Below the pieces are notes generated by a model. That model ran no database searches and was not told the DNA's origin. It saw nothing but the letters and a program-made list of their open reading frames with translations. DNA of 64,000 nt, taken from Lophium mytilinum. Its lineage: Eukaryota. Location of the stretch: contig MU004182.1 of NCBI GenBank assembly GCA_010093605.1, positions 507,502-571,501 on the forward strand, read 5' to 3'. This document shows, in pieces, positions 1 through 64,000 of the stretch. Position 1 is the first letter of the stretch. Each line of letters opens with the position of its first letter. Made by a program: the position numbers and the translations under genes.

Positions 1-198
1 AAAACTAAGTAGCTTCAGGATGATTTTCCAAAGAGGTCCTTGAATATCGTGCGGCCATGTCCTACAACAGCAGTAAGCCCCAGACCCAGACTCCTCGCAT
101 TATTCTCTGCTGGATTTCTTGCCTTTTATAGTCTGTTTCTAAGAGTCAATCTACCAACTCCCTCAGCCTTCTCAGGGATTTACCCGCCAACCTCCGTC

Positions 199-2890
199 AT
201 GAAGGTCAACGGGTCTCAACACTTCGTGAAGCTCCTTCTCCTCGTTTTTGGGATCCTCGCTTTGGTGTCTGGGAAGTCAACGGAACAGAAGGGCGGATGT
301 TGTAATGCCTTTTCCCCTTTGCGCTTAAATGCTGACTAGCCCAGTGAAGGAACACTACCGATTCAAGTCGTCCGGAAAGCCAATAAAGGTCTTGCCCTCC
401 GCCGGCTCCAGATGTAGTACTGCCTTTCTCCCTCTGCGCTTGAGTACTGACTGGTGTAGCGAAAGAGTATTCAGCTCCATCCGAAAAGCTGACGATCGTC
501 TCGACGATCACCGTCTCAACGTCCGCCGTCTCAACGTCCACCTCGGCGACTCAAACAGGACTTCGAGCCACGGAAACCGCAAAAAGCAACTATATATGTG
601 ATTCTCTCGGTGACGAATGCAGTTTCGGTCGGTATTCCGCACTCATTTCCAGCGCACATGGGCATGAAGACCAGGAGCCGGATAAGACCTCGACTGCTTT
701 CAAAAAAGGCTACAAGTTAGGCCAAGCACATTACGTCAAAAACGCCACAGCCCAAAGCGCGAATAATGACGAGGAGTATATCGCCGGTTACCGCTATGGG
801 AAGTTCAACTTTACTGTAATCGCGACTCTGGATGACTTCCCCAGCCCAAAAAGTGGTTTACACAGTGCAGACTCCAAGTTTCTCAACCAGGAATCCGCAA
901 AATTCAGAGCAGCGTTCTGGGACGGTCTCGGGGATCGAGTCTTGAAGACACAGGAATTAATTAATGATGAGGAGTGTTATGCCTGGGAGCCACTCACCGA
1001 AGAGGTGTGGGAAGAGTGGAAGGTTACGGATTGGCTGAAAGAAGAAGAATCTGACTACAAGGGCGACAACTTCACATTACATCTGAAACAAAAGTATGCT
1101 CCGACATTGGACAATTCTACTTTCGATTGTACTCGTGAAGCCGGGTATACATGCGCGGTAAATCATGTTCTGTCTTGAAAGTTTGGTCTATCACTGACAC
1201 ATGGTAGCCTTTTAACTGTTCGTACTTCGAAACAGTTCCCCAGAATAGCAGTGCAAATGATCAAAGAAAGGCCTGGTATGCATTCGTCAAGATCGCTAAT
1301 ATGGCAAACGAGCACCAAGACCTATGGGAAGCGAACAAGAACGAATCTTTACTCGATGGAATTATTGAATCCACTTACGAAGACGTCCACCGGTTCACTC
1401 AAGGGGAGAACGGTCAAATCGATGCAATAAAAAGAAACCATGCCGAGAAATCGATATTCTTGAACACGTTTATGGGTCTCATAGCGTTTGACTTTTATTT
1501 TGGGCTTCCCGACGATCAAGTAAACAAGACACTCGAAAGCAGGGCAGGAATCATTGACGCCGTCAAGGATATGCCGGCAAATTATCAGAGTCCCCCGTAA
1601 GCTTTTGGGCTGCCATTGCATGGCCGATGCTAATCAATCTTCATAGAGCTGATTTCGAAGGTTACTTCATGTGGACGAGTATAACGAACGCATCAGCGCA
1701 TATGCATGACTCTCTAATGCAATTGATGCTGAATCTGACCACCCAGGGCCACTCATTCCAACGCCACGCATCTGACAACCACATCACCCTGTCGGAAATG
1801 CTCACAGGGTAAGGCATATGAATTGATTCCTCGCGAGTCTTTGCTCTTGACGGTGTGGTACTCTTCACTGACTGTCAGCGCAGACGCTATGCCACCCGCA
1901 GAGTAAATATGTACCAACACATCCAAGAGGTCATGCGGCACGAATATATGGCTCTTCAAATCAACTTATTTTGGAAGTCCAATAGGGCCTACATTGCAGT
2001 CGCAGATGCTTTAACTGGGGGCTGCCGCAACGACACCAGAGGGAACCCAGATATAAGAGTGTGTCTGCCTGAGTATCCAGACAAGTCATTTTGGTCTTAT
2101 TAGTATGTTCTCGAGTTTGGATTCTTTTCTGTTGACTGACTGGCTGGTAGTATTCCCAGGATGCATGACATTCGGCTTGAGACTCAAATGCTAGGCCCCC
2201 CTCCACATTTCATGCAGCTCAAGAACAAAACGGACTTTTACGGAGGAATAACTGTGGAGGTAAGTAACAGCTCCTTTCGATATGCCAGCTTCCAGTGACC
2301 CCACCGAGGGGCTTTTCTCCAGCCCTCTAACCTTTGATGTCATCCAGGATATTACTCGAGGATCCTGGCAATACTGGCTCTCGCACAAGAATACTGCGTA
2401 CGATCGAAACGACAGCTGGATTGGCGAGTTTGAGATAAGCATGTCAAATTACACGACAAATCACACGAATGGCCGACACGAAGTGAATCCATATACCGCG
2501 TGGAAAAGAAAGGCCTTATTCAATATCCCAGTTGCGTACGCCCCGCGAGGCGACACCATTTCCAGCATAAATACTGAGAAGGGAATGCATTATCCCTGCC
2601 GAACTGGTGTAGAAGATTGGACTTCGGAGTCAGTAGAAGGAGAGGACTCGCTCAACTTCTTGCAAGCCACTATGCTGTGGAAGTCAAGGACTTGGTATCA
2701 TTGGTGTGACGACGACGGCAAGAGCAAGGCGCATTGCAAACAACACTGGGATGATAAGGAGTCCTTCGTTGACAATGATGGCAAAGTTGCTGAGGGGCAT
2801 AACCGGTTTTACAAGTGCTTGAAGCCAGCTAGCGCGGAAGATCGGGGTTGGTTTATGGGGAATTTGACTCATGACGATATCTATAAGTAG
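199..2890 (+). CDS. Multi-exon secreted hypothetical protein (signal peptide, Ser/Thr patch, Cys-containing C-terminal domain)
   Basis: ATG at 199 begins MKVNGSQHFVKLLLLVFGILALVSG, a signal-peptide-like stretch. An open frame runs ~460-1157, and ORFs 1301-1600, 1627-1812, 1855-2103 and 2282-2890 join through GT..CTRAY..AG introns (donors e.g. ~1158, ~1597, ~1809, ~2103, ~2260). Many N-x-S/T sites. No family recognised. Confidence 0.65.
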
Positions 2891-3887
2891 TCGCTCCCTG
2901 TCAAGTGGGAGGAGGAAAAGGAGGATCGCTTCTTCGATGATGGGAAAGTGCTAAAATAGTAGACTGCGGGGAGATGATGGATTAGATTGATATACTGGGT
3001 TAGGTGATATTGCGAAAGAACTACAAGGTTAGATTGCCTTATAACTAGTCCTAATAGGTGCCTTGCTCGAGCTCTCTGCCTTCTCCAAACAATAGCTTCG
3101 TGAACAACCCTTCCCCAACCATCATAAACTCATCCGCTAAAATCCCTACCATAGGTCTGAACAGCTTGTTTGCAATGAGACATGTTTTCCTCGGCCTCGC
3201 ATTGATTGCTTTATCCGCATTGAAATCTCGTCCTGGTCGATTTGGGTTCTCGAAAATTTTCGACCTGATCTAGTAGTCCAAGCTAAAGTCAGATCTGTCG
3301 TTAGCACTGCTATTGATGTTGGCGGAATTTGACATCGCGTTATAGTGTGGTAGCTAGTGATGGATACATGAGTCTTTTGAAGCTGTGCCTGTTAGTGGTG
3401 AGATGAATATTTCGTATTGAGCGACGTGTCGATGTTATAAAAATAGCCCATGCCTTGTTCGGGCCGCAACCCTCGACTTTATTAGCTCCTTCGTACATTG
3501 ACACTAGACCAAGTACCTATAAATTGCCTCTGACATGGCGCGCCTTCGATATATAGCATCACCACACCCATACCAGGCCGGGCGCTGTAAAAATACTACG
3601 ACCTCGTGGGTCCTAGCGTCAAATACCATTTCGGTGATCCTCATCTCCAAATCTGCCATCTGGACCTTTGCGAGCCATCGGGACATCTTCCTGAGAACTG
3701 GTTCCGTAAGTCTAATATTGGAAGACTCCACTGAAATCCTGGAAAAACGCGGTAAGCAATATCTGTCAACAAGAGCACTTACGTGCTATAAAAGCCAGTT
3801 ATCCCTAGTGATTTCACAGAGCTCTTCCACTACTTGATTCACCTTTCTTTATCACCTCTTGAGTCTCAAACCATATCTGTCATCAAC

Positions 3888-4743
3888 ATGGCTCGTGGCC
3901 TCCAGCAGCTCTTCTTCTTCCTTTGGCTCTTCACGTGGGTATCTGCAATAGAAGTAGATGGAAACAAGCCTTGTTAGACTCCCCTTACTTCTTGATCCCA
4001 ACTAGAACATCAGCTCACCACTTCAAGTCGACGACCCCGAAGGTTGGGAGCTAGCCCAATGGTGTCTTGAAAACAACCAACGTGACAGCAATCCGGAGTG
4101 TGCAGGCGCCTACAAGATGATGGAAGAGATGGCGTTTGCAGTGGTCCACCGCACGATGGTCCACCGCTGGAGCTCGATGGTCCACCGCTCGAATGCTGCG
4201 CTGTTGCAGGAGTCCCCGTTGCACGAGCTAAAGACCTCGGATTCCACGCCCTTGGACAACAGTCAGGAGCCGACCGGCCTACACTGGCTGGACAAGCTCG
4301 ATGAACAGGACTGCGCTCCAGAGCTCGGCGACTCTTTTTACACAGACGAGAAACTCATGGAGATTCTGGGACAGTGTGTAGTCTCTCTTCATTTGTCCGT
4401 ACGCTCAACGCCCGCTAAGCATGAAAATAGAACCAAAAGCTCCGGCATTGACGATGCAATGAAAGGCGAGGCGGATGCTGGGCTTCGAATATTACGGGGC
4501 TTTGGTGCCCTGTGGAGCAAGGACGAGGCGCCGAACGTCACGGATGAGGCTATCGAAGGCATCGCTCAGGCATTGAAGGACCTCCGTCGCCACTCGGACT
4601 ATATTTCCAAGTCGCTCAGGAAGTTCAGATGTGTGATTCAGTCTACGTACGCGAGCCTGAACGCGAGGCTCGCGTACATTGTAGAAGAACAGACACGGCA
4701 CTTAGAGGCAATCAAGAAGGAAGAGTTGTTTGAAGAGTTGTGA
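3888..4743 (+). CDS. Small secreted hypothetical protein
   Basis: ATG at 3888 gives MARGLQQLFFFLWLFTWVSA (signal-peptide-like). A phase-1 intron at ~3973-4027 joins it to the frame of ORF 4117-4743. A further in-frame intron is possible at ~4374-4430. Confidence 0.55.
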
Positions 4744-4923
4744 CTGCTTCCTATTGCATGACTAGGAGTCGAGGGGATCCTATACATAATGGAAGCTTCG
4801 CACTACCACATGCCAAGGCTAATTTAGAAGGGGTTAGAATGCGTCTAGACTAAACAAATGGAAGTTTTCATTCATTTTTCATATTAGTATGCCCTCCAAG
4901 ACTCGAGACGCTCTTTTACTCTT

Positions 4924-7003
4924 TCAAACAGTGACAACAATAGTGCACCGTCCTTGAAACCAGAACGTCTTACTCACCTCCCTCTTCGCACGCTCCCACT
5001 CTTCTTCGTTGCACACAAGAGATAGGCCAGTAGAGAGGAGGACCTCCACCCTTACATTTGGCGTTTCAGGCGCGTCATGCTTGCTGTTTGAGGGCGGCAC
5101 GTTTTGATAGCGTTCTTCGGGTCCACCATCTCGAGGGGGTGTTACCGGAGGTGGACGAAAATTATTGAGGCCTTGGTCGACCCGCGCACCACCCATCTCG
5201 GAGTCCGCGCCCGCGTCTACATCCACATCCAGACCAGCAGCGGCTCTGGCTAAGCCTCTAAGAAGGGCGGGATCCGGGTCAGGTGTCGCCGGGTTGATCC
5301 TATGGCTAGCATCTTCGGTCCGCCCGTCTTTGACACTGTTGTGGGCACTCTGGCTGGGCCGTTCGGTAAGGTGAATTCCCTTAGTGATGCTTAACTCGTT
5401 GAGAGCTTGCTCGATCACGTGGTGTAGATCCGCATACCGCAATCCCCAGATGTCGGTAGTCGGGGAAGCTAAGTCCAGACCTAATCTTAGCGGTTTAGAG
5501 TCCGAGGACGAGAAATGAATGCTGATCATGCGAAGACCTTCTGAGGTGTCTGAAAAAGTCGTGTCTACTAATGGCGGAACGAGCTGCATGAGCTGCGGAT
5601 GTGGATGGTGTAAGCTCATATTGTCATGAGAGGAAGGTGATGCGAGAGATGGGTCGAGTTGTGTTGGGTGCTGTGCCTGCAATTAGATCGCGTATGACTT
5701 TCTGTGGAGGTTCAAAGACGACGTAGAACAATATCAAACGAAAAATTGAAAGGAGGCACTTGGGTATACATACGTGCTCATAGCTCACACCTTCAAACCC
5801 TTCCGTCTCAGCGCTCTGTACGTCTCCATCTACACTACTGACTCCTTCTTTCTTCTTCCCGCCCTTCCTTGTCTCAATGGCGTAGACCCTTTGCCTCTCA
5901 TTAGTGACCATCCTTCTTAGCAATGGCGTGACAAGGCCGACAATCGTATTGCCATCTCTAGGCCATATCCACTTCGTTTCCGCTCCCGCATTCTCCCCGA
6001 GCTCCCCATCAACATTCTCACCTTCGCCTATAGCCTTCACCACCCCTCTTCCAACATCCCTCCCTTCGGCACCAACTCCAAAGAACTGTTCACCAGCCCC
6101 TTGGACTAGGAAGTCATTGACACAGCGGAATAACCGTAGTTTTACCATATCTGTGTCGCCTTTGCCTCGGTTCCCAACGCACGCCTGGCGTGCCGGATGC
6201 GCAGGGTCCAGCATATACGACTTCGCCTGTGCTTGAAGTTGCAAAAAGCTCTCTGGCCCAAGTTGTAGAGAGTCAAACAGCTTAGACATAGGGGGGCGGG
6301 TGTATTTCTTAGGTGGATTTGTAGGTGGGCGGCGGAAGAGGGCGGTCCGTGGGTGAAGCATGGTAGCATCTGCTTCATTCGAAGTCGCGCGGGTTTCAAA
6401 GAGGACGGACGGTTGAGGACCATCTTCATGTTCAGGGTCGCGTGTGGGAGTCTGAGACGGAAATGGTGGAAAGTTGGCGTTGGCATTAGCTTTTGTACTC
6501 GCTGTGACGGATGACGAATCTCTCGCTTTCATGGCATCCAATTGCTCGACAGGCTGCCGCAGCTGCTGGCCCATGGTCTCCAAAGCTGGATCCCGGACCA
6601 GACTCACACTGGCTGGGCCTTTCCTCGCGCGCTTCGACGTTGCTCTCACTAACATCCTTTCGTGCCCTGTCGACCCAACTCTCCGCTCAACCTCTCCTTC
6701 TCTTGGCGGAGTAGAACTCTCAGCTCTCTTCCTCTTCCCTTTCCCTTGTGGGACTTGTGTCCGAAGATTCTCGATTCCCTCTTTCCGCCTTAACTCTGGC
6801 AACGGTGCTCCGTTTCGTAGCCCAGCTGCCTCGTTAGCAGCCTCCAACAACTCAGCTAGCTGGTTGTTCTCTTGATCAAAATTGCCTTGTGTATCTTCAT
6901 GACTCTCCGGGGCATTTTCGACGGTGTACTCTTCGCTGTACACGAAAGGGTGTGAATGTTGCTGTGAAGCGTGCAACTGGTAGTAGGGGGCGTTGGCAGC
7001 CAT
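4924..7003 (-). CDS. Conserved-looking fungal hypothetical protein (probably nuclear)
   Basis: ORFs 5624-7009 and 4924-5682 join through an intron (GTATGT ~5773 ... CTAATTGCAG ~5677). It has a globular block PPMSKLFDSLQL...QAKSYMLD...DTDMVKLRLF...LVTPLLRRMVTNERQR and a basic KGKRKR NLS-like motif. Confidence 0.7.
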
Positions 7004-8308
7004 GTTCAAGTCCGGTACGTTTGAAGCTAGGGATCGTAGTATGCGAATAGGTAATTCTCAGGGAGTGAATTGCACTCTGAGCACCTCTCAACGTCCCGCC
7101 CGATTGTGTGTACGTGTAGGTCCCGAGTGAATGCCGCAGCTCCCAGGCCACCGCACCCTCCAACCACAGTGTCTTCACCTCTCCAGCTCTTTTGTCATCC
7201 ACGGTAAAATTCGCGCCCTCGTGAAGGTAATCGCATGAGTATCAATCCGCAAGCAGAGCGGGCACAGCTCTTTAAATCTACACGCATTCCAATCAGCAGC
7301 GGCAGGCGTCAGGCGCCGACGCGGGCAGCGAACAGACATGGCGCACCTGAGCAGCAGTCGCGGGGATGATTGATTGCTTGCTCAATTGCTGTTACTGGCG
7401 CAGCAATCGAGCTGTCCTGTCGAACGATGATGAGTGGGCTGGGGTCGCGTTTGCAAACAGAGCAAACGTTGGTGTTTGGGGTGCATAACGGAGGTATGCG
7501 GGTTATGTAAGATGTGGACTAGGGTCCATTATTCTATTCTGGGGTCGCCTGGCAAACTTATCTCATTTTTGGTTGAGTAGAATACATGTGTTTTGCTTCC
7601 GCAGTACTGTCGTATGAGTCTATGATTTATATGGTAGATGAGGTTCATCTTGATAGACTTCTCGGGTTTCGCTTTATGAAGAACGGAATCCTGGCCCTTC
7701 GCTTCTCAATAGCTTCGAATCCTTCTGGAGTATTGAAATCTTTCAATTTCATCTAGCTTGACGACTCCGATCCTCCTCTTTGTTTATGAGTCCTATTTCC
7801 AGTCTGTTTGACAAAAAAGCAAGTCCTTAGACAAATGGCCAAGATCCCCTGGACTTCAGAGCATGGCAAATTAAGACGAGGACTTCAACTATCTTATATA
7901 CGAACTTTCTCGCTATCGCTTCCACTATTGAAACGCCCGATATGATATCAATCCGTCGTTCTTCAAAAGGTACCATCAGATACATGGGAAGCAGTGGCCT
8001 AGACACAGCACTCAACACCTTCTGAATCATATTCAAAACAAAATTCGCTTGCTTCATTTTCCGCCTAACTCGCCAATGCCTACTAAAGATACATTTCGCA
8101 CACACGAACGCCTCAAAGAACCCAACTAATGCAAAAGTGACCTCTCAATAAGGCCCCTAACCCATACAACGGAGAGCCAAAGCCTCAATACCCAATGCAG
8201 GCGCGCCCCAACCATTAGACTCCATATAAACATCTCCACGCGCCACCCATCAAATCGCACGCTCACTGGCTGATGTTTCGAGAAACCCAAAAACACAGGC
8301 GTTCAACC

Positions 8309-9589
8309 TCAGTACCCATCCCCCTCCTTCCACTCCCTCCCAATCTCCCTCGCCCGCGCCTCAGGATCATTCATCCCCCTTTCAAACGCCTCCTTCCTGA
8401 CCCTATCCACCACCGGCCTCAGCTCCTCAATCGCCTTCTTCAGCTTCGCATCCTTCCCCGGCTCCGGCCTCTCCAACTGCTCCGCCTCCTTCGTCCTCCC
8501 CTCGGCCTCCGCCTCCTCAATATTCCTCCCCTTCTCCTCCCAATCCCTCAACTCCCCCTCAATATTCCGCATCTGCTGCCGCGTATCAATCCACTCATTA
8601 TACTTCTCCTCCCCGCCAAAACACACCCCATACCCATCACAAAAGCACATATGCGGCTTCGGGCAGAAGATATTACTCCCCGTAAACACAAACTGCCACA
8701 CGTACTCCCAAATCCGGCCGGAGATGAAGTCGCCCAGCGGCGTGCGCAGCAGCCAATCGCGGTACCAGACATAGCTCGCCTGAGGCCGCGCGCGAATGCG
8801 CTCGCTAGACAGCGCGAACTGCGCGCAGCAGGGTTGCGCGAGCACGGATGGCACCTCGTCGAGCGGGAACAGCTCGGACCAAGATTTCGCAAGCTGCGAC
8901 TGCTCTTGCCGGAACGCGTCTTCTTCGACTTCGCCCGGGTGCATCCAGTCCGGGCAGCCCGGGTCCCAGCCGCAGCGCATGTTGTGGTAGCCGTCGCGCC
9001 AGACGCGGGCGCGGTTGAGGCGGGACAGCATCACCACGGCGTCGCTGTCGAGGATGTCGTCGTTGTGCCAGGTGTAGCGGTGCGAGTGCATGAAGATGGA
9101 GACGTCCGGGAGCTCGTCGTAGTGGTCGATGATGTAGGTGAGGTAGATCATGACTTCGTGGCCTTTGTTTTTGGGAGGGTGCAGCGGGGCGAAGGGGTCG
9201 TCGGCGACGTAGACGGCCGTGTGGAGATCCGGGAGGTTCTCTTTTATCCAGTTGATGTCCTCGTCGATTGTTTTGGCGACCACGAAGGTTGTCGTGTAGT
9301 TGTGGTTCCCGGGTCTTGGGCTCCCGCCTTTGAATTCCGGCTTCGGGTTCCAGTTTACGTAGTCCTTGTCCTCTGGGTTCACGGGCGTGTGTTTGGCGGT
9401 CCCGTTGCTTTTCGGAGGCAGTTCATTATTTATGGGTACCCGCGTCTCGTCCCCTGTGACTTCTCCTAGGCCGATCTTTTGTGGTAACCCGCGTAGTGTC
9501 TCGCGCACCGTAAGGCTTTGGTAGAGGAGGAAAAGCACTGCTACTGATACGAGGGCTAATATTGGTATGAAACGTCGATGTACCGCCAT
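8309..9589 (-). CDS. DUF3431 domain membrane-anchored protein (putative glycosyltransferase-like)
   Basis: Single 426-aa ORF with an N-terminal TM anchor and DUF3431-type motifs NKGHEVMIYLTYIIDHYDELPD, FMHSHRYTWHNDD, PCCAQFALS and GRIWEYVWQFVF. Confidence 0.9.
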   Translation of the reverse strand: MAVHRRFIPILALVSVAVLFLLYQSLTVRETLRGLPQKIGLGEVTGDETRVPINNELPPKSNGTAKHTPVNPEDKDYVNWNPKPEFKGGSPRPGNHNYTTTFVVAKTIDEDINWIKENLPDLHTAVYVADDPFAPLHPPKNKGHEVMIYLTYIIDHYDELPDVSIFMHSHRYTWHNDDILDSDAVVMLSRLNRARVWRDGYHNMRCGWDPGCPDWMHPGEVEEDAFRQEQSQLAKSWSELFPLDEVPSVLAQPCCAQFALSSERIRARPQASYVWYRDWLLRTPLGDFISGRIWEYVWQFVFTGSNIFCPKPHMCFCDGYGVCFGGEEKYNEWIDTRQQMRNIEGELRDWEEKGRNIEEAEAEGRTKEAEQLERPEPGKDAKLKKAIEELRPVVDRVRKEAFERGMNDPEARAREIGREWKEGDGY

Positions 9590-12081
9590 GATTGAAGGAT
9601 GTTTGTAGTGAATGCGACGTTGTCGGAGGATTCAAAGGTGTTGGAGGCAGGGAGTGGGCGGAGTAAAGCCGTCTACGTTCACCAGAACGAGGCGAGTAGA
9701 GGCGCGGCGCGCATGTGGATTGATGGGTACGAAAAGATAGATCTTCCTGTCGCCATCGCATATGTAAGTAACAGTGTCCTGAGTATGGTTCGCCCCGTTG
9801 TAGAGGGACCGCAATGCGGTAGGCGTGGAGAACTACTTACAACAAGAATCCAACATTCAGCACAACGAAAGGCTCGCTCAGGTAAAACTCGTAACGCGTG
9901 CAAGTAAGCGACCGCGAAGAAAGAGGGTATCTTAGAACAAGAACGCGAAAGGAGGCTGTCACAAAACGAATTGCGCGACCACGACAAGAGTTGAAAGGGA
10001 CACTGTTCAGCCAGGTCGAGGGCCGCTAGCGCCGTAGCCCCTACTTTTTGCCCCCGAGGTAGCTCCTAGGCCTCCCTCAGCCCTAATATGTGCGGGCCAA
10101 TCCGGTGCATAGAATAGCTTCAAGCCTTTCCTCCATGGCTTCTGACCGCTGCTGAATCTACAGGTTATCGAATGTTCAATAGCTGAACCACGGTACGTCA
10201 GACCCTTCAAGGACCCGTAGGGCAAGTATGCACATGTCACGGTAATTAAGCACTTTGGTACGCTAAACTAGACACCCGCCATGCTGTCACATTTCGATTT
10301 AGAAGGCTTCTTATTTGTAGCTATAGTCTATTTTTATCAGACCATTGCAAACGTTGCTTCCACATTGCTAGACGATGTATACATAATATATCTTTTTGCG
10401 CGAGGAGAAGTCTGGGAAGACTATCATAAAATACCTCCTAGATCCTTCGCAACTTACAAAGGGTGGTTCTTGGATACGCAGCCATGACATGTGAGACTGT
10501 CCGTCATGCTTCCATGCCCGTCGTGAAACAAGCATTTCTCCCTGCCGTATTTAGTAATCGGAGGAATGTTAGCTAGTCAATGACAATCATGCGAGCATAT
10601 CAAGCGTTCCACGCATAACTACGTGAGCCCATCGGGCTCTAGATCGTTTCGAACTTGCACCGCGTTTCGAGAATTCGTTCGAGGTCTCGGCCTGCGATAC
10701 CACCACCTGAGTTTGTCTTGCTGGACATACGTGTCGCATTCCACTACGGCGGCAATTCGTGGCAGCGATTGACGCATCTATCCGCATAATTCCTGCGGGT
10801 GTACGGGATCTAGGCATCAAATTCGGGAACTTGCCTAGAACGCGGGAGCGTGCGCGTGACTCCCGAGTTTCAGCTACGCGAAGCCGCGGGAGGAATCGAA
10901 CTGAGAGAAGTATGTTTTGACGCACCGAGATGACCTAGACAGGCGTCAACACCATGCTAGCAGCGGGGAAGGGAATTGTTGGTTATCTCCTGAATCAATC
11001 GCGTTTGAGCTCAGCAAATTCGGCGATCCTGCAAGGGAGGAAATAGAGTATGAGGTCGCTCATCTACGTCCAAGATAAGAAAAAGGGTTCTTAAAGTCCA
11101 TGGAATACCGAGGGCTATTCAAACCGTCATTAAGCGAATAAAGACTACAGAAGGCACGACACGGGTAAAATCAAGTAGACTCACCACAGGCGACAGTTTG
11201 AGGCGGTAAGTCGACGTGTGCCCGACGCAGCCTGGCGCGACATCGGGCACCAGGATTACGCACAGCAGAACTTTGCGCAAGGCGAACGAGCTTTCAAAGG
11301 CGAAATTGTGGTAGGTCGTCACGGGGATCAGGTTCGCGTGTCGACAGAGTCCTTACCATAGGATCATCTTTACTGGGGCGGTGCAGGCGAGTCTTCCTGA
11401 TTTGCTGTTTTGAGGGAAGCTGTAGTTTACGCCGGGCGACCTGAACTTGCCGCAAGTCATTATGTTGCGCATTGTGCAGAGTTGCTGTAATTGGTCTGGC
11501 TAGGTATCTTAAACCTGCTGATCTAGACTGAAGTCCGAAGAGCGCCAGGGGGTACATAGGCAGTGTGAAAGTGTTGAGGTGATGAGGGAGCTGATTCTTG
11601 TTTACAGTGAGGGCGCAGTTGACAAGTGCTGTCCATGGGGTCCTTCCAGGAAAGTATGCAGCCTCCCACTGCCGATGCTCGATCATCTGCTGATAGGCGT
11701 GAATGGCACCTAGGTTGCCGGCGGCCAAGCTCACTAGAGAGATGAAGGAACGGACGAAGGCGGGGGAAACGCTTAGTAGTACAATTTGGTGCCGATGCCG
11801 TGTCGAAAGCACCTCAACCCATTCTCGCCGTGCCGAAAACCCAGACCGATAGCTGTAACTTTTGTTGATGTGCCGAGAAGTTGTGCTGAAAAGAGCCGAA
11901 AAAACCGAGAGCCGCAACCAAGAGAGAAGGAAGTAGGTGATACATGAAAAGGGAAATCCTGCCGTCGAAGGCACGTTGTCGAAGACCGTCGCTGAATATC
12001 CGGGCTTCCAAGTCTGCAAACCTTAAGGACCTCCATAACTTCTCAGACTCTTTTGGAATCTGGGTAGATTAGCGGGGTGCT

Positions 12082-13196
12082 TCAATTGCGAGCCTGTCGG
12101 AAATCGTCACCACGGTCGTCGTAGGACCTGCCCCCGCCGCCGTAGGCATCGCGACCTTCCTTGTGAGGAGGATCACCGTAAGGTGCTCCGCCAGCGCCTC
12201 CAGGAGGGGGGCCTCCAGCGCGATCGTAGTATCCTCCTCCTCCGCCGCCGCCACCACCTCCACCACGGCGCTCGTCACCGCGGCCACCGTACCGGTCGTC
12301 GCGAGAGGAGGCATAGCGGTCTACGCCACGAGAGCCATAGTCATCGCGATCACGACGCCCCCCGCCGCCATACCCACGGTCGTCGCGGTCTCCGTAGCGA
12401 GAGCCTCGATAGCCCCCGCCATAGTCGTCACGTCGGCCATATCCACCGCGTCGGTCGCTGTCATAACGATCGTTGAATCGACCGCCTCCTCCGCCTCCAC
12501 GGCCTCCCCTGAAGTCCTCTTCTGGTCTGTTAGCTTACATGAGAGAATTGGGCGGAGCGAACTCACCGCGTTTAGGCGGACCGAAGTACTTGCCCGGAGT
12601 CGGCGTTCGTGGGCGGGCGCGACGGGCCTTCTCGATGCTGAGAGTCCTGCCCTGGTGAACCTCGCCTTGAAGACCCTCCTTGGCGGCATCCGCTTGGTCG
12701 GAAGTCACCATCTTGACGAAGCCGAAGCCGCGAGATTCCCTAGTGTGAGGATCACGCATGATGTTGCACTTCTCGACGTCGCCGAACTTCTCGAACAGGG
12801 TCGTCACATCAGCCTCGGTGAGACTTGGATGGATGCCGGTGACGAAGAGGTTCGAGCCAGGATTCCGGGAGTTGTCGTCCTCGCCCTGCTGACGAGGCTC
12901 CGGAGGGGGGCCGCTATGCAATCTTAGCAATTGATGCGCTGTTTGAGAGGCGCCTGTTGAACTTACCGACTGTCCATACGGTCGCGATCGTTCGGAGAGG
13001 CACTACGAGCCCGCCCGCCGTCATCATCGCGACGGTCGGCGCGTGGTGAGCGGCTCCTGTCACGGTCGTAGCCACGAGGCTCGTCTGCGAGTTGGTGTTG
13101 GTGAGGCTGGCTAGAAAACGCGGAAAACGATGTCGCATGAGTGAGAGGTTGCATACCGTCGTAGCGTGGCTCAGTCTCGTACTCCATGGTGGACAT
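12082..13196 (-). CDS. RRM-containing Tra2/SR-like RNA-binding splicing factor
   Basis: Four exons. RRM with RNP2 NLFVTGI and RNP1 RGFGFVKM, followed by RARPRTPTPGKY (Tra2-type). N-terminal RDRSRSP and a Gly/Arg/Asp/Tyr-rich tail ending DFRQARN* (TGA at 12082-12084). Confidence 0.88.
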
Positions 13197-13896
13197 AGTT
13201 GGGGTGATGTTTGCCGTGAAGTTTGTTTTGACCAGCAAAGTCTAAGCGCGACAGCTAGGGTGTGAGCGACAGCTGGTAGTGCAGTCGCTGATAAAGGTGC
13301 TGCTCGTGATCAACGGCAATAAGGAGTGACAGAGATTGTTCGGTGTATGCGGAGAGAGAAGTGAGGTGGTGGAGGATGGAAGGGCGACGAGGTTGAGTTG
13401 AGAAGCAACCTTGGAAGACGCCAGAAGTGGAATAGGCGAGAGCGAGCTGAGGCCGCCAGCCCTGCATTAAACGCTCGGCGGCTGCTTTCCACTTCCCCGA
13501 GTGCGCTAGACAACCGCTCCTAGCTTCGATCAAGGCTGATGCTGAGCTCGCTGTAAGAATCTCGAAGATGACCTTAATACATTACGTTATTTCACTTGGG
13601 CAGCGGCAACTTCTAGCTTTTTTGAAATAAAGTGAGGCGTCCAAAACATTGGCGCTAGCTAAATGCAGCCAACATCATCACAATACTAGATATCAGAATG
13701 AACCGGATACGATTGATATCGGCTTGCGTCTGGAGATGCCCCCATTAGTCTTTGATACTTCACATACAAGCCGTGTTGCACCAAGCAAAACAACAAGACA
13801 GCCACAGCCCAGGACCTATCCATAACACCACCAGAACCCTTGGTTCCATGAAACGCCAGCCAGCAGACAGCCGCCATGCGCCTCCCACCCGCAAAA

Positions 13897-16800
13897 TTAC
13901 CTATATCCCCTCCACCTGTTGTTCTTCTTCTTCTTTGCCGACTTTTGAACCGCCTCGGGCACGGTCTCGTCGACTGGTATCTGCTCGTCCGGATCTGCGA
14001 GCTCGTCCAGCTCCGCATCGCCAAGCTCGCTCAATTCCACGCTCATGTCACGGAGAACGTCACGGCCTGTCCAACGCTCCTCGTAGATCGTCATTCCATT
14101 AGGGTCGAATGCCTCCATATACCAAGGAACGCCGCCATGGGAGCGCTGTGCAAGCAACTCCCTCTCGGAACGTGGAGGCGTCAACGGTTCAGGATTCAGG
14201 GTCGACGGGTTGGTGCTGCCAGAATGCGAGAGCGCTGGGGCATCCCCACCGGAACTATTGCCAGCGACGTGCTCCAGCTGCGCGTCTGTGTTTGCCACGT
14301 TGAGGGCCTCCCCCTCAACCTGCAGACGGATGGCCTCGTCGTCCGCGTCTTCGTCTGCCATGGCGTCAACATCATCAGCGTCTGCGTCAGGAGTGTGAGC
14401 GTGGCCGTTGATGCAGTTGACCATGACGGTATCTTCATCCGCGTTCGTGCTCTCATTACCCCGGACCTCCACTTCGTTGATGCGATTTGCTACATGATAC
14501 GCCGCTGCCTCGACATTAGACGCAGCAAGCACTTGTTGGCGGTGAAGGGATTGATCCAGGAGGACTTCGAGATTGGGCAGGTCTTTCTCGAATGGTTTGC
14601 CTACTAAATGGGATTCTTTCATGGCTGCGTCGTCCAATGGTCCTTGAATGGCTTTGATGATTCGCTTAGCGAGCTTCTTCAGCTCTTTCTGTTCCGGAGT
14701 GAGAGAATTGTGCGAAACTCCATTGAGTTGATCGTGCGCATTCTTGGGGTCTGTGATTGCGGCAAATCCAATCACGGAGCTAAGGACGGCCAGTATATCG
14801 TCTGTGAAGTTTGATGCCGACGTGTAGAACCGCTCTTCCAGTTTAGTTTGGATAGAATGGAACCCTTCATAGAAGACGTTCTTAGGGTCAAGACTGTTTC
14901 ATTGTCAGTTGAGCTCCTCAGCTTGGGGAAAGGTTTACTGACGCTTGTGCCTTCTCAAGAATTGGCCAGAGAAGTACAGGTATGGGCAAGTAGATGATGT
15001 CCACAAATGCCTTTAGCAACTGTGCGTCGGCCAATTTCATGGCCTCTCGTTCCTTGACTTTATTGCAGAGAACGCGGATCTGTTCTGTGTCATCTTCTAG
15101 GCTCTCTGCAAACTCGATGCGTCGCTGCAACCTTGGTCGACCAGCAGCGCCCATACCAGCAAAATTACGACGGGTAATCTCCATAGACGAAAACGCTTCC
15201 ATCTGGAGTTGCAGTCGCTTCAGCAGGGCAGCGCCGCGTCGAGCCTCCCGCTTGAGAGTCCAGTACTTGCAAGCCTCGGCAACGTACTCCTTTCGTCTCC
15301 GAATGCTGAATCTGATGAGTGAGTTCTCGACGTTATGATATACTGCCTGAGGTACGACGGGAGCGCCAGATGGAAGTCGCCATGACTTCGTCGACTGGCC
15401 TCGCTTCCGCTTATTCCCTACTGCGCCATCGTCCGCGAAGTCGTCACCGCCTTCGACTGAAGGAACTGGCTGCGATGTGCCAATCTGTAGCGCGATCATC
15501 TGGCTATCGCCCCAGCGCGCATGCCTCATCGTGTGGCGATAGAACGCTTTTGCGTCGGCCGTCGCCCGCTCCACGTCGTTCTCTCTGCGCCACTCTGGAG
15601 GGCAGTGTTTGTCGCAAAATGCCTTGAGAACGCTGGCATCTGTGGTACCGGAAGAACCCGAGGATTTCATCTTCAAAAACAGTCTGGCCCTCCTAGCGCA
15701 AGTAACATGGAAAGCTTCGTAGCATGATTTATTTCCGCATTGGACGCAAGCGCCCATCTTTTGCTTGCATATATAGCAAGACTAACATCATAATTAGTTA
15801 AGATCAAATCATGTTTGGATTTGGAGGCGCTTACCAGCTTCCATCTACTCCTAGGAACTTTTTCAACATCCTGAACGGGCTCCATAAAGGTTGTGTTGCC
15901 TAGTGATACTTCCGGAATCCAGATTGCGCAGAGTAGATGTGACCATTTCATAGACGTTGTTTGCTTGAATGCGCCTTCAATGTTAGGACAGAATATGCAA
16001 CCCTTGGGGGTGGTTAGCTCAACAACTGTATAATAAACGGACAAAACACTTACAGGGTGCTCGGAAACAGGTGTCCCACGGCCCACCAACTGACATCTCC
16101 GGCAAAGCCACTGACCCTCTGGGATGAAAGGCACTCCGTAGCATTCTTGGTGAACTGCAAGATCACATCCATCACAAAATACAATGGCATTCGTATTCTC
16201 GCAGTCTCCATCATCACATATGGCGCATTTTGTATCCTGTTCCTCTCCCTGACCGGCGGGTTCTCCGTTGACCGCAGCTGCGGAGCTTGAGCGTGGACGG
16301 TGGGTTTGGGGAGGCTTCGGATTGGGTTTGGGGATTCCTATGGAGCCAGTTAGCTGGTGTGCTTTAGTGCGTTTCTAAAGTCAACATACGTTTTTCTAGC
16401 GCATGCCATTCCTTTTCAATTTGGGTGATCGTAATCTCGAAGATGGCAGGTTTGATTGGCTCTACAGCCTCTTCTTTCCTCTGCACATTGTATCCGTCCA
16501 ACCAGCGATCATCCTGTTCGTCCATGTCGTACTCAACTCGACTGACTGGTAGGTAGCCTGCTGAAGCATCACCATCACTCTTTACGGCCAGATCTAGATC
16601 TTCCTCGATCGATCCCTCTGCTACTCGAATGCAGTGTTTTTCAGACCGGAAGAAGATGTCGCTCTCTTGGTACCCGGCTGATGCCATAGCACGGTCTACG
16701 TAGTTCACTTGTACGGATTGGTCTTGTTCGTACAATGCGAAAGGGTCTACTTGCCGATATGACGGCTTCTGCAGATTTAGCCTCTCCTTTGGGTCGCGAG

Positions 16801-17617
16801 TCGGTGCTGGCGTGATTCTCGGTACGGGGGGAGACCCGAGTCCATAAAGCATGGCGTCTGTTCGCCGCGGCGGCCTTCCGACTCTCCGCTTTGCGGGGGT
16901 GACTAAACTCCCGTTAAAGCTTGCAACGTTGATATTGACGTTGACAGTGACAGTATCGCCGTCTAAAGTTGGGAAAGAAGGGGATTCTGGAGCCATGGAA
17001 AGTATGTCTTGATGCGCGCGTACTGCTTCATCGAGCAGTGCTGACGCACCATTCTCTACGGCATATTGGCCCAATCCATTGGTTGGTGTCGAAGTTTTTG
17101 TTTCTGGGGGACTTATGCCATCCACGTCATCGGCACTAAAAATCATAAAGTCGGACTCGGGGTCCAGATCTGGATGGAATTCATCCCAAGTGCGTTCTTC
17201 TCGGGGCTTGAACCCCTCGCCTTGTGCAACAGCGGCAGCAGATGCTGTGGCTGACGTCGATCGTGGTCCTTGGCCCGCTGGTGGTCTTGGGGCTCTGTCC
17301 CGACGAGGGCGCACGTTTGTAGGTGTTGCGCTCGGCGAAGTAGCTGTCGGCATGACGATGCCTCTCTCGCGGTTCCGCTGACCTACAGCGCCACGCGGCC
17401 CGGTATAGAGAAACCCGCCGGGGCCAGTCCCGCCCACAGGCGTCTCGTGTCCAGTTGTCTCGTCGACGTACCGCCCTCCGCCTCCAGGTCCTCCGGGGAT
17501 GTACTTGAGCTTCTTGCCGGAGGCAGAGTCTGGGGCGTGGGACCGCCGACTGGTCGGGCGGGTGGAGCTGCGGATGCGCTTTCGTGGAGAGGCTTCGATG
17601 GGGGACATGGGTGCCAT
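13897..17617 (-). CDS. NTO1: NuA3 histone acetyltransferase complex subunit Nto1 (EPC-N, PHD, extended PHD; BRPF-like)
   Basis: EPC motif VEYDMDEQDDRWL; PHD CAICDDGDCENTNAIVFCDGCDLAVHQECYGVPFIPEGQWLCRRC; ePHD CIFCPNIEGAFKQT...HLLCAIWIPEV...CVQC...FHVTCA; YWTLKREARRGAALLKRL. Exons are joined by canonical introns. Confidence 0.92.
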
Positions 17618-18278
17618 GGGGTCTGGCGCGCAAAGGTGTTCAAAATCGGGACTTAGCGAGGGGGAGCGGGTTATACGCGGTTTCGAAGTGGTGGCCTATA
17701 TTCTTCGTGTGCTTTCCTGATCTTTCTAACGGCGATGACCAGGCTGCCGGCGAGTAGGAAGAGTTTGACGTATGTGAGCCAGTCTTCGTGGACGTGATTC
17801 GTGAATTGGTAACCAGTGTTAGGCAGGAAGAGTCTCGAGGTCCAGGGCTGGAGCTACCGCATGCGCAAGCGCGTGGGAGATGTTGAGTCGCAGGGGCGCA
17901 TTAGTGAGGGCGCAGAGACAGCAGGTGATGCGCCAGGCCGGTCTCGTGGATGGTGAATTGGGCGACGTGACAACGCGATCCGGTGCAGTGAGGTTGGACG
18001 TTGCCGCTTCCTGACTAATCTCGCCCGAAGTTCCCCTGCGTTAAAACCGCGGGCCGCCGTCGTCACTGCGTCTTCACCACCACCATGGGAACTGTGCTAT
18101 AGACATTTCATTCACTTTATTCATATATATTCCATTACGTGTAGACCGACGTAAGATGTAGCTGGAAGACGCAGATTTAGTCATTCACTATCACACCTTC
18201 CTTCCGATCTACGAATAGAGATTACGCCTCAGGCTTACATTTCGCCATTTTGGCTTCACGGCCCAAGTTCTTCAAGAC

Positions 18279-19291
18279 ATGACCGACGCTGAACTCATTT
18301 ACCTTGCGAAAGCAGTGTCAAGAGTCCTCGGCTGGGTATACTTTCTATGCTGGTAAAGCCGAAACTGTAGACCTCGGACAACTTTTCGAGCAACTAATCC
18401 CCAACAGGTCTCTCTCATTCTACCCTCAGCCTCTTCTGAATTGGAAACGGAAGTCTACGCAAGGACTAGCCATCGATTTTCCCACGAGCAACGTCCTCGG
18501 TTTCTTTGCCTACACCGTGTCCACTGCGGCCTTCCTCTATTCGCCCACCATACGGTCGCAATATGCGCAGAGACATCCTGCGGCGCCTGAGCCGACAGTC
18601 AGATTCAACGACTTCCTCTTCGCTCTCCACGGCTGCTTACTGTGCATCGTGACCTACAGCCAGTTCTGGCCGCGCATCTGGGGATTCAAGGTCGGCGCAA
18701 GGCAGAAGGCCAGTCGGCCGATACTAGGAATATTCTGGGGCAGCATACTCGGCGTTTTGATTACTATCTTAGTCGTAGCGATCAAAGGAAAAGATAATGG
18801 AAATGATTCCAGTGGGTGGGCGTGGATAGAAGTGGTATGTTTGCCAGCGTCGCGAGTGGACCCCGAAAACAATGGCTGACAGCACATAGATCTACGCTAT
18901 TAGCTATGTCAAGCTTGTGGTGACCGTTGTAAAGTATATGCCACAGGTAGGTCAATGCCGCGAGGATCTGCACGTCAGTATTGATTTGGCTTAGGTGTAT
19001 GTAAACTACAAACGCAAGTCCACGGTTGGCTGGAGCATCGGCCAAATTCTCCTGGACTTTTCCGGCGGAATATTCTCCATGGCGCAGCTCATGATCGACT
19101 CGTCGCTCCAGGCGGATTGGAGCGGGCTGACAGGCAACCCGGTGAAGCTGGGCCTGAGCAACGTGAGCATCTTTTTCGACATCATCTTCATCACGCAGCA
19201 CTACATACTGTATCGTGCGCCGAAGACGGCCATCGAGGACGACGAAGAATGGCAGGAGCAGCAAGGCCTCTTGGCTCAGTCTCATAGTTGA
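18279..19291 (+). CDS. Cystinosin/ERS1-family PQ-loop lysosomal/vacuolar cystine transporter
   Basis: [33 protein letters not shown] and a second PQ loop [45 protein letters not shown]. Three introns. Confidence 0.9.
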
Positions 19292-20716
19292 AGCATAGAA
19301 GGGCCGGCGTCTCGCAACGGCTACCAGTATCTAAACACATTACCACATAGTATCACACTGCCTTGAGTCAGCACACCCTCGAGGAGCATGTGAGACATGG
19401 GGCCTTGCATGGCGGCAGAGGTGATAATCCACGACTGATGCATCATATAACGGCAAGACGGATGCGCCAATTTTGAGGGCTCATATGCATCCCCAAAGTA
19501 GGCACCCGACAGACGTGTCACAATCAGGCAATCTCGCCCTCGACACTGGTAGACGGGACGGCAGCCCACGTTGTCGTAATAGCGAGCGGCCTATAGCGCA
19601 GTGCAACCTTGCGAATAGCAGAATGTAACGTGCCTAAGGTGCCACTAGCACCCCGCCCAGACATTAAATCGAGGACGTCCCCAGCCCTCAACGATAGTGC
19701 AGCTTGATCGACGTGGAGACCCACAGCCGATGCCGTAAATATTTCAAATGCTTAGCCCAGAACCGGCAGAGTTTCCCGACACAGCATCAGCCGGTCCAAA
19801 CGTCAAGACGGCACGGGTGGGAAGTTCGTGATGTGCAGTTGTCGTGGTGATCTCCGCAAGCGTCGCAATTGGCATGCGGTGATCCCCCCTGGACCAGCCT
19901 TCTGATCAGCCCCAGGATGACACGGACTGGCGGACCCACGTTTCTGTTGACGACGCGGCGGGGGCTGGGGGCTGGGAAGGGGGAACTGCTCTCACTCTCA
20001 GCCGCCATATCCTGAGACGGAATCTCTAGCTTCCATCCATCCACCAGAGTTCACTCGTCGACGCAGGAGCAACGACAGACACTTGGCTCCCATCATCCCA
20101 TATCCCCCAACCGTTTGGCCCCTTTTCGGCCTGCAACGGCGCCGTTCTGAGCCGCGGAAGCGGACCAGATATTGGCTGGGAGCGGCCTGCGAGCACCGAC
20201 GACGTGGTAGTGCCGTCCTTCCTTTCTCCCGACCACTCACCACGCACACATCACCGCCGAGAAGTCGGATCTACCCGCCAGCGGAGCCTTCTCCACTTGA
20301 CAGCATCGTCCATTGGGTCGGGCCACCTATTCGGTCAGGCAGAGCAGATCTGGCGCATCCACGGAGCCCTTGAGATCGTGAGCCGTGAGCCCAAATCCGC
20401 GGGCACCCACCCACACGAATTCGCCGACCCTGATCTTCTCTTGGCTGCCAATCGCAACGCCACGGCCAACGCAGAGGCGCGTCCGTCCCAGGGTTCCGCC
20501 AAGTGAGGGAGCAGTTGGCAGTTGGCGCTATGTCGGTACGTCTCAGCTCCCCTTCGTTATACCTTGCTCGATCCCAGGTCTGCGTTTTCGTCCCTTAATC
20601 CCGGCCCAACCATGTCTGCCCTGCATCGCAAGAGTTTCTTTTAGAGGCGCTCAACTCACAGCTTTTTCTCTGCCCCGCAGCTTCCTAGAGCGTCATCTCC
20701 ACACTCCATCATCACG

Positions 20717-23231
20717 ATGGCCGGCATGCTCGGCGATCACGAAGATCGAGGGCCCGTGAGCCCTGGCACTATTGCTTCTGGGACCGCAGACCAGATTGAG
20801 CACGCTATTGACGACGGCGCTGCCGGCGAACCACTCGTTCAGGACCCTCAAGAACTTTTCCAAGGGCCAAATGTGTCCGCACCTCGTACGCCGGTCAATA
20901 AACCGGTCCCTAAGCCTTCACCCCTTGGTAGCCACCCTGTCATATCATCAGATGAAGAGACGGCCCCAGCGCCTCCAGATTTTACGATGCGTGGTATTCA
21001 TATACCAACCCGCACCAGGTGCATATTCCTCACCCTCCCTTCATTCTAATCTACTAATACATCAATCCGACTACAGCAGCAAAACAAAGATAAAGCAGCG
21101 CCGCGTGCGATCTTCCAGTCGAGAGCCCAGAATGTCCAACTCCGTCCCCACTACCCCAGAGTCACGTGAGCGAAGCTCAACGGAATCCATCATGTCTTAT
21201 GCAACCTCAGCTTCTTCGATAATGCTACCGCCACTTCAGACGAGAGGCCCGCCGGACGACGTTGACCGACTCACGCCTCTATACGAGGATGACCCCCAAT
21301 CATTCGACCTACTGGAGGAGCCAAGTGACGACGGTGCAAAAGCTTTCTCAATGGAAACAAGGTCCGAGCAGATGTTCTCGCGAGCACATCTACAGGCTAT
21401 CTTCAAAGACACTTCTCTGCTACTCAATTTCACAAACTTCCTCAGCACCAGCCGGCCTGCTTCTCTCCCAATTCTCATCTACTATTTGGATGCTCTCAAA
21501 GCAACGCGCGCAATCAATTACGCCAATGCTATAGCGGAAGCTCTCGAACCACTGGACGGTCTAGATTTCACCAAACATCCAGCTAGGCCAACCGTCAACT
21601 CGGTACTAGAAGAAAAAGCCAAGGCAGCCTTTGATGTCCTAGTCCGCGAGGATCTCCCTTGTTTCATAGCCCACACCTGGATTCAGACAGTCAGTGTGAG
21701 CATCCGGAAGCGAATCACAGGAAACTTGCCTCCAGCGTTACGAGAGGCATCAGAAGGACTGGCGGAGGTTTTCTGCCTCTCAGATCCGTCAAGACCAGAT
21801 AATCCTATAGTGTTCGCGTCAGAAGGTAATCTCTTCTTGCTACCTGTACGGCCGAACGTCAGCTAAACCGACGCGGCAGAATTTCATCGAACTACGCAAT
21901 ATGGAGTCAGTTACGCAATTGGCCGAAATTGTCGATTCCTTCAAGGTCCGAAGACGAACCGCTCTAGCGCTACGCGCATACGTAAAGCGATTGAAGCTGG
22001 AAAGGAAGTCAACGAAGTGTTCCTCAACTAGTAGGTTGCTGTACCAGATCCCACTAGGCTTTGCTAACCTCCGCAGCCGTCGGGATGGCTCCCCATTCAT
22101 GAATCTTCTGATGTGTGCCCCGCTCTTTGATAGTCGCGGGAAACTTCGCTACTTCATCGGGGCGCAAGTTGACGTGAGCGGTCTTGTCAAAGACTGCACT
22201 GATCTGGAAGCGCTACAGCGCATAGTCGACAAAGAAAATAACAGTGCAGACTCAGACATGCCCGAAGTAGCAAAAGACGAGTTCCAAGAACTCAGCGAAA
22301 TGTTCAATGTCGCCGAACTAGACACGGTGCGAAAGCACGGTGGAAGGATGCACCGAGAACACGTCGACGACGACGACCAGAGCTCAATCGCCCATCGCCC
22401 GCGGCTCCTGCTCCGAGACTCGGGCGGGATGGAGTCCACACCAGTGAGAATGCCGTCTTCGAAATCAGACGGACGATTATCTGGAGTGTATAAAAACGTA
22501 TGTCATCCTCTCACGTTCATATTAAAGCTAGAATTTACTAACCTCACAACTCACAGTACCTACTCATCCGCCCCGCCCCTTCGCTTCGCATTCTCTTCAC
22601 TTCTCCATCTCTCCGCGTCCCAGGCATTTTGCAATCACCCTTCCTCTCTCGCATCGGCGGCTCTCCGCGCGTCCGCGAATCTCTCGCTGTTGCACTCGCA
22701 GACGGTTCCCGCGGCGTCACTGCCAAGATCCGATGGCTGACGACTCCCACCACCAACTCATCCGAGACCTCCGACGAAGGCCGCAGCAGATGGATTCACT
22801 GCACGCCACTCCTCGGCGCCGGCGGTCGCGTGGGCGTATGGATGGTCGTGCTCGTCGACGACGAGAGCGAAAACGGGCGCGTGCGGAAATTCCGCGAGGC
22901 GCCGCCTGTAGCGAAAGAGATCAGGAGGCTGGGCGGTAGGAACGATTTCGAGAGCACCATGCCCAACGTTGATGGCTACAGCGATGAGTTGTTCGGCGAA
23001 GTCGCGAGTGTGGAAAGGGATGCACGGAGGAATGGGAGGGTCATCCCGGCTTCGCCTATCACGCCGACGAGGAACGGGTTTGCAGCGCAGATGCCGTTTG
23101 ATGGGGTTATGCGGCCGGGGAGCTCGAGGAGTGTGCAGCGCGCGGTGAGTCCCGGGTATGGGTCTGGGTGGGAGATGCGGACGAATATGGGAAGTGCCGA
23201 GGGTAGTATTGCGTCGTTTGCATTGACTTGA
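20717..23231 (+). CDS. RGS-LOV-type blue-light photoreceptor (RGS-like N domain + LOV + C-terminal domain)
   Basis: EGLAEVFCLSDPSRPDNPIVFASE | EFHRTTQYGVSYAIGRNCRFLQGPKT (GRNCRFLQG at 21921-21947, in a short exon absent from the ORF track) | RRDGSPFMNLLMCAPLFDSRGKLRYFIGAQVDVS. Upstream helical region FTNFL...YYLDALKA...AINYANAIAE and downstream WIHCTPLLG...GVWMVV block. The start codon is uncertain. Confidence 0.88.
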
Positions 23232-23568
23232 GAGAGGAGGGAAATATAAGAAACGCGTTAGGCAACATATTGGATGACGCGGATTGGGATGGTACGATTG
23301 GGAGGAGGCACTCTGCTGGCGGCTATATACCCACGGCTGGGAGGGCGTACATTTGGTTTTTTGAGCATCTGAAACATCATCTATTGCTTGTTTGGGTCTA
23401 TATAAATCTAGAGAGCTATTTGAATATCATACCTTTGTACACATATTCACTCGCTTCAGAGCTCTCAACTAGCATCTCCGCCCCCACCCTGCTGCCTAGC
23501 TCCTCTACCCCTCACCTACCTCGAAGTCCCACACCTAACAAACTGTATTATTTCCCAACGAGCGGTAA

Positions 23569-23644
23569 TCCGGTGTGGTTTAGTTGGTTATAATTCGAGG
23601 TACCTTTCATCCCCGAGACCCTGGTTCGATCCCAGGCGCCGGAC
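23569..23644 (+). tRNA. tRNA-like gene copy 1 (Glu/Asp-type body, 10-nt anticodon loop containing CT-TTC-AT)
   Basis: Acceptor stem TCCGGTG/CGCCGGA, A box TGGTTTAGTTGG, T arm CCTGG-TTCGATC-CCAGG, 4-nt variable loop AGAC. Anticodon stem CGAGG/CCCCG (1 mismatch) encloses TACCTTTCAT. T5 terminator at 23683-23687. Confidence 0.7.
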
Positions 23645-23831
23645 GCTTGACGTATACCTTTGCTGTTTGGTGTCCCCGTTTCTTTTTGAACGGTACCTAG
23701 AACTAGAAGGGTAAGCCCCACAGAGTTCTCTTCGTGACGTGTCCTAGGCCGCTTGGACGGAAAGTATTGGCTGGACGCTACGTAGGCAGCCTTGTACGCT
23801 TTTATTTTGCGGGTGGTGAATACCTTTCCAA

Positions 23832-23907
23832 TCCGGTGTGGTTTAGTTGGTTATAATTCTAGGCTTTTTGCTACCTCGAGACCCTGGTTCGATCCCAGGC
23901 GCCGGAC
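23832..23907 (+). tRNA. tRNA-like gene copy 2 (non-canonical 10-nt anticodon loop; possibly pseudo)
   Basis: Acceptor, D and T arms are identical to copy 1. Anticodon arm is CTAGG-CTTTTTGCTA-CCTCG, which contains an internal T5 run. Confidence 0.65.
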
Positions 23908-24140
23908 GCATTGCGTGTACCTTTGCTGTTCCGTGTCGTCTACAGCCCCTATTTCTTTTGACCTACATAGGTAATAGGTAGAGGATAGGGTGGGGCAATT
24001 CCACCTGACTTGGCTGTGGGGTGGGCCGCCCCACACTGTTCCCCATTCGTGTCACGTTCAGCCCCAAACAAGATACCCCCAAAGCTAAGCCTACATAGCC
24101 ATGTACGTTTTTAATTTTCAGGGATAGCGAATTCTTTTCA

Positions 24141-24292
24141 TCCGGTGTGGTTTAGTTGGTTATAATTCGGTAGGTGGACTTTCCTGCCTCCGCGAGAGTT
24201 TGATGAGTACGAAAAGTGCGAAAAGAAGCTGATGATGTGGGCGGTAGGGTGCCTTCCTGCTCGAGACCCTGGTTCGATCCCAGGCGCCGGAC
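24141..24292 (+). tRNA. tRNA-like gene copy 3 with ~78-nt insert in the anticodon arm
   Basis: The 5' half (24141-24168) and 3' half (24262-24291) are identical to copies 1 and 2. The insert 24170-24247 reads GTAGGT...GCTGAT...TAG. T5 terminator at 24307-24311. Confidence 0.65.
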
Positions 24293-24806
24293 TTTGCGGG
24301 CGATGATTTTTGTGTTTTTGCGAGTCGGGGACAGGTTCGATCGTTTTTGGAAACGGCGATGGTGATGATGATCTTTTGGGCGAGCGGGTGGAATTGAGGT
24401 GGTTGGTTTAGTTGGGCGTGATGGGGTTAATGAGATAAGGAATTTAATCAGAGAATTTGGCGTGAACGCTGATAATGGTGGGAGCCTTTCACTTTCAGAG
24501 ATGGTCTTCGTTTGCTTCTAGCGGCTGGACAATGTCGTATGAGCACGACGTCTGTTTCGTTGTAGGATGGATGGTGAGGCGTGATGGTTGATGAAGCTTG
24601 AGAGCGACTGTCGGGTTCAGATTGATGATATCGAGCGAGTCTACATCATGAAGGATGAAACATCATCTGAGTTAGTGAACAAGATTGAGGAAAGAAGAGT
24701 CGGAACTAGTTGAGTGCAAGAGTTTTACTCAATTGCCATGTGACATAGCCGAAAGGGGCTAGGCATTTTCTATGCTATCGTCCCTCCATCTGTCTCCTTT
24801 CTTCAT

Positions 24807-25729
24807 CTACGACGGAGGCGGCACCCCAATCGTCATCCCACCATCTACCGACAGGATCTGCCCCGTCATCCACTGCGACCCGGGCAAGCACAGAAACACA
24901 GCTGCCTCGGCGATGTCCTCCGCCGTCCCCAATCGTGGCCATGGCGTGGCCTTCTTCATCGTCTCGTGGATCGCGTTATTTTCGAAATTCTGCCTCGCCA
25001 TTCCAGTCGCAACTACACCTGGCGACACGCAATTGACATTAATATAGTCCTTAGCATGATCAAGAGCGCCAGCACGCGTCATGTGATTGATTGACGCTTT
25101 GGTTGCGGAATATGCGACTTCCCCAGGGAATCCAAAGTTCCCAGCACAAGACGAGATGTTCACAATTCGACCTCTGCTACCCCATTTTAGGTCTACGTCT
25201 TGCTTCAGAAACTGCTGAATAGCTTGACGGCACATTCGAGCGGTTCCCAGGGTGTTCACTGCGGTCATTTTAGACCACAGGTCATCGTCTTCTTCAGCGA
25301 AGGTACGGAAGGGCGCCCAGTAGCCGGCGCAGTTGATGACGATGTCGAGTCGTCCGAAGGTCTGAATATCGTGAGTAGTTGCTTTTCGCGAAATGCTAAG
25401 ATTTTCTTACCGAAATCGTCTTCTCAAACCCGTCTTTAACTTGCTCTGCGTTTGAAATGTCTACCTGGCAGAAAATCGCAGCGCCGCCATTTTTCACGAT
25501 GAGATCTGCTGTTGGCACATCTTTGTCTGCCTCGTAACCGTTGGGATTTGCACCTTGCTTCAGGTCACAACAGACAATCTTAGCTCCGTGTTTTGCCAGT
25601 CCAAGGGAAATGGCGCGCCCCATTCCTGCAAATGGGTTAGTATTGCTTTTATTGGCTTGGTGGGGAAGCTGGACCAGATGAGCCCCCCGTCACCAAGGCT
25701 ACCTTATTTTCCAACGCTTTTGGGTCCAT
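24807..25729 (-). CDS. Short-chain dehydrogenase/reductase (FabG/glucose 1-dehydrogenase-like)
   Basis: KVALVTGGSSGMG NAD(P)-binding motif, IVNCAG, RIVNISS, catalytic YSATK, VNCVSPG, WMTGQILSVDGG. Two introns. Confidence 0.92.
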
Positions 25730-26052
25730 GACGAATTGTATGTTCAATATTCGACGAGTAGTGCATTTGGGCTTGATGCGCTTTCATCGCTGTTATGGAA
25801 GATCTAGTTGCAGGCATCTGCATGCTACCCGGTCCCCGCATCTCGGACAAATTTCAATCGGCCAATTTATCTCCCTGAATGCCCCTGGGGTACCATTTGG
25901 ACTTCATTACGCCGCTTGTGATTTCAAATACAATGTGGAGACCCCACAAAATGGACATTTACGCCTTCCTTGTATACCCACGACCTCGAACCGTTCACTC
26001 GGAACCGTTAAGCATTTGATCATCCAAAACTGAGCTTATTCTGTACCGAGCT

Positions 26053-27829
26053 ATGGCGGACCATCAGGCTATACCAGGAGTTTCTCTCACGAGTACCATC
26101 ACTCCACACACAACATATGTCAACATCGTCGTAAGTAGCGGGCTGATTTATATTCACAGGCGCCGCTAATGCATTTAACAAGACCATCCTCGTGGCGGGC
26201 ATGGGCAGCTTTCTGTTCGGGTACGCCAACAACTCTATTGCCGGAACCCTCGCCCAGACGTCATTTATCGAGAAGTTTCTCACGGGGAGCAATGCGACAT
26301 CGATCATTGGGGGAATCCTTGGAGGGTACGTGCTTTATATGCTCATCTATGAGTATTCTTTCAAACCCAAAGGTCTCTAATAGTTGTATAGATTCCAAGG
26401 AGGAGGATTGATCGGCGCTATAATCCAAGCCCCTATCTCACAACGCTTCGGACGGCGTGCTGCAACTGGCACCGCCGCTGCTCTTGTCACCTTCTCGGCA
26501 GCTTTACAAGCGGGAAGCGTCAACATCGCTATGTTTCTGGCTGCCCGTGTCATCTGCGGGATTGGAGCCGGCATCGTCATCACCAACTGCCCGGTTTATA
26601 TGAGCGAGATCGCGCCACCGCACATACGGGGAATGCTTGTTGGCAACCACGCAATCTCGATCGTATACGCCTACATTTTCTCCTCGGTGGTTGCTCTTGG
26701 TTTCTACTATGTGGAAGCACCATATGCATGGCGCTTGCAATACGTCATGCTCGCCTTCTTTGGACTCATGCTGGGCGCCTCCTTGTTCTTCCTACCGGAG
26801 TCACCCAGATGGCTCTGCGAAAAAGAGAGGCATGATGAAGCGTGGATTGTTCTCAGACGTCTTCATCAGTCTAAACAGGACCCGGAGGCACAGCTTGCGA
26901 GGGCCGAGATGGCTCAAATGAAGGCTCAAATTGAATCAGAGAGGTCTTTGCCGACCGGCTACATCCATATCTTCCGCACTCCTCATCTGAGGCACAGAGC
27001 CTTCTGCTGCATTTTGGTGTGGGTTATGGGCCAGTCTACCGGTATTCTAGTCATCGCAAACCTTACTCCGGTTCTGTTTGGCCAGTTGGGATTTGGTACG
27101 GTGTTGCAACTTGGTCTCTCCATCGTATGGACTACGGTCGCGCTGATAGGCTGCTTCATCAATGCTGCGCTCATGGATCGCTTTGGTAGAGTAAAACTAC
27201 TTGGTAAGTCATTCCCAAAGCTGTTAGCAAATTTAGCCACATTGATCTAACGCGACGACAGTGACTGGCGGTTTTCTGTGCAGCTCCACGTTGATAGTCG
27301 AAGCGGTCCTCCAGAAGTATTACCTTGGATCAACAAACAAAACGGGGATCAATGCTGCTGTAGCCATGTACTTCCTGTGGATTCTATTCTACGGCTCAAC
27401 GATCGATTGCGCAGCCTACGTCTACATATCCGAAATCTGGCCAACCCACCTTAGAAGCAGCGGAACCACTATTGGGCTGGTCTCGTTCTTTGCTTGCTCA
27501 ATTGCGTATACCAGTCCGGCTTCCGAAGGTTTTGCGACTATCGGATGGAAATATTACTGGGTGATGATTTGCGTATGCCTCGTCTCCGCTACGGCTATCT
27601 TTTTCGTTCTCCCAGAGGTATGCCACTTGCACTCTCATTACTCTTGCAAAATTACTGACTTTCTATTCGATAGACCGCAAAGCTCACTCTCGAAGAAATC
27701 GGAGAAAGATTCGGCGATACGGTGGTTGTTCACTTTGGCGAGCAATTCGAAACCAAGACCAACGACGAGACCCCAGTGGCAAATGGAACGGAAAAGTCGG
27801 CGCCAGAATTGCAGGAAACGGTTGTGTAA
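26053..27829 (+). CDS. MFS sugar porter family transporter
   Basis: GSFLFGY, RFGRR, ARVICGIG, PVYMSEIAPPHIRG, LPESPRWL, DRFGR, YISEIWPTHLRS and PE-TAKLTLEEI motifs. Four introns. Confidence 0.92.
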
Positions 27830-28190
27830 TTCCACGGTGCGATTTTTACGAGGGTTGTAGTAGAAAGATACACCGGAAGTCTATATCACTCCGCTGCGGG
27901 GATTAGACCGCCTTGGCAGACCGCACCGCAATGATATGCAGCAAGGATCCACTCCTCCCCACGGGGTGGATCCCCCGCTATTTTGATTCAACAGTCCGAC
28001 GCATTTGCATTTACCTAGAGCCCGGTGTGAATTTCTCCAATGTCCCGTTTCTGAGCCGTGCCGTTATCCGGGTGTTCAGTAGCGCTGGATTTAGGGCGAG
28101 AGTAATCTATTACGCCATCGACCTTCAAAGAAAGTTGCTTCAAAACATCTCGAAGCTTGCAATTTGGGCACATAAGATCTTGCAGTAAAG

Positions 28191-29259
28191 ATGTTTGAAG
28201 GGAAATATTATACCGTGACAGGGGCGGCGTCGGTGAGCTTACCTAATATCCAATCAACCAAGACCCCATTAGTTCATTTTCGTCAAACTTACCTGCATAA
28301 CAGGGAATTGGTAAAGCCACAGCCCTTCGTCTAGTTGAGAAGGGTGCCGCTGGTGTAGCCCTCAGCGATGTCAATCTCGCTGGCCTTCAAGAGACAGTGG
28401 AGGAGTGTAAGTGTTCAATGCTCTGTGCTACGTATTAACTCCAACACTGCCATCTAACCCAAATCAGGCAAGAAAGCGGGATCCGCAAACGTGATTGCAA
28501 CCAAAGTCGACGTCCGCGACCCCGAGCAAGTAGGCGCCTGGATCGCCGATGTCTTCGCCCAATTCAAGCAACTCGATGGCGCCGCCAACGTGGCTGGTGT
28601 AGCGGGCGGGACTGGGGATACGATTATCGAAACAATCGCACGTCTAACCCTCCTCACTGCATCCTCCATTCCAAACCTAACAATCTAAAAGGTCCAGAAA
28701 GACTGGGACTTCACCCTCGGCGTGAACCTCAACGGCGTCATGAACTGCATGCGCGCACAGCTCCCCAAGATCAGCCGGCCCGGCGGTGCTGTCGTCAACG
28801 TAGCTAGTACGTCTGGCCGCCGGGGGCTTGCGCATAACGCGGCGTATGCTAGTAGCAAGTTTGCGGTTATTGGGTTGACGGAGAGTGCGGCGGGGGAGTA
28901 TGCGAAGCATGGGGTTAGAATTAATGCGTTGTTGCCGTAAGTTGGGTTGATCCTTCTAGTTTTCTATGCAGAAGAGAAGTAAAGATGCTGACGCAATATA
29001 GAGGTCCAATTGACACCAGGATCTTTCGAGATGGTGAGGCGTTGGGCTTGTTCGATTCGGTGTCGATTTCTGCAGATACCCTGATGGGAAGGATGGGGAG
29101 GGCTGAGGAGGTGGCGAAGGTGCTGTGCTTTTTGCTCAGTGACGATGCGTCGTATGTTACTGGAGGTGAGTGGTTCTCTATTGCATTTGTGGGGGTAGTT
29201 GGCTAATATGAGTGTTTGTAGCGCATTGGAATGTAGATGGTGGCTATCTAGCCTGTTGA
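28191..29259 (+). CDS. Short-chain dehydrogenase/reductase
   Basis: VTGAAS-GIG, LDGAANVAGV, VVNVAS, catalytic YASSK, RINALLP-GPIDT, DASYVTG-AHWNVDGG. Five introns. Confidence 0.9.
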
Positions 29260-29859
29260 AGTCGCAATTGTCATGATGGGTCTTGGCTGTATACACCTAT
29301 ATGAATTAAGAGATTCTTACATGATAGTCATACAAGAATCTCATTCTAGTAGTACGAATTCTGAATGCTGGTGCGCTCAGAGGTCGTTGAGCACATCAAG
29401 CTGGTTCTCTCACACTTTATCCTATGCTGACTGGATCATCGCTCCTTTTCCATGCTCAACGAGAGGCTCTCGGCCAGGCCGCTACTAGTTGCCGTGGCTG
29501 GCTGCATGACTGGATTTTCCCCTGGGCTAGCACTTTAGCGACCCTAATCGAGCAAATTCGATAGCCGATTTGGTGTGGCGGACTCGCGCGATAAAATCAA
29601 CAACACGGCGTTTTTTCATCCATCACGCCCTCCAACACCCTCCCGCGTTCTAGACCAGTTTCGTTGTCTTATTATGTAGTGAGTCAGGGAAAGCCGCGCG
29701 AGAGGCTTTCGAGTATCGCGGGATGGCGGCAACATACATGAGCTTTAATCGCCGCTTCTTCCTAGGAATTCTGCTCACGTCGCGTCTCCCAATTCTTGCA
29801 GATATTTTCTATGCGTCCATTCGTTTCTCCTTGTTCAAAGCGTTGTCATTCATTCCAAT

Positions 29860-31283
29860 ATGTCCGAATCCCCGAGGTGCCCGGTATCCAATGCCGTCGT
29901 CGCTGCTTTGGGCGCGGCTGCCACGCCCTACTGCTCGTCATTCTTGAGCATTTCTACGCAGACGTACACCGATGTCGTGGAGTCGTATTTGTTAGCGCAT
30001 TCAGTCCTCTTATGCACGAATCTTTAAGAGACTAATCAGTTTGCAGCACTGTAAGCTCGACGGAGACGGCATTCGTCGATTCCACCGTGACTGTCACGGC
30101 CGATCCTACGACTGCGACAAGCTTCGAGACGACGACGGCGATGACTTGCACAGCGGCGGCGGTAACTAGCATCGTTCCTCGCGGTGCCCCTGCCCTGAAG
30201 ACTATCATTATCACGGCGACCACGACGATCTGTCCTTGCACCGCCAAGACGTCCTCAGAGGCGCCATGCTCCGAGTCTGCGTATCACGGTCCCTCAGGTT
30301 ATTCTGATTCGATATTCGCTTATACCGCAATTGACACCTCGTCTTCCGAGATGTCTACATCGACACCATGCTCCGACTCTGTGTATCACAGTATTTCCAC
30401 GTCAGCCGCTAGCTACGGCACCTCTGTTCCAAGCTACATGAGTGTTTTGTCCTCATCTACTTACGACTATGCTCACAACAGCTCATCCACTGTCTATGGA
30501 ACGACTGCGTATAGCTCTGGAGTAACTTCGTATACCCCCGAGCCGTCGTCCAGCCCAAGCTCTGAAAGCTCAGTCACTTCTGGATCTTTTTCCTTCAGTC
30601 CCGAGACTTCGACCTCGACTGGGTCCTCAACTTCCAGCTCTGAAAGTCCTATAACATCCGATACCTCCACTACTTTGCCAACACCCACTCCGACTGGGAG
30701 TGAGCTTCTCACTACAATCGGCGATCGCGATTTAACCAGTGCCTGCAACTGCTTACACATAGAAACGCCCGTGTTAACGGTCGAATCCACTACCTATTCA
30801 ACCACTACGATAGACACGACGGAATGGGTGAGCATGTTCAATGCGTTGGAGACGATTCGACGTTCTAATCAAGCTCCAGATCACTCCCACTATCACGGAG
30901 ACGCCTACTATTACCGCAACTTCCACTATTACATCGACGAGTACCATCGAATGCTCTCCGTCATCAACACCTGAACCATCCGTCGTAACCGTGACCCTAC
31001 CGTCGCCTATCCAAGGTGACTTCGCCACGAATTGCGACAGCTTCGCGACGCCTGACTCGGGAGCTTACTGCTCGGTAAGCCTATTTCGCTATTATAGACG
31101 TGCTGAATATTATACTGACTAGATGCGTAGCTGTTTGCGACAGAACAAGGTATTACTCTCGCTGAGCTTGAAACCTGGAATTTAGTGCTTCAAGGTGATG
31201 GCTGCGCCACGTCGTTCTGGTATGGATATTATTATTGTGTTGGGGTATCATCGACGCCGGTTACCTATATTTCCGATAATTGA
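29860..31283 (+). CDS. Ser/Thr-rich cell-surface/secreted protein with C-terminal fungal LysM domain
   Basis: ATPYCSSFL and LTSACNCL Cys motifs, a long S/T-rich exon (30087-~30826), and a C-terminal PSPIQ...NCDSF...YCS | LFATEQGITLAELETWNLVLQGDGC...FWYGYYYCVGV, typical of fungal LysM domains. The start codon is uncertain. Confidence 0.75.
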
Positions 31284-31920
31284 GCTCGTACTGGATTGGG
31301 GCAATTGGTTTGTGGGCCGATTGGGGAGATGAGGGAAGGTCAGTGGAATCTATCTGGACTTCAATTACACACGGTCTTTCGTGATGTGAATGTGCATACT
31401 CTCGATTGGCTCTGCGGGTCTGAGATTTTACGCCCCCACGCCGCGTGGGGACCGGCCGGTTTTCTGTCCCAGCAGCCTTCAAATAATCACTCGACCCGTT
31501 TTCTCCTACATTTCCGCTTCGTACTCTTTCTCTTCCTCGGCACGATAGACTGAACTGCGAGTTTGTAAGGTTTTTGAGCTCGGCATCCTTGATCGACATT
31601 CGTTGAGGATATGAGCCATTGACCATCAGAGAATAAAGTACAGTATCGGCAACGGTTCATCATCATGAAGTTCGTTGATATCTAGGGGAAGGTATGCTGT
31701 CCTCCGAAGACGGAAAGAAGTACGCCTGTTACCTGATTATCCGCTGTATAAAAGAGTGAGATCAAATCAACGGGGGTATTAAGTTCGCTCCGATGGTAGA
31801 TTTTCCTCCATAGACAGAAAAGGGCGACCCTCAAAGAAACAAAACAAAATCTAAGCTTGATTATTGTCTAGTCAATCCTACCAATCTCTTTAGTTTCGAC
31901 TTCTACGTCTCCTCAGCAAC

Positions 31921-32871
31921 TCAACCCCTCACCCTCCCAAAATTGATCTCATGCGACCCAACCTGCTTCACCGCAGGCGTCTTATCAATATGCCCAATAA
32001 AGTTCTGCGAAGTATGCAACTCCACCTTCCCAACCACACTCCCACCCTCCTTCAACTCGCCCCCAATAATCTCCTTATAAACCTCCGACGCTTGATACTT
32101 CTCAAACTCCGCCTTACTCCGCGTCCTAGAACCGTCAGCACATCCATCACCTCTCCACCCCCTCCCCAAGACATTAGAAAATAACCAAATCCCACTCACC
32201 TGACCCACAACGTCGCCAACCTCAAATCATTACACTCCCTCAACACCGCCGCACTCTGCACCCCCCCTGCTACTTCCTCCCTCGCCTTCCCCGCCAGCGC
32301 CAACAACCACCCAATCAGCGCCTCCCTCCTCCCCCTCTCCTTCGCCCAGAAATGGTGCACCGCGACATAGCTATCCTGCGCGTCCTTCTCCGCATCATCC
32401 TCCCTCGTCAGCCACCCGCCCGCGAAGTCATAGTGCTTCAAATCGTAGTCCTCGCCTAACAACCCCTCGCGCTCCACAATCCCCATCTCGCGCTTAAAGA
32501 CATCGGAGGAGGGGTGCCCCGTGAAGAAGCCGATGGCGTGGGTGTAGCCTTCGAGCCCCCACAGCGTGTCGGGGGCAGCGCCGGAGTCGTCGCGGCCCCA
32601 GTAGTACGAGTTGCCTTGGGGCTCGGTGGCGGAGACGGCGCAGAGGGGGGTGAGGACGTCGGTCCACTGCGGGTGGGGGTTAATGTGGACTTTATTTTCC
32701 GGATGGGGGGGAAGGGGAGGGGCGCGTTGAAGGGGGGTGTTGAGGTGAATCACGTGATGTATTATTGGGGTTTGAGGTGGGTGAGGGCTGGGGGAGACGT
32801 ACGCGTTTGAAAGAGTTTGGAGAGCCGATCACGCGCGCGACGACGTAGAAGGGGGGGCAGGTGGTGTCCAT
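31921..32871 (-). CDS. Dimeric alpha-beta barrel (ABM/antibiotic biosynthesis monooxygenase-like) protein, two domains
   Basis: MDTTCPPFYVVARV | ...ATEPQGNSYYWGRD...LWGLEGY...HPSSDVFK matches the ABM-like EPG..Y..E.Y..H..S pattern. A second similar domain follows. Two introns. Confidence 0.65.
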
Positions 32872-33201
32872 TGTGGTGTGTGGGGATTAATTTGAAGTTG
32901 GAGGATTAAGTGGTGAGTATAGTATCTGCAGAATGCGATATGCGATATGCAGGAAATAAGTCTTATACTCCCCTTGTAGAAGATAATACACACGATATGC
33001 AGGGACTCACGGCACCAGCCGTGAAATACAACTATAAATGCGAGTATTGCAGCTTAGGAAGAAATTCGGGGTAATTCGGCCACCCGGGTTGATTACGGGG
33101 TATTTTGGCACGTTTCGTTTAGTCTCAGGTCTAATAGCGGGCCGTTACTTCCAAACGACTCTAACATTCTAGCTTCGTAGGGCTGATATCGAGCTATCCA
33201 A

Positions 33202-33890
33202 CTACGTCAACTTCGTCGCCTTCAACGGGTCCAAGCTCGCAGTAAAATCCGCCTGCTTCGTCTTCATATCCGTGGGGAAGCTCAAATGCTCATGCACCCA
33301 CTTCCACTCGCCCTTCTCGTTCTTGTGAGCAATGCCCGTCCGCCGGAATGCCGTATCAAACGGCACCCCGCCTGCGCTGCCCCATGTGTGCTGGATCATG
33401 GAGCTGTACGCCCAATCAGGCGCCACGGCGGTGATCTCGATGTCCTTGAACTCCATCTCGCCGTCGTTCCAGTACGGGAAGATGGAGTTGAAGTGCTCCT
33501 CGAAGCTGCCGCGGACTGTGTTGCCAAACATGTCGTAGCTGAGCATGTCGTCGAAGTCGTAGAACCGGCGCGCGCCTACCATGCCGTTGTGGTAATCGGC
33601 GCGGGATTCGAGGTTCCAGTAGTGCAGCCAGCCGCGGTAGAGCTGGTCGAGGACTTCTTGCTCTGCTTCTACGAGGGCGGGGTTGTGGTACTAAGTTGGA
33701 GTTGTTAGATTTGAAAAAGGAAGAGGTCATGGACGTAGTTTGGGATACTCACTTTGCTTGGCTTCATGTGAAGGAACTCATACTGCTTGGCGACAGCGCT
33801 GTACTCGGCCTACTACTGAATTAGTCGCTAGACAGCTTCCGCTTCTTAAGAGAGCCTTACATCATTCTTGACAAACCCGTTCTTGTCCAT
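33202..33890 (-). CDS. SnoaL/NTF2-like fold protein (ketosteroid-isomerase-like)
   Basis: Three exons. The C-terminal DWAYSSMIQH...FRRTGIAHK...GEWKWVHEHLSFP is typical of SnoaL-like/DUF4440 proteins. Confidence 0.8.
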
Positions 33891-34545
33891 GGTGGTTGAT
33901 AAATGTTGACTTTTCGTTGGTATTTCGAAGAATTATCACAAGTCCCGAGGCCGAAAGTTGCCGCTTCAAGTGAGTCAACTTTTCCTTTGCCTATAAATAC
34001 GTCCCTGGACCCCAGTCTACCCCGCGCCCCTCAATCAAAACCTCAAAGCTCTGAGAGCTAACTTGTGGGGTAGTCAATGCCACATCCGGGGTATCGGGGA
34101 GTTTTGTGGTGCCCAATTACATCGCGATATCGAAGAGGCGGACTAATTCCTAGTGTCCGATGCAAAGAGAATTCAACCGCTTGATGGTGAAGGTTGCTCG
34201 ACGGCGTGTTAGGTAGATCCGGGGAATCCCAGCTTCGTCCAAGCCACTTGATCGGGTTTCCAAAGTCGAACATGATGATGTATACGGGTCATGGGCATGT
34301 TGATAGGTGGTGTATTTCTCAACATTATTTACCCCGTTAAGAAGAAACTCCTGAGTTCTCGTGACTTTGGTGGATTTCTGCTGGACTGTCAGGCAGGTAT
34401 ATTAAGGGATGATATGCTGTGAAACAATGCCACGTAGACTACCTTTCGAATTTCCTGATATTGTAAGTTCCAGCCCCAACAATGTGCCTGATGTTGATTG
34501 TTTCCATTCATCCTTCTCCATACCTGTCGATACAGATTCCTCTAG

Positions 34546-36277
<1,732 letters not shown>

Positions 36278-37688
36278 TTTGTTGAGTGTGTAAGGCTGTT
36301 ATTGGGGCCAACATTGCTGTCTAGTCAGTCATCTAGCAAGTACGAGAAAGTTCAATGCAGAAATCATTCGATTGATCGAACAACGCGGCCAAGGATGAGA
36401 GATGAAAGTGAGGATGCGAGGAAGGGCAAGGTGGAGGTCTTCGTCGCCCTTGCGCTAAGATTGAGTCGTCTAACCTAGAGGGATCTAGCGTGAGCTTGAG
36501 TACTCAAGCCGACGTTGCCTCCTTCTCATCCATCAGCTTTCATCTCCTTGACTTCATATTAGCATCCCTAACATCAGTCTATACTTTGGTTGGGTTTACG
36601 AAACACACCTCGACGTCTTCTGAGCTTCCCAGAAGCGATCGCTGTGAAGGACCGGCCCAACAGCCTGCTGAACTTTAACATGCCCTCACCAGGATCCAAT
36701 TAACGAAGCAAGACCACGAGCCTCGAGTAACATTCCCTGATCTAGGGGAACCCGCATATTCGAAGCTACAGTAAGGTGCCGGGTACATTCAGACATAGGG
36801 AAACCGCATGATCATGATTCAGCAAACGAGCGTCGTGAGCACTCGAGCCATTCACCCCCATTCACATCGTATGATGCACCGATCTTGGTGCAACATAACA
36901 CATCAGATAGTCTGGCGGGGTGGCATATGATCCTCGGACGCCTGCTCGTCATTTGTGGAGATTCTGCACCCCTCCGCCCGCATGGCCAGTCAACAAACAC
37001 GAGTGCATGGCTGGTAACCCCTTCAATAGAACTCGACGCGGCTACCCATGCGCACTTGTGGGATTTGACATACGATGTAACCAGTATGGACCTGTTTCTT
37101 CGGACCTAATGCAACCAGTCTGGGGATCAGAAGGCACATGCTCCATCTTCTAGATATTCCCCGTGACATCGATAGTTGGCTGCGTTACCTTCGCTCCCAA
37201 TATGTTCCTCTCTCCGGAACCTTTCAATCAGTTGAATACAGCCGCAACGCGTAGAGTGTATACCACCTCCGCACGTAGGACAGGCATTGCCAGCCAACGG
37301 ATACGGTTCACCACCGCCTCCACTCTTCGCGTCCCCCGCCTTGCTGCCTTCAGGTCAAGACATGCTGCAGAGCTTCACCCGAAAGAACATTGTTGGATAA
37401 TTACTCGCGGATCGCGGCACACAGCCGTCTCTCAACCGCTTTCTGTAGCACGGTGACCCAGCCTAGCCACTGCCGCCCTCGCATCGCCTCTGAGCGGGTC
37501 GTCATATCGATATTAGACAGATCGCGACGAGTTGCTCTTTCTCCAAGTATGCTAAGATATAAATACTTTGGCGCGTGGCCGTGAGAATTGCTCTACCATC
37601 TTCAGTGCTCAATCAGGATTTCCTGTCCAAGTAGCAAGACCTTTCCAAAGACCAAACCTCCTTGTATCTTCTTACTCGAACTCCGAAG

Positions 37689-38509
37689 ATGCGTTTCTTC
37701 TCCCTCCTGCCATTTGCTATACTATGGGCCCAACCGTCTATAGCTGATCTCGTCAGCCGAGAGTTCCCTCATCTTATTATCCCACTCAAGCAGGACTACC
37801 CCACGACGCCCTTCGGCACCCAGTACTCCGGCGAAATCACGGTCGTAAACGGAGCCCACCAGGTACGTCTCATTCATCTTGCCTTAGATCTTTCACCGCC
37901 TGTATTTGCGGGCTATTAGTTAGTCCAAGTTACCTGAGATACACTATACCGCACTCATCTCCCTCCCTTGATACTTTACCACCACTTTCCCTATCACCCT
38001 CCTTACATGAGCATCCCTCACCTTCTCTACTCAGGTCTGGACGGAAATCTCTTTCGATGTCCCCTCCAATTCGGCCCGCTCCTGTCATCTCGCTGTCACC
38101 ATTGCCACTGGAAGCCAGGGTGCACCTTGGACTCTTACCGGCAATAACCCATCATTCAACATCTTCGAAATCTCGACCGCCATGGACCAATTCCGTGATG
38201 CTTGGAACCAGAATACCCGCCCGGCGGTTCATGGATGGGTTGCGACCTTTGACGTGCACTATGATGGCACCGTGACTATGACGGGCGGCGATGTAGTTTG
38301 CAACAAAGGCGGCTTGGCGCAGTACCTTATTGAGCCCAACGGCGGTCAAAACGTAGGATTCACATGGTTCGGTAAGCTCCCACTCGTTCGCGTCATCAGA
38401 GGGAATTTTGCTCTTCATGTGCAACTATCGGCTGTTCTTCAATGGCTGACGAATGCATGCAGAGGAGGCGGACCCAGTACACGGTATCACGTATGAGATG
38501 TACGACTAA
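37689..38509 (+). CDS. Small secreted protein, But2 (ubiquitin-3-binding protein C-terminal)-like domain
   Basis: Signal peptide MRFFSLLPFAILWAQPSIA, then EFPHLIIPL...PFGTQYSG | VWTEISFDVP...CHL, resembling the But2 pattern. Two introns. Confidence 0.7.
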
Positions 38510-39037
38510 CAGTCGAGATTGAAAAGTGAGGGCTGATCTGAATTCACCGACAGTGTGAAAGGGAGTAATAAGGAAAGGAATGCGGGATTGGACGAGGAGG
38601 AGTTGATTTGGACGAAATTGGGAATGAGGAGCAACGCAAAGATTTCCCATCGTCACAGTCGAGTAGATCTAATGACTTTAATTGATACGTGCTGTATAGC
38701 ACTGTCCTCTTGCCAATCGAGACCTACCATGAAAGACTTCGCAGCGTGAGCACGAGATTAGAGAAGAGGGGTGGTGTAGCAGTCGTACGATGACAAGACA
38801 GGTGACACCTTTAGAATATGCTGTGATGTAATATGTAACCCTGTTGTAAGTCATGGATGTAAAATTTGCTAGTCGACGGGATTTGTCCAATATTCAGATG
38901 CTAGATGGATCATTGGGATTGGATGCCTGGATGTCCCATCTGAACTTCCTCGGCTGGCATTGCATCATCTTGCCTACCACTAACGGATCTCTACAACTCA
39001 TACAACACCACGCCATGACTCTTCCCGCTTGCCAGCC

Positions 39038-40239
39038 ATGTCCAAGACGTTGCAGGCCACCGTCCTGAACCGCATCCTTCGTAGACCGACATTCATCGAC
39101 GCAACTCGTTCGCGCTCGCAGCTCCGAAAGCTCCACCTTGCCCCTCCTTATCTCCTCGACGATTACATCCCCCGCTACCATCTGATTTCTGCAGCTGATG
39201 CTGCGCGGAAAAGATCGCAGGCGTACGCACATCTGCGCGAGTGCAATCTCTGTCCGAGACTATGCGGCGTGAATCGGTACGAGAAAACGGGGACCTGTCT
39301 CATCGGCGCTGAGACGGTCAAGGTGAACACCATTGCGCCGCACTTTGGAGAGGGTATGTCAATCACAATAGCGATCAGATCTCTCGATTGCAGATGCTAA
39401 CGGATGCGCGGTGTACAGAGCCCTGTCTCCAAGGCCACAACGGTAGCGGTAGCGTGTTCTTCAGCGGTTGCAACCTCCGCTGCGTCTTCTGCCAGAACTA
39501 CGACATCGCCCATCAGCGCAATGGCTTCGACCTCACCCCCGAAGAGCTCGCACAATGGTACATGAAGCTGCAGGATGTAGGACATGTGCATAATATCAAC
39601 CTGGTGACGCCAGAGCACGTCGTCCCGCAGGTCGCGTTATCGATCCTCCACGCGCGAGAGCTCGGCTTGCAACTACCAATCGTTTACAATACTTCCAGCT
39701 TTGATAGCTTAGAGAGCTTAGAGCTGTTGGATGGGCTCGTCGATATATACCTGCCGGACTTCAAGGTCTGGAAGCCGGAGACGGGACGACGGTTGCTGAA
39801 GGCTGATAATTACGCGGATACGGCAATGGAGAGCATCAAGGCTATGTATAAACAGGTGGGCGATTTGCGTTTCACCGCTGATGGGATTGCCAAGAAAGGC
39901 GTGCTTATACGGCATCTGGTTATGCCTGGGAAAGAGGATGAGGGAAGAGATATTGTGAGGTGGCTCGCGGAGAATGTGTCCAAGGACGTCATGATCCATA
40001 TCATGGAGCAGTATTTCCCGCGGGCACATGTGGGTAAATCAAAGCGAGGTGGCAAGGTATCGCGGGTAATCGAGCCAGGAGGCGTTCAAGCGTCTGCTGA
40101 AGCCGAGGAAAAGGTCCGCTACGAAGATATCAATCGGCCAGTAAGTCTAGACGAAGTTGCAGGCGTGAGGAAGGCGGCCGAAGATGCAGGCCTATGGAGA
40201 TTTATAGAGGCGGCGAAGCACGGTGGGTTCAATATATGA
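39038..40239 (+). CDS. Radical SAM protein, PflX/pyruvate formate-lyase activating enzyme-like
   Basis: CNLCPRLCGVNR, PHFGE|EPCLQG..GSGSVFFSGCNLRCVFCQN (CxxxCxxC), NINLVTP, DIYLPDFK, LIRHLVMPG. One intron. Confidence 0.9.
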
Positions 40240-40529
40240 TGATGTAGTTTCATACCACCTGCCATCTTAGTCTATTCCAACTCCTCTTACCTTAGCAAGC
40301 TTCATCAAGGACACGCCTGTCGTATTTTCTAATCTTCAAATCATCTCACAGGCAATCGCTATGGGGGATTTGCATCTCTCCGCTCGCTCTTTCTAGGACT
40401 AGCTGCTCCGACCATGTGTGTCTACTTCAGTATCGATCAAGCCGCTGGGTCTACTGTTTGCGACTTGCAAGACCCAAAACGCTACCCATTATTCCACCAA
40501 TTCTCTCTCCAGGGACTCCGAATTGGAAT

Positions 40530-41216
40530 ATGCCTGCTCCACGTCTGCAGTCTTCAGACGTGTTTGAAATACTGATTCGAGAGAAAGAACTCCTTCGAGA
40601 GAACGAACTCCTAAGTCGAGAGAACGAACTTTTACAATGCCTAAACAAAGTCCTCCGCGCCGGATTCAACGAAGCGGTACGACAACGCGATGAGTTCTGC
40701 AACCTCCTCTTCGCCACTCAGGCCGAGCTTCAGAATCTTAGGAATTCTCAGCCTACGAGACGAGTATCAGCATCACAGCCAAAACAACCCGAGGAAAATA
40801 ACCAGAAACGAAAGCGTGCGCAATCGCTTCCATCGGCATCGTCAAAACAGTTGCATGAGATGAAGGAGCTGCAAAGTCGTGTGTTGCCACTCCCATTAGC
40901 ACCCCAACCACAACAATCGAATCGAAGCCAGGAGCCACAGAAGTGGGTGCCTGATCTCCCACCTTTATCGCCACCGAGATTATCATTTTTCAAGGGCTTC
41001 CAAAACCCGGTGTCCTCCATAATCAAACTTGAGCCCCACCACTCCGCTGGACAAAGAGAGGAAGTCCGCAATCACTCGCATATGCCGCCTACTTCAATTC
41101 CGTACAAAAGGCCGGAGAGCTCAGTCACAACACCTACATCGAAGAAAGCAGAACGTGGGCCTCCTTCGCGATCTTGGACTCCGTCACTCCCGAGCATAAA
41201 ACAAGAAGAGGAATGA
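40530..41216 (+). CDS. Hypothetical coiled-coil/low-complexity protein
   Basis: Open frame with heptad-like REKELLRENELLSRENELL...QAELQNL and a QKRKR motif. No family recognised. Confidence 0.45.
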   Translation: MPAPRLQSSDVFEILIREKELLRENELLSRENELLQCLNKVLRAGFNEAVRQRDEFCNLLFATQAELQNLRNSQPTRRVSASQPKQPEENNQKRKRAQSLPSASSKQLHEMKELQSRVLPLPLAPQPQQSNRSQEPQKWVPDLPPLSPPRLSFFKGFQNPVSSIIKLEPHHSAGQREEVRNHSHMPPTSIPYKRPESSVTTPTSKKAERGPPSRSWTPSLPSIKQEEE

Positions 41217-41782
41217 CGCCGCCGGGGTCGAACTCAAGGCTGGGTTTGGCAGAGATGATACACTCGCTGGAAGTCACTATGATTGTCAAATGGAGCAAGT
41301 CGATGTTGAGGCACTGTGGCCATTTCGAACCTGCACTATTACTATCGCCCTGCACGGCCCCCGAATCGCGCAGAGTGTCCCCGCTTTGATCTGGTCGTCT
41401 TTTGATAAGGACCCATGGATTTAAGGAGAGAATTGTTACTCTACAACGCCCCTGTAATCCTTGTCTCCTCTTGTTACTTTGGATAGTATTCTGTTGTTTG
41501 CTTTGGATTCATGGTGTGCATGGATTGATGTTCGAATAGAGTGCGCTTCTTGCTGTTTTATCGCGTCTTGGCATTCCTTTCTTTGTCTTGTTGTTGAGAA
41601 AAAAAAGGGTTGGCTTCCTTTATGCCCCAGATTCTGTATGCGGTGGCCGATGAGCCGCCACCTCGAAATTCGAACAAAGAATTAAAGCGAGGCTGTGACC
41701 TCTGGGTCAAAGTCAGTTGAGTTCACAGAGCTCCGACCGACGATGAGTAGAGCTCGCCATCGGACAGGCCTGCTCCGTGAAG

Positions 41783-44700
41783 ATGGACGACAAATCCCCG
41801 ACACGCAAACGCATCGCTCGAAGGAATGGCCAGCTGAATGCGGGCGGAAGTGGAACCGGGACTAGCAATGATGAGAAAAGCAAAAATATGGACGGCCAGA
41901 GCGACAGCGGCGACGACACATTTGAGAGAGCCGTGAAGACGCCGCTCGATCCCAAACCACCCCGCACCGCCGGAAGAAATCACGTTGTTTCGGAGAGGAC
42001 GAGGGCGAGCAGGATTGAAGCTCAGAGACCGCAGTCGCAGCCTTTGAGGACAGTTTCGGTACGTTCAAGCCCGTCGTAATCGACGTACCTGAAGTCTGAC
42101 ATATAAATCGCGAACAGCCAGTTTCTACAAGACCCTTTGGCTCAGCTGCTGGGACTTCCAGACCTTTCTACCCCTCCGGTTATACTACTCCCATTCCTGT
42201 ACCACACAACGAGTTCCACGTACCCAGTTACATGAAACCCACGGAAGCTCATAAGAGGAAGGCCAAGCCACGAGTACCAAAACCATCGACACTTCCTCCT
42301 ATAATCACCTCGAATAATGTCGAAGGACACCCTTCTCAAAGAACACGCGAAGATACGCAGAATCCAGTAACACAGCTCCAGAAAACTCTCGCGCAAGGTG
42401 GTAAAGACCCCAAAAATGTTCCACCTGTGCGCCCAAACACTTCGCCAGGCAAACTCAATATAACCAATGGTAAAGAGGTAGTCAAGGATGAAGAACAGAC
42501 GGAGCCTCAAACGTCCCTATGGGGGCACACTAGAAACTCAGACTCATTCCCGGTGTGGAGCAACGGCCATTCGCCACGATCATCGTACCATGCGCCTGAA
42601 GACTTTGTAAAACCCTTGCGACCAGCTTTGTGGGCGCATCCGGAAGCCTCAGCATCCAAGCAACCAATACACCAGGATGGAAAACTCGAGTCTCCCAGGG
42701 TTTATGTATATCCAAGCAGTCAATCAGATGTACAACAGCGGCCTTCCTCGGTTGGTATCGATAAACATGACCCTCCACCACCTTCTTTTGAAAGACCGGG
42801 TCCGCTTAATGTCAACGGTTTCGAGCAACAGGGTCGGATTTCTACCCTAACACCACCAAGACCAACCAAAGAAAATGGCATCGGACCGTTGCCGGGTTCG
42901 AATACTTCTACGAATATCGAGGAATCGGAGGAGCTTCAGAGCGAAGAGGAGGACGATGAGTTGATGAACAGGGTGAAAAGGATCAAAGCACGGCACCAAG
43001 AGATGCAACGGATATTTGATCAACTTGGTAATCACCCTCCAGTTGAAGATCATAGAGAAATACCCAGCATAGAGGAGAATAGTGTAGGCGAGGCATCCCC
43101 GAGCATTCAAGCTGAAAGTCCCAGAAAGACACCTAGTCTAGAGAGAAATAGTGTAAGCCAAGCAACGCCGAGCAGCAGCAGTAGTAGTTCTTTCGTTACG
43201 AATCCAGAAGACTCCCCTAATGTACCGCGGTCGATGAAAGAGAAAGAGATTCAAGATGAAATATATGTGGACCAGGGGGCGACATACTCAGTGACAAAAA
43301 CATTTGCGGCATCTCCTGGTCGCAGCCACAGCGAAGAAGATGATCCTGGTACTCATCCAGCTCGTCAATCAAGACCTCAATCGACCGACACTGTTCTTTA
43401 CATGCCACCTTCGCCCCAACAGCCGCAGCCATTTACTACGAATAACGAGTCCACCGATCATTACGTAGCCCCAATCGATTTATTAGCACCGGCGTTGACT
43501 GGACAAAGCCGACATCGTCGTGGAGGCAGGCCTCCGCAGCATATCAATAGGCGTGCACTACGACCATTAACGATCTCTATTCCAAGGGCACCATCTGAGC
43601 CATCATCCCCGCCTATATGGGACATAATAGACCCATCCCCACTTTTATCACCATCTTCATCTAGCCCTTCAAGTCCGCGCAGCTCCGATAGGCGTTATCC
43701 ATCATTTGGGTCCGGGCTCTGGTGGCTCGAACCTCCAATTGCCATCTCACCAACCATATACGCCCTTCGCGGCCTTCACCGCCACCGTCACCCTTCCCTT
43801 CCATCGACTCCAACAACATCAAGTTCCACGTTTCCAAGTCTATCGGAGGGACCGTCGCCAGAAGCATCGCCCTCGCCGCCAAAGTCAACTTCCGAGTTAG
43901 AATCGTCCCTAGATTCGTCTGCCATACCCCCTCCACTTCATATCCATTCTCATCATGAGCCATCCAGAGTGGGTCTGACTGGCGCGTGCACACATTGCTC
44001 TCAGCATTGCCCCCGTCCCGAGGATCCTCCCGAATATCTTGTGCCCAATGCGCACACGCATATGAAGATCTTCATCCTCAACCTTGCGTTCATTCGAGCT
44101 TTGGCTATCATGGAAAGCGATCCGATCAAAGTGCTTAGTCTGATGATATACAAAGCGCTGCCTATCGCACAAGGCATTGAGGATCCCATAGCCGAGGCGA
44201 GATGCTGGTATTGGATTGGAAAGGCGGAAGCTACTAGGGGTGAATGGGGCGAGAGCTTGAGAGCATTGAAGAAGGCAATGGAGTTGGGGCTTGCAGGAAA
44301 AGAGCGATACACGGAGGGCCGAGAGATTCAGAACCTGCTGGATATAGTGACGAGATGGTACAAGGCGGCAAACGCGGCAGCCGATGGTGAAGAGGAGGCC
44401 GATGATCCATTGCTTGGGTTTTCAGGCGCGGCTAAGACTGAAATACTTCGGAGTGAAGGGGTGCCGGGTTTATTGCCTCCGGTCGGAGCAATCGGATATC
44501 TTCGAACGAACATCGAGAACTCTAGAGCGAAGAAGGAAGATATCAAACGAAAAACACATGAGATGGACGAAACGCGGCGGAATGAGGTCAAGGATTACTT
44601 AATGGGCCTGGAGGATTCGCATGTCAATGGGTCTTACTCGCCTACGCCATCCCAGTCCTCTGCGTCAGGATCCTCCACCGTGGCACCAATATCATCTCCA

Positions 44701-46713
44701 GAACTTGTACAAGTATCCCCAGACCAGCCAACATATGGAGGAGCGGTTGCTATAATAGATTGGAATAAGTCGAGGCAGTCCAGCATTGGGTCGGACGCTA
44801 CGACGATCGCGAACGGGCAGGCCTCAGGGCAGTCCAGTAACGAATCAGCTGTAACAGGTACGACTTTGGTGAATTCAGGGAGCTCCGTTGGGGAATCTAA
44901 GAAAGCAAACAACAACGTCCAAAACTCTTTGCCGAGCTTGATGAAAGCCAGCATCGAACCGGAAATCTCACGAGCTCGTCCTAGATATACGAGAGTAAGG
45001 AAATGGCGTTCTTCATCTTCGTCTGGTAGTAGCGAGGGGAGAGAGCGGCGTAAGCTCGAGCACGAGCACGGTCGTAAGGAACCGCCCTCAATCGAATGGG
45101 AGCACGCATCACTCCATCCCGGAAGTGGGAAATCAGGCCTTGTAAGTGTACCGAATGGGCAGCACGAACCAAATTGGGAGACGGTCACCGAGGCTCAGAA
45201 AGAGGACACTATTAGCGAAGAGGGCGAAGGAAGTGACACAGGAAGTATCAACTCCTCTAAGACGGTCACAGCATCCGAAAAGACATCGCCTACGACGGCG
45301 CGAATCAATAAGCTTTTCATGGGCAGTGATACAGAAAGTATTGCAGGGTCCGGGGCATCTCCCTCAGATGAGACCTCCCAGCAAGTAGAACCCACAACCG
45401 GCTTAGTACCATCATTTTCAGAGCCTGGCCGAATTGCAAGTTGGCAGAAAGGTGTTTATCGCAAGCCTAAACCACTTGACATCTCGATATCTCAGTCAAC
45501 GGAGTCACCCTTGGCTGATTATCCTATTGTGGGTCGAACCCAAACTCCGAATACCCTATTTCCTCCATTCGATCATAGTTATTCCCCTCCCAGAACTGCG
45601 AATGGAACACCCCACACCCCTCAAGCACTCACGCCATCCCAGACAATGCCACCAGGGTGGACTGGCTCTGTGCCTCAAGGACAGGCGATCTTGTTAGGGC
45701 AAGTTGGTAGTCAACTTCTAGTGGCCTCTCGTGTCCATCCACAAAATGGCTGGCTTTCCAGACCGCCTCGTCGCCCACTCCGGCCTAACTCATCGTCGCA
45801 GCCACCAAATTCAGCGCCCCTACCAGAGTCCGATTCTCACTCAACTATGCTGCAAGGACAGGAGGATTTGACTCGGCGTCAAACATTGCCTTCTAGTCTC
45901 GAGTCTCAAGACGTTACACCTTCGGAAGTTCCGACTTCGCCTTCTAGCGTCTCGACCACCTTCAACATCAGCGACCTTGATGACCTCTCGCCACCGCTCC
46001 GGAGAACGTCTTATCAGCTTCAGCGCGAGGGGGAAGAGCGGCAGCAACTGAGAGAGTTACTATCATCTCCCCCCGCATCGGATATCTCAACGAACGCCTC
46101 CGGATCAGAAGCCGGCTCCCTTTCTGATACCGACGAATCAGACCAGAATATCCAAGAACTTATATATCCAGGAGCCGGCGCTGGAAGGGCGAGAAGAACA
46201 AGCCTCGCACCTATCGTGACAACACCACGACCCAAAGGCCGCCACGCCATCGTCAGCCTCGAGTCTTCACCTAACAGCCCGATCATGGGCATCGTCGACC
46301 TCGAACCCGAGCTGCATTGGGAACCGCCAGATGAAACGCGGGCGAGTCCTCTAGCCCACTTGAACAGGTCAGGCGACCGCGACCGGGACCGCAATCGCAA
46401 CCGCAGTAGACCTGGGCCCGAGCCCATTCGCCTTACCTACAGACAGTTGGACCGGATAGCCACGATCTACTATGAGCAAAATGAACGAATGGTGATGGAG
46501 GATTTGAATCATCTAGTGAGATCCGGTCGTGATTTGGCTAAGTACCAATATGACGAGAACAAGGTGAGAGACCGGGGGTATCTGACCGATTGGGATTGGA
46601 ATGAACTACAGTTGGCTGGGCCTGAGGAACTTTACCTGATGGTCAAGGCGTATGGTGATATTCGGCATGGGCTTGAGACTCGATTGCGCCAATTGGAGGA
46701 CGCGTCTCCTTGA
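41783..46713 (+). CDS. Large (~1600 aa) Ser/Pro-rich disordered protein with a central TPR-like helical segment
   Basis: 1493-codon ORF plus an upstream exon joined by intron 42060-42117 (GTACGT..CTGAC..CAG). Helical block IAEARCWYWIGKAEATRGEWGESLRALKKAMELG. Confidence 0.75.
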
Positions 46714-47273
46714 GGGAGTCTATTTGGATGCACGGGCTAGGTGTTGTAAAGTAGGTTCTCATTCGGTCTTTTGCAATACTAGGGCGTCAGTTGGTACAAG
46801 TTTCCTTGCCAACATCAAGCATGTCCAGACCAGATGTCACGAATATCAACAGACCGTAACTTCATCGTCGTTGGTCTATTGACTCGCAGAGGCACGTCGT
46901 GCAACATTTGGTGTGTGTAGGGAAATGAAGTTTATATGATTCTATCTTCACGACCTCACTTCAGCTCTTCTTTATCTCTTACATCAACGTAATTATCTTT
47001 TCAACCTCACTTGAGCCCTCTCCTTCTCTCTTACATCAACATCACGATCTTCCTCCTCTGCTCAACTACCACCTCATCGACTCATACTGAGTTGATACAT
47101 CAACGTATGAAGCACGTTGCTAGGCGGATCGGATTCTACAAACCATTGAAATCTCTAGGTGAGTAGATTGCCGTACTTTCATGCGCTATGCGCCGATGAG
47201 AATATCTTTTAACCATATCAAATAGCTTGTTGCTTCTGAGAGTCGACCCCAACTGCACGAAGCGAGCGACACG

Positions 47274-48545
47274 ATGGCGGACCCTCCGGAGCTAGGCGCA
47301 ACGAGCCCCAGACAATCCAATACGACTGCCGGGAACGAAACGACCGACACGCTGCCCAACCTCATCCCAGTAACAGTCTGCGCGACCTGCGAGCAGGTGG
47401 CTTCATTGGCATGTTGTGCTTGTCGAGGAGCCGGATACTGCTCAGCGGAATGCCAAAAGGAGGATTGGGCTGTCCATAAATTGCTCTGCCTCGGGTTTTC
47501 TGGGCACAGACGACACCCAGCTTGCCTTAGCGTCCGCGCCATCAGATTCCAGGCGGAAGATGAGTTACCGCAGTGGTATTGGCTCCCATACCAGGAAATA
47601 GTAAATACTCGATATGATGGACTGGATCAGATTGTTACGTTGTTCCCTTACTCCACAGCCTCTTTGCGGTACTCACTTAAACGGAGTGCCGTTCTCTATG
47701 AAGATCGCCCGCACGAGATCATCATACACTTTAGAAATCAGTCAAATTCAAACGACAGCATCAAAGCGGCTACCGATGGACTTGCATCATACGACTGGTA
47801 TGGTTCAGCCGTCGCTTACGGAAAGATCCCTCGAATTGGTGATCAGCCAACAGTTCTCTTCGACCTCGACATGTCGGATTATACTCGCATCGTCAAATGG
47901 CTAACTTCCTTCAATCCCGAAGTCAATGCGTACGATCCATCTTGGCGAGGGGGCGAGATGAACGTGAAAGGTGTTGTGGTTAAGAATGCATGGAACCCAG
48001 CCTCTGGTCTTGCAGTGACCGAGGGGCCTTTGGCGATATACAATTCTGCTGCTATTCCGCCTGACCATGCAATGTTCCGCACGGATCGGTTTCAATACTC
48101 GCCCATCTCTACTCTGCTTGGAATCAATCTTGCGGTATCCAGATACCCACTGATCAGATCTCACACAAAGACTAGAAAGAAGTCCAAAGACGCCGGGTGC
48201 TCGACTATGTACCTACTTCTGCAGTGCAATCCAGATAACGCTGAAGAATGGGGCTTCCCACCCGCCGTATGGAGCGACAACATCGGAGATCTCTACCTAG
48301 TGCGCAGCGATCGCAAAGCACTCCTCTGGCAGCACGTCGACGCCCTCATCAGCTTCTGCCAATTCACGATTGCACCTCTATTTGAGAGATCTCGACAAAA
48401 GGCATCAGTAGGCGGCATATGCAAGGAAAATGTGCTGGCAGAGCTTACCCCGGAGTTGTTCAAGACATTCTTTGAGCGATATCGTGCTGAGAAAGCCGAG
48501 GAGGATCCGGCTTGGGGAGAGATTGCTTCACCATATGATGTGTGA
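47274..48545 (+). CDS. MYND-type zinc finger protein
   Basis: CATC...CCAC...YCSAECQKEDWAVHKLLC is an intact MYND motif in a 423-aa ORF. Confidence 0.85.
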   Translation: MADPPELGATSPRQSNTTAGNETTDTLPNLIPVTVCATCEQVASLACCACRGAGYCSAECQKEDWAVHKLLCLGFSGHRRHPACLSVRAIRFQAEDELPQWYWLPYQEIVNTRYDGLDQIVTLFPYSTASLRYSLKRSAVLYEDRPHEIIIHFRNQSNSNDSIKAATDGLASYDWYGSAVAYGKIPRIGDQPTVLFDLDMSDYTRIVKWLTSFNPEVNAYDPSWRGGEMNVKGVVVKNAWNPASGLAVTEGPLAIYNSAAIPPDHAMFRTDRFQYSPISTLLGINLAVSRYPLIRSHTKTRKKSKDAGCSTMYLLLQCNPDNAEEWGFPPAVWSDNIGDLYLVRSDRKALLWQHVDALISFCQFTIAPLFERSRQKASVGGICKENVLAELTPELFKTFFERYRAEKAEEDPAWGEIASPYDV

Positions 48546-49423
48546 GGCTGGGTCATCAAGACGGGAGATATGCTGCATGCGAGATCATTTCGAGGGTGGG
48601 TTTCGAGTTGGTTTGACAGTTCTGAATCACTTCTTTTTTTGAGCGACAAGGGCCCAGCATTGAGCTGTAGTAACTTGCGACAACTTGCATACTTATCTGG
48701 CGTTGCATGGAGTGGCACCAAAAGCTTTCAAAATTTTAGACGGGTCTTTTCTCAGGCCATTTCAGGGTAGCACATTTTCATCTTACAGTTTTCTTGCTAC
48801 CTGGCTGCACCTCTATCAACACACTTGGGTGATGCCAGCAGGTTTTAGGTGGTAGTCTTCAAACAAGTGATTATGTTGTAACCCGGCTAACCTGTTAGGT
48901 ACACACCTATTCTGGGTCTGCGTACACTGGCCTAGCACCGCTTTAGGTGCCCTGGTATGTTATGAAGAGCTGGAAAACGACAGGTCTGACATCTCTCTCA
49001 GCTACTTGGGCTACCTCAGACGGCGTCATGATAGACCACGCAACCGAGGAAGCTTGCTCTGGGATCGTACTGCCCGGACCTTGCCCAGACCTTACCCGCT
49101 CTTCTCTTCCTACGACTTCACGTGATCACTGCCAAGGCGTCCGTTTCTTGACGCCTTTCCAAACTCAGTTCCATCTCAACTTCTTATGATGTCATCCATC
49201 GTGGCATCACTCCACGTGGTAAGCGAAATCTCGCACATCACAACACGTCGCGCGGTCCTTTCCTTTCCTTTCGCCTCCAACCTCTCTATCCGCGCCACAT
49301 CGGCCCACTAGCAACGAAGCGTCACCCCCTGCTGGTCAACAGTTGGTTACTCGCGAGGCCAATTCACCGGTACGTGTCCTCTTGGATTTGAAGCATGCCT
49401 CAGTCTTGCTAACTTCAACAGAG

Positions 49424-50776
49424 ATGTCGCTGTCGATGCGTGGGCTTGAGGACAGCCAGTTCGAGGTCGAAGACGAACATCCTTCCGATATGAGTACAGA
49501 CGGCGACGCAGACTACACCATGGAGGAAAATGAAGATGTGGATTCAGACAAAGGACCGGGAGAAGATGGCGACTTTGGCTCTATCGAAACGCCCCCGCTC
49601 ATTCCAAGTGTCCATTGCGTGATGTGCAACAACGCCGCGTCGCTAGACTATTCGACCTACCACTCAATCAAGTACTGCTTCGAATCTTGCAAGAAGGGCG
49701 ATTTGCCGGTCCACGAACTCCTTTGCCAAAAGTTCGCAGATTAGAAGCCTCCAGAACACAGGAGGTCCGTTCGAGCGATCCACTTCCCGTTTGCCGATTA
49801 CTCGCCCAAGATAGTCGGGCTGCCATACAAGAAGGAGGTGGTCAAGGACAACTACCAATGGATGCTGTTTGAAGATGTTCGTGGAACCCGCCTTGAGTAC
49901 GAAAAGGCCTTCGTCATCAGCGAGAGCCAGGTTCTCGGAAGAAAGCTAACACGCGTGATCAAGGTCGTTTGTGGGGATACCTCGATTCCGATGGTTGACA
50001 ACCCGCGCGCCTTCCTTGCGTTGGCATGTTCGTACAGCCTAAGCATCCATCGATCTACGAAAAAACTCGGGAGTTTCTCTTGGCGTGGTCCTGTTATGGC
50101 ATATGCACAAGATGGTGAAGACGGGACGGGCAGTTTGCTTGATATCACAATGGAAGATTATCGTCACGTTATCGACTTCTTTACGACCCACGGCCAGGAC
50201 TCTGGCATGCAGGTGCTCTCTCTAGCGAAGCCGCCAGGTCGTCTCGAATGTGTCGCAATGGAAGTTGACGCGCTCCGAACCGCCGGCCGCTATTTCGGGC
50301 CTGTCGGTACAGAATACACTCAATTGAGTGTCCCGGCCCACCACGAGCTATTCCACCAGACCATCTATTCTCCGCTTTCAGCCTTTCTTGGTCTTCCGCT
50401 GCAGGTTGCACGCTACCCATTCTTCGGACTGTTCAACGAAGATGATGTCTTCTCCCCTATCCGTGATCTTATGCTCTTTCGCGACGATCAAGCTGCCAAA
50501 GATCCCCGAGATAGCCTGTCGGCCGTTGTCGTTCGAGAGGACCGGAAGCCACTTGCGCCACTGCATCTGGAAGCACTCATGGAGTTCATCGAGTCTAAGA
50601 TCCTTCCAATGATGCCCGAGTTCAGGAGGGACAACCCTGGGGTAAAGATGTCGATGGAGCACCTGCGAGGCAAGGTTACGCCGGATGATTTCAAGAACTT
50701 CTTCCATAACCTCCGAGCTGAAAAGGCCCAAAAGGATGCTAGTCTGCTGGAGATTCCCTCCCCGTTCGAGGTCTAA
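49424..50776 (+). pseudogene. Degenerate MYND zinc finger paralog with in-frame stop
   Basis: CVMC..DYSTY..YCFESCKKGDLPVHELLC, then TAG at 49742-49744. The same frame continues (SVRAIHF, WRGPVMAY, SPLSAFLGLPLQVARYP, REDRKPL, FFHNLRAEKAQKD, IPSPFEV), collinear with 47274-48545. Confidence 0.75.
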
Positions 50777-50949
50777 GTGTTGGAACATCAGAGGCTCACT
50801 TGGTTGCAGCTCTTTGATAGCTACCTAATAGGCTAGCATTTGGAACAAATTCCTCTTAATCATACACTTGTGCTTTGGCCTAAATGTGAATGGGAAGCCT
50901 TCTAACTTGCAACCGCTTTCAATGTGATACCGCCACTTCTTACAGCACT

Positions 50950-52255
50950 GGGCCATACGTCTGGGCACACAGATCTATCACTGCTGCTTAGTTCCAATGT
51001 TGCATACCTAATACCACTGTAGGGGGTAGTCTAGCTGCCGGCCAGCTAATTAACCAAGAGCTAGTCTAATCTGCACCGCTTGAAATTTAACATCGTCCTT
51101 GGATCTCCAAAATCCTAAGTACCAGAGTTTATGACTACTTGGCTCTAATATTGCTCATCTGCTGATACCGTAGGCGATAGCCTAGCTAATTAATAGCTTA
51201 TTAGTCAAGAGGTAGTCTATTTTGCCGCGCTTAAATTATAGCATTGCCTTGGACCTCTTTATATCTAGGCACACGAAACTTTCACCGCATAGCTTTGATA
51301 TTGCTCACTTAACAACACCGTAGGGGGTAGCCTGGCTACCAACTAGCTGCATAGTCAAGAGGTAGTCTAATCTGCACCGCTTAAAACTCAATATCGCCCT
51401 TAGATTTCCATAAGTCTGGCACACGAAAATTAAGCCGCTCAGCGTTTAATATTGCTTACTTAACGATACCGTAGGGGGTAGCCTGGCTACCGACTAGCTA
51501 ATCAGTCAAGAGATAGTGTAATTCGAACCCTCTAAAAGTTGACATCTGCCAAAATTATTTTGAGCACGTGAGGGCACCTCTTACAGCGCCACCACCCCTC
51601 CAAAACAACACCTCCGTTCTAATTTTCTCGATGTCCATCGCCTATCTGGGCCACCTCAGACGCTGGCAAGCACCTCTATGCATTTTAGCTTAGCACTCGT
51701 CCCAATATGCACTGTCTAGAACTGGACATCGCCCTTGGATATCCATTAGTCTAGGCACATAAATCTGTCAATAGTTAGTCTTAGTATTGCTCACTTGATA
51801 CCACTGTAGGGGGTGGTCTAGCGGCCGACCAGCCAATCAGTGAAGAGTCAGTCTAATTTGCACTGTTTCCTTAGATCTATATAAGCCTGCGCACATAAAT
51901 CTACCACTGCATGGCTCTCATGTTGCTCACTTAACACCACTGTGGGGAGTGGTCTAGCTGCTGACTAGTAATTAGTCAAGAGTGAGTCTAATATGCAATG
52001 TCTCTTTAGATTTTTGTATGTATGGGCACACGAATCTGTTAATGCTTGGCTTTATTGTTGCTCACTCAACACCACTGTGGGGGTAAGTCTAGCTGCTGGC
52101 CAGCTAGCTGGTCAAGAGTCAGTCTGATCTGCACTGTTTTCTTGGATATCTAAGGCTGGGCACACGAATCTATCACTGCTTGGTTCTCATGTTGCTCACT
52201 CAACACCACTGTAAGGGGTAGCCTGACCGCTAAGTAGCTTATTAGTCAAAAGTCC
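50950..52255. repeat. Diverged tandem repeat array (~150-bp x4 and ~135-bp x4 units)
   Basis: The core GCACAC...TTGCTCACT...CCACTGTAGGGGGTAG...TAGTCAAGAG...AGTCTAAT recurs with anchors at ~50965, ~51119, 51269, 51419, 51755, 51891, 52026 and 52160. Confidence 0.9.
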
Positions 52256-52275
52256 GCCCAATTTGAAGTCATAAA

Positions 52276-53571
52276 TCACTCCTCTTCCTTCTGTCCCACA
52301 CCACCCAGCACACCTCCAAGCAGTCCCCCAACGCCCTTATACACGCCACCAGCCGTACTCCCCACACCCCCAATCAAATCCCCCTTCCCCAGCTTCCCCA
52401 CCCCCTCCCCAACTCCTCCAGTGAGCCCACTCACGCCATCACCAAGCCCCTTCCCAACACCCCCGACCACTCCGCCCAACGGCCCCCCCACCGTCTCCCC
52501 AACCCCCCCCCCCCCCCCCCCCCCCCCCGTATTCCCCACCCCCCCCCCCCCCCCGTATTCCCGACGCCCGAGCCCAGCCCCGCCGCCGTACCCCTCGCAT
52601 CCCCCTTCCCAATCGCATTCGTCGTCTTCGACACCGTCCCCTGCAGTCCCTTCGTCGTGCCGCCGATCGTATAGTCCAGCCCGTCCGTCACATTCGACGC
52701 CGTCTTCCCCACGCCGTCGGTGACGTGCTTGACGGGCTTGCCGACGCCGGCGGGCATTCTATCGAGGCCGTAGCCAGCGGTGCCGGTGACGCCGCCGACG
52801 ACGCCGGACACGCCTGAGGTTGCGGTCGAGGTGGTGCTGTTGAGGCCGGAGGAGAGGGTGGAGACGCCCTTGTTGGTGGTGCCGGTGACGACGTTGGAGG
52901 TTTTACTGAGGGCGGATTGGGGCTTTGCGGAGGCTTTTTTAGCGGCGGGGGAGGAGGTGGTGGGGGTGGTGGGTGTGAGTTTCTTGGGGGCGGGTTTTTT
53001 GAGGGGTTTCGGGGTTGTCGAGGCGGGTTCGGATGCTGGAGTGGTGCCTTTGGGGGTGGGAATAAGTGGCGTAGCGCCGGGGGTACTGGCGATCTTGCTG
53101 GTTGGGGCGGGTTTCTTGTTGGCAGCTGGAGAGGAGGTGGAAGGGGTTTCTTTCTTCAATGGGGTTGAGGTAGTCTCTGAAGGAGTAGCTTTTGCGGGTG
53201 TTGTGGTCTTTGGTTTCGCAATAGGGAGTGGCTTTTTGGTCCCAATAGGGGTCCTAGTAGCAGCAGATTTCGCCGCTGGCGTTGTGCTAGAAGCTGAGTC
53301 TCCAAGTTTTGTGGGAGCAGCCTTTGCTGGCGTAGTCTTCGCAGGTGTTGTCGTCTTCGCTTTCGCAACAGGGAGAGGTTTCTTGGTTCCAATAGGTGTG
53401 CGTGTCTTCGCAGGAGTGGCTGCTGGAGTCTTTTTTGCACCATCTGCTATCTTAGAAACACCATCTATAGTATCATGTTAGTTGAGCGCTGTATCATTTA
53501 CCAATAGTGCAATGGCGGTACGAACCCTGAAGAGCGGCATTCTGCTTCTTGAGGTCGTCAACTGCTGACAT
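52276..53571 (-). CDS. Lys/Thr/Pro-rich, C-terminally Gly-rich low-complexity protein (frame disrupted in poly-G tracts)
   Basis: MSAVDDLKKQNAALQ, an intron, then a TPAK-rich region (RTPIGTKKPLP x2) and GVGKT/GGVG repeats. The frame changes within the long C runs at 52503-52555 (plus strand). Confidence 0.65.
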
Positions 53572-53757
53572 GATTGAAAATTTACGTCGAGAATATGGAT
53601 ATAGTTGATATGGTTTTAGATTTGATATATTTTGAAGCTCAACTTGTGGTTAATATTGACTGTATCAGAGAGGAAATCGGGATGAAAATATAAGTCTCAT
53701 GAGAGTGCTCGCTACGTCATGATGCAGGGAGGGGGCCTCGACCTGGTCAGAACTTGG

Positions 53758-54242
53758 ATTTGTCGGGTGCAAAATAGCAGTCAATCCTTGGCACATTTCT
53801 CTGCCACACCACACAATCTCTAAAGAACACTAACTATACAATATACTAATAGAATTAATCTTAAAAGCTAAAGATCTTTATATCTAGGCTGCTAGAGTAT
53901 GTTTTCTAGGTTTTAGGCATTATTAATTACTTTTAAGTGTATAGTTCTAGGTCTAGTAAGCACGTAAGAAGAGGTATACCTAGCCGCCCGCAAAAGTACC
54001 GCCGGAAGTACTGCCGCAAACATCCCGCCCGCGAAAAGGTCTAAACTTTACTATTAGATAAATTGTCCGCCCTCTTATATAATAAGCCTAGAATTTAGGC
54101 TTAGAGTAAAGAGTATATAAACTAGCTCCTATAGAAGTTTAACGGTAATAGCCCTATCTTTACATAACTTGAACTTTTAGAAATCGTGTGGTGTGGCAGA
54201 GAAATGTGCCAAGGATTGACTGCTATTTTGCACCCGACAAAT
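53758..54242. mobile_element. MITE-like non-autonomous DNA element with 57-bp perfect terminal inverted repeats
   Basis: 53758-53814 (ATTTGTCGGGTGCAAAATAGCAGTCAATCCTTGGCACATTTCTCTGCCACACCACAC) is the exact reverse complement of 54186-54242. The interior is AT/TpA-rich with no ORF. Confidence 0.88.
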
Positions 54243-54467
54243 GTTTCGCTTCGAGAGCAACGCGTTCGTAATGCACTACAAGGGCCATGCCTGGGCACGT
54301 CGTATGTAGATCAGGGTTGGATCTTGGAAGCTTGCAAGATCTCATCGTCCGGGGTCTCGTTAGTCACGTGGCGCCAAGAGATCAGTGAAGTTCCAAAGCG
54401 CGATCTCCCGCATTAGCTTTTCACTAAAAAGCTACCACCCCACAAAACACCACTCCATGCATCGCCA

Positions 54468-55837
54468 ATGTTCGACACTGTGTGCACCCTCCCGCTGACC
54501 TCGGACCTCTTCGCCCAGGCCATTCACCCGTCTGAGCCAATTGTCTCGGTTGGCCTTGCTGGTGGCCATGTTCAGACCTATCGCCTCCCCCCAGTAGCCT
54601 TTGACGGCAGCTCTGGGGGCGATGTGACCGCGCCGGAGAACGGATTTGGGACCATAGACACAATCTGGAGGACCCGACGGCACAAAGGAAGCTGTAGGAC
54701 CCTCGCCTTTAGCGTTGATGGATCCCAATTGTATTCTGCTGGTACCGATGGCCTCGTAAAAGCCGCCGACTCAATGACCGGACAGGTCGTCTCGAAGATT
54801 GCTATACCGCATGACGCGTAAGTTTCTACTATTCATACCCCCCCCCAAGGCTTCCTACAGCTGTAGTGGGGCTTGTCGGACTGCATTGGGCTCTCCAGCT
54901 AACTTGGATTAGAACTACAAACAAGTCGGATGCGCCCGCCCTACTCCACGGTCTATCGCCCCAAACGTTACTCCTCGCGACCGATTCCTCAGCCCTACAT
55001 ATATATGACATCCGTGCACCACACTCGCAACTTGCTTCGAGACCTAGTCAGACCCATCATCCGCACGACGATTATATTGCCTCTTTGACCCCTCTTCCAC
55101 CATCCGCCGCTAGCACCAGCGGGTTCAGCAAACAATGGGTGACCACAGGCGGAACTACACTCGCTGTAACTGATCTTCGGCGGGGTGTCTTAGTCCGCAG
55201 CGAAGATCAGGAGGAGGAAATGCTGAGCTCGGTTTTCGTGGGAGGCATGACTGCGAGGGGAACTAGCAAAGGAGAAAAGATACTTGTCGGAGGAGGCAGC
55301 GGCGTGCTGACTCTCTGGGAGCGCGGTCAATGGGATGATCAAGACGAACGAATCATTGTCGATCGGAACCCCAAAGGTGGAGAAAGCCTAGATGTATTGA
55401 CAGCGGTTCCTGAAGGCATTGGAGCATGGGGCAAGATCGTAGCAGTGGGCCAGGGCGATGGTCTCGTGCGATTTGTGCGCATCGGGCAGAACAAAGTGAT
55501 CGCCCAGCTCAGGCATGATGGGGAGTATGAGGATCAGGACCACCCTGGAGAACCTGTCGTCGGCCTGGGCTTCGATGTGGGTGGGCGCATGATCAGCGGT
55601 GGCGGCACGAAGCTCAAGGTCTGGCATGAGAAGGTTGCAAACGAAGACGAGGCCGAAGAAGCAGAGGGAAATGGAGTCAGCAAGAGAGAGTTGAGCGACG
55701 ATAGTGACGAAGAAGATGAGGAGGACGAGGACAGCAGCGACGACGAGCGGAAGCGACGCAAGCGAAAGAAGCAGAATAAAGGGAAGGACAGAATCGGAAA
55801 TCACGGTATCATGGCAACTTTCAGTGGGTTGGATTAG
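54468..55837 (+). CDS. JIP5: WD-repeat protein JIP5 (WDR55-like)
   Basis: [21 protein letters not shown]...[11 protein letters not shown]...SAGTDG..., [37 protein letters not shown], acidic/basic tail and F.GLD end. One intron. Confidence 0.9.
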
Positions 55838-56273
55838 TTCAACCCGCATATCTCGGGACGTGACGCTGGTGAGTAGGATACCCGTGCATTGCAGTCCAGT
55901 CCTCGCTTCTGAGGTTTCTCATGCAATGTTCACTTTTCGGTCTAGTATACCTTAGTCTTTGGGTCTGATCAGCTCATACCTTCTCTTCTCAATTCGGATC
56001 ATATTATGGTCTGTTGTAAGTTTTCAAAAATATATCAGATGGAGAACTCTTCTCATCTAAAACAATCGAGTGAAGCGTCTCACTTCTTACAACATGGGGA
56101 ATTGATGAGTTCCGCGCCTCGGCACAGTATTTGTCACATGATTTTGGCTCATTGCATTACTTCTACATCTATACTCGAGGGTGCTGTCGTTTTCTAAAGC
56201 CTAATTAGGCCTATTCCGAGCCGCTTTGCAGCTGTTACAGAGAAGAAAGTTGAGATGGACATAGACCGCTACC

Positions 56274-58073
56274 TCATAGATCAAGCCGAGCGGCCCGATC
56301 CTCCAGTCCATCGAAATCGGTCATCCAAGGCCGCGAGGTCCGTGAAGAAAGAACTCGATTATGGCGGCCCTGCGCATTGATATCCGAACAATTGTCATCC
56401 CAAAAGGTCCGGAATTGAGTTCCCATCTTCCCTCCATGACCAGGAAGCCTTCCAAGAGCGTCTTTCACGTTCAAGAAGAGATCCAAAGTTTCATTGGACA
56501 AGCCCCAGCCGCATATGAACAGCATGTGTTTCTCATCGGAGCGGTACACCATATTTTTTCGGCTGTAAACGACTTCGGCATGGAACTGATCGTACACCGC
56601 TTTTGCGGGGATGAGTGACGGGATTCCGAATCTGAGTCCCATGTCGGTGAGGAAGTTCAAATGGAGATAGAGCATATGTTTGTATTTGTTAGGTTCTACG
56701 CTTATGGTTGGCACGTGCCTCGGGACAAACAACGGCACCTCGAAACCTCCTTCGGTCTGAAGCGCGCGTTCCACGATGGTCTTTCCGCTGCTGTCTCGCC
56801 TTGTCACATCCGCTTTGGCCTCAATCAGGAGCCCTGCCCAGCCGAGCTTGCTGCTGGAATAGCTGGGCTTGCTGGAATCGCTTGACATGACGAGATGGAG
56901 TGGCGTTTGACCTCGAGAGTTGCGGACGTTGAGGTTCCTGCAGTAGGGGAGAAGATCCCGAAAGACCTTCGTAGGGCATCCCGGCTTCTCAATGAGCTTG
57001 TGTAGTGAGTGGTCGCCGTCGGGATGCAAGATGTCCGGATTCGCACCCGCACGTAGAAGAGATTCCGTGATAGTGAAGCGCAATTCGAAGGGAGACTGGA
57101 AGAATGCGCAGTTGAGAGGATTCCAAGTATCGTCGGGCCCTCCGATGTCAGGGTTGACGCCCATTCGGAGTAGAGCGTGTACGATGGGCCACTGCGCGGT
57201 ATTGGTGGCGTAGTGGAGCAGATTGCCGGTTTCTGGCGTCGCCCATTTCAGGTCCGCTCCGTGTTCGACTAGAATGTGGAGGATCCACGGAAGCTCCGCC
57301 TTGAACGTCTGAGGGGTTGGACGCACGGGGGTGAGGCTCCGATCGACGTGGTGTTCCCTCGACAAGCTCATTGGGTCCGCTCCAAGCTGCAGTAACAGTC
57401 TCATCTATGGTACGTTAGTTAGAGTACGTGTGTAGGGTTCTTGTCTCGAACTTACAACTTTCTCTTCGCCCTTTCCGAAGGCCGCTTCATCACCGGTATA
57501 GGCTAGCAAGCGGGTTTCATATTGCTGAACGTGGGCCATTTGGCCCGCTTCGTGGCTCGCATACGTAGGAGTGGCCCGAAACTGCAGCAGCCACTTCTGG
57601 AGGAGCTCGGTCATCTGGCTGGGGAAAGTGTTCCTATCATGGCCTTGCTTCACCGCATATTGGAGCATCGTGAGCAGGATCTCCGTCCGAAGGCCAAGGT
57701 TATCCCCAGGAAACCTGGCACCCCACTCCCACCTCGCCCAATGCTGCGGAACCGAATCCAACGCGGGCCAAAACCCGCTCGGGGAGATTCCACTAGCATC
57801 GTGGTTGACAAGGTACTCAACCATGGAGTGGATGTTGTGTTTGATGGCCCATTCCATTGCGGGTAGCGTCCGAATATATCTGGGGAATGTGGGTCCGATA
57901 TCTGCGGCGCTATTTAGGTCCTCCGGCTTGTCTGCAATGGCGCGCTTGTGAAGTTCCTTGCCTAGGTATGCACGAAGACGGGGATGGGCTTCGATGGTGT
58001 GTTTGAGGTCTTTGTTGGTGAGGTCTTTGGCGACTTCGAGCATGACCTCCATGGGAAGCTCGAGTAGGCCCAT
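56274..58073 (-). CDS. F-box-like/ankyrin-repeat protein (paralog A)
   Basis: F-box-like N-terminus MGLLELPMEVMLEVAKDL; intron 57405-57455; ankyrin motifs LLQLGADP, LVEHGADL, LLRMGVNP, LLRAGANP, RNSRGQTPLH and LIEAKADVTRRDSSGKT. Confidence 0.82.
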
Positions 58074-58852
58074 CGTGCTGCTTGCGTCGGTTTTAGGACT
58101 AGGGATACACGTTTTGAACTAGGGAGTTGAGTGGGGAGAGTTTGTAGTTAGGACTTGAAGTGGTGGTGGGGTGCTTCGGAGGGACGTGTTTGGAAGATGG
58201 ATTGTTTGAATGGAGAGGCTGCTCTAGTACATGGAGCTAAACCGGTGAATACAAGGCGAGAAAAGTTGTGGGTGAGATTATGCAAAATATGCATAATGCC
58301 TCTTTCACTCTTCCTACGATCATTAATTATCCCCTAGGGCACAAAATAACTTACGTCATTCGAGACTTCCACCATATCGGCAAAAGCGGACAACGCACAT
58401 GGAATAAGCTAGGGCGCGATGGTGTGAAAGCCTATGATATCATCGTAGAAAAGTGGCTTGTCCCACCTAGTGTATTTGTTTAGATTGATTTTGTGTACTT
58501 CCAAATCATCAAATGCCTGGGTGGGTGAGTTTGCTGTAGGCCTTTTCAGGACCGCTTCTCTGCAGGTTGTTTGAATTCACAACTCTAAGTTTGCCGTGGC
58601 CTTTTCAGGACCGCTTCGAAGGGTTGTGTGTTCGAACTTGGAGGCATTTCTTTTTTTCACTGTTTTCTTTTCCTTTCTTTTTTGCACTTATCTAATGTCC
58701 ACTACACCTGTCTACACTCCTCTTTTCTCTACTTTGAACTACGTTACTTCTCACCTCCATATCACAGGCTTCCTGAAGATGGCGACGAAATTCTTCTCCG
58801 CCGTGCCTGTCGACGTGGACGCTGTCTTACACGCTTTGAAAGCAGGACGGTT

Positions 58853-59270
58853 TAACCGTGTAAGAGAATCTTTAATAGACATGGATGGGACGTAAAGGAA
58901 TGTGCGGTGTGTAGCCAACGTAGTCCCGTTTATTAGAAGAAGTCACGGATCTAACCGCGTGAGAGAATCTTTTCTAGACGTGGAGGGCACGCAAAGGGTA
59001 CGCGGGTGTATAGCTAACGTAGTCCCTTTTATCATTAGAAGAACTCACGGCTCTAAGCGCGTAAAATACTATAGTAACGGTAAATATTACGCAAGGGGAT
59101 ACGCTACACGCACCTTTTGTAGTCCCTTTAGTAAGAAGATTTCTCGGATCTAACCGTATACAAAGTGTTGCACGAGACGTTAAATGCACGTAAAGGGGTA
59201 CGCTACGTACACCCTGCGTAGTCTATTTTATCGGCAACAGTCTCGAATTTAACCGTGCAAGAGAATTTTT
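58853..59270. repeat. Diverged ~99-bp tandem repeat (4 units + partial)
   Basis: Units begin TAACCG/TAAGCG at 58853, 58952, 59054, 59151 and 59250. They share the blocks GAGAATCTTT, CGYAAAGG and GTAGTCCC. Confidence 0.8.
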
Positions 59271-59412
59271 AGTTGATTGAGCAGCACGAATCTGAAGTGT
59301 CTACTTCTCGAGATATAGATCGTGATTCCGGGTTGGCTAGGCTACTCCTCACAGTGATGGTAAGCGGGTAAAAGTGGTGTTAGGTCAGCGAGATCTTGGT
59401 GTGTAGGGAATT

Positions 59413-59542
59413 ACGATAGTTGAGCACGCTGGGCACAAAAGGTTGGCACACTAAGTAGATGTGCTGTCTCGTGTGGTTCCGAGTGTGTACATCTGTCTGC
59501 CGCTGCTGAAAGTGCTTCAATATGTTTCCACATGGCCCGAAG
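59413..59542 (-). repeat. Left arm of ~130-bp inverted repeat pair (partner 61645-61772)
   Basis: Its reverse complement aligns with 61645-61772 (ATGTGGAAACA.ATTGAAGCA...CAGCGGCAGACAGATG...CACTCGG.ACCACACGAGACA...TTTGTGCCCAGC.TGCTCA), roughly 80% identical by eye. Confidence 0.8.
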
Positions 59543-59816
59543 GCAAAAGTTTCCATCTCGTTGACTTTTCTCAAAATTCATTGAGGCACCACAAGCAGCG
59601 GCAGACACGTGTACACTTCCCTAGATTAGTGAGTTTGACGTATTGGTAGGTGCCCTATCACATGCCTGCTTTAGTGTGCGGCACGTGACCATATATTCCT
59701 TGGCAGTGGGTTATGATAGGGAGCGACCTATCGCAACAACATCAACAAACACCTCTCACCCCTCACCTCTCACCTCTGGACTTTTTTCCTTCCAGCACCG
59801 TGCTGCTCTGTTCAAG

Positions 59817-61591
59817 ATGTCGCTCATCAGCATGCCGGCAGAGCTCCACCCGGAGATCGCCAGCTACTGCACCAACAGGAGCCTCAAGAAGCTCATCGAA
59901 GCTCATCCTTTGCTTCATGAGCGCCTGCAGTTCGAGCTCCACCAACGTGCGATTTCTCCCAAGCCAGTAGAAATTAAGAACCTCGTAGACAGGGACCCAC
60001 AAGATACCGAAGATGAGCACAAGTCGGAGCCAGCGATTTGGTGGGCCATTCGTCATTGCCGCAGTGAGTTGGTCGACTATCTTCTTCGGCATGATGTTGG
60101 AGGTCCTGATGAGAGTGGAGACTGGCCGTTATTGCGGTGGCTTACGGCATGTGGTACCTCGTGTGGTACCTCAAGGTGGAACAGCTCCTTTCGTATCGAT
60201 CAGTACGACAAGTTCGACCCATTCCAGTATTCCGACGGCTTCTGGATCAGCACCCTAAACACGGCGGTTCAGTATGCAGCACAACTCGGTCCAGTGCGAA
60301 AGAGTAGTATCAATTCCGACCAACTGACGAATACTCTCGGGATATTCTTACGTAAGGTTCCTCGAGTGAATTGGAATCTCTCCAAGGTGTGTGAGCTAGC
60401 ACATAACAAGCTGTGTGGCTGCGCGTGGAAAGTCAGTAACTTGGAAATGGCAACAGTAAGTTCCTACAGTTACCCTAACCATAATTATGATGAGAGGAAG
60501 TTAATGCAAAACTCGTAGTTCAAGCTACTTCTCGCTCTAGGAGCGAACCCATACGGACGACTATCTACGACTCAGACTCGCCAAAAACTCAGAGAGCCTT
60601 TCGCTTTCCAAGTGAGAGATGCCGAGTTCCTGAAGCTTCTGGTGGAAGCAGGCGGCGACATCTTCTACAAGAAACTTCGTCATCAAAGCACTGTGAAGGT
60701 TGCACTCCACCGTGCGTTAAAGACTCAATACTCGCCCCAAGTACTTGATCTCATCCTGGGCTTCGGTGCAGATCCGAACGAAGGAATCCGTCACGGGGGC
60801 CGCCTCTCAAAATCGCCATCAAAGGAAAGAGTGTATCGCGAGCACAAATACTACTTGATCATGGCGCGAAACCGATTAACGTCATCCACGACGCTCTTCA
60901 GCTCCTCCCTACTGCTCCCGCCATCCACGTCTTCAAGTGTATCGCATCTCTGGAGCCGAACATCGATGTGCTCAGTGATAGAACGACCCCATTCTTCTAC
61001 GACAAACAGCCAGCACTATTCCGGGCGTTTAGAAATTTCGACCTACAATACGCTAGGATATTGGTTGAATCGGGCGCTGAAATGACAAGAGAAACAATCA
61101 CAGACAAAGCAGTGGTCACAGACAAAGCAGTGGTTTACTGTAGCCAGGAGGAACATAGGGATCGATTCTGCGATTACCACAACTTTGTCACAGATTTTGG
61201 CCTCAAGTTGCGGAAGATGGACATCATTCCACTTGAGAGCATCAGCAGGGCCTTGGATAAGACCTGGTTCAACCACATACCTACTGACCAGGAATCACTT
61301 ACCAATCTCAAGACCTATTGGAAGATTATGTTAAACGTTCTGGATGCGATGGAGAGGTTCCCAGCTAGCGGGCCCGACATGCCGGCTTTCTGCGCGAGGT
61401 GGAAACAGGCACGTCCACATGTTGAGGCCGCGCTTGGCGATGAAGAGTGGATGCATTGGTCGCCGGAGGAGTGGGATTTTACGCGAGAACATCGGTGGTG
61501 GATGAAGGATGCCAAAGCAAAAGAGGCTCACAAGTATCATGCTACTTGGCCATGGTTTACGGGTGGCGACCCCCCGCCCCCCCTCTATTAG
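59817..61591 (+). CDS. F-box-like/ankyrin-repeat protein (paralog B; apparent frameshift at ~60795)
   Basis: MSLISMPAELHPEIASYCTNRSLKKLIEAHP aligns to paralog A, and intron 60456-60518 is at the same position. Ankyrin motifs LLALGANP, LVEAGGDI, LGFGADPN, then a frame change to LLDHGAKP and LVESGAEM. Confidence 0.72.
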
Positions 61592-61644
61592 AGAGGCTAG
61601 GGTGGAGGAGGATAAGGAGTTTGAGGGAGGAACAGAGCTCTCAG

Positions 61645-61772
61645 CTTTGGGCTATGTGGAAACAAATTGAAGCAGTTCAAACAGCGGCAGACAGATGCAG
61701 ACACTCGGGACCACACGAGACAACATTTGGTTGACGTGCCACCTCTTTGTGCCCAGCATGCTCACCTACCGT
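61645..61772 (+). repeat. Right arm of ~130-bp inverted repeat pair (partner 59413-59542)
   Basis: See the left arm. It lies ~54 bp after the stop codon of paralog B. Confidence 0.8.
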
Positions 61773-62035
61773 CTGGTTGTATTGGTCTACCACTGCCTGA
61801 GATGGCTTATGGGTGGTCAGCTGGTCAAAAAAGTCTGGCCAAATATGTGGACACTCCCTCAAGGCGCCATAAGCAGCGATGAAAGAGTGTACCCACGTTG
61901 GTGACCATGCTGCGCCAGAGAAAGAAGCAGAACAATAGAGAAGAAATTTCACGTGCTTAGACAATACCAAGATGTATATTATATATTACATATCCGAGGC
62001 TTTTCAAATACGGGGAAGCTCTCTACTTGTAAGCT

Positions 62036-64000
62036 CTAGTACCCACCGCTAGCAATCTGCACCAATTTCTTGAAGTTCTACAATAATCAGTCAGTACGTA
62101 TAATTCACTATTGAATCGCGCAAGAGAACATACCGGTGTTCCGAATCCAGTGACGGGATCCCATCCAGGGACAGCCGGGAAGCCATCGGTATCGCAGCCG
62201 TGCGAAGAACCCTTGGTGATATCGGTGAAGCCCTTGTATCCCTTGGAGTAAATCCACGGGTTCAAGAACCCAAGAGACGGCTTTCCGGACGCGATCAGGG
62301 CGTCATTGACTAGGGAAATGATACCACCGGTCAACGGGCAAGAGGCGCTGGTGCCGCTGATAACGCCTTCGGTGCCATTCCAGACATATGCGAAGTAGAG
62401 ACCTTGGGCCGAGATGTCAGGATAGGCGCGGCCAGCTACGGAAATGTCAGTGTCGGTTTCATACTTGAAGGCGGTGGAACTTACACTTGTTGTACAACCC
62501 ATCGTACTTGCCATCAAGAGCCTTCACATAGGCGGGGACATCCTTGTCCTGATACTTAGGTCGGGAGAAGTAGTTGCTGAAACCAGCTCCGCTAGCATAG
62601 AAGCTATGCTTGGGGTTCACACTGGGTGCCCGATAGGCCACCTCTTCAGGTTGGAAGTTCATCGTGGCTCCGACGGCTGTAACGAAGGGGCATCCAGCAG
62701 GGAAAGCTGGCAAGAACTGCGTGGTGTTCTTGCCATCATTGGTCAGACAAGTACCTGGCTCTCCAACACCGCCGTCACCGCTCGAGAAGAGCAGGGAGGT
62801 ACCTCGTGCACCAATACGAGCGAAGTCCTTGCAGACACGCTCAGCATATGACTTGGGGATGGTTTGCTCATCATCACCATATGAGGTGGTGATGGTTTGT
62901 GGAATGCTCTTCTGGCTAAGGATGTATTGGACCCAAACTAGGTATGGCTCGTTTGTGTCGGTCGGGGTATTAGTGTCTGGGATGAATGGAGGGCTGCCGC
63001 CAGTGCTCCAGGTCTCGATCGGAGTGGGCCAGCTAATTCCAGCAATGGCTTGAACGTCAAGATTGGCTTCGCGGGAGATGCCGGACTCGGCTTGAGTGGC
63101 GTTTAGAGGACCATCCTGGAGGGGTCCATCAGCGAGAGAGACTCCCTTGAAAGTATAGGCCGAAGAGACTGCCTCCGGCCGGTACTTCTGCAGGAACTTG
63201 GCAGTATCTGGCCGAATCGGGATTTCACCAAGGTAGTTGGTGAACCCGACCTTGTTCTTCCCGGCAGCCTTGGGCTTGTAGCCTTTGGTGCCATAGAGTT
63301 CCATGAAACACTGCGGGGTCACAGAGCTGACATTGCACACGCTGGAAATGGCAGGGTCGGTGGGTGGCGTGTATCCGGCCGGGATGTAGGGAGCGGAGTC
63401 GATATAAGTCGCCTTCTGAGCACCCATTCGGAAGAAAGAGTTAGTTGGCTGGATAACATCGATGTGTTCGTGGAGATGGGCAGGTAGAGACCACTTGGAC
63501 GTGCGAACCAAACGGTCGCCATCTCGCTCATGCTCGAAGGTGGAGTACTCGGTGTCCAGGAGGCGTTCCACCGTCTCGACTGGGAGAGAGACTGAGATCC
63601 AGTCCTTCGAGGGGCTGTAGGTCAAAGACTCAATGCCGTTATCACGGAGCCACTCATTTACCAAGTTCAAGGTTTCCTCAGACGGCTTCACAAGGGCATT
63701 GACCTCGTCATGGCTCAAGTGCTTGCCATAGCGATCATGGCTCGGGTCGGAGACTGTGGTGATCAGTCGCACAATTTTTACAAAGCCCAGAGGTAGCACA
63801 CTTACCCTCGTACAGGTGACGTTCTAGCTCGTCGAATTGGCCTTGCTTGATACCAATATGAAGGTCAATCGTATGCGCGCTGGGCGCTCGGCTCACCCGT
63901 TTCCACTGCCTGGGCACATTGTGTGTTTCTTTCACCACATATGGCGACCGAGAGCGAACGGGAGAGCAAAAGACGGCTTGGGCAGCAATTGCTACGGAAA
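62036..64000 (-). CDS. Tripeptidyl-peptidase/sedolisin (peptidase S53), 5' end beyond window
   Basis: Pro-kumamolisin prodomain (VSDPSHDRYGKHLS), EANLD, TSYGDDEQ, SSGDGG, catalytic SGTSASCP, GFLNPWIY, GWDPVTGFGTP. Introns present. Confidence 0.95.

Follow-up and report, generated by a model that had tools for sequence, protein, structure and literature searches.

A tandem array of tRNA-Glu-derived genes in the fungus Lophium mytilinum: candidate non-decoding, tRNA-shaped RNAs with variable anticodon arms, one of them probably spliced

Introduction

Look-alikes of tRNA that do not decode are known in mammals, viruses and bacteria. Both mascRNA, which comes from MALAT1, and MEN-beta are tRNA-like and are cut from Pol II lncRNAs by RNase P together with RNase Z. 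The MEN-beta element is treated as a tRNA-like small RNA of mammals in an excerpt of PMC10275265. The array described here lies in a 64,000-nt stretch of Lophium mytilinum DNA (contig MU004182.1), the whole of which was analysed and is called the window; all positions refer to it. Its RNAs would resemble mascRNA and MEN-beta in combining a tRNA-shaped body with a non-decoding anticodon region, they may likewise stem from a longer transcript, and recognition by tRNA processing enzymes instead of the ribosome is proposed for them in the same way. However, mascRNA and MEN-beta are single elements at the 3′ end of a conserved lncRNA, whereas the array is a tandem series recently derived from tRNA-Glu, has A and B boxes that are intact, belongs to a fungus and is known from sequence. 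No description of a selected tandem family of non-decoding tRNA look-alikes in fungi was found in the literature searched.

Spliceosomal introns occur in the U6 gene of fission yeast and in the U1, U2 and U5 genes of Rhodotorula (PMC5855946, excerpt). The third copy of the array is comparable in that a GT–AG interval interrupts a structured non-coding RNA gene of a fungus. However, those genes encode RNAs of the spliceosome and are held to have gained their introns through reverse splicing, whereas copy 3 is tRNA-derived and its putative intron lies beside a local duplication. Intron gain via tandem duplication of an AGGT-containing segment is a second precedent (excerpts of PMC3265369 and PMC4974935), and the interval of copy 3 similarly starts in one duplicate (GGTAGG...) and ends in the other, which supplies the GT and the AG. 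Unlike in that model, only ~30 nt are demonstrably duplicated in copy 3 and a 44-nt middle is without a detectable source. Fungal tRNA-derived SINEs, e.g., the AfuSINE2 families (PMC5063351, excerpt), share with the array a relation to tRNA and the presence of A and B boxes, but these SINEs are dispersed and multi-copy, with a body unrelated to tRNA and target-site duplications, whereas the array is tandem, amounts to ~3 copies by k-mer depth and has no tail.

Results

Three copies with an identical tRNA body

The array comprises the following units.

23569..23644, + strand: copy 1, tRNA-Glu-derived gene, 76 nt (sequence, ARAGORN, Rfam)
23832..23907, + strand: copy 2, 76 nt (sequence, ARAGORN, Rfam)
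24141..24292, + strand: copy 3, 152 nt, constant halves split by a 93-nt arm (sequence, folding, profile match)
24395..24531, + strand: copy 4, decayed unit (A-box 12-mer, alignment with copy 3)

The units follow one another in tandem at spacings of 263, 309 and 256 nt (copies 1 to 2, 2 to 3 and 3 to 4). As the original prediction had it, copies 1–3 share a 28-nt 5′ half (at 23569, 23832 and 24141) and a 30-nt 3′ half (at 23614, 23877 and 24262), each of which occurs three times in the window with 0 mismatches, and 0/100 shuffles gave any match to either half. The C that had been noticed after each 3′ half was likewise found in all three copies as a discriminator directly following that half, which extends the identical 3′ part to 31 nt, so that the constant halves together make up 59 nt that are identical in 3/3 copies. 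The A box TGGTTTAGTTGG and the B box GGTTCGATCCC are intact in 3/3 copies (copies 1–3), and the acceptor stem (7 bp) and the T arm are perfect in each of these. The tertiary-core residues are complete, namely U8, A14, G15 with C48, G18 G19 and G53 with C61, all of which have structural roles in the tertiary core of tRNA, together with the TTCGATC loop.

When compared with the Rfam tRNA family (RF00005), copy 1 scored 39.3 bits and copy 2 scored 40.4 bits vs. a gathering score of 29, and copy 3 was given no call by RF00005 or by ARAGORN in its default mode. Other Rfam families matched the array at chance level only, below their gathering scores. The body is thus that of a canonical tRNA, with a 7-bp acceptor stem, a T loop of the form TTCRANY, G18 G19 and a score above the Rfam gathering score, copy 3 being uncalled. 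The D stem is weak (one G–U pair, two U–A pairs and a U–U), and free folding did not recover the cloverleaf, with z scores of −0.16 and −0.99. Contigs of run X1, from another study, and of run X2, possibly the source of the assembly, abut across the stretch with 0 other letters. Because these contigs reproduce the sequence without differences, the odd loops described below are no assembly error, an explanation that had been named as a possible refutation and is hereby ruled out.

Anticodon arms and descent from tRNA-Glu

It had been predicted that two copies carry 10-nt anticodon loops and the third a long insert, and this is confirmed, the third arm being 93 nt long. In copy 1, the 10-nt loop consists of TAC followed by CTTTCAT, a perfect 7-nt Glu(UUC) loop, on a stem with one A–C mismatch. 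Copy 2 has a 10-nt loop, CTTTTTGCTA, that includes five consecutive Ts (T5, 23865-23869), and its stem has one U–C mismatch; the combination of U33 with a purine at position 37 was not found in any reading of this loop. The Rfam alignment assigns 3 surplus nt to the anticodon loop in copies 1 and 2, whose arms match at 8/17 positions without gaps. None of copies 1–3 has the canonical form of a decoding tRNA, in which a 5-bp stem carries a 7-nt loop with U33 and, at 37, a purine. As read from these loops and stems, the anticodon arms of copies 1–3 cannot decode.

In its default mode, ARAGORN forces Lys(CUU) on copy 1 and Gln(UUG) on copy 2, in both cases on shifted stems. With introns allowed, it reads copy 1 as Glu(UUC) with 3 nt inserted at 32/33, copy 2 as Ser(GCU) with 5 nt at 31/32 and copy 3 as Gly(GCC) with 74 nt at 35/36; to arrive at Ser(GCU) and Gly(GCC), it has to shift the stems of a body that is of the Glu type. 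Introns of eukaryotic tRNA lie between positions 37 and 38 (PMC10275265, excerpt). Since the inserts at 32/33, 31/32 and 35/36 all lie outside 37/38 and so are not of the TSEN type, no copy is an ordinary intron-bearing tRNA gene.

The body was originally judged to be Glu/Asp-like. The U1–A72 pair and the 4-nt variable loop AGAC fit this assignment, which is sharpened by the Glu(UUC) loop hidden in copy 1. The loop of copy 4 is CCTTTCAC. Because copy 1 holds CTTTCAT and copy 4 holds CTTTCAC, the array is, on the evidence of these loops, descended from one tRNA-Glu(UUC) gene.

Diverged flanks, a decayed fourth copy and selection on the body

The flanks of the units had been described as homologous but diverged, and alignment agrees. 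The trailers of copies 1 and 2 match at 40/50 aligned bases and the leaders of copies 2 and 3 at 34/48, and across the homologous flanks the units are 61–80% identical, with indels. RIP-like mutation was considered as the source of this divergence and rejected, as transitions (5/10, 7/14 and 6/20 of the flank mismatches) are not in excess.

The A-box 12-mer TGGTTTAGTTGG occurs a fourth time at 24404-24415, in step with the array spacing, and 0/100 shuffles had four matches. The unit marked by it, copy 4, aligns with copy 3 including the insert at 85 matches and 37 mismatches, a result that 0/3000 random window pieces equalled. Taken alone, the insert of copy 4 reaches a score that 94/3000 random window pieces also reached, and the 3′ part is not significant (313/2000 draws as good); only the collinear whole is significant. 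In the 5′ half of copy 4, 20 positions match, 8 are mismatched and 2 columns are gaps; in the 3′ half the figures are 19, 12 and 6. These halves have thus diverged about as much as the array flanks. The A box has been kept in copy 4, and the splice signals and the B box are eroded. With regard to RIP, however, C>T changes account for 9/37 mismatches between copies 4 and 3.

At the flank identities of 80% (copies 1/2) and 71% (copies 2/3), the chance that 59 sites are identical is ~2e-6 and ~2e-9, respectively. Outside the boxes, which we take to be positions 8-19 (A box) and 52-62 (B box), ~36 positions are invariant, the discriminator and the two acceptor-stem strands among them, and their identity at flank rates has a chance of ~3e-4 (copies 1/2) and ~4e-6 (copies 2/3). 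The zero differences among copies 1–3, in contrast to the diverged flanks and copy 4, argue for purifying selection on the whole tRNA body. Because copy 4 has decayed, neither recent origin nor automatic homogenisation guards the halves of copies 1–3. The invariance of the non-box positions, including both acceptor strands, suggests that selection acts on the shape of the RNA and not only on a Pol III/TFIIIC site; the alternative offered in the original prediction, that only the Pol III promoter is preserved, fits these ~36 positions poorly. Taken within the scope of this comparison, i.e., copies within one genome and near-identical material, the data indicate that the tRNA body of copies 1–3 is under purifying selection while decoding is dispensable. 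This was the central claim of that prediction, and the flanks and copy 4, as internal neutral controls, strengthen it.

The insert of copy 3

Three features define the insert of copy 3.

24169..24198, + strand: duplicated anticodon-arm segment (GGTAGG...CGAGAG), first copy (profile, shuffles)
24243-24267, + strand: duplicated anticodon-arm segment, second copy (profile, shuffles)
24170-24247, + strand: spliceosome-type interval, 78 nt (GT–AG ends, skipped in one X1 contig)

A profile of copies 1 and 2 has two matches in copy 3: profile positions 1-50 fall on 24141-24197 and positions 30-76 on 24246-24292. The anticodon arm through CGAGA is present twice in copy 3 (0/2000 shuffles), and the demonstrable duplication covers only ~30 nt. 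For the ~44-nt middle of the insert no source was detectable, as 521/2000 shuffles scored as well, and the idea that the insert is a degraded whole 3′ half is unsupported for the same reason, its tail similarity being reached by these 521/2000 shuffles. The fold of the 93-nt arm is an irregular, extended hairpin (−37.3 kcal/mol, z −2.95, equalled by 2/200 shuffles), whose stability is explained by the crosswise pairing open to two copies of one hairpin. A box C/D snoRNA was also considered, as UGAUGA and CUGA are present in the insert, and was rejected: the insert is too short and matches no Rfam family, and strings like GATGA are frequent in the flank. The long insert reported for this copy is therefore real, and its nature is revised to a duplication plus a GT–AG interval.

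Spliceosomal introns of fungi follow the consensus GTRNGT at the donor and CTRAY at the branch site. The 78-nt interval at 24170-24247 has the donor G/GTAGGT, a branch-like CTGAT at 24229-24233 with its A 15 nt before the end, and the acceptor TAG/G, and so shows a donor close to GTRNGT, a CTRAY motif 10-40 nt before the acceptor and a length usual for fungi. In one contig of run X1, 24168 is followed directly by 24247, so that 78 nt are left out, whose ends are GT..AG in one of three equivalent registers. In X1, which is only guessed to be RNA, the joined form has a depth of 54.7 vs. 56.3 for the unjoined form, and the joint was not found in the contigs of run X2. Had the joint come from a deletion or a template switch, the 7-nt direct repeat CGGTAGG would have been the favoured site, but it was not used. 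Run X5, from organism C, has a contig that spans 24150-24304 with 4 other letters, and the two that are listed (24180 and 24215) lie outside the splice signals.

Copy 3 thus probably loses a 78-nt GT–AG intron via the spliceosome. Its splicing could, however, be an incidental processing of read-through transcripts. Without the 78 nt, the anticodon arm is 18 nt long instead of 17, and ARAGORN gives a 2-base, undetermined anticodon; splicing removes 4 nt beyond precise restoration because the joint uses the upstream GT. Hand translation of the spliced copy 3 found no reading frame with a start codon running through it. The literature searched, which left most subscription journals uncovered, yielded no description of a tRNA gene with an mRNA-type intron.

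Sequencing depth and transcription signals

The depth of run X1 is uneven along its contigs (430, 41, 40, 56, 145 and 92), whereas that of run X2 is even (156, 152, 151 and 131), and X1 is for this reason read as RNA, probably over a flat, DNA-like background of ~40. That X1 is an RNA data set is probable as a guess, no run being on record as RNA. A contig end of X1 at 22756 was tried as support for RNA and failed, since a homologue reads through and the end is no constitutive exon border. At the start of copy 3 the X1 depth rises from ~40 to 111-147, and it is 92 downstream; these contig depths are means and are strandless. Mean depth reaches 430 in the X1 contig that takes in the 3′ UTR and copy 1, yet the 31-mers that copies 1 and 2 have in common in their 3′ halves add up to 80, no more than background. 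Copies 1 and 2 are covered in X1 just as deeply as the spacers (~40), and there is hence no sign of expression of these two copies in X1. Neither mature ends nor CCA tails were seen in the contigs. Runs X4 and X5 have contigs on small parts of the stretch only.

Outside the internal boxes, the following signals accompany the copies.

23546-23553, + strand: T/A-rich counterpart before copy 1
23800..23808, + strand: T/A-rich element (TTTTATTTT) ~30 nt upstream of copy 2
24108-24118, + strand: T/A-rich counterpart before copy 3
23683..23687, + strand: first T run after copy 1, T5, at +39
23956-23959, + strand: first T run after copy 2, T4, at +49
24307-24311 and 24315-24319, + strand: T runs after copy 3, T5 at +15 and +23

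The predicted A and B boxes with a downstream T run are thus present for each copy (T5, T4 and T5). For Pol III of budding yeast, five Ts are the minimal terminator, and efficient termination needs six (PMC9278858, excerpt). The Pol III signals of the array are mixed, as the A and B boxes, the −30 elements and the T runs speak for Pol III, whereas the internal T5 of copy 2 and the distance of the T runs after copies 1 and 2 speak against a simple Pol III gene. The putative spliceosomal intron of copy 3 suggests Pol II without proving it, because the U6 gene of fission yeast, which is transcribed by Pol III, also carries a spliceosomal intron (PMC5855946, excerpt).

Copy number and genomic neighbourhood

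In run X2, the 31-mer of the 3′ half has a depth of 430 vs. ~151-156 for single-copy sequence, i.e., ~3 copies genome-wide by k-mer depth, and at least one further genomic contig (X2 record 10) carries the first 26 nt of the body; the copy number outside the window rests on this k-mer depth and on two loose X2 contigs. A scan of metagenomes gave 0 matches for a 26-nt 5′ pattern. For a 21-nt 3′ pattern the scan gave 7 loci, none of them a relative, as one is a bacterial-type tRNA-Asn and six share the 21-mer in unrelated sequence. A string search of the literature did not find the 21-nt string, and an 11-nt string gave 10 hits, all of them unrelated primers. A SINE is expected to be scattered in many copies that share a non-tRNA body or tail and are flanked by target-site duplications, whereas the units in the window are tandem and have no common tail. 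The suggested SINE head is accordingly rejected, as the X2 k-mer depth corresponds to the three local copies and neither a tail nor a target-site duplication is present.

The array fills a gap of ~1.5 kb between two convergent genes.

23229-23231: stop of the gene for a PAS-domain protein, convergent with the SDR gene (homologue P0008, 775 aa)
from 24807, − strand: short-chain dehydrogenase (SDR) gene (domain match)

Beyond the SDR gene lies a sugar transporter gene, and the window also encodes Enhancer-of-polycomb-like, sedolisin, major-facilitator sugar transporter and SDR domains. The PAS-domain protein clusters with Ascomycota, and the neighbouring proteins look ascomycete. No polyketide or peptide synthetase was seen among the neighbours in the window. 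The proposal of an insulator beside a metabolic cluster therefore finds no support, the neighbours being PAS-domain, SDR and sugar transporter genes. Of the other roles that had been suggested, a non-translating tRNA mimic and an RNase P/Z cassette are kept as candidates.

Discussion

The reading we prefer, to which we assign a probability of about 0.5, is that the array encodes non-decoding, tRNA-shaped RNAs with a free anticodon arm, one member of which is probably spliced. Four tandem units would have arisen from one tRNA-Glu(UUC) gene, three of which would be retained by purifying selection that keeps the acceptor stem, the D arm, the variable loop, the T arm and the discriminator C and leaves the anticodon arm free to change. 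The RNA is predicted to fold into an L-shaped body that may be recognised by RNase P, RNase Z, the CCA-adding enzyme and tRNA export factors, and it would then be cut out and stabilised as a small tRNA-like RNA with a variable arm, outside translation. It could be transcribed from a Pol III promoter of its own or derive from a longer transcript. In copy 3, the spliceosome would remove the 78-nt GT–AG intron, which may have arisen beside the internal duplication of the anticodon arm. The function is proposed only from the known binders of the conserved parts, i.e., RNase P and RNase Z, the CCA-adding enzyme and the export factors. A more specific version, in which the array is a fungal family of tRNA-Glu scaffold RNAs whose body serves tRNA processing and export, whose arm is an exchangeable cargo and one of whose members is matured by the spliceosome, is a tentative extension that we regard as rather doubtful.

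Conversion between dispersed tRNA genes is known in fission yeast, and the copies might be dying tRNA-Glu pseudogenes whose constant halves stem from recent duplication or from gene conversion, either among the copies or with real tRNA-Glu genes. The anticodon arm is ruined in every copy, copy 4 is visibly decaying, the Rfam scores are only ~40 bits and X2 record 10 holds 26 nt of the body, so that donor genes may exist. However, flanks that are 20-39% diverged, with indels, make the duplications old, and a conversion tract across both halves would copy the arm too, yet the three arms differ (8/17 for arms 1 and 2). Halves of 28 and 31 nt would presumably be too short for separate conversion, and copy 4 was not rescued although it lies in the same array. 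We consider such pseudogenes unlikely. The array could also act at the level of DNA, as a row of TFIIIC/TFIIIB/Pol III sites that forms a chromatin boundary or a fork barrier and for which the RNA is irrelevant. The A and B boxes intact in 3/3 copies, the T/A-rich elements near −30 and the position between two convergent genes would suit that role, in which the internal T5 of copy 2 would be harmless, but it leaves unexplained the ~36 invariant positions beyond the boxes (both acceptor strands and the discriminator among them) and the decay of copy 4 everywhere except its A box, and no metabolic cluster is evident. A purely DNA-level element is thus improbable.

The copies may instead be modules in a Pol II transcript, namely one that extends from the PAS-domain gene through a long 3′ UTR or by read-through, or else a non-coding RNA in its own right. 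In it they would serve mainly as signals at which RNase P and RNase Z cut to set RNA ends, as in MALAT1 and mascRNA, and the small RNAs would be by-products. The GT–AG joint in copy 3, the T5 inside copy 2 and the distant T runs after copies 1 and 2 are all compatible with this, as are the X1 depths that climb from ~40 to 111-147 at copy 3 with 92 downstream and that average 430 over the contig of the 3′ UTR and copy 1, while the 31-mers shared by copies 1 and 2 in their 3′ halves sum to only 80. However, the U6 gene of fission yeast made by Pol III also has a spliceosomal intron (PMC5855946, excerpt), the flat depth of ~40 over the spacers is more like a DNA background, the depths are means without strand, the spacers are not conserved between units and RNA ends were not seen. 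On balance, we judge Pol II modules to be unlikely. Real decoding tRNAs, from which micro-introns of 3 nt and 5 nt and a 74-nt intron would be removed by an unconventional tRNA splicing, would account for the intron-allowing ARAGORN calls of Glu(UUC)+3, Ser(GCU)+5 and Gly(GCC)+74 nt and for the textbook Glu loop that copy 1 has without its TAC. Yet 0/3 inserts lie at 37/38, the sole eukaryotic position given in an excerpt of PMC10275265, a purine at 37 is missing from every reading of copy 2, Ser and Gly come out only if the stems of a Glu-type body are shifted, and the observed joint takes 78 nt, not 74, and leaves an 18-nt arm. Decoding is therefore the least credible of these explanations, and a very improbable one.

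With the decayed copy 4 as a built-in neutral control, the array makes an unusually clean case that a tRNA body can be under selection although its anticodon does not work, and the small size of the locus suits it to deletion and probing. If the GT–AG interval is truly spliced, it would add another case of intron birth next to a local duplication and be the first mRNA-type intron described in a tRNA-derived gene. The two intron systems, that of the spliceosome and that of tRNA, are regarded as unrelated (PMC12530127, excerpt). True splicing of copy 3 would mean that the spliceosomal and the tRNA maturation pathways are joined in one RNA of this fungus.

Contig end and frame change in the upstream PAS-domain gene

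The gene upstream of the array, which encodes a PAS-domain protein, changes its reading frame within 22498-22628. In its 775-aa homologue P0008, the two blocks that align to this gene are separated by 24 residues. The frame change, taken together with these 24 intervening residues, therefore indicates an intron with its acceptor near 22622-22623. Further downstream, an 888-nt contig from X1, a sequencing run of another study that is guessed to be RNA, ends at 22756, within a coding exon of the same gene (window 22736-22757). This end is immediately preceded by CTGAC...AG, and it could represent an alternative 3' splice site or an internal transcript start.

A long open reading frame lies elsewhere in the window, for which a comparison with Pfam returned zero matches at E<=0.001:
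42232-46713, + strand, open reading frame of 1493 aa

Sequence relatives and local repeats of the array

When the decayed fourth unit (copy 4, 24395-24531) is compared with copy 3, C>T changes account for 9 of the 37 mismatches, a share that reads as a mild deamination-like bias; the sequences flanking the intact units show no such bias.

The 5' half of the tRNA-Glu look-alike genes is partly shared by two contigs from X2, a run possibly behind the assembly; they represent other loci of the genome, match the window at 23566-23594 and from 23828 on, and are unlike it beyond the shared part. One of these contigs carries the first 26 nt of the 5' half with one letter changed. The two contigs are either further members of the family or real tRNA-Glu genes.

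The heptamer TACCTTT was counted seven times in the 64-kb window, with five of the occurrences falling inside a single 500-nt stretch at the array:
23430, 5' of copy 1
23601, copy 1 loop
23655, copy 1 trailer
23821, copy 2 leader
23918, copy 2 trailer
This clustering may have arisen from small local copy-and-paste events near the anticodon arm.

Follow-up and report, generated by a model that had tools for sequence, protein, structure and literature searches.

Can an intron of the kind removed by the spliceosome reside in a gene that has the shape of a tRNA? The question is raised by a 64-kb window (the whole 64,000-nucleotide stretch of fungal DNA that was analyzed), in which the third of three tandem tRNA-shaped genes is interrupted by an insert of 78 nt. 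Eukaryotic introns are taught as classes that each have their own machinery, with tRNA introns lying at 37/38 and being cut by an endonuclease and GT-AG introns belonging to Pol II transcripts; the known exceptions to this split are snRNA genes and some rDNA. No spliceosomal intron in a gene of the tRNA or tRNA-like kind was reported in the full-text literature that we searched or in two tRNA reviews. Were a tRNA-shaped gene to carry a GT-AG intron, the spliceosome would act on a wider range of RNAs.

Three tandem tRNA-shaped genes

The genes, their parts, and the elements around them are given by position in the window.

23569-23644 (+), tRNA-shaped gene copy 1, called by ARAGORN and aligned by Rfam tRNA at 39.3 bits; anticodon arm CGAGG/CCCCG with one mismatch and a 10-nt loop in the Rfam tRNA alignment
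23683-23687, run of five T behind copy 1, from the sequence
23832-23907 (+), tRNA-shaped gene copy 2, called by ARAGORN and aligned by Rfam tRNA at 40.4 bits; anticodon arm CTAGG/CCTCG with one mismatch and a 10-nt loop in the Rfam tRNA alignment
23956-23959, run of four T behind copy 2, from the sequence
24107-24118 (+), T/A-rich block about 23 to 34 nt upstream of copy 3, from the sequence; putative promoter element
24141-24292 (+), copy 3 as a whole, third of the tandem set, carrying the 78-nt insert
24141-24169 (+), first part of copy 3 (acceptor 5' strand, D arm, and positions 26 to 28), from the sequence
24248-24292 (+), second part of copy 3 (arm 3' side, variable loop, T arm, acceptor 3' strand, and discriminator C), from the sequence and alignment
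24307-24311 and 24315-24319 (+), two runs of five T, 15 to 27 nt after copy 3; putative Pol III terminators by their likeness to such elements

In a three-way alignment, copy 3 equals copies 1 and 2 up to 24168. Two parts are letter-identical in all three copies: the 5' part, which is 28 nt long and reaches to ..AATTC, and the 3' part, which runs from CGAGAC through the discriminator C. Searches with a 20-nt 5' body and a 24-nt 3' body found each of them three times in the window with 0 mismatches, a result matched by 0 of 100 shuffles, and found no fourth copy within the 64 kb. The acceptor, D, and T parts are common to the three copies; the anticodon arms differ and are abnormal, and the flanks have diverged, with a mean column identity of 60% over the whole alignment. 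That the body has been kept identical while the arms differ among the paralogues points to selection.

Internal A and B boxes and a downstream T run, as in a type 2 Pol III gene, are present, and GGTTCGATCC in the T arm agrees with the B-box consensus. A T/A-rich block similar to that of copy 3 also lies about 25 to 35 nt before copies 1 and 2, a run of four or five T follows every copy at 15 to 55 nt, and the sequence of the 78-nt insert contains no run of four T. The copies have the layout of Pol III genes, and it is this layout that suggests Pol III as the transcribing polymerase.

Rfam tRNA aligns copies 1 and 2 across the full model at the scores given above (gathering score, 29), with a 10-nt loop and a single non-standard anticodon-stem pair in each. 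The cloverleaf of a decoding tRNA, with acceptor, D, and T arms, was found in copies 1 and 2 and in copy 3 once the insert was removed; a 5-bp anticodon stem, a 7-nt loop, and a stable anticodon call were not. With its intron option off, ARAGORN called copies 1 and 2 as Lys(ctt) and Gln(ttg); with the option on, it called Glu(ttc), with an "intron" of 3 nt, and Ser(gct), with one of 5 nt, and under neither setting did it find a consistent anticodon. Copy 3 with its insert received no call from Rfam tRNA or from ARAGORN without the intron option, and ARAGORN called it only if an intron was allowed or the insert was taken out. Minus 78 nt, it is reported as a 74-nt "tRNA-???" with an odd loop, and minus 76 or 74 nt, as Gly(gcc). 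Folded alone, the three arms are weak (-0.5, -2.4, and -3.4 kcal/mol). The initial annotation had described the arm of copy 3 without the insert as a fully paired stem, CGGGT/GCTCG, around an 8-nt loop. A fold of the whole molecule minus 78 nt has this 8-nt loop, on a 6-bp arm; the stem is fully paired only when two G-U pairs are counted. With an 8-nt loop and two G-U pairs, spliced copy 3 is not a normal tRNA.

Because the isotype calls shift and the arms are weak and odd, we term these genes tRNA-like; the body presumably resembles the Glu/Asp/Gly group of eukaryotic tRNAs. Since the arms differ between copies and are unfit for decoding, copy 3 probably gives rise to a tRNA-like RNA whose role lies outside translation. 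One such role, that of a decoy for anticodon-nuclease toxins (an idea taken from bioRxiv 10.1101/2024.10.25.620242), was considered and dropped as unsupported; among 38 ORF translations from the window (5 + 33), no chitinase or toxin-like domains were found. The locus raises the question of what non-decoding tRNA-like RNAs with frozen bodies and differing arms do in a fungus.

Abnormal anticodon arms, isotype calls that shift with the ARAGORN options, and Rfam scores of only 39 to 40 bits would also suit decaying tRNA pseudogenes, in which case the insert would be junk, its signals the work of chance, and the joined contig described below an artifact. We consider this very improbable. Despite diverged flanks, the three copies agree fully over the 28-nt 5' part and over the 3' part, the body has no listed difference in relatives whose flanks fail to align, and the junction, at a depth of 54.7, needs real 31-letter words.

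The insert and the contig that skips it

The insert and its signals are as follows.

24170-24247 (+), the 78-nt insert, a candidate spliceosome-type intron, from the sequence and from a contig of public run X1 that skips exactly this stretch
24170-24175 (+), donor GTAGGT, from the sequence; no listed difference in relatives
24228-24233 (+), branch-like GCTGAT, with its A at 24232, 15 nt before the 3' end
24245-24247 (+), acceptor TAG, from the sequence and the X1 joint
24168-24174 (+), direct repeat CGGTAGG, first copy, from the sequence
24242-24248 (+), direct repeat CGGTAGG, second copy, at a period of 74 nt, from the sequence

The insert is confined to copy 3; in the three-way alignment, copies 1 and 2 have no extra stretch. 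It follows tRNA position 28 (the C of ..AATTC is position 27 in the Rfam alignment), and the best reading of the sequence would place the intron between positions 28 and 29, within the anticodon stem's 5' strand. The letters given by the initial annotation were all found in place, including the start GTAGGT, GCTGAT at 24228-24233, the TAG end, the site after position 28, and CGGTAGG at both ends of the insert (24168-24174 and 24242-24248). The sequence between branch and acceptor contains no pyrimidine tract. Two box C/D-like motifs, UGAUGA (24201-24206) and CUGAUGA (in the 24229-24236 region), also occur within the insert; the latter overlaps the branch motif and has no listed change in relatives, and the former is broken by an insertion in them. 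A box C/D snoRNA was rejected: UGAUGA at 24201-24206 and CUGA at 24229-24232 are only 22 nt apart with no adjoining terminal stem, the insertion in relatives falls inside the C-like box, and no Rfam snoRNA matched in the insert.

The insert had been described as like the mRNA introns of the window in size and signals, and this held. Candidate mRNA introns were defined as GT[AG]NGT...CTRAY...YAG stretches of 40 to 130 nt that connect two open frames, each 60 codons or longer, and whose read-through is closed. The window contains 20 such predicted introns at about 15 sites, with lengths of 45 to 129 nt and branch-to-end distances of 6 to 28 nt. Their donors are GTAAGT (8), GTATGT (4), GTGAGT (3), GTAGGT (2), GTGGGT (2), and GTACGT (1), and their branches are CTAAC (9), CTGAC (7), CTAAT (3), and CTGAT (1). 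At 78 nt, with GTAGGT, CTGAT, and a distance of 15, the insert falls within all of these ranges, CTGAT being the rarer branch form (1 of 20). The combination of a GT[AG]NGT start, CTRAY at 6 to 30 nt before the end, and a YAG end occurs in 2 of the 127,844 78-mers on both strands of the window. An introner-like element would have many near-identical copies across a genome; in the 64 kb, no second copy of the insert core was found (best other score, 14 versus 67 for itself).

Nine public sequencing runs were listed, none of them on record as RNA. One of these, X1 (organism A, study P1), contains 99% of the words that were sampled; its type label, "RNA?", is a guess, and DNA can be present in a run labeled in this way. 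A contig from X1 joins 24168 to 24247, skipping 78 nt, at a depth of 54.7 and with 28 nt on its shorter side. The joint fits three registers, of which the middle one (24169 to 24248) alone yields GT..AG; this is the junction that the initial annotation had put forward as a check on the intron, and it is present in a run whose type is a guess. Three features of a U2-type GT-AG intron were found here: an extended donor match, a CTRAY branch with a YAG end, and molecules, probably RNA, that lack exactly the 78 nt.

Beside the joined contig stands an unjoined one (24141-24276; depth, 56.3). Arithmetic on the depth bins gives the joined contig as 24141-24168 plus 24247-24276, or 58 nt. Three bins were computed as 39.9 + 13/32 x 56.3 + 13/32 x 54.7 = 85.0 (observed, 85), 17/32 x 39.9 + 56.3 + 15/32 x 54.7 = 103.1 (observed, 103.1), and 27/32 x 56.3 + 145 + 19/32 x 91.9 + 27/32 x 54.7 = 293.2 (observed, 293.1). 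The bins being reproduced, the joined and unjoined forms are therefore two paths between the same flanking words. Because a contig requires real 31-letter words over the junction, the assembly could not have made the joint from the unjoined form. Furthermore, the cut removes 78 nt and not 74, so slippage, recombination, and template switching, which favor the 7-nt repeat, do not fit. At 58 nt, the joined contig lies wholly inside gene-shared sequence and so is without flanks of its own. Removal of the splice type is supported by one contig in one run of guessed type.

Depth in X1 bears on whether the joined form is RNA or DNA. Contigs of shared words have depths of 80 (3' ends of copies 1 and 2), 187.5 (copies 2 and 3), and 145 (copy 3, both forms), from which local depths of about 37.5, 42.5, and 145 were derived for copies 1, 2, and 3; copy 3 is thus about 3.6 times deeper than the others. 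The two spacer contigs (41.4 and 39.9) equal copies 1 and 2, and a 413-nt contig downstream of copy 3 has a depth of 91.9. The mean depth of an 888-nt contig (22756-23643) ending in copy 1 is 429.9, which means a fall of more than 10-fold along it. In addition, the form-specific contigs (56.3 and 54.7) each exceed the upstream contig (39.9), which runs unbroken into the gene to 24170. X1 behaves like RNA in both respects, because DNA of even coverage gives neither the tenfold fall nor form contigs deeper than the contig upstream of them. The uneven depth within and between contigs favors the conclusion that X1 is RNA, short of proof. As mature 75-nt RNAs are mostly lost from ordinary libraries, the depth ratio says little about copies 1 and 2.

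Were X1 DNA, the joined form would be a second gene copy, or an allele of copy 3, that lacks the 78 nt, arising through intron loss, intron gain, or a processed copy. The guessed type leaves room for this, the X1 contigs total 33 million letters (near the size of a fungal genome), the depth of about 40 is even across both spacers and copies 1 and 2, and the 91.9 of the downstream contig is about twice that of the spacers, as a duplicated flank would give. However, a mean of 429.9 in the 888-nt contig against about 37.5 at its copy 1 end is foreign to such a source, and form-specific contigs deeper than an upstream contig unbroken to 24170 are impossible for two alleles of one locus. Moreover, 0 of 11 X1 contigs lie only partly on the stretch, and the window has no fourth copy. 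We give the second copy or allele little credence and regard the joined form as quite probably spliced RNA. Should the joined form be DNA after all, presence in one form and absence in the other of a stretch with exact GT..AG ends would still mark a spliceosome-type intron.

Variation in relatives and a predicted hairpin

Three contigs from runs of two other studies retain the insert: one from X4 (organism C; 24150-24304) with 4 differences and two from X7 (an air metagenome), spanning 24152-24293 with 10 differences and 1 gap and 24152-24250 with 7 differences and 2 gaps. In X7, alignment of the flanks breaks off within a few letters of the gene, leaving loose ends before 24128 and others behind 24293, and these sequences therefore come from other lineages and not from the same strain. 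Only differences away from contig ends are listed (2 of 4, 8 of 10, and 5 of 7, in the order of the contigs above), and at the contig depths of 3 to 4, as at any depth below 5, single differences may be errors. The listed variable places comprise eight substitutions (24180, 24182, 24186, 24195, 24214, 24215, 24224, and 24225) and three insertions (behind 24204, 24205, and 24223). All 11 lie within 24180-24225, and five are common to two contigs.

No listed difference in the X4 and X7 contigs touches the gene body (including 24248-24292), the downstream arm, the donor, the branch, or the acceptor, and the branch motif is spared even though the adjoining 24224 and 24225 vary. The pattern that the initial annotation had expected of orthologues, with GT, branch, and AG kept around a variable interior, is accordingly present in these contigs. 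With 11 events, the chance of missing all 15 signal positions is 0.095, and the untouched splice signals are weakly consistent with an intron. The comparison of arms with relatives covers copy 3, and the lack of listed change in its arm fits a tRNA-like RNA whose arm may carry some specificity.

Another X7 contig, on 23829-23859, contains the 5' body of the family with 1 difference, followed by quite different sequence in place of the arm, and continues for 151 more letters with no fit to the window. It therefore seems that members of the family in other lineages have different, perhaps long, arms. From run X5, one piece corresponds to 23466-23564, upstream of copy 1; another, of 36 nt with 83% likeness and joined to 211 unrelated letters, was uninformative. 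A metagenome scan with the 20-nt 5' body gave 8 loci, all of which were discarded as chance matches in unrelated DNA without a tRNA-like continuation, and a scan of prokaryote genomes with the 28-nt 5' body gave 0 matches.

The insert and the arm are also predicted to fold together.

24169-24261 (+), predicted long imperfect hairpin of insert and arm, from a fold of 24166-24262

This fold has an energy of -34.7 kcal/mol (z, -2.76), and 3 of 200 shuffles fold as well. In it, the first GGTAGG is predicted to pair with CCTGCT of the downstream arm, and CCTGCC of the insert with the second GGTAGG. In the predicted fold, nine of the 11 places that vary among relatives are unpaired, and at the other two the pair is kept (U-G to C-G and G-U to A-U). 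At least 9 of 11 falling in the 29 unpaired of 78 positions has a chance of 0.0033 in what is a post hoc test on a fold from one sequence, and each of the two changes at paired places affects one side of its pair, without compensation on the other. A conserved predicted hairpin accounts for the variable places at least as well as conserved splice signals do. This suggests that the hairpin may matter, either by bringing the splice sites together or through a role for the unspliced RNA.

Such a role is the core of another explanation, in which the insert is mainly a structured extension of the arm by internal duplication, the unspliced RNA is the working form, the signals are incidental, and removal is a side reaction on a Pol II transcript. 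The hairpin (z, -2.76) and the placement of the variable positions (P = 0.0033) speak for it, as do the 7-nt direct repeat, the likeness of the insert start to the arm (32 of 2,000 shuffles), and spacers at a depth of about 40, which would allow a long transcript to pass through. Yet at 54.7 joined versus 56.3 unjoined, the joined form is no rare by-product, and the three signals very rarely come together by chance (2 of 127,844). The structural case itself rests on a fold predicted from one sequence, a post hoc test, and changes that are one-sided rather than compensatory. We think an arm extension with incidental signals improbable.

Internal duplication had also been proposed as an alternative to splicing, from the repeat and from a resemblance between the insert start and the downstream arm. 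The resemblance is real and modest: the first ~20 nt of the insert align locally to the arm with a score of 17, which 32 of 2,000 shuffles reach (p, ~0.016). This lends weak support to an origin of the insert by internal duplication of the arm. Splicing takes 78 nt and the repeat period is 74 nt, so the arm from before the duplication is not restored, and duplication does not explain the junction. For the same reason, an IRE1-type cut at CGGTAGG was rejected, as it would remove 74 nt and not 78 and its sites would lie outside 7-nt loops. The IRE1 loop motif is CNG|NNGN, which CGGTAGG fits.

Possible substrate of the proposed splicing and comparison with known introns

The explanation that we moderately favor is that 24170-24247 is a real spliceosome-type intron in a conserved, non-decoding tRNA-like gene. 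As first annotated, a spliceosomal intron in a tRNA-like gene is partly supported, by the junction, the signals, and the relatives; what does not conform to a tRNA is the anticodon arm, which is not that of a decoder. If this explanation is correct, U1 would pair with GUAGGU, the branch would form at the A of CUGAU, and the exons would be joined after UAG. Before splicing, the RNA would be 152 nt long and have a long hairpin arm; afterward it would be a cloverleaf, compact at about 74 nt, whose arm has 5 to 6 bp and whose loop has 8 nt, and RNase P, RNase Z, and the CCA-adding enzyme could then handle it like a tRNA.

Pol III transcripts are generally poor substrates for the spliceosome. Since X1 also covers the spacers (~40) and the downstream contig (91.9), a long Pol II transcript may be the substrate, either running through the cluster or starting near copy 3. 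RNase P and RNase Z could release the tRNA-shaped part from such a transcript, as for mascRNA, a tRNA-like small RNA cut from the long Pol II transcript MALAT1 (PMC9777231). With a long Pol II substrate, the two would share release by these enzymes; unlike mascRNA, there are three tandem units here, each with an upstream T/A block and a downstream T run. The mascRNA is not known to contain an intron.

The closest parallel is the U6 snRNA gene, in which fission yeast, among other fungi, has mRNA-type introns (Tani and Ohshima 1989, 1991, cited through PMC5855946). Like these, copy 3 would have a GT-AG intron with mRNA-type signals in a small non-coding RNA gene of Pol III-type layout in a fungus. 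Unlike U6, it would encode a tRNA-shaped RNA without a link to the spliceosome, and here transcription by Pol III is putative. The position of U6 within the spliceosome's active site is the usual explanation of how it gained introns, through reverse splicing. Spliceosomal introns also occur in ascomycete U1, U2, and U5 snRNA genes and in rDNA (Takahashi 1993, 1996; Bhattacharya 2000, likewise cited through PMC5855946). These cases show that such introns have settled in ascomycete non-coding RNA genes, including ones not transcribed by Pol II, and none of those named there is of the tRNA type.

Canonical tRNA introns, located between N37 and N38, are cut by an endonuclease and joined by a ligase (PMC10275265), and reviews treat tRNA introns as a separate class (PMC10275265; PMC12530127). 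Like them, the insert is in the anticodon arm of a tRNA-shaped gene and is predicted to pair with that arm. Unlike them, copy 3 has its junction at 28/29, GT..AG ends, and no bulge-helix-bulge. A tRNA endonuclease (SEN) intron was rejected for its junction (28/29 and not 37/38) and the lack of a bulge-helix-bulge; in the predicted fold, both cut sites are base-paired, and inspection by eye shows no pairing of the 4 nt needed for the central helix. Introns can also be created through tandem duplication of a segment that holds AGGT (PMC3265369 and PMC4974935). The insert is like introns born in this way in having CGGTAGG at both ends, with the donor in the first copy and the acceptor in the second, and a start that resembles the arm; it is unlike them in that 78 nt are spliced against a period of 74 nt and in that the likeness is weak (p, ~0.016).

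A more far-reaching reading, which we put forward tentatively and consider doubtful as a whole, is that this is the first spliceosomal intron in a Pol III-transcribed tRNA-type gene: conserved across species, hairpinned with the arm that it interrupts, probably born from duplication of that arm, and gating, by its removal, the maturation of a non-decoding tRNA-like RNA. If so, spliceosomal splicing would gate a Pol III small RNA other than the spliceosome's own parts. With Pol III as the polymerase, the gene would join U6 as a second natural system in which to ask if Pol II is needed for splicing. Whatever the polymerase, a GT-AG intron here would be a dated, small example of an intron arising inside a structured RNA.

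The cluster lies between a gene without an assigned family on the + strand, which ends near 23231, and a short-chain dehydrogenase gene (24807-25689, - strand, Pfam). The upstream gene (20760-23231) contains three long open frames (20760-21866, 21811-22740, and 22542-23231), none with a Pfam family at an E value of 0.001 or 1e-5. By the drop in X1 depth from 429.9 to about 37.5, its transcript may end just before or at copy 1. Elsewhere in the window, an open frame at 42100-46710 (+), of 1,537 residues, has no Pfam family at an E value of 1e-5. The trailers of copies 1 and 2 are similar for about 30 nt past the gene. A motif, TACCTTT(C/G), is found in the arm of copy 1 (23601-23609), just upstream of copy 2 (23821-23829), and in the 3' trailers of copies 1 and 2 (23655-23665 and 23918-23928), both of which read TACCTTTGCTG; its recurrence may reflect a conserved trailer element or a trace of duplication.
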